Source: a bacterium (GTDB lineage: Bacteria > Bacteroidota > Ignavibacteria > UBA10030). From it: a DNA stretch of 26,620 nucleotides. The notes beneath the pieces are model-generated. The model was not told the origin of the DNA, searched no databases, and was given only the letters and a program-made list of their open reading frames with translations. Positions 1 through 26,620 of the stretch are shown in pieces (the first letter of the stretch is position 1; each line of letters opens with the position of its first letter). The translations under genes and the position numbers were made by a program. The stretch spans positions 1 through 26,620 of the forward strand of contig JAZDJN010000039.1 in NCBI GenBank assembly GCA_043803945.1, in the 5' to 3' direction.

Positions 1-551
1 TGCGCAAAACCATCGGAATGGAAGGACAAAAGAACTAAATCGAAACGACGTTACAGTTACGCTAAACTACTAAATATACGGGCTTGGAAGGTGGGTAAAA
101 ATAATTGTCGTTGGTGGGTAATTTTAATTGACGTTGATCAAGGGACAGATCTGTCAACCCTCCTTGAACTATGTTTTTAATTTGAGTACCTTTTTATCGC
201 CGACAACAATTGAATGGATTGGTTATGCCGATGAGCGAAGATCAATACATTCACCACGTACTAGTGCCGCGGGCTTTCTCTATCTGGCGCCGAGGACAAG
301 GACTAGGGCGAACGTCCGCCAGTTCCACAGAATACTCCAAGCCCGTCAGTCACAGTAAGTCGTTCACTGCAGCCGATGGATGTCCCTATTGTGATCGTGG
401 CGCACATGGTCCGATTTGTCTCTTCCATCTTCAAGTTTACTATCAATAACAGTAGCCTTGGGAGACGGCTGACCCGCCATGGTCTACAAGCAGCCCGTTC
501 GTGGTAGATGATGTATCAGCATGTGCAATATGGAATAAGGAGAATACCATC

Positions 552-2753
552 ATGAGACCTCTTCAGCATTGCATCATTACAATGATCGCTCTTACAGTAT
601 TGGATCATCAAGTCACAATCGCTCAGAAGGAATTAACACCTCAGGAGATATTTAAGAAGTATGACGATGCTGTCGTTATTGTCTTGGCTTACAGTGATGG
701 CCATGTCGTAGGACAGGGCAGCGGAGTCGTCATAAATGAAAAAGGCTGGATCGTCACGAATTATCATAACTATAAGAATGATCAGTTTAATGCAGATAGA
801 CTCGTGGTCAAACATCATGACAAGTTAGTCGAATTCACGGAAATAATAGGATTCAACGTTGAAAAGGACATCCTGATCCTAAGAATGAAAAAGGAAGATC
901 CAGGATTTCCTTATTTACCTCTTGGAGACAGTGACAAACTTGAGGTTGGTGAAAGAATTTGTGCGATAGGAAGTCCTCGTGGTTACGAAAACACGTTGTC
1001 TACCGGCATTATTAGTGGATTAAACAGAGTGATTGAGCATAGAAGGTTCAAGTATATCCAGATCACTGCATCGATTGATCATGGTAGCAGCGGCGGCGCA
1101 GTCGTCAATCGATATGGTGAACTTGTAGGAATCAGTACTCTGGGATATGAGTCAGCGGGTAGTCTATTCTTTGCTATACCTACAAATGATCTTGTGAAAA
1201 CCTACATAGATTCTTATGGGAGTGAAAAAGAAAGCAGTTACATTGATATTGCTCGGCTGGGCTATATTGCGTGGGTGAAGGGAAACTATGATCAAGCAAT
1301 TCTTTACTATGGCAAATACTTGGAGCGGTACAAGAATGATGCATCGGCATATGCTACGCGTGCAATAGCCTACTACGAGTTAAAGAAATATGAAGATGCC
1401 TTAGCCGATTGGATCAAAGTTATCGAGCTAAGGGGCGACAAAATCGTCAGTGATATTGATGCCCTGCTTTGTCGGGCTGATGTTTATATAGAATTGAAAA
1501 GATTTGATGAGGCGAAGAAAGATATTGACCGGGCGATCGAGCTTAAACCAAGATCATCAAGAAGTTATTATAAACGTGCAACCTTCTTTGCAGAATGCTT
1601 AAACAGATACGAAGACGCGATCAGAGATTTCAATATCTCTCTAGAATTAGACTCCAGTAGCGTCAGCTCATACAACAATCGTGGTTTAGTATATCGGGAA
1701 CTGGGCAGATTTGATGAGGCACTTAAGGACCTTAACAAAGCAATAGAAATACTTCCGAACCATTATGGTTCCCACGTGAATCGGGCCAATTTGTTTACAA
1801 GTATTGGCAGATATGAAAATGCTTTCGCTGACTATAAAAGAGCGATCGAGCTTAATCCAGGGCTACCCGATGCATACTACTGTCGTGCGGTGCTGTATGC
1901 CGAGTTACGGAGGCACCAAGAAGCGATAGAAGACTACAACAAAGGAATCGAATTGAATCCTTCGGAGTATGATTCTTTTTTTAATCGAGGAAATGAGTTT
2001 GCGAAGATAGGTAGATATGCCGAAGCCTTAAGAGATTATAATAGAGCCGTGGAACTAAAGAATGATAATTGGGCTATCTATTTCAACAGGGGCAATTCCC
2101 TGGCAAACCTAGGAAATGCTGAGGCAGCCCTGAGTGACTATAGCAAAGCAATCGAGATGAAACCGGATTTCATACCTACATATAGAAACCGGGCTGGCAT
2201 TTACAAACATTTGAAAAAATATGAAGATGCCCTTAATGATTACGCCACAGCGATCAAAATTAAGAAAGACGATTCCGAAGTGTATATGGATCGGGGCAAT
2301 ACGTACGCCGATTTGAACCAACATGAAGAAGCAATCAAAGATTTTAGTAAGGCCATTCAGTTACAGCCGGATTCTGCAAAAGCGTTTTCCAATCGTGCGA
2401 ACAGCTATGCAGCACTAAAGAGAAACCAAGAAGCAATCGATGACTACACTGCAGCAATAAAACTAAGACCATCTTATGCCGATGCTTATGTAAATAGAGG
2501 GAATGCATATGCCTTGACAGGAAGGTATGATGAATCTATCAAAGATCTTACCAAGGCTGTACAAATAGACTCAAACCTCGCTATTGCGTATTACTCGAGA
2601 GGTTTGACGTACCTGGACATGAATCAGTATCAACTTGCTCTCGAAGACTTCGAAAAGGCGAGCAAGCTGAGCAAATACTATGAATACAGATCGAAGACAT
2701 TAATTGATGATTTGAGAAAAAAGGTTAACGAAATCAATCAGCTCCGCAAATAG
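552..2753 (+). CDS. Exported trypsin-like (S1C/DegP-type fold) serine protease with about 14 C-terminal TPR repeats
   Basis: Motifs GSGVVI, TNYH (His), EKDILIL (Asp) and GSSGG (Ser) give a complete triad. They are followed by about 14 TPR units (Y-x-NRG...A-x-x-D-Y-x-x-AIEL). ATG at 552 has AAGGAG upstream and starts a signal-peptide-like stretch, so it is preferred over the GTG at 501. Confidence 0.9.
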   Translation: MRPLQHCIITMIALTVLDHQVTIAQKELTPQEIFKKYDDAVVIVLAYSDGHVVGQGSGVVINEKGWIVTNYHNYKNDQFNADRLVVKHHDKLVEFTEIIGFNVEKDILILRMKKEDPGFPYLPLGDSDKLEVGERICAIGSPRGYENTLSTGIISGLNRVIEHRRFKYIQITASIDHGSSGGAVVNRYGELVGISTLGYESAGSLFFAIPTNDLVKTYIDSYGSEKESSYIDIARLGYIAWVKGNYDQAILYYGKYLERYKNDASAYATRAIAYYELKKYEDALADWIKVIELRGDKIVSDIDALLCRADVYIELKRFDEAKKDIDRAIELKPRSSRSYYKRATFFAECLNRYEDAIRDFNISLELDSSSVSSYNNRGLVYRELGRFDEALKDLNKAIEILPNHYGSHVNRANLFTSIGRYENAFADYKRAIELNPGLPDAYYCRAVLYAELRRHQEAIEDYNKGIELNPSEYDSFFNRGNEFAKIGRYAEALRDYNRAVELKNDNWAIYFNRGNSLANLGNAEAALSDYSKAIEMKPDFIPTYRNRAGIYKHLKKYEDALNDYATAIKIKKDDSEVYMDRGNTYADLNQHEEAIKDFSKAIQLQPDSAKAFSNRANSYAALKRNQEAIDDYTAAIKLRPSYADAYVNRGNAYALTGRYDESIKDLTKAVQIDSNLAIAYYSRGLTYLDMNQYQLALEDFEKASKLSKYYEYRSKTLIDDLRKKVNEINQLRK

Positions 2754-2956
2754 CTCTGCCATCTGGTGATACTAATTGTGTGCATCTGTTTCATCTCTAT
2801 TCTCGGCTCGAACGGTCAGGGTGCACCTGACATGCAGATCCATCGTAATGAAGAACCAGTTTACGTCTTTGGGCATACCGGCAAGATGAAGCTGGGGTGG
2901 AACAGAAGCAAGGAAGAACGATTGACAATTCTCGCTCTCCAAAGAAAAAGATCCTA

Positions 2957-3073
2957 GCGCGGAAAGGCCCTTTCCCTTGGTCCCTGCGGTTCCCTTGTCG
3001 GCTTCGCACAACCTCGCTTCCCTCACTTGCCTCCATCGGCAAATACGATTGCGGGGCAGCTCTTGCTCCGCGC
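2957..3073. other. GC-rich cluster of short hairpins (structured non-coding element, family unknown)
   Basis: Stems GGAAAG/CTTTCC (2961-2975), TTGT/ACAA around GCTTCGC (2995-3011), TTGCC/GGCAA (3027-3042) and GCGGGGCAG/TTGCTCCGC (3051-3071). An alternative long-range pair is GCGCGGA (2957-2963) with TCCGCGC (3067-3073). Confidence 0.45.
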
Positions 3074-3541
3074 GTTGCACTTGGTCGCGGGATGCGTTTG
3101 CCGCTTTGATAAAGCATGTCCTGTAGCTCGTCAAAACTCCATCCACACATAAAATAGCAAATTCAAATTGAAATCGATACTTTTGTTCTGTTTCAATTAA
3201 CAGGGCAAAAGCTCACATGATCAGATCTCTCCTATCGTTCTGTCTCAGATTCCAATAATCAAGAACTCAACTCTAGCTGGAAATTGTGTATCTGAGAAAG
3301 CAACTGGAAATATTGACTTGCACATCCCCTCGACCTCGACTACGACCTTCTGATAGATTCTTCTTCACCATTTCCTTCTTAGAGAACAAACTGCCCTGCA
3401 CATATCATATTCGCACACTTCGCTCAATCCCATAACAGAATTCTTCTTCCGCACTATTCTCGGTTTACGTAACCGCTCCCTAATCGGGTTGTTCATAATG
3501 GAGTTCTAGCCCGGATAGACTTTTGAAGAGGGATATGTATG

Positions 3542-6500
3542 CTATTTCACCACCACGGTCTTCTTCGTCTCCACAAATTTGCCTGCCTGGAGGCGGTAGT
3601 AATAAATCCCGCTTGGGACATTGGCGTTCCATTGAACCTGGTGGTAACCCGCCTCTCTATATCCATCCACAAGTGTCGTCACGAGCTGACCGAGGACATT
3701 GAAGATTTTGAGCGTGACACTCGCAGCCTTCGGCAAGGCGTAGTTGATCATAGTGCTTGGGTTGAATGGATTCGGGTAGTTCTGGGAGAGACTAAACTGC
3801 CTAGGAATCGAGCTGTATTCTCCACTAATGGCCGTAATAGTCTTTGCAGTCCTGATTCTTATGTACGGTGCGCTGACGTCAAAGTTTCCCACACCATCAC
3901 TGCCAACGGCCCTGATCTGATAGACAGTGTCCATTGCTAATTGGCTAAGATTCCAAGACATCTGAAACGGGTAGCGGGTCACGGTTGAGTCAATTGATAT
4001 CCACGAGGGATTTAAGAAAGTATTTTCACTTCGATACTGGAATTCTACAGCGCAAAGGTCTGAGTCATTGCAGCTTATGGTGAACTTCAGTGGGATGGTT
4101 CGAATTATGTCTCCATCGCGGGGGCTTGTAATGGTTACTCTAGGCGCAGTATTGTCTACGTATACCAATAACGAGTCTGGGGAAAGATCTATATTGCTAA
4201 CCGTGTCTGTGGCGATTGCCCGCAAGTAGTAGAATCCATCAATCACTATTCCTGTATTCCACGTAACACCGAATGGTGCGCTCGAGTCTGGGATCGAGAT
4301 GGGTACCCAGTTAACGGCATTCAAGCTTCGTGACTGAAACGCGACAGCAAACACATCCGTGTCTTCTACTTTCGCGGTGAGTTTGACAACACCACGTATT
4401 CTGCTGTTGGAAGTTAGAGAAGTGATTCTTGCTTTTGGCGCGTGACCATCAATGTATCTGAAGGTGACTGAATCCATTGCGACGTTTCCCGCACTGTCGT
4501 TGACAGAAAGCCTTATCCAGTATGTTCCGGTCTGGAGCGGCAATGCTTTCCACGTAAAAAGGATCGAATCATGAACGGCAGTATTGCCCGCGAACAGAAC
4601 TGACCAGGATTGTCCCACTGAAACGGACCGATATTCCAGCGTGTACCGGTCAAGGTGATCGTCGTAGTCAGTCCCAAGAATCAGCAGGGTGTCCTTGATT
4701 CTCCCGTCGACGAGTAAGCCTTGCGAAGGCTGTATCAACCGAGCTATTGGCTTGGTTCTGTCCATTGTGATTATTCGTTGTGATTTTGCTATGGTTGTGG
4801 GATCAAAAAGTTTTGCAAGAGCGCGTGTGCCGTCATTACTCCTCGCTGTGGTAAAAATGTTTCCGGCATTATCAACGGCAATTGCAGGTTTGTTACCTAG
4901 AGGAGCATTGTTGGTAAGGTCCTTTCTCAGCAATTCGTTCCCATCAAGATCATAGACAATAAGATTTACCGATGTTCTAACGTAGACTAACTCTCCGTTT
5001 CTAACGTCCACATCAATTTGTCCACCACCGGGGGACTTCGACCAAAGAAAAGTTCCCAACGACGTAAACTTGCGGAGTACGCCAGTATTAACACCCGTGT
5101 ATATGCACCCGAATTTATCTGCAGCCACACCAGTGATATATTGATCATATGCAGGAACAGATTGAGCGACGGAGAAAAGTGGGGCTTGCCTACCTCCGAA
5201 GAACCATGCAACTCCTGGCGGAGGAGAACCCAAACCTGGCGTAGCACCAACATATACTGTGTCTGATAGTCCTGCACGGACGCAATTGCTGACTACGTCG
5301 CCGTGGATAAAGTCCTCAAGTGACCAAATGAATAAATTACCGCTGCTAAAACATTGGATTCTGCCTCCATTATACTGAGCCCAGTCGACAACATAGATCT
5401 TCCCGTAGCCGTCCACCGCTACCCCATTTGGACTATTAAGCTGACCATCGCCAGTCCCTTGGAATCCAAAAGACTGAACGAAGCTACCGGATTGATCAAA
5501 TATCGCGATCCTGTTTAAGTTGTGGTCGGCGCAATAGATTCTAGTCCCAACTCGATTAATCGCCATACCTGTGATGTTTTGAATCTGTCCGTTGCCCATC
5601 CCGCTAACCCCAAAAAAGGCTGGTTCATGAACAGGCTTGTCTCCAATGGCCATAAGGCTGGCAGTGTACTTCCCTTCCGGGACCATCAAACCCGTACTAT
5701 CTTTTCCATCCCACCGGATCGAATCTGGCCCAGGGTACCGTCTCTGATTTTTCAGGATGGTTCGGACGACAATTCCATTCTTGTCCCTCATATCTAATGT
5801 GACGATAGCACTATCCGACAGCACATAGCTAATAACACACAGCGTTGATTGTCCAACGAACTCTGAAGAGACTGCGAAGTTTGTAATTTGAAGTGGCTGA
5901 TACTCAGGAACGCTTCCAACCTTTAGTATGATCGAACCAGAACCTGTAACAAACCCGGCTTTCAGTGCGGTCGCCGTATAATTCGTGCAACCAGCAGGGA
6001 GGGGGGATTGTTCTGGATACCTATATGTTCCTGTCGATTGCCGAAACTGTAAGGCACTGAATTCCGAGTAGTTCGTGTAGGATGAACTTATTGCAAGCCT
6101 ATCAATATCTATGAGATTGTTTGCATTATCTCTGCACGTGATGAGAAATACTGGCTGATCGCCAGGACTGTAAGAATTGGGATCCTTGTCTGGCCGTACA
6201 CTTACTGCGATCTGATTTTGCTGAACGACGATGGGCCCATCAATATTGTCGGGCCAATGCCCCGGGAGACTAACAGTGCTGTTATCGATGTTTGCATAGA
6301 ATCTGAATTTGTGCTGCCCCACGCCAAGCGAAGCAGCAGAATACTTGAAAAGCGCTCCTGTGCCATATGATCCGCTAACCTTGTTCATCGCCGGTGAAAG
6401 AGTTTCATCTATCACAACAACTACTTTTGTTGGAGTCTTGCCGCTCGGCGAAGTATAGGTCACGTAATAATCGAATGTTGTCGAGGCAGATCCAGTTTGT

Positions 6501-8728
6501 GGCTCAACATGCCCGTTTGAAAGAGGTAAGCCCAATCCGCTTACAGCAGGACCACCACTTGCTGAGTTACGTATGTCTCCGATACGAGTCTGAAAAACAA
6601 AATAGAACTGGTGCGACCCCTGTGATAGAAAGTCGGAATATGAGAATGTTGCTCCTATTGCAGGCGTGCCTGATGTAAGAGCTAACTCGTGGGCGGCATT
6701 GTCAATATAGATCCTGCCGCTTGAAGGACCGGCTCCCAATGGATCCCTGTACTGAACCGACCATGTAAATCGTGTTGTCTCATCTCCGCTAGTCGGATTA
6801 ACCGATCCCCCAGACAACGTGGGTCTATCAGCAATCGTCAGGTGCACTGGTATAGATTGAGTACGTACACCAGCTGTGCCGTAAACCAAAATCGAATAGT
6901 CACCACGGGGTGTTGATGGGAGACATGATACGCTCAAAGTTGAGGAATCGCCTGGTGACACTGGATTACGAAGAAAACTCATTGAGATGGAGGTTTCAGA
7001 AGACTGCAACTTTGTCGAAATCGTAACCGGACTGGCAAAGTTGTTGATTGGCCTAACGCCGATTTGTATGGAACCACTTTGACCGGGTGTTAGATAAAGC
7101 AAATTAGGATTCGTGGTGAGATAATAACCATTTGAGCCACTAGTAACTTTCATTTTTACATCAATATTGCGCATACCTCCAGTCGAGCTGCGAACAACTA
7201 TGATTCCTCGATATTCTCCTGGTATGACAGAATTCGGAATTGTCACGGTCGCTTCAAATCGAGAATTCTGGGAACCACTTGGCACTTTGGAAATAGCAGT
7301 TGGTGAAAAACGGAACAACGCAATCGAGTCGGGGCAGTGAGGAAAGTATATACCACCCGAGAATGAAATATTCTGTAAATCATTCACGCCACCTTCACCA
7401 AGACTAAATGCCTGAACAACTGTTGCACCCTGTGGTACATCCTCAAGGTACCAAGTAGCCGGCTGTGGATTCAGAAATTGCGGTAGATTCAAGCCAATGC
7501 TTTCTTCGTACTTTCCATCAGAATCGAAATCGATGGCAATGCGACCACCAAAGGCGAATTTGTCGATGTTAATCACGCTCATGGGTAAATCGAAAGATGC
7601 TATGCCTACGTTTTTAGTATCTGTGAGTTGTGGAATTGTTAAGCTAAAAGGTAGATACGATGTGTCGACTTTTATTAGCTGAGTCCTCCCATCATTGTCG
7701 ATAAGTACTATCCTTCCATTTACTTGAAATGAATGACTTGAGCTTGGATTGAAAAAGAACATCTGTAGTTTGTTGTGCAAGAACCTTTGGCTTTCGTCTT
7801 GCTCAAATGATTGATTGAATTCATAGAACAATGTGTCTGCTCCATTTCTTGCCACCCACATCCTTGCAGCCTCTGGAGTGCCCGGAAAAGGTTCAACGGT
7901 TAAGCTATACCCCGTTGGAAATCTGCGGTGAGCGTACTTGTTCAATAGACCTTCCTGAAGCGCGGACAATGGAAGAACGTGCTCGTCACTGAGTTGGTAT
8001 TTGGACCAGTAAGTACAAAAGGTGTAGGCGGTCCAGTTCTGTTCGAAACGCTCTGCCGCGCTCAGACCAGCCCAGACATATAAGGACGAGACAACAAGCC
8101 CCGACATCATCGGCGCGATTCCCGCTATATTCTCAATCGTTATTGCTTGGCTCGTTAACTCTGCAATATGGATCGCTGCGCGTATGAAATCCGGCGAGTA
8201 GGATGCAAGATCCTTTACTAAGTCGAAGCACACTTGAGGCACTTTAAAGAGAATTTTGGCCTTGGTCTGATTATCCTTTGCCGCATCGTATTCGGAGCAA
8301 AGGGCAGAGAGTTCCTGAACATCGGAATAGATAACATATACACCGGTAAAAGGGCGTATCGCTGGTAATTGTTGTTCAAGAAAGGGTACGATCAGCTGAT
8401 AGGTTGCATAATCCTGGGCGGTATTGAAGAGGAGAGAGGATTTTTGCTGGATAAGATTATTAAGAACGCCAACTACTCTCTGAGCTTTGGCGATATCATC
8501 TTCCGAGGCAAGCACATCTCCCGGGTTACGTGCAACACGACTATCCCTATAGATTCTATCTCTGTTCAAAGCTTGATCGTCTGAGTTTGCAACCACAGTC
8601 GAAACAATTTTATCATGAGGAACAACCGCCATGTTCGCATCGATCGTTTGACTCTGCAATGTCATTACCAACACAAGTGTGCTTAGCCCAACCACATCAA
8701 GTCGATATACACATTTTTGAAGGGACAT
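3542..8728 (-). CDS. Large modular T9SS-secreted protein: unknown helical N-domain, Ig-like domains, FlgD-Ig, NHL beta-propeller, bacterial Ig repeats, T9SS type-A sorting domain
   Basis: ORF of 1735 aa (1728 aa from the ATG at 8728, which has AAAGGAG 10 nt upstream). The C-terminus FSLSQNYPNPFNPST...GIYYYRLQAG...KKTVVVK is a T9SS sorting domain. Also seen: NHL motif GTGDGQLNSPNGVAVDGYGKIYVVD, FlgD motif WDGKDSTG..VPEGKY, and three D-x-x-x-P...I repeats. Confidence 0.88.
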   Translation of the reverse strand: MSLQKCVYRLDVVGLSTLVLVMTLQSQTIDANMAVVPHDKIVSTVVANSDDQALNRDRIYRDSRVARNPGDVLASEDDIAKAQRVVGVLNNLIQQKSSLLFNTAQDYATYQLIVPFLEQQLPAIRPFTGVYVIYSDVQELSALCSEYDAAKDNQTKAKILFKVPQVCFDLVKDLASYSPDFIRAAIHIAELTSQAITIENIAGIAPMMSGLVVSSLYVWAGLSAAERFEQNWTAYTFCTYWSKYQLSDEHVLPLSALQEGLLNKYAHRRFPTGYSLTVEPFPGTPEAARMWVARNGADTLFYEFNQSFEQDESQRFLHNKLQMFFFNPSSSHSFQVNGRIVLIDNDGRTQLIKVDTSYLPFSLTIPQLTDTKNVGIASFDLPMSVINIDKFAFGGRIAIDFDSDGKYEESIGLNLPQFLNPQPATWYLEDVPQGATVVQAFSLGEGGVNDLQNISFSGGIYFPHCPDSIALFRFSPTAISKVPSGSQNSRFEATVTIPNSVIPGEYRGIIVVRSSTGGMRNIDVKMKVTSGSNGYYLTTNPNLLYLTPGQSGSIQIGVRPINNFASPVTISTKLQSSETSISMSFLRNPVSPGDSSTLSVSCLPSTPRGDYSILVYGTAGVRTQSIPVHLTIADRPTLSGGSVNPTSGDETTRFTWSVQYRDPLGAGPSSGRIYIDNAAHELALTSGTPAIGATFSYSDFLSQGSHQFYFVFQTRIGDIRNSASGGPAVSGLGLPLSNGHVEPQTGSASTTFDYYVTYTSPSGKTPTKVVVVIDETLSPAMNKVSGSYGTGALFKYSAASLGVGQHKFRFYANIDNSTVSLPGHWPDNIDGPIVVQQNQIAVSVRPDKDPNSYSPGDQPVFLITCRDNANNLIDIDRLAISSSYTNYSEFSALQFRQSTGTYRYPEQSPLPAGCTNYTATALKAGFVTGSGSIILKVGSVPEYQPLQITNFAVSSEFVGQSTLCVISYVLSDSAIVTLDMRDKNGIVVRTILKNQRRYPGPDSIRWDGKDSTGLMVPEGKYTASLMAIGDKPVHEPAFFGVSGMGNGQIQNITGMAINRVGTRIYCADHNLNRIAIFDQSGSFVQSFGFQGTGDGQLNSPNGVAVDGYGKIYVVDWAQYNGGRIQCFSSGNLFIWSLEDFIHGDVVSNCVRAGLSDTVYVGATPGLGSPPPGVAWFFGGRQAPLFSVAQSVPAYDQYITGVAADKFGCIYTGVNTGVLRKFTSLGTFLWSKSPGGGQIDVDVRNGELVYVRTSVNLIVYDLDGNELLRKDLTNNAPLGNKPAIAVDNAGNIFTTARSNDGTRALAKLFDPTTIAKSQRIITMDRTKPIARLIQPSQGLLVDGRIKDTLLILGTDYDDHLDRYTLEYRSVSVGQSWSVLFAGNTAVHDSILFTWKALPLQTGTYWIRLSVNDSAGNVAMDSVTFRYIDGHAPKARITSLTSNSRIRGVVKLTAKVEDTDVFAVAFQSRSLNAVNWVPISIPDSSAPFGVTWNTGIVIDGFYYLRAIATDTVSNIDLSPDSLLVYVDNTAPRVTITSPRDGDIIRTIPLKFTISCNDSDLCAVEFQYRSENTFLNPSWISIDSTVTRYPFQMSWNLSQLAMDTVYQIRAVGSDGVGNFDVSAPYIRIRTAKTITAISGEYSSIPRQFSLSQNYPNPFNPSTMINYALPKAASVTLKIFNVLGQLVTTLVDGYREAGYHQVQWNANVPSGIYYYRLQAGKFVETKKTVVVK

Positions 8729-8800
8729 GATTCTTAAGCTCCTTTCCATAGGGCAAGGGATACATTATTGATCTGAGCGCTAAGATGTTGGCCCCACGCT

Positions 8801-8846
8801 AAAAACGAAAAACCTCTTTCATCGTATTCAACGAATCCAGAGGCTT
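8801..8846 (-). terminator. Intrinsic terminator-like hairpin just upstream of the large T9SS gene
   Basis: Minus strand reads AAGCCTCT-ggattcgttgaatacgatgaa-AGAGGTTT followed by TTCGTTTTT. The G-U pair works only in the minus orientation. Confidence 0.6.
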
Positions 8847-8868
8847 CTCAATCAAATCGATAACTTTA

Positions 8869-8886
8869 TTTGTAGCAGGAGCGGCA
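8869..8886 (-). pseudogene. Possible degenerate tRNA-fMet 3' tail
   Basis: Minus strand TGCCGCTCCTGCTACAAA resembles the tRNA-fMet end CCTGCTCCCGCTAC and is followed by a terminator. The T-loop is not preserved. Confidence 0.3.
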
Positions 8887-9106
8887 CGGTTCACTCCTTC
8901 CTGGTTTAAGTTAGTAATGTTTAAGAGTAATGTCAATTTGATTTCGATGGTGAGAGAATATGAAAGACAAGGATGGTGGTGAAAACAATCCAGGTGAAAT
9001 GACAGAATTACATCTTCGATGTGACATGGTAATTCTGGAGTAGACCAAACCTCACTACTAAATTACCTATCAGGCACACCTCACACTTTTACTGAGATCA
9101 CCCAAG

Positions 9107-9148
9107 ATAAACTAAAGACCCTCACCGATTTACAGCGATGAGGGTCTT
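9107..9148 (-). terminator. Terminator-like hairpin downstream of the tRNA 3' fragment
   Basis: Perfect 10-bp inverted repeat AAGACCCTCA (9115-9124) / TGAGGGTCTT (9139-9148). It extends to 13 bp with a G-U pair on the minus strand and is followed by TAGTTTATCTT. Confidence 0.65.
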
Positions 9149-9160
9149 CTTTAGAACTTG

Positions 9161-9190
9161 AAGCGGGGGCAGGACTTGAACCTGCAACCT
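9161..9190 (-). pseudogene. tRNA 3' fragment (initiator tRNA-Met-like), probable att-site remnant
   Basis: Minus strand reads AGGTT (variable loop), GCAGG-TTCAAGT-CCTGC (perfect T-arm), CCCCGCT (fMet-type acceptor 3' strand). There is no anticodon arm, D-arm or 5' acceptor strand upstream. Confidence 0.75.
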
Positions 9191-9547
9191 TATGGCATTC
9201 ATTTCTAGATCTGCAAGTCCTGTCGTGCGGAATAATTAAAAAGCACTTTCAGAAAAAAGCACACGGCTCCATTCTGGACAGGTTGGGTAAACATTATGGT
9301 CCTTGTAAGGGAATTCTATTGGACCTCGACATCGGAATTGATAGCCTATCTTGTTTGGGCTGTTCAAGATGAATTTCGTTATTGATCTGAGATGAGATAA
9401 TTCGCGCTTGGTTCAAATTCCCGTGGAATGCTCAATGGAGATCCCACTTGCATGTTCAGTTCTTTTCAACTATAGCAGCGGAATGTCTCACCGGAGAGAC
9501 AATTGGCAGATGAAGGAGCGTTGACCTACTAAAACATTGAGGGTAAA

Positions 9548-10693
9548 TTATAAGTTTTCAAGAGGTGGCTGCTCTGGACTCACCTCTCCATTCCGAAACT
9601 TCTTTACACTGATGTTTGATACCATCGATCTCAGGTGTTCCGGCAATGCCTTCGCATATACCATGGTAGTCTCTATGTCTTTATGACCAAGGGCATCTTT
9701 TATGTCCATCAATTCTGCGCCAGCTTTCCGATGTATAAATGCATTCGTATGACGCAGACAATGAAGGTGAACATTTTCCGGCAAACCTGCTTTCTTCGCA
9801 TACCGCTTGAATCCCTTAGTCGCCCTGTCCTTCGACATATCGAATATCTTTTCTCCTACTTTCTTAGGCTTGTATGTAGCACGAATTTCATCCAGCAACT
9901 CTTTCAACTCTGCGGATACAGGAAATCCTCTTCCAATCTTTGTCTTCGTTCGATCAATCAATAGAAATCCAACATCTTGCCTATAATCACTCCACGTCAA
10001 TTCTAATGCTTCAGACTTTCTGCAACCAGTTAATAAAAGAAACGATATATAGAACTCTAACAGTTTTGATCTGACTTTTTTCTTGTCAGCTCTAATGGCC
10101 TTGAATAAAGCAATCAGATCTTGGTCGTCCAATGATCGTGGTGTTAACTTGTCAACTGGCAACTGTTTCATCCCGGCAAATACATTTTTATCAAGATATT
10201 TTGGATCTCTACGCAGTGCCCAATTAAATGCAGTGCGTAAACTCCTCATTCTCATATTCACTGTTGCCGGAGATAATCGCTTTTTAATCCCATGACTGTC
10301 ACGTAATTCAGCTTGACGGTTAACCAGATACGCTCTATGACGTGTTGCCATGTTCTCATCAATGGTCCGCAAGGCGATATTCCCGCCAACCCGATCTCTG
10401 AATTCATTCAATGCTTTTATGTCAATCAGCACCGATCCATGACACTTCGTTATCTTGGCATGTGTTTCTAAATACTCTTCTATGAAATCATTAAATGAAA
10501 TATTTGTCTCTTCGATATCTTCGAGATGAAATTTCCCGCGTGCAATGTTGCCGCGAATGTCATCTAATATCTGATTTGCTAATTGCTTTTTGTTTGTTCC
10601 AGTCGAACGAACGAATCGTCTACCACGAAATCTAAAATCGACGTAATAGACATATTCTCCCGTACCCATAAATCGTTTACGAAGGCATGACAT
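9548..10693 (-). CDS. Tyrosine recombinase / phage-type integrase
   Basis: Full catalytic set: LLTGCRKSE (R), KTK (K), HCLRHT (HxxR), LGH (H), TTMVY (Y). The N-terminus YYVDFRFRGRRFVRSTGT looks like an arm-binding beta-sheet, followed by a core-binding region (LSPATVN). ATG at 10693 has GGGAG upstream (381 aa) and is preferred over the TTG at 10735. Confidence 0.95.
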   Translation of the reverse strand: MSCLRKRFMGTGEYVYYVDFRFRGRRFVRSTGTNKKQLANQILDDIRGNIARGKFHLEDIEETNISFNDFIEEYLETHAKITKCHGSVLIDIKALNEFRDRVGGNIALRTIDENMATRHRAYLVNRQAELRDSHGIKKRLSPATVNMRMRSLRTAFNWALRRDPKYLDKNVFAGMKQLPVDKLTPRSLDDQDLIALFKAIRADKKKVRSKLLEFYISFLLLTGCRKSEALELTWSDYRQDVGFLLIDRTKTKIGRGFPVSAELKELLDEIRATYKPKKVGEKIFDMSKDRATKGFKRYAKKAGLPENVHLHCLRHTNAFIHRKAGAELMDIKDALGHKDIETTMVYAKALPEHLRSMVSNISVKKFRNGEVSPEQPPLENL

Positions 10694-10823
10694 AAAGTTC
10701 TCCCTCTGATAGTTACAATGCGGTAACTTCAACAAAAAATTGGTGAATTAGTTTTTACCAGAAGCTCAAGAACCCAATGTTTATCGGTGTCTTACGAATG
10801 GCTTGAATATTATTTTTGAAGAA

Positions 10824-10862
10824 TCCGGAGGCTGTCGCTCTATCCAACTGAGCTACGGGCGC
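10824..10862 (-). tRNA. tRNA-Arg(CCG), 5' half only (interrupted after anticodon-loop position 38)
   Basis: Minus strand reads GCGCCCG TA GCTC AGTTGGATA GAGC G ACAGC CT-CCG-GA: acceptor 5' strand, perfect D-arm, anticodon stem 5' strand and 7-nt loop. The next bases are TTCTTCAAAAAT instead of the GCTGT needed to close the stem. Confidence 0.92.
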
Positions 10863-10875
10863 AATAATTTTAATG

Positions 10876-10904
10876 AATATATCTACTTTTTTGCAGAGTT
10901 TCAA
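10876..10904 (-). promoter_or_regulatory. Sigma70-type promoter of the tRNA-Arg gene
   Basis: TTGAAA (10904-10899), 17 bp spacer, TATATT (10881-10876), ending 13 nt before tRNA position 1. Confidence 0.75.
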
Positions 10905-10976
10905 TCCTGGGAAACAACGAAAGGAAATTCTGAATTGAATTTTTTAATCCTACGACAGCCGAATGAGCTGCTTCTA

Positions 10977-11723
10977 TTACCTGTTCGCCTGATCCTCCTC
11001 TGGAATGGGGGCGAGCGAAATCTCGTCGAGCTTTTTTGTTATGATGTTCGAAAGATTTCTGATAGAATTCACACCTGAACCAATAACTTCAATATCATAT
11101 TTCAATTGTCCAAAGACCTCTCCCAGGAGCTCCTTTCCCTCCTGACTGATGGCACTCTGAATCTTCTCTTCATAGGATTTCAAATTCCGGGACACATCGG
11201 AAATACTTTTATCAACGAGCAACCCCACCGAGCTCACTGTTTCGAACAATTCCTCCAACGCATCGATCTCTTTTTGTTTTTCTTTTAGCAATTGCTCCCG
11301 TGCTTCCTGTTTAATCGATTTCTTTCTGAGAAGAAAACGTTCATAGGAACTATGAATGACAAAAGCGAGCCTATCGATATCAAGCTGATCCTTGCGTATA
11401 TAATCATAGACGCCAAGCTTCAATGCTTCCATTGCAACCGCTTCCGAGCCAGCCCCGGTAATCATGATGACCGGTGTCTGGATGAGTTGTTCCTGCAGCC
11501 ATCGAAGGACTTCGATTCCCGACATATCCGGCATCATGTAATCAAGAAGAATAACATCGAATTGTTCCTTCTTCAATTCCGCGATGGCACTTTCTCCACA
11601 GTCGACCGAGTGTGTAATGAATTCTTTCGTAATCTTCAGTGCCATCTCAATGCTTAACCGGAAGGCGTCTTCATCATCGACAATGAGAACGTTCAGCAAA
11701 CGACGTTTTGCTAACGGTACCAT
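10977..11723 (-). CDS. Response regulator (REC domain plus helical C-terminal region)
   Basis: VLIVDDE acidic pocket, LLDYMMP phospho-Asp, MITG Thr and DYIRK Lys. The ~110 aa helical tail has no recognisable DNA-binding domain. Confidence 0.88.
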   Translation of the reverse strand: MVPLAKRRLLNVLIVDDEDAFRLSIEMALKITKEFITHSVDCGESAIAELKKEQFDVILLDYMMPDMSGIEVLRWLQEQLIQTPVIMITGAGSEAVAMEALKLGVYDYIRKDQLDIDRLAFVIHSSYERFLLRKKSIKQEAREQLLKEKQKEIDALEELFETVSSVGLLVDKSISDVSRNLKSYEEKIQSAISQEGKELLGEVFGQLKYDIEVIGSGVNSIRNLSNIITKKLDEISLAPIPEEDQANR

Positions 11724-11804
11724 ATTCTTTCATCCCCTTTCAAAATCAAATCTCTTCCTTCTGTTGATTAAGATAGCATTTGTTCTTCTGATTCTCAAAC
11801 ACTC

Positions 11805-12875
11805 TTATGAGGTTTTCAATCTCGCCATAGCAGATTGCTGGAGGACTTTTCGTGCAACTGCAAACACCTCCTCATACGAAATCTGTACCATACAATCGAA
11901 TGTCTTTATCGGACATTTATCTCCTCCATGGAGCGAACAAGGCCGACAACCGAGATTTTGCACCTGGACTACACTATCAAACGGACCTGCTGGGCTAAAG
12001 CCGAATTGGGGAACAGTAGCTCCAAAAATGGTCACAACCGGCGTCCCCATAGCCACCGCAATATGAGTTGGGGCACTATCATTGGACACCAGGAGTTTGC
12101 AGCGCCGAATCAACTCAGCAGATTGCAGCAAGGATAATTTTCCCGCGGTAGTATAGACTTTCGATGAGCCACTAAGAGCATGGATGGCTAGACATAATTC
12201 TATATCCTCATTACCCCCTATCAGAACAATTTCGAATCCAGCATCATCGAAATTGACGGCAAGCGATGCGAATCGCTCCTTCAGCCAACGTTTTGTATTC
12301 CATACTGAGCCTGGTGCAAGAGCAATCATCTTTTTCGTATTTCCAATTTCAAGCTCAAATAGCAGTTTATCTACTTTCCTCGCATCCTCATTTGTGGGAT
12401 ACACTCTTGGGAGCACTTTCTCAGAGGCAGAGATCCCAAGCGGTTTCACCAAGGTGAGATTTCTCTCAATTTCATGAAGAATCCATCGGTGTGGCACAGT
12501 CTCCGTCATAAGGAGACGTCCGGCGCTTCGATCAAATCCAATGCGGATAGGAATACGTGCAAGCCAAGCGAGAAGAGCGCTTCGTATTGATCGATGAGGA
12601 ATAATTGCGGCATCATAGTTTTTTCGCCGCAGCGTTGCTGCTAAGCGAAACAGGTTTGTTACCCCTTTTTCTCTTCCACGCTTGTCATAGATAATAACTG
12701 ATTGAATATCTGGATGGTTATTGCAAATTGTCGCGGCTCCCGGGATGACAACAATATCAATTTGGACATTCGGTCGCTGTTGTTTCAATCTCTGGATGAG
12801 TGGTAATGTCAAAACTACATCGCCAAGAAATGCCGTTTGAATAATGATAACATGTTGAATATCGCTTTTGATCAT
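11805..12875 (-). CDS. waaF: LPS heptosyltransferase II-like glycosyltransferase (GT9)
   Basis: Motifs QTAFLGDVVLTLP, RIGFD, HEIERNL, APGSVWNTKRW, VSNDSAPTHIAVAMGTPVVTIFG and CRPC...CP...CM. The exact GT9 paralog is uncertain. Confidence 0.85.
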   Translation of the reverse strand: MIKSDIQHVIIIQTAFLGDVVLTLPLIQRLKQQRPNVQIDIVVIPGAATICNNHPDIQSVIIYDKRGREKGVTNLFRLAATLRRKNYDAAIIPHRSIRSALLAWLARIPIRIGFDRSAGRLLMTETVPHRWILHEIERNLTLVKPLGISASEKVLPRVYPTNEDARKVDKLLFELEIGNTKKMIALAPGSVWNTKRWLKERFASLAVNFDDAGFEIVLIGGNEDIELCLAIHALSGSSKVYTTAGKLSLLQSAELIRRCKLLVSNDSAPTHIAVAMGTPVVTIFGATVPQFGFSPAGPFDSVVQVQNLGCRPCSLHGGDKCPIKTFDCMVQISYEEVFAVARKVLQQSAMARLKTS

Positions 12876-13774
12876 GCAATCGTTCCGGGCTGTGCGTCAA
12901 CATGTTTCCACCTCTTGTGCATCCACATCCAATGATCCGGTTGTCGCCGGATATAGAATTCTGTCAATGCAACATGCCGCTTCGTCAATTCAACGACATT
13001 TTCTTCAGAATATTCTCTCAGATCGTCAATTGGCACTTCTTCGGATAATACCTTATACGTTCCGTCTGATTGCCTGTAAATAAACACGGCAACCAGCGGT
13101 GCTCTGGTTTTCAGGCAAAAAATGGCGGGACCTAGATGAGTCGGAACAGCACGCCCAAAAAACATGACAGGAATATTTTCTTTCGGTGCAGCCTGATCGG
13201 CAACGATGCCAACCACACCCCCGCTCCTCAGAGTCCGAAGAACTTCCCGCACCGATTCCTCCATGCTTACGACGCTATTGCCAAAGCGAGTCCGCAGTTC
13301 ATTAACTTTTCTATCGATTAAGCGATTTGATTGTACCTTGACGATACCTTTTAACGTCAACTGAAGATTCACGTTCAGAGCCTGGGCAAGAATCTCCCAG
13401 CTGCCAAAATGGGCTGTAAGAATTAGCAGCCCTTGCCCCCTTTGATGCGCTTCAGTAAGGACTTCTGGATTCTCAAAGTGCACCATTGACCGGATATCAT
13501 CCTCAGTCAACTTATTCAGTGCAAGGAGTTCAAAAAATGCAATCCCAATGTTCCTGAATGCCCCGCGGGCTAGTTGTTGAACTTCAATCTTATTCTTTTC
13601 TGGGAATGCTTTTCTGATATTGGTGAGTGTGACTTCTCTTCTATATCCAAGAAGAGAAAAGACCATGACTCCTGCAGCACTGCCTAGTTTCTGTATAGAA
13701 GAAAATGGAAGTATCTGAATACAAAAGGAACAACACTGGAAGAAAAGATATTCGAAGAGATGGCTTAGTTTCAT
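12872..13774 (-). CDS. lpxL: Lipid A late acyltransferase (LpxL/HtrB family)
   Basis: Motifs TAHFGSWE (HxxxxE), ADQ, FFG and PDHWMWMHKRWK. Confidence 0.88.
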   Translation of the reverse strand: MKLSHLFEYLFFQCCSFCIQILPFSSIQKLGSAAGVMVFSLLGYRREVTLTNIRKAFPEKNKIEVQQLARGAFRNIGIAFFELLALNKLTEDDIRSMVHFENPEVLTEAHQRGQGLLILTAHFGSWEILAQALNVNLQLTLKGIVKVQSNRLIDRKVNELRTRFGNSVVSMEESVREVLRTLRSGGVVGIVADQAAPKENIPVMFFGRAVPTHLGPAIFCLKTRAPLVAVFIYRQSDGTYKVLSEEVPIDDLREYSEENVVELTKRHVALTEFYIRRQPDHWMWMHKRWKHVDAQPGTIA

Positions 13775-13794
13775 AGTCTTACAGGGAGCAGAAT

Positions 13795-14208
13795 CTACTC
13801 GCCCATGACCTTCACGATAACCCGCTTTCTTCTCTGACCGTCAAACTCTGCATAATAGATCTGCTGCCACGGTCCAAAGTCGAGCCTCCCGTTTGTAATC
13901 GGAATAATCACCTCGTGATGCAACAACAGGCTTTTAAGGTGAGCATCTCCGTTTGTCTCGCCAGTCCGATGATGACGATACTGCATCTTAAATGGTGCAA
14001 GCTCTTCCAACCATTCGTCGATGTCTTCTATCAGCCCTTCCTCCGCATCATTCACATAGACAGCAGCGGTGATATGCATCGCCGAGACGAGTACCATTCC
14101 TTCCTTCACACCACTCTTTGAAAGGATACGTTCAACTTCCGGTGTAATATTGATGTATTCACGATGCTTTTTTGTTGAAAACCAGAGATATTCTGTTTGA
14201 GACTTCAT
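13795..14208 (-). CDS. yjbQ: YjbQ / UPF0047 family protein (secondary thiamine-phosphate synthase-like)
   Basis: Motifs [25 protein letters not shown] and [18 protein letters not shown]. Confidence 0.92.
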
Positions 14209-16040
14209 TGCTTCACCATTGTTTGTGCAGGAAGGTATACACGATACTCGAACGGTTTCAGAACCAAAGTCAGCTTCCGATCCAGCACCTGTGCAGAAGT
14301 GCCTGTGAAGTAGTCAACGAGAGTATTGCCAAAGGAGTCGGGAAGCGCCAATACTGCTGTCTTCTGATAGGGAGACAAGTTAATAACGGTCAAAATCTGA
14401 TCCTGATCAGCTTTTCTGAGGAAGGAATATACTTTTTCATTATCGGAGTTCAGAATCGAGTGATACTCCCCTCTTCTCAATGCACAATGCTGAGAACGCA
14501 ACGCCCCAAGCTTTTGGTATAATGTTCGAAATTCAGGATTTTTATTCCAGTCTATTGGGATTTTCTCAAAGAGATCTAATTTTTTTGCATTCCCTACCTC
14601 TTCGCCGTTGTAGATGAGGGGGACACCTGGATAGGTAAATATAAAAACAGCGGTGGCTTTTGCTCCTTCTGCAGTAAATTTCTTAACCGCCGGTGCATCC
14701 CAGGCGTTTTTATCATGGTTCGTATTGAACCGTAAACGGAGAGACCCTTTGGGGAATTGATTCGACTCATTCTGCAGAATCTGATCGAACACATTCACCA
14801 TCGTAGACCCATAGATAACTTTTGGAAATACATCATACAGCCCGAAGGTGTAGGTCAAATCGAATGCGTCAAGGTGATGTTCAGGATAGCTGCCCTCAGA
14901 GAGCATCATGACAGGCTTAATCTTGTCGAGCTGTTTCCTGGCAATGTTCCAGAAGTCCGTGGGTACCATTTCAGCAACATCACACCGATATCCATCAATC
15001 CCAATTTCACGCACCCAGTACTCCATCATACGAATCATGTATTTCCGCAATTCATGATAATCATAGTTCAAATCGGCAACATCAGTCCAGTCTGTGTTCG
15101 GTGCGACGATGGCACCTTCTGCATTTGTCGTGAACCATTCGGAATTCTCCAGGATAAGTTTGCTGTCCCACGATGTATGATTCGCCACAAGATCGATAAT
15201 AATTTTCATTCCCTGAGAGTGAACGGCGGATACCAGCGCCCTGAAATCATCGAGGGTTCCGAACTCAGGATTGATACCGTAATAATCTTCAATAGAGTAT
15301 GGGCTTCCCAGACTCCCCTTACGGTTGATTTCTCCGACCGGATGGATCGGCATAAGCCAGATGACCGTAGCACCAAGCGCTTTGATTTCCGAAAGCTTTC
15401 TTTCGAGCGCTTTGAATGTTCCTTCCGGTGAAAATGAGCGCAGATACACTTCATAAATTATGCCATCACGCACCCAATCTTCACTTGGACGGGCCGGTGA
15501 GTCAGCGAATTTCGATTTGAGAAGCGTCGGTAGTTCAGTTCGTGGAACGATCATCACGGGCTTGTAGATTCCTCCCGCACCGGCGTAATCGTTCACCCTG
15601 ACAACCACAGTGTTCTTTCCAGCAGCGAGACTCCCCGGGAGAAGATCGAAGTAGAATGATTCGCTGTACCCTGCATGCGATCCAATTTTCTTTCCATTGA
15701 TCCAGACATCTGCATCATCATCCACACCGCCAAAGAAGAGAACCTGATCCTTAGAAATATCTTCAATGTCAATAGTGCGTGCATACCATGCCACACCATC
15801 GTACGATGCCAGATTAAAACGGTCCCAGTATGCAGGCACTTCTATTTTTTGCCAGGAAGTTCGATCAAGCACCTGACTGAACCACTGCTCACGTATTCCG
15901 ACATCGGCAGTATCAAGAGCAAAAGACCATAAACCATCCATCTGAGTTCTTCCGTCATTCTTCCCACATCCGATAATCATAACGATTGATATGATGATTG
16001 ATAAAATAATAATTCGATTGCCATGCATAGGGGATTTCAA
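14205..16040 (-). CDS. Lipoprotein GH13 alpha-amylase-family hydrolase with an N-terminal GH2-type sugar-binding domain
   Basis: Lipobox-like IIGC; GH2_N-like YDGVAWY...FGGVDD...GGIYKPV; GH13 regions [19 protein letters not shown] and NTNHD. The start may be the ATG at 16028. Confidence 0.88.
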
Positions 16041-16073
16041 CTGCTGAGGTGAATGAATGATTTTGTATCCATG

Positions 16074-16919
16074 CTACCCTTTCACACTGCCTAGGGTCAG
16101 TCCTGAAACCAACCATCGACTGAGGGCGAGAAAAACAATAACAACGGGAATCATAACGAGAAGCGATGCTGCTCCATACAGGCCCCACTCGGTACTCATA
16201 CTCGCCTCGAATGATTTCAATCCGATGGGCAATGTCCACAACTCGGTATCCTGTAAAATCTGAGCAGCGACCAGATATTCAGACCAGGCCGTCATAAACG
16301 AAAAGAGAGCGGTAATCACCAGCGCCGGCGCTGCCAGTGGAAGGATAATTGTATGGAACGCTCTGAAATATGAGCATCCATCAATCCGTGCCGCCTCCTC
16401 GAGGCTGAAAGGAATGGTATCATAATACCCTTTCATTGTCCAGATACAAAATGGAAGGGCCGTTGCCGAGTATACAATGACTACACCCAAATACGTGTTG
16501 ATGAGCCCAAGCTTAATAAGCATGATGTACATCGGAAGCAGGAGCATCGTACCCGGAAACATTTGAGTTGTCAGAAGACTCAGGAGTCCAATTTTCTTCC
16601 CGATAAATTTGAATCGCGATAATCCATACCCTGCTAATGCTGCAAACACTACTCCGCTCATTGTTACTGCGAGGGTAATGAAGAGACTGTTCATCATCCA
16701 TCCTATGAAGTTTCTCTCAGTAAAGAGCTTCACATAGTTATCAAAGGTTGCATTTGACGGAATAAGTTGAAGCGATGTAGAGAGCAATTGATTCCCCGGC
16801 CGTAAAGAGATATTGATAACCTGCCAGATTGGAAAAAGCGAGAAGAGCGCAAAGAGTATCAACACACCGTGTGTAAGCGTATTGAGGAGGAGATGCTTTT
16901 TTGTCTTCGTCGCAGCCAT
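16074..16919 (-). CDS. malG: Carbohydrate ABC transporter permease (MalG-like)
   Basis: EAA motif SLEEAARIDGC, about 6 hydrophobic segments and C-terminal GLTLGSVKG. Confidence 0.9.
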   Translation of the reverse strand: MAATKTKKHLLLNTLTHGVLILFALFSLFPIWQVINISLRPGNQLLSTSLQLIPSNATFDNYVKLFTERNFIGWMMNSLFITLAVTMSGVVFAALAGYGLSRFKFIGKKIGLLSLLTTQMFPGTMLLLPMYIMLIKLGLINTYLGVVIVYSATALPFCIWTMKGYYDTIPFSLEEAARIDGCSYFRAFHTIILPLAAPALVITALFSFMTAWSEYLVAAQILQDTELWTLPIGLKSFEASMSTEWGLYGAASLLVMIPVVIVFLALSRWLVSGLTLGSVKG

Positions 16920-17807
16920 TTAGTATGCCGCCTCCGTTGCGTTGGATTGTTTCATGAACACCATACTGAATGTGAAGAGAAGTAAAAAGATGACAAGAGA
17001 GAGTGCTGCTGCATAGCTGAAGCTGTAAAAATTAAACGCCGCTTTATAAACGAAGGAGACAAGAATATGTGTATTATCTGCGGGCTCTCCGGCATTACTC
17101 ACCAGCCAGATAATATTGAGGTTATTAAATGTCCAGATTGTACCGAGCGTTATGGCAGGAATCATTACCGGTCGAATAAGAGGTATCGTTATCGCACGGA
17201 ATTTTTGCCACCACGTCGCGCCATCTATATCGGCTGCCTCATACAACTCATGAGGGATGCTTTGGAGCGCACCGAGAGCAACGATCATCATGAAGGGGAA
17301 ACCCAGCCACACGTTGGTGAGAATACAGGCAATAAACGCCTCCGTAGGACTACGCAGCCATTCCACTGCAGGGAGATGAAGATAGTTTGTAAGTATTAAA
17401 TTGATCGTACCATATTCATAGTTGAACATGCCTCGCCATGTCAGGGCGACGATGTATTGTGGAATTGCCCAGGGCAGAATCAAGAGTGTTCGATAGACAG
17501 CGGTTCCCCGCACTTTTCGATTCAAGAGGAGCGCAAGAAATACTCCCAGAACAACGTGGAAGAAGACGTTAACAAATGTCCAAATCAATGTCTTCCCGAA
17601 AATATTGTAAAAATCCGGCTGCGTCGGTTCTGTAAATATCTTGATAAATTGCCGGAGTCCGACGAACTGCCAGTTCTGAATCTTATTCAGATTCATATTA
17701 CCAAACGCCAACAGGATGTTATACACAAAGGGATAGAAGACAACAGCGGCCAGCAGTACGAATGATGGAATGATGAGGAAGCCAATAAATAGTTTTCTCC
17801 TGTTCAT
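16920..17807 (-). CDS. malF: Carbohydrate ABC transporter permease (MalF-like)
   Basis: Motifs LILPWAIP, NVWLGFPFMM, EAA motif ELYEAADIDGA and THILVSFVYK. Confidence 0.9.
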   Translation of the reverse strand: MNRRKLFIGFLIIPSFVLLAAVVFYPFVYNILLAFGNMNLNKIQNWQFVGLRQFIKIFTEPTQPDFYNIFGKTLIWTFVNVFFHVVLGVFLALLLNRKVRGTAVYRTLLILPWAIPQYIVALTWRGMFNYEYGTINLILTNYLHLPAVEWLRSPTEAFIACILTNVWLGFPFMMIVALGALQSIPHELYEAADIDGATWWQKFRAITIPLIRPVMIPAITLGTIWTFNNLNIIWLVSNAGEPADNTHILVSFVYKAAFNFYSFSYAAALSLVIFLLLFTFSMVFMKQSNATEAAY

Positions 17808-19054
17808 TCGTTCATCTCTCGAATTTTCCGCTTGGCGAGCGACTGCATATCCTTTGCTGCCTGTTCAGGTGTTCTACTTCCTCCCATGACCGCCTGATAG
17901 CCTGGCCGCATTGCATCCCAGATTGCCCTCATCTCCGGCACTACGGGCATAGAACGGCCGTACCGAATTTGCAGCAGAGAGTTCTGCAGATTCTGATTGC
18001 CAACGATTGCTGGGTGAGTGTAGAGCGATTTCATTGTCGGTGCAGTTCCCAAGGCTTGAACTGTTTCAAGCTGACACTCTGCGGAAAGGAGATAGTGTAA
18101 CAGATCTAGAACGACAGGCAATTTCTTCTCATTGATGTTAATGTTCATGGAAAAACCCTTTGGTGAAGTCATCGGCGCACACCAGAGTCCTGTTGAGGTT
18201 ATTTTAGGAAGCGGGGCGATCCCAAGATCAATCCCATGCTCCATATACCCTGCCCAAGACCAATCACCATTAATAAGCATCGCCGCTTTACCATCTTTGA
18301 ACAACGCATCGGCAATTTCGTAATCCGCCTCATTGGGAACAATTTTTTCGACATCCCTAAGTCTGCGGATAAATTTGAGAGCCTCCACCATCGATTGATT
18401 CTCGAGTGCCGGAGTGAGTCCATCGGCTTCAAATACCCATCCTCCATAGCCGGTGTAAAACGGAATGAAAAAGAAGGGTTCAATGTAATTCCATGTCAAT
18501 CCGTAGACATTCGGCCGGCCTGACAGGTAACCATACTTGTCCTGAATTTGCTTGCTCAGTGCGATCAGTTCGCTCTCTGTCTCTGGCGGCTTCTTAACGT
18601 ACTTTTTGTTGTACACCAAAGCAAGATGATTCCCAATTTTATCAGCAATCTGATACAGATGGCCATGATACCAAAGCAATGCAGTCGAATCGAATTGATT
18701 CAAGAATTCTTTGGGAAAGATTTTTTCCAGGGGACGGATGCTCTTCGTTGCTTCATAAATACCGACAGGGTCAGACGGGCCATAAACGAGGTCAGGGCCT
18801 TGACCCGCTAACGCCGCGATGACGTAAGCGCTTCGGAGTAATTCTGTTTCTTTAAACAATTCAATGAGTTCGACTTCCGGATGGATTTTCTGAAAACGTG
18901 CTAACTGAGCTTGAAGAATCTTCTGCTCATCGGGCCTCATCTGGTGCCAGAGGACAATACGGGCTGCCTCATCATTCCTTCGTGTACATCCTGCACTCAG
19001 CAGTAAATAGAAAAGCGGGATCACCAGGAGAATTCTATTAAGAATGCCTTTCAT
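17804..19054 (-). CDS. malE: Maltose/maltodextrin-type extracellular solute-binding lipoprotein
   Basis: Lipobox LSAGC; motifs GQGPDL, LVYNK, LFKDGKAAMLINGDW and MPVVPEMRAIW. Confidence 0.87.
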   Translation of the reverse strand: MKGILNRILLVIPLFYLLLSAGCTRRNDEAARIVLWHQMRPDEQKILQAQLARFQKIHPEVELIELFKETELLRSAYVIAALAGQGPDLVYGPSDPVGIYEATKSIRPLEKIFPKEFLNQFDSTALLWYHGHLYQIADKIGNHLALVYNKKYVKKPPETESELIALSKQIQDKYGYLSGRPNVYGLTWNYIEPFFFIPFYTGYGGWVFEADGLTPALENQSMVEALKFIRRLRDVEKIVPNEADYEIADALFKDGKAAMLINGDWSWAGYMEHGIDLGIAPLPKITSTGLWCAPMTSPKGFSMNININEKKLPVVLDLLHYLLSAECQLETVQALGTAPTMKSLYTHPAIVGNQNLQNSLLQIRYGRSMPVVPEMRAIWDAMRPGYQAVMGGSRTPEQAAKDMQSLAKRKIREMNE

Positions 19055-19058
19055 TGCT

Positions 19059-21683
19059 TTATTTCTTCACCCCAAAATCATCAATCACAATCTGCTTTGT
19101 ACCAACTTGCCCTTGGATGGTGATTTTTCGATTCGGACTTGCAAATTCCTCGCTTCCCGACCACTCGCCATTTAAACCGCTATTAGTATACTTATATTCG
19201 AGTTCAAACCCAACAGGTAATTGCAGCTCGAGCGTCCAGATTGTATCGACTTTCTCATCGCCATGAGTACCATCATTATACATTCTGATATTATTTGGTT
19301 TCCAATCTCCCACTTTGGCATGGTTGCCTGCAATATAGATTGCATCACGAACTGAAATTCGTTCCGTGCGAACCTGGAAAACCACGGTAGCCATATCCTG
19401 AATACTTTGAGCCATGGCTCCCTGTGCAATCTTCGAATCGGATTGCGTGTCTAATATAATTGGCGGAAAATTTCTCTTTGGCATTTGAGCACCCGCCATT
19501 TCTGCAAATCGATACACATTGGAAATCAATGTTAGAAATGCAGTGTCAAAAGGTTTGTCTCCTCCCCCGGCATTCTGGTCATTCCCATACCACCAAAACC
19601 AATCGGAACCCTCGGCAGCATATAACGACTCCCACGCTTGATATGCATAATATTCTTTTGAATCTTTTTTCGGAGGATTCTTTTGAGGGTCTGTCGGTTG
19701 TAATCCTGAGTTTTTCAGATCGTTTCGAACTGTGAGGAGACATTCCCACGCTTCATTCTCTTCTCGTTCACCAATCCAGGTATCATAGTTTGCATTGATC
19801 CATGAACCGGGGTGAATCCAATCTAGCGCTGGCAGAGAATCGATCGGATGTGCGGGTAGATTTCTCTTTGAATTCCCATTGATGAATTCAGTAACTGTTG
19901 CAGTTACAATTTGTTTTGTGTTGAAGAGCTTCGACAGTTTACGATATAATGCGTGAAGGAATTCTTTTCCATCATTATCATTCCGATACCATTCCCATGC
20001 ATTCTCTCCATCGAGAATGACTGTGAGCAAACGGTCACTGCCTTTTTCTTTCGGTGCATAGCGAAGAACGTGACGGATGAAATCATCTGCAGCATCTTCC
20101 CCGCGATAATTCTGGTACACAAATCCGATTTTGTCCGAGAGTTCTGTGTCCCTGAAAACGACGACTGTCGGACTACCCTCCTTCTGACGAACTGCGTACG
20201 GGTAATATTTAGGTTGTCCTTCTGGCTTCGATCGCGATAGTATTTTCTCGTCTGTAGCCACCCATTGGATTCCGTTCTTCCTGAAGAGCGGCAGTACTTC
20301 GTACGCAACCGATCCTTCACCAGGCCACATACCCGAAGGTTGAATCCCGAAGAGGTCATTATAGAATTTTACTGATTTTATTATTTGTGCTTCGGCATCC
20401 TCGGGAAAATGATACCGCCGGGGAAGCTTATCCTGAGGCTGGCAGATTTTTGCAAGATCGCTGTCGTAGATCAACGGTAGTATTGGGTGATAAAAAGGTG
20501 TTGTGATGATTTCCACCTGCCCTTTCCCCGTCTTGTTGTCGTATAAGAGTTTTCGATGGGCAGGAATTACAGAAGCAAGAATTTTATAAGTCTCAGCAAT
20601 CATGCGGTTGCAGAGATCTTCGGTCACCACCTGCGTAAGCACGTATGTCCCATCACTCTGCTTTTTGACAATGTCTGTCAGATTGATTGAAAGTTGAGAT
20701 GTGAGTTGAACCCTCTTTTCGAGAAAATCAGGATCATAATTGGCAAGATAGAAAAAGAATTTTAACTCCCTCTTATCCTGTTCGGTCATTGCTTTCGTAC
20801 CATCCTTCAGGAATTTAGCTTTGAGAGCTTTGTAGTGTGGGAATCGTGCTATAATAACTTCGCTGATGCCAAACGCATTCCATTGATTTGTGAGGAGGTA
20901 CCGAATGTCCTGAGTATTGAAATCTTTTGTTGGCTTAAGCGCAAGGTCGATCCAAGGATCAGTTTTGCCTCCGTAGTTCTCGAAATACGCTTGTGCATTG
21001 ACATGATTTCTCTTTAAATCAATAAATGGCTTCAACCGATTTACATAGAATTCTTGAAGCTGATAGAGTAACGATGAGGTAAGATTGACGGTGACGTGAA
21101 CATTCGGATACTGCCCCACCATCGCAACCATATCGTAGTAATCTTTGGTCGCGTGTGTACGCACCCATGGTCCTTTGAGTTGATCTGTTCCTGGATCGAG
21201 GTAGAGCGGTTGGTGTTGGTGCCAAATGATATTCAGGTATAGCGTTCCGGCATTCTGCGGGTACTCATCGAGTTTATTTTGCACCTGGTTAGGCCGTTCA
21301 TGAACCAGTAATACAGTTCCCTCCTCGGTCAGGAAAAATACAGAGTTTTCTCCTGAATTATTGAAGTTTTGAGTTCGAGCAGGATTTGCTTCATCAAGTA
21401 CCCAGGATAATCCATCGATGAAAAACTTATACTGATAGAGTCCTGGAGGAATTTGCTTTAGAATGGTCCATACTCCAGAGTCATTAAGCTTTAAATAATC
21501 TTTCTCTTTTTGCCACGAATTAAAATCACCGGCGAGTGCAACGCGTTTTGCTGATCCTTTATAGGTAAACATCACTCCCTGCCTACTACTCTTCGGTTGA
21601 GCTGCCAGACTCGCACAGATTAAGCATACAATCAGAATCGCTTTTCGAGATTCGTTCATGAGTGTTCCGTTCATCGTGTTCAT
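19059..21683 (-). CDS. GH57 amylopullulanase-like enzyme with N-terminal CBM48-like and C-terminal CBM20-like modules
   Basis: GH57 motifs WHQHQP, PWVRTHATKDY, TPFYHPILPL, MWPGEGSV (nucleophile Glu), ILDGENAWE (acid/base Asp) and AEGSDWFWW. N-terminal VALAGDFNSW...YQYKFFIDG; C-terminal IYIAGN...GDW...LEYKY. Confidence 0.92.
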   Translation of the reverse strand: MNTMNGTLMNESRKAILIVCLICASLAAQPKSSRQGVMFTYKGSAKRVALAGDFNSWQKEKDYLKLNDSGVWTILKQIPPGLYQYKFFIDGLSWVLDEANPARTQNFNNSGENSVFFLTEEGTVLLVHERPNQVQNKLDEYPQNAGTLYLNIIWHQHQPLYLDPGTDQLKGPWVRTHATKDYYDMVAMVGQYPNVHVTVNLTSSLLYQLQEFYVNRLKPFIDLKRNHVNAQAYFENYGGKTDPWIDLALKPTKDFNTQDIRYLLTNQWNAFGISEVIIARFPHYKALKAKFLKDGTKAMTEQDKRELKFFFYLANYDPDFLEKRVQLTSQLSINLTDIVKKQSDGTYVLTQVVTEDLCNRMIAETYKILASVIPAHRKLLYDNKTGKGQVEIITTPFYHPILPLIYDSDLAKICQPQDKLPRRYHFPEDAEAQIIKSVKFYNDLFGIQPSGMWPGEGSVAYEVLPLFRKNGIQWVATDEKILSRSKPEGQPKYYPYAVRQKEGSPTVVVFRDTELSDKIGFVYQNYRGEDAADDFIRHVLRYAPKEKGSDRLLTVILDGENAWEWYRNDNDGKEFLHALYRKLSKLFNTKQIVTATVTEFINGNSKRNLPAHPIDSLPALDWIHPGSWINANYDTWIGEREENEAWECLLTVRNDLKNSGLQPTDPQKNPPKKDSKEYYAYQAWESLYAAEGSDWFWWYGNDQNAGGGDKPFDTAFLTLISNVYRFAEMAGAQMPKRNFPPIILDTQSDSKIAQGAMAQSIQDMATVVFQVRTERISVRDAIYIAGNHAKVGDWKPNNIRMYNDGTHGDEKVDTIWTLELQLPVGFELEYKYTNSGLNGEWSGSEEFASPNRKITIQGQVGTKQIVIDDFGVKK

Positions 21684-24499
21684 TACTTTATCAAGACCAT
21701 CTTCATTGACCGGGAATAGTTGGGAGTCGTGAACCGTGTGATATACAGTCCGGATGGAACGCTCTGTTGAGTATCGTTACGACCATCCCAGTGAATAGAA
21801 TGATTTCCGGCAGAATAATCCTGGTGAATCAGCAAGCGTACTCGCTCTCCTAGTGAATTGAATATCTCAATCTTAACATCATCATTCCCTGGCAAGGTGA
21901 ACGCAATTTCCGTTGTCGGATTAAATGGATTTGGAAAATTTTGTTCTAAGTGAAACTCCAACGGTTGTTGAAGAGGAGACTCAAGTTTATCGCTTACCTG
22001 TGTTACCAAGGACGAAGTCTTTCGATTTGAATACACCAGCATAGAATAAGCTGGAATGGTGAACGAGGTAAGCAGAGTATCAGAAACATTTATCGTGCTT
22101 TCTGTAAAGACATCGTACCATATCCCTTTTGCAAGCCATGGAACCGCAGAAAGTGTCTGATCAACCGAAGTAAAATTCGCAGCGACAACTATTCGTGAAT
22201 TTGTGGGGAGATCTTCAAAACCCCAAACGAGCGATTTTGCTGCTTCAAAAGATTTCAATAATTTGAATTCTCCATCCGTTAAGGCAGGATTAAACCTCCG
22301 ATGTCGAATTAATGCACGATAGTATTCGAAATGCGATTTCCCTCGAGGAGTACTGAGGTTCACCCATTCAAGAGGCCGATACGATAACTTTTCACCATCA
22401 TTCCGCCATCCCCGTGCAGCACTTATCTCTACACCTTGCCACACCATGGGAATACCAAGTGATGTGAACATCAATCCACCATAGAGTTTGTCGCGTTTGA
22501 CGGCCTCTTCGATTGAGATATTCTGAAATGTATTCATTTCATAAATTAATGATTGCTCGTCATGACTGACAGTGTAGTTCACAGGTTCCGTTCGTGAAGC
22601 GTATTGCGAGGGCTGGGAAGGAATATCATTCCCCTGGAAACCACCCAATCCGATTACTGTATTGAGGAATTCATGTAGATACTTTGGTTGATTCCTCGCC
22701 GCATCGAAAATGATATCATGAAAGCTGTCGTGCCAACCGCCGGTTAATCCACTGAATTTTATGAGTGCAGGACTTTCCGGAAGATGTTCAGCAATCTGAT
22801 ACACTGTTCCATTGTAGCGCTGATGTATCATATTGGCCCAGCCGAGAATTCCTTTTGTTGTATCATTCACATCCCAGCCTATCCCCTGTGTAAAGTCGTA
22901 CCGGAAACCATCCACCCGATATGTATCAATCCACATTTTGAGAACTTCAGAGATCAATTCCTGTGTCTGGATGCTCCAATGATCGAGATCCTTGAAAAAA
23001 TAGAGTGCGTCCTCGTTTGATCTTAATACTCCGAATGGTTTGAAATATGGATTCTTTGTGTCGTCCGGGTCCATTTGCCATAATGGGCTGGTCTCATTCA
23101 GATGGTTGAACACAACGTCGAGGATAATGGCAATCCCTTTTGCATGGGCTGCATCAATCAGCGCCTTGAAATCTCGCGGAGTTCCGTATGCCGGCTCTAA
23201 AGCAAAATAGGAGTTGATATCATAGCCCCACGAATGCCCAGATTTTCCCACCGAGCCGTAGTCGTTCACAGGCATGAGCTCTATAGCATTCACGCCAAGA
23301 GAATCCAAATACGGTAATAGAGTAATCAGATCTCTGAAAGTGCCTTTACCACCGGTGTATCCATAGTAACCGCCGGTGAATTCCCCAATATGCATTTCAT
23401 AGATTACGATCTTATTGAGCGGTGGACGTTTGTATGCAGTGCTTTTCCAATTATAATCATCCGCTGTGAGTCCTTCAGGTCCTATCGTGAAACGCGATCC
23501 TTTATCGCCATTTTCTTTTCCCCATGGGTCGTAAATTCGACTTCCATTTTCAAGTTCGTAAAGGTATTCATATGTTCCTGGAGCAAGTTTCACATTCGTC
23601 CACCAATCATCGGTCGTTGGTGATCTCCTCATAACGATTGGCTCGACGGTTGTCAATGTCTGTCCGATTGGTGCCACCTTCAGAAGAATATATTGTTTTC
23701 CTTTAAGCCGTAAACGAAATGTCGTTGAATCTCCGCGTGCCGGTGTAGGAAGATTCACACCATGCTGTACGTTCGGTGGGAGCGGCATTGATATGACGCT
23801 GAATCCACCCTGCTCAATTATTACAGAATCTCCCTTATGGTTATAAGCGGCAAGTCTTAAGTAATCGAGTTTTTTCAACGACGTCGATAATTGAATATCG
23901 AGAATCCGATTAGCCCGATCAAACTTTTCTGTCACTGTGGTAACGATAAGTGTTGATTGTGCCGTAGCACCTGAGGAGAGTGTAATCTTGGCGATCGAAT
24001 CGCTGTTTGCATGAACAAGACCTACCGTGATTCGGACAACCTGGCTGTTTACTTCTGTCGGGTAATATTGATACCAGAACAAGCTTGACAGGCGGAGGAC
24101 AGAATTATTATTGTTTGCTGGATTGGTTTCCTTATTGAGCGGATCTGATATCCATCCTCCGGGAGTTCCTCCGCGATTAAATTTGTACTGAAATGCTGAT
24201 GCATTGAAAGTTCTTCGACTGTCAGAGGGATCATAAATTTTAAAAGTGAGGGTCTTCGTCCAGGCATTCAATCCAGAATTATAGGTCATCAGGGCAGCAG
24301 AATTCTGAGAGAGGTATCCATTTGTATAGGGCTGGCCCCAATTTGTAAACTCACCTGGAATAAACATCGTTGTTGACACAGGCTCATGACTCCGGAAGGT
24401 GATCGTCACACTATCGGCAGGCACCTGGGAAAAGACAGTATTGAGAAGCAGGAGGAAAAGAATAAGTGTGGAGAAAGGTTTCATTTTTGTCTCAATCAT
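21683..24499 (-). CDS. T9SS-secreted GH13 glycoside hydrolase (CBM48-like domains plus catalytic domain)
   Basis: Signal peptide; IYEMHIGEF, GVNAIELMPV, SWGYD, DVVFNH, DGFRYD (Asp), IAEH (Glu), SHDE (Asp); C-terminal QNFPNPFNP...WDGRN...KMVLIK sorting domain. Confidence 0.92.
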   Translation of the reverse strand: MIETKMKPFSTLILFLLLLNTVFSQVPADSVTITFRSHEPVSTTMFIPGEFTNWGQPYTNGYLSQNSAALMTYNSGLNAWTKTLTFKIYDPSDSRRTFNASAFQYKFNRGGTPGGWISDPLNKETNPANNNNSVLRLSSLFWYQYYPTEVNSQVVRITVGLVHANSDSIAKITLSSGATAQSTLIVTTVTEKFDRANRILDIQLSTSLKKLDYLRLAAYNHKGDSVIIEQGGFSVISMPLPPNVQHGVNLPTPARGDSTTFRLRLKGKQYILLKVAPIGQTLTTVEPIVMRRSPTTDDWWTNVKLAPGTYEYLYELENGSRIYDPWGKENGDKGSRFTIGPEGLTADDYNWKSTAYKRPPLNKIVIYEMHIGEFTGGYYGYTGGKGTFRDLITLLPYLDSLGVNAIELMPVNDYGSVGKSGHSWGYDINSYFALEPAYGTPRDFKALIDAAHAKGIAIILDVVFNHLNETSPLWQMDPDDTKNPYFKPFGVLRSNEDALYFFKDLDHWSIQTQELISEVLKMWIDTYRVDGFRYDFTQGIGWDVNDTTKGILGWANMIHQRYNGTVYQIAEHLPESPALIKFSGLTGGWHDSFHDIIFDAARNQPKYLHEFLNTVIGLGGFQGNDIPSQPSQYASRTEPVNYTVSHDEQSLIYEMNTFQNISIEEAVKRDKLYGGLMFTSLGIPMVWQGVEISAARGWRNDGEKLSYRPLEWVNLSTPRGKSHFEYYRALIRHRRFNPALTDGEFKLLKSFEAAKSLVWGFEDLPTNSRIVVAANFTSVDQTLSAVPWLAKGIWYDVFTESTINVSDTLLTSFTIPAYSMLVYSNRKTSSLVTQVSDKLESPLQQPLEFHLEQNFPNPFNPTTEIAFTLPGNDDVKIEIFNSLGERVRLLIHQDYSAGNHSIHWDGRNDTQQSVPSGLYITRFTTPNYSRSMKMVLIK

Positions 24500-24508
24500 T
24501 GATATGCA

Positions 24509-26341
24509 TTATGGCACAAGGGCTGGCTGAAGAGATTTTGAGTTCAGCCAGTTTATTTGCTTTTTGACAAACGGAACGGCAATCATTCTCCCGCCAAATC
24601 CCAATACACGGAATGTCATCATTGGTGAAGGAGAAACTGAAAGTTTCTTCACGCGATCCTGAAAGACATCGACCTTCTGCTCTTTGACCAGCCGGGCAAT
24701 TCCTTCATCCACAGCCTGCTGCTGTTTCATTCTCTGCATTGCTTCTCTTGCCAGACTGAGTTGCTTTTCCAGAGAGTCGGGTCCACCAACACCCCTGTAC
24801 TTTTTTTCCAGTAATTCAAAATAGAGATACTCTTTGCCGGTTTTAATAGGGCCATGTCGTTCACCGATTTTCATGGTCCATGCAATTATTCCAACGGGCT
24901 GCCGATCTATTGGAGTAAAGTATGGCGAGATTCCTTTGAGTGCTCTTGCCTGCTCATTACTCGACCAACGTTGAATAACTGCTCCAAAATCTTTGTTGAT
25001 TGCCAGCTCATTGAGTGCCCTCTCCATTGTGTCCAGAGAAGCAGTGTGAAGTTCCTGAATTCGGATCTCAGGCAGAGGATAGTTGAGCCTCTTAACATAC
25101 ACCCATGTCTCCTCCTCCGTCGCAACGCTGGCATGTGCAAATTCAGATTCAGCTTGCTGCGCGAGAAAATAGTCGCGCCACATTTCGATCTGTTTTTTTA
25201 CACTTGGTCTCTGGTGAAGCCCCCGTAACAGCGCTTCATTTTCCAGGAGATATTGCTGAACGAAAGCCTTGAGCTGGATATTGAGCTGTAAAGCAATCCC
25301 AATTTCCGTTTTAGGTTCAACTGTAAAGACTCCACCGCGAAGTTTTTGAAGAACGTCGTGAAGCTCCCAGGATGCACCGGCCATTGTGATCAGCGTGTCA
25401 TGAATATTAGAGATGCATCGCTTTTGAAGAATGTCAAGAAGCGAGTCTGTTACGGATACCTGACCTTTTTGCACACCTGATCGAAGTACTGCAGTTAATT
25501 CCTTTGCAAGGACTTTAAACGGTATGGGCTGTGCTTCTCCAATCTTCGAGGGAAGAATTCTATTCAGAAAAGCGTTCATGCGCATCTCTTCTTTCCTGAG
25601 CCGTATTTTATCTTCCACCCGCCGCCGCAACACTCCCGAAGCCATTCCTGTGTAAAAGATATTAGGATCCTCTCTCTGCAGCTTTAATATATAGTATCCT
25701 GTCGATGCTCTGACAACCAGTGAAATTTCACCTCTCTTCATGTGGAATGCCGCCTGATCGATTGAGGTTTCGGCCTCTCCCCAGGATACTGAGATTGTAT
25801 CCCTCATGAACACAATAGAAGTGTCAATCAGAATCTGGTCGAAAGTTCGCTCATCGCGGATTTGTTTCCTCACAACATCAGCATCTGCTTTATTTTTGAA
25901 AAATAGATACGACACTACAAGAAGGCGTTTTGCCTGAACAATGCCTTTGCTGATTTCATCACGAGTTACAGACACGGTGTTCTGAATCTCTTCCCGATAA
26001 AGCTGATCACGCGCAAGTTTGCGCGTAACATCGGTCATGAGAATTTGAATGACACTATCCCTCTCCCCTCCCACCTGCATGGATCGTTGTGCAAGAAGTT
26101 TTTCTGCAACCAAAGAATACAAGAATTCCATTTTGGCTTCCAAGGACTGCTTTCGTTGACTTGTCATTTCTGAAGGTACCAATTCATACCGCTTGAGAAA
26201 TTCCTCTTCAGAAATAACAGTTGATCCTACACGGGCCAAAATTGATTCCTGAGTCCCTCTGACCTGTGCATGGAGCTGAGTGAGAGTAGCAAGAATAAGA
26301 ATGAAATCGACGAGAATTGTATATAGCGTTAATCGGAACAA
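24509..26341 (-). CDS. PpiC/SurA-like periplasmic foldase with two degenerate parvulin domains
   Basis: ILARVG..ISEEEF N-domain, LVAEKLLA, and rotamase-like AAFHMKRGEISLVVRASTGYYILKL and GERHGPIKTGKEY. The start is uncertain: the ORF-track start at 26431 runs through a terminator, whereas the in-frame TTG at 26341 gives a signal peptide ending LHA-Q. Confidence 0.75.
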   Translation of the reverse strand: MFRLTLYTILVDFILILATLTQLHAQVRGTQESILARVGSTVISEEEFLKRYELVPSEMTSQRKQSLEAKMEFLYSLVAEKLLAQRSMQVGGERDSVIQILMTDVTRKLARDQLYREEIQNTVSVTRDEISKGIVQAKRLLVVSYLFFKNKADADVVRKQIRDERTFDQILIDTSIVFMRDTISVSWGEAETSIDQAAFHMKRGEISLVVRASTGYYILKLQREDPNIFYTGMASGVLRRRVEDKIRLRKEEMRMNAFLNRILPSKIGEAQPIPFKVLAKELTAVLRSGVQKGQVSVTDSLLDILQKRCISNIHDTLITMAGASWELHDVLQKLRGGVFTVEPKTEIGIALQLNIQLKAFVQQYLLENEALLRGLHQRPSVKKQIEMWRDYFLAQQAESEFAHASVATEEETWVYVKRLNYPLPEIRIQELHTASLDTMERALNELAINKDFGAVIQRWSSNEQARALKGISPYFTPIDRQPVGIIAWTMKIGERHGPIKTGKEYLYFELLEKKYRGVGGPDSLEKQLSLAREAMQRMKQQQAVDEGIARLVKEQKVDVFQDRVKKLSVSPSPMMTFRVLGFGGRMIAVPFVKKQINWLNSKSLQPALVP

Positions 26342-26377
26342 AGTTGCCGTACGAGCTAAGTAGTGTGTGCAGGGATT

Positions 26378-26406
26378 AAACAACAAGGCGGGAATTGCTT
26401 CCCGCC
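26378..26406 (-). terminator. Intrinsic terminator after the T9SS cargo gene
   Basis: Minus strand reads GGCGGGAA-GCAA-TTCCCGCC (8-bp stem, GNRA loop) followed by TTGTTGTTT. Confidence 0.75.
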
Positions 26407-26432
26407 CTGCTGTATCGTAGAAAAGGTACAAC

Positions 26433-26620
26433 TTACTTCAAGAACATCATCTTCTTCGTGCTGGAGAAATTACCAACGATGATCTGATAGAAATAGATTC
26501 CGCTGGAAATCTTTGAAGCATCGAAGGTAATGGTATAGCGGCCTGCATCCTGTTTGGTATCTACGAGGGAAGCAACCACCTGACCAAGGACGTTAAAGAT
26601 TTTCAAGCTCACATTCCCCG
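26433..26620 (-). CDS. C-terminus of a T9SS type-A sorting domain protein (5'-truncated by the window edge)
   Basis: Manual translation GNVSLKIFNVLGQVVASLVDTKQDAGRYTITFDASKISSGIYFYQIIVGNFSSTKKMMFLK*; this ORF is missing from the supplied track. Confidence 0.9.
   Translation of the reverse strand, partial: GNVSLKIFNVLGQVVASLVDTKQDAGRYTITFDASKISSGIYFYQIIVGNFSSTKKMMFLK

Follow-up and report, generated by a model that had tools for sequence, protein, structure and literature searches.

The single-copy tRNA-Arg(CCG) gene of this bacterium appears to be occupied by a genomic island that was integrated by its own tyrosine integrase and has the 5' half of the tRNA in its attachment site, a reading to which we assign a probability of about 0.85. 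In the mechanism we propose, the crossover would take place within the 7-nt anticodon loop, and attP would contain the tRNA 5' half instead of the usual 3' part. Integration would then leave, at the junction in the DNA analysed here (attL), the host promoter and the host 5' half with its loop joined to the integrase-side arm and the integrase gene, that is, a dead half-gene, and would create at the other junction (attR), on contig C4, an intact tRNA-Arg(CCG) composed of the far-end arm, the island-borne 5' half and loop, and then the host 3' half and downstream gene. The window, meaning the whole stretch that was analysed (26,620 nt), is the entire contig C39 of a 118-contig draft genome, and the far junction sits on another contig. 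The observations that carry this reading are the two junctions themselves, the ancestral synteny of their flanks, homologous arms in a sister island, and further islands with the same layout.

The minus strand of the window holds at 10862-10824 a perfect 39-nt 5' half of tRNA-Arg(CCG), in which the acceptor strand, the D arm, the 5' strand of the anticodon stem and the loop CTCCGGA (anticodon CCG; 10824-10830, the presumed crossover region) follow in order, and whose last base is the end of that loop. The letters after the loop (TTCTTC...) do not continue the tRNA. When compared with positions 1-39 of the intact tRNA-Arg(CCG) of the genome, the half was identical at 39 of 39 positions (BLAST E 1.2e-13). 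Since neither ARAGORN nor Rfam called a tRNA in the window, the half is truly truncated; Rfam at E up to 10 on 10600-11000 also left it unmatched and returned two chance CRISPR-repeat matches only. The 3' half was absent from the window, its sole genomic copy being on C4. On the promoter side, the host's original tRNA-Arg(CCG) gene has a promoter-like site, TTGAAA-17-TATATT (10876-10904, minus strand; a 10/12 consensus match), which ends 13 nt before the tRNA start and now points towards the orphan half and, behind it, the integrase gene. The promoter scan of the attL region, which reports consensus matches only, gave two sites against 1.7 expected from shuffles. The stretch between the half and the integrase gene (10694-10823, minus strand), which we assign to the integrase-side arm of the island, has a homologous stretch beside a tRNA-Gly(TCC) half on contig C36; it carries the inverted word pair GTTACC...GTAAC at 10712-10727, which may be an arm-type integrase site, and no terminator-like site was found on its minus strand. 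The host tRNA promoter would be expected to read through the orphan half into the integrase gene, as in the conventional geometry of ICEKp1. Base composition does not separate island from host on C39 (44.4% vs 44.7% GC).

The integrase gene starts 130 nt past the anticodon loop and runs on the minus strand from an ATG at 10693 to a stop at 9548 (381 aa); an upstream TTG at 10735 would give 395 aa. The protein matched Phage_integrase (PF00589, E 9.6e-25) and, over residues 80-187 of the 395-aa frame, the SAM-like core-binding domain Phage_int_SAM_5 (PF13102, E 2.8e-09), and its best match among solved structures was HP1 integrase (1aih, E 2.4e-10). In that alignment the catalytic residues R, HxxR, H and Y were conserved, TGCRKSE, HCLRHT, LGHK and VYA of the integrase being paired with TGARWSE, HVLRHT, LGHS and RYA of HP1 integrase, so that the protein combines the C-terminal catalytic residues of a tyrosine recombinase with an N-terminal core-binding domain. 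HP1 integrase reportedly targets a tRNA anticodon loop. The sequence-only reading of this DNA had described a flawless 5' half that stops with the final base of the loop, a catalytically complete tyrosine integrase about 130 bp further on and no matching 3' half in the window, and all of this was borne out. The nearest homologue of the integrase (39% identical) was found in relative G004, where it is conventional, with a tRNA-Ala anticodon loop as target and an orphan 3' piece comprising positions 33-74. A more distant clade in the integrase tree was conventional in 16 of 16 members, and still more distant homologues had an intact tRNA upstream in 8 of 14 genome loci and 11 of 16 metagenome loci scanned. 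Scans of genome and metagenome contigs for close homologues, full-length or long partial, gave at most 34% identity, and neither a same-species empty site nor a second copy of this island was found.

Genome-wide, ARAGORN called 47 tRNAs, exactly one of which was Arg(CCG): an intact gene on the complementary strand of C4 (8713-8787). Its 5' 39 nt are identical to the half in the window, and the upstream flanks of the two differ. Downstream of the C4 tRNA lies a host TPR gene, and upstream lies island-like DNA with AbiEi, a split AbiEii, a DrmD-like SNF2 helicase, a type IIG RM/DrmMI-like enzyme, a DruE-like helicase, nucleases, a PDC-S01 ATPase and ORFs without family; this defence-gene cluster would be cargo of the Arg(CCG) island. 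The displaced piece, which has host genes on its upstream side, is the 5' part of the tRNA, and the 5' part of the intact tRNA is contiguous with island-like DNA, as in islands of the reversed class. The claim that the tRNA had been split without being rebuilt, and was thus a candidate for control by recombination, was overturned by this intact gene at the far junction. The far junction was to be looked for to the left on the same contig; there is no such contig left of the window, which is the whole of C39, although the full tRNA whose presence was in question does exist, on C4. The possibility that the tRNA is restored at the far end by a promoter and 5' half supplied by the island was supported, with a consensus match standing for the promoter, and the geometry had rightly been called the reverse of the usual one, though it belongs to a known minority class.

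The far-end arm on C4 contains a promoter-like TTGACA-17-TATATT (11/12) about 150-185 nt 5' of the tRNA (157-185 nt as measured, with TATATT at C4 8944-8949), which would imply a long leader. The same site occurs in the sister-island arm on contig C10, in both cases as a consensus match only, and promoter-like site counts were near the shuffle expectation in every scan; run on other islands, the scan gave one weak site for that of relative G030 and none for that of G004. Transcription of the rebuilt tRNA from an island-borne promoter is thus proposed on the strength of a consensus match. The arm also holds three AATGTTACC words, and ATGTTACC occurs three times in 20 kb of C4, always within 72 nt upstream of the tRNA (0.40 expected in shuffles; three reached in 2 of 200). 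GTTAC-type words of this kind would be arm-type sites for the integrase.

As attL and attR are on separate contigs, with the half and the integrase on C39 and the intact tRNA at C4 8713-8787, we compared the loci around tRNA-Arg-like matches in relatives. An orthologue of the C4 TPR gene was present in 22 of the 29 loci, and 13 of those 22 also had, upstream, an orthologue of the heptosyltransferase gene of the window; in relatives these two genes flank one intact tRNA-Arg(CCG). The flanks that are now on C39 and C4 thus once lay on either side of a single tRNA. Synteny via a response regulator gene was discarded as a marker, since it has many paralogues and tRNA-Arg(CCG) adjoined it in none of 19 relatives' loci. 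No chain of contig-end overlaps joining C39 to C4 was found: C39 overlaps nothing at its start, and C4 shares an end overlap of 141 nt with C83 alone, a dead end. The joining of attL with attR thus has ancestral synteny and arm homology with the sister island as its basis, from which we infer that both junctions would be the ends of one island, with the order and orientation on one replicon that Islander asks of a tRNA island (an intact tDNA and a cognate fragment pointing the same way, an integrase gene between the two). Among 14 retrieved places with short BLAST matches in relatives resembling the 5' half, eight were parts of intact Arg tRNAs and one was an orphan cut by a contig end. Four sequencing runs (Logan contigs, 4-10% of sampled words) showed no joints when searched against the window, and the depth at 10824-10863 stems from tRNAs of other organisms; stretches left uncovered carry no information.

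The layout is not confined to this tRNA. On C36 of the same genome, a tRNA-Gly(TCC) 5' half likewise breaks off at the anticodon loop; beyond it come the GTTACC..GTAAC pair again and the start of a like integrase, and on C10 the DNA upstream of the intact tRNA-Gly(TCC) was 71.5% identical over 186 nt to the far-end arm on C4 (E 3.6e-20). A complete reversed island of about 6.6 kb in tRNA-Leu(TAG) was found on a single contig of this genome, C48. Complete reversed islands on single contigs were also found in G030 (Arg(TCT); 14,834 bp, with a 56-nt repeat of 100% identity) and G004 (Arg(ACG); 12,241 bp), both of which contain GTTAC(C/A) words, and others were found in G094 (Val), G062 (Arg(TCT)), G080 (Ala) and G096 (Gln), bringing the complete reversed islands with an intact far-end tRNA to seven in all. 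For a related integrase family, 30 loci in the order were scanned, and a tRNA 5' portion that was not called as a tRNA lay 78-124 nt upstream of the integrase in 17, compared with an intact tRNA in five. The far end confirmed the reversed layout by an intact tRNA in seven of these 17 loci, three had none within 20 kb, and the far end was not assessable in the remaining seven. Integrase homologues beside tRNA 5' halves, which had been proposed as a check, were accordingly found both in the sister island on C36 and in 17 of 30 related-family loci. The G004 genome also holds a decayed second attL-like copy, so that tandem arrays occur in such islands.

The interior of the island is less simple than its junctions. 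Beyond the integrase stop lies a non-coding spacer of 356 nt (9192-9547, minus strand); no copy of it was found in any fetched locus of other genomes, and elsewhere in this genome the region gave only a weak match spanning the integrase stop (74% over 78 nt, C35, E 1.7e-4). The spacer ends at an orphan 3' portion (positions 43-72) of an initiator-type tRNA-Met (9162-9191, minus strand), 30 of 30 identical to the tRNA-fMet at C32 21163-21236, and this is followed by a diverged copy of the region downstream of that tRNA, including a terminator-like hairpin (8800-9161, minus strand; 69.7% identity to C32 21340-21718 over 396 nt, E 3e-45). Because a tRNA-fMet 3' fragment and an fMet-type flank are found 356 nt after the integrase, the island interior is thus composite or rearranged, and the fragment may mark an inner boundary, may be captured DNA, or may be left over from a rearrangement. 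Positions 1-8799, which include a T9SS-sorted surface protein of 1735 aa (3542-8749, minus strand) and a trypsin-TPR protein (501-2753, plus strand), are on the island side of attL and, in view of the fragment, could be either island or host DNA. The reversed tRNA geometry could accordingly be true and yet the integrase segment (9192-10823) and the far end on C4 stem from different islands, brought side by side when islands accreted in tandem or when a rearrangement took in a tRNA-fMet island as well, with window positions 1-9161 being host DNA. The position of the fragment and its flank right after the integrase, the single tRNA-fMet in each relative that matched and the occurrence of tandem arrays, as in G004, favour such a history, in which the C4 defence cluster may come from another layer of the array. 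Against it, though not decisively, the arms on C39 and C4 match the two arms of the sister island, as a single attP predicts, and the T9SS and trypsin-TPR genes were beside tRNA-fMet in 0 of 29 relatives' loci; this too is not decisive. The genes downstream on C32 adjoined tRNA-fMet in none of these loci, the gene upstream on C32 adjoined tRNA-fMet in 4 of 29 loci, and the non-coding tRNA-fMet flanks were too diverged to tell which copy is native. Overall we regard this mixed origin as possible but doubtful, and integration of one island, with both junctions as its ends, as the better account.

The other explanations we consider very improbable. The tRNA might exist only after excision, the island thereby toggling CGG decoding, as would fit the lack of a tRNA call at attL and the single-copy status of tRNA-Arg(CCG); that single copy is nevertheless intact while the island is integrated. 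It sits at the C4 junction between island DNA on its 5' side and host DNA on its 3' side, and in the seven complete islands that share this layout the far-end tRNA is likewise intact. A non-functional target gene during integration, the hallmark of such a switch, was thus not seen, and an intact C4 tRNA is the very result that had been named beforehand as refuting it. Under the proposed mechanism, CGG decoding persists while the island is integrated and would persist once it is excised, leaving nothing to switch. Hardly any weight is left, either, for a knock-out of the kind found in tRNA-dependent lysogeny by some mycobacteriophages, with the host tRNA destroyed and CGG read by another tRNA. 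The genome does have tRNA-Arg(TCG) and tRNA-Arg(ACG), both called by ARAGORN, and PMC10865867 documents a system without any rebuilding, where a whole tRNA comes with the phage; here, by contrast, an island-borne 5' half continues in register into the host 3' half and no separate whole gene replaces the tRNA. Because the tRNA is rebuilt on C4, no compensation is needed, which makes this option unnecessary. Marginally less improbable, and still very unlikely, is one-off damage, either the loss of the 3' tRNA copy from attL of a conventional island or a chimeric assembly at 10823/10824. The nearest integrase homologue is conventional and the assembly is a draft of 118 contigs, both of which are in line with damage. 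A deletion at attL would not, however, account for the second junction, where a complete tRNA is preceded by island DNA, and the break falls exactly at the loop end, likewise in the sister Gly(TCC) island. Moreover, X2 record 9, from an independent run (24 differences in 554 nt), extends from the integrase across 10823/10824 and 30 letters into the half, one letter short of the 31-letter spanning criterion. It had also been argued that conventional homologues would make this a one-off deletion; the G004 homologue is conventional, yet the sister island and many islands of the related family are reversed.

The Arg(CCG) island belongs to a known but uncommon reversed class, and no tRNA is lost or switched. 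Zhao and Williams are said to have described in 2002 genomic islands that displace a 5' tDNA fragment. The Islander report (PMC4383910) gives in its table a reversed target gene orientation for 159 of 3,919 candidate islands, and Krupovic et al. 2019 provides a precedent. In common with this class, the island has a tyrosine integrase and a tRNA target, carries the 5' part, leaves an orphan 5' piece upstream and has the rebuilt gene at its far end, with island DNA where the promoter must lie. What differs here is that three tRNA genes of one genome are involved and that the layout dominates a related integrase family in the order; a keyword literature search yielded no paper on a reversed-geometry integrase family in this bacterial group. 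HP1-type integrases, which use conventional class 'A' sites in Islander, resemble the present one in that HP1 is its best structure match and the crossover here would lie in the anticodon loop, but the identity block here takes in the loop and everything 5' of it in the tRNA, not the 3' side. For ICEKp1, PMC13023037 places the integrase gene directly 3' of the tRNA promoter when integrated and of a promoter at the element end when circular. The geometry of the Arg(CCG) island would give the same two situations; the tRNA beside the integrase is intact in ICEKp1, whereas a transcript here would pass a dead half-tRNA, and the element-end promoter here would also have to serve the rebuilt tRNA. 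The tRNA-dependent lysogeny of actinobacteriophages likewise involves integration into a tRNA gene and an integrase-side junction that is not a working tRNA, but according to PMC10865867 the tRNA is rebuilt at neither junction and a separate phage tRNA compensates, whereas here it is rebuilt at attR.

The half-tRNA in the window is thus an ordinary attachment scar of an uncommon type, which removes a false lead. Where a draft genome or MAG shows an orphan 5' tRNA half beside an integrase, the half should be taken as the attL of a reversed island whose far junction is perhaps on another contig, and tools that seek only 3' fragments would miss such islands. More tentatively, as an extension that we think somewhat more apt to fail than to hold, reversed, promoter-donating integration could be the default of a large tyrosine-integrase clade in this order, with a modular attP in which an exchangeable tRNA 5' portion is set between a conserved promoter/arm module and an integrase-side arm. 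Each insertion would then be a reciprocal promoter swap, in which the island drives a single-copy tRNA (Arg-CCG, Gly-TCC and Leu-TAG in this genome) and the host tRNA promoter drives the integrase, and the clade would have changed at least five times from one geometry, reversed or conventional, to the other. If the family pattern holds, the order offers many natural pairings of a reversed with a conventional integrase that share a fold and have similar arm words. These could serve to probe what decides which half of the symmetric tRNA stem-loop is carried by attP, and could also show how the host is affected when its single-copy tRNAs are transcribed from island-borne promoters.

The minus strand of the window at 10862-10824 follows a tRNA-Arg(CCG) from its acceptor strand through the D arm and 5' anticodon stem to the loop CTCCGGA, after which it runs on as TTCTTCAAAAAT..., making pairing back impossible. 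ARAGORN called zero tRNAs over the window, and Rfam returned no tRNA in it at gathering scores and none around the half-tRNA site at E up to 10, confirming the 5' half truncated at the loop that the sequence-only reading had described. The catalytically complete tyrosine integrase that it had placed about 130 bp further on was also borne out: the minus-strand ORF (ATG at 10693, stop at 9548) starts 130 nt after the anticodon loop, contains Phage_integrase and Phage_int_SAM_5 domains, and aligns with the HP1 integrase (1aih, E 2.4e-10) at the catalytic R, HxxR, H and Y. In four public runs (Logan contigs, covering small shares of the stretch), neither a joint nor a signal of misassembly was seen. 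One X2 contig crosses 10823/10824 from within the integrase with 24 differences over 554 nt, reaching 30 letters into the half, one short of the spanning criterion, and is compatible with either attL (the window half) or attP.

Since the window is one whole 26.6-kb contig (C39) of a 5.54-Mb draft in 118 contigs, the far junction was looked for on other contigs. The genome-wide check for CCG and UCG tRNAs, performed with ARAGORN, returned 47 tRNAs, with a single tRNA-Arg(CCG), intact on contig C4 (c[8713,8787]); the other Arg tRNAs called in the genome read TCG, ACG, CCT and, in two copies, TCT. Positions 1-39 of the C4 gene are identical to the window half (39/39), while the sequences upstream of the two are unrelated. 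The only tRNA-Arg(CCG) 3' half in the genome lies in this C4 gene. Downstream of the C4 tRNA are a TPR_21-type gene and then SpoIIE/GAF genes; upstream are AbiEi, AbiEii in two frames and ORFs without a family.

The tRNA-Arg(CCG) was used as a query against 40 relatives, all of other genera, and the 29 loci returned were probed with the proteins of both contigs. An orthologue of the C4 TPR gene lay downstream of the tRNA at 22 of the 29 loci, and 13 of these 22 also had, within 1.5 kb upstream, an orthologue of the heptosyltransferase encoded at 11805-12875 of the window; the response regulator beside the half fell outside the conserved synteny at the relatives' loci searched. The shared synteny thus indicates that the order heptosyltransferase, tRNA-Arg(CCG), TPR gene is ancestral. 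Judged from the sequences, the insert in the source genome, which runs from TTCTTC through the integrase to the AbiE genes and a 5' half, is one that entered at the end of the anticodon loop; the direct repeat flanking it is the 5' half itself, 39 nt (40 with one upstream T). We assign a probability of about 0.85 to the reading that the tRNA junctions are those of a reversed island, with an orphan 5' fragment beside the integrase and the tRNA rebuilt at the far end. The sequence-only interpretation was thus supported in part: its headline of a recombination-controlled tRNA is refuted by the intact gene on C4, whereas its option of a rebuild at the far end with the island's own 5' half holds, given the C4 tRNA and the ancestral synteny.

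A different arrangement was seen at four relatives' tRNA-Arg(CCG) loci (L040 in G005, L037 in G014, L027 in G013 and L046 in G008), where partial second copies adjoin the intact tRNA and have GC-rich palindromic sequence inserted in the anticodon stem and/or T-loop. Two of these loci, those of G005 and G014, also have an ORF of 93-96 aa with a GIY-YIG domain (Pfam E 5e-16 and 3.6e-11) between the tRNA copies. The arrangement, which may represent a small mobile unit that targets tRNAs, does not occur at the tRNA-Arg(CCG) locus of the source genome.

A census of partial tRNA copies over the whole source genome showed a sister of this island. Contig C36 carries positions 1-41 of a tRNA-Gly(TCC), a 5' half also ending at the anticodon loop, followed by GTTACC...GTAAC and the first codons of an integrase resembling that of the window; no long ORF follows this start, so the integrase is truncated. 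The same GTTACC...GTAAC pair occurs in the integrase-side arm of the window at 10712-10727. The intact tRNA-Gly(TCC) is on contig C10, upstream of ribosomal-protein genes, and over the 186 nt that precede it the sequence matches the far-end arm on C4 with 71.5% identity (E 3.6e-20). Both far-end arms contain TTGACA-17-TATATT (11/12 consensus) and AATGTTACC-type words, and all three copies of ATGTTACC in a 20-kb stretch of C4 fall within 72 nt upstream of the tRNA (0.40 copies expected; 2 of 200 shuffles reached three). By these matches the Arg(CCG) and Gly(TCC) islands are sisters that have both arms in common, whereas the tRNA half enclosed by the arms is not the same, as would be predicted by a modular attP composed of arm, tRNA 5' half with loop, arm and integrase. 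Because the arms are shared with the sister island, they also tie the C39 and C4 junctions together.

How far the island extends depends on a second tRNA fragment. At 9162-9191 (minus strand), 356 nt after the integrase stop, the window has 30 nt that match positions 43-72 of the genome's only initiator-type tRNA-Met, on contig C32 (21163-21718 with flank), without a mismatch. A terminator hairpin and about 370 nt follow, which share 69.7% identity with the downstream flank of the C32 tRNA; in the window this flank occupies 8800-9161. The integrase segment, 9192-10823, is thereby bounded by the tRNA-Arg 5' half and the tRNA-fMet 3' piece. Captured DNA would explain this fragment, as would a nested or tandem island or a rearrangement between two islands; it may mark an inner island boundary or be the trace of a rearrangement. 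For this reason we do not claim window 1-9161 and the C4 defence cluster for the island of the integrase, and we consider the chances even that both share one island with it.

That cluster lies at C4 20000-42300 (L002, L003), upstream of the rebuilt tRNA. It includes a type IIG RM/DrmMI-like enzyme (1611 aa), a DrmD-like SNF2 helicase adjoined by a short ORF that resembles the DrmD C-terminus, a DruE-like helicase with an MZB domain (1801 aa), a PDC-S01-like ATPase, a DUF6577 protein and two nucleases of PD-(D/E)XK type, a REase-ARP nuclease and a PD-(D/E)XK protein. The cluster mixes DISARM-like and Druantia-like parts and fits no single canonical system. Nearer the tRNA, at C4 9560-11150 (L001), the AbiEi antitoxin gene is followed by AbiEii, which is divided between overlapping frames of 137 aa and 130 aa that each match one half of the Pfam model, and the toxin gene is probably frameshifted. 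At the intact tRNA-fMet (C32 21060-21440, L195), two small hairpin-containing inserts flank the tRNA, and each repeats a short piece of a tRNA end, CGCGGGGTG ahead of the 5' end and CCCCCGCTAC beyond the 3' end; they look like miniature insertions aimed at tRNA ends. At the threshold used, tRNA-fMet matched once each in 33 of 41 genomes searched, the source genome included; in about ten relatives no more than a few hundred bases separate the single gene from the end of its contig, and the locus may border an assembly-breaking repeat.

The reversed layout recurs in relatives. Two orphan matches from the relatives' tRNA search were tRNA 5' portions breaking in the T-loop, directly upstream of integrases 29-32% identical to that of the window, and the two islands (genomes G030 and G004) are each complete on one contig. 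In G030, a 56-nt repeat (100% identical) containing positions 1-55 of tRNA-Arg(TCT) is spaced at 14,834 bp, with the integrase immediately inward of the orphan copy and the tRNA intact at the opposite end; G004 has the same layout at tRNA-Arg(ACG), where the copies are spaced at 12,241 bp. Another attL-like copy, now decayed, is found 1.5 kb upstream of this G004 island (C1 543385-543489; L163 17386-17489); it consists of a tRNA-Arg-like 5' portion and an integrase-side arm, lacks an integrase, and suggests tandem accretion of reversed islands. The G030 integrase had matches (E <= 1e-30) in 103 of 201 searched genomes of the order, and the 30 loci returned were sorted by the DNA upstream of the integrase. 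This was a 5' tRNA-like portion uncalled by ARAGORN, 78-124 nt away, at 17 loci, an intact tRNA at five, an intact tRNA probably cut by a contig end at one and a 3'-type match at one; four had no match and two lacked room. Downstream DNA was available for 11 of the 17 loci, four of them short; among the seven with the full 20 kb, four had a repeat, identical at 100%, in which the distant copy forms the 5' part of a complete tRNA gene (Val, 6.7 kb; Arg(TCT), 18.5 kb; Ala, 8.5 kb; Gln, 6.8 kb) and three had no such repeat. Overall, 7 of the 17 loci were confirmed as reversed. The source genome has a complete island of this family at tRNA-Leu(TAG) (C48 10990-17655, L196; 6.6 kb). Its orphan 5' portion comprises positions 1-67 of the 83 in the tRNA, which is intact at the far end; the island encodes an integrase of 353 aa and a Lin1244_N-domain protein, has small ORFs besides, and carries TTGCTAAT words in both arms.

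The suggested comparison with integrase homologues gave a mixed answer. The closest homologue, in G004 (39% identity), lies about 80 nt after an intact tRNA-Ala(CGC), and a different contig carries positions 33-74 of that tRNA, at 100% identity, as an orphan 3' piece; this is conventional geometry with a crossover in the anticodon loop. More distant homologues were preceded by an intact tRNA-Ser or tRNA-Gln in the same orientation at 8 of 14 genome and 11 of 16 metagenome loci scanned. A quick maximum-likelihood tree was built from 46 integrases, and geometry labels were available for 40 (L188, with internal stops, and the truncated L191 were omitted). In it a distant clade of 16 was conventional throughout, the window and G004 tRNA-Ala integrases paired (SH-aLRT 99), and a 28-member family comprised 17 reversed, five conventional and six unlabelled members. 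The labels required six changes, at least five of them forced by starred branches; since kin share labels and the tree is unrooted, these changes show lability, not direction.

As for the mechanism, we infer the crossover, the promoter exchange and the transcription of the rebuilt tRNA alike. The attB core would be the anticodon stem-loop ACAGC-CTCCGGA-GCTGT, and strand exchange in the 7-nt loop would join the integrase-side arm to the host 5' half and the island 5' half to the host 3' half. A host promoter-like site at 10904-10876 (TTGAAA-17-TATATT, 10/12 consensus) faces the orphan half and the integrase, and a scan of the stretch between the site and the integrase found no terminator-like site. 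On excision the island's own promoter-like site would take the place of the host site before the integrase, and in the integrated state it would be the only candidate promoter of the rebuilt tRNA. Such consensus matches arise at about the chance rate, and the scans gave one weak site in the G030 island and none in that of G004. The proposed exchange resembles the promoter switching reported for ICEKp1 (PMC13023037).

Displacement of the 5' part of tRNA genes is known, and Krupovic et al. 2019 call it "considerably less frequent", citing Zhao & Williams 2002 and archaeal cases; the Islander table (PMC4383910) lists 159 islands with a 5' fragment versus 3,760 with a 3' fragment. Since such islands are already described and listed there, the window locus is not a new kind but belongs to a known, uncommon one. 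A literature search returned no description of the frequency or modularity of the reversed layout in this order, which is weak evidence of absence. Overall, what is new may be how frequent and how modular the reversed layout is in this order.
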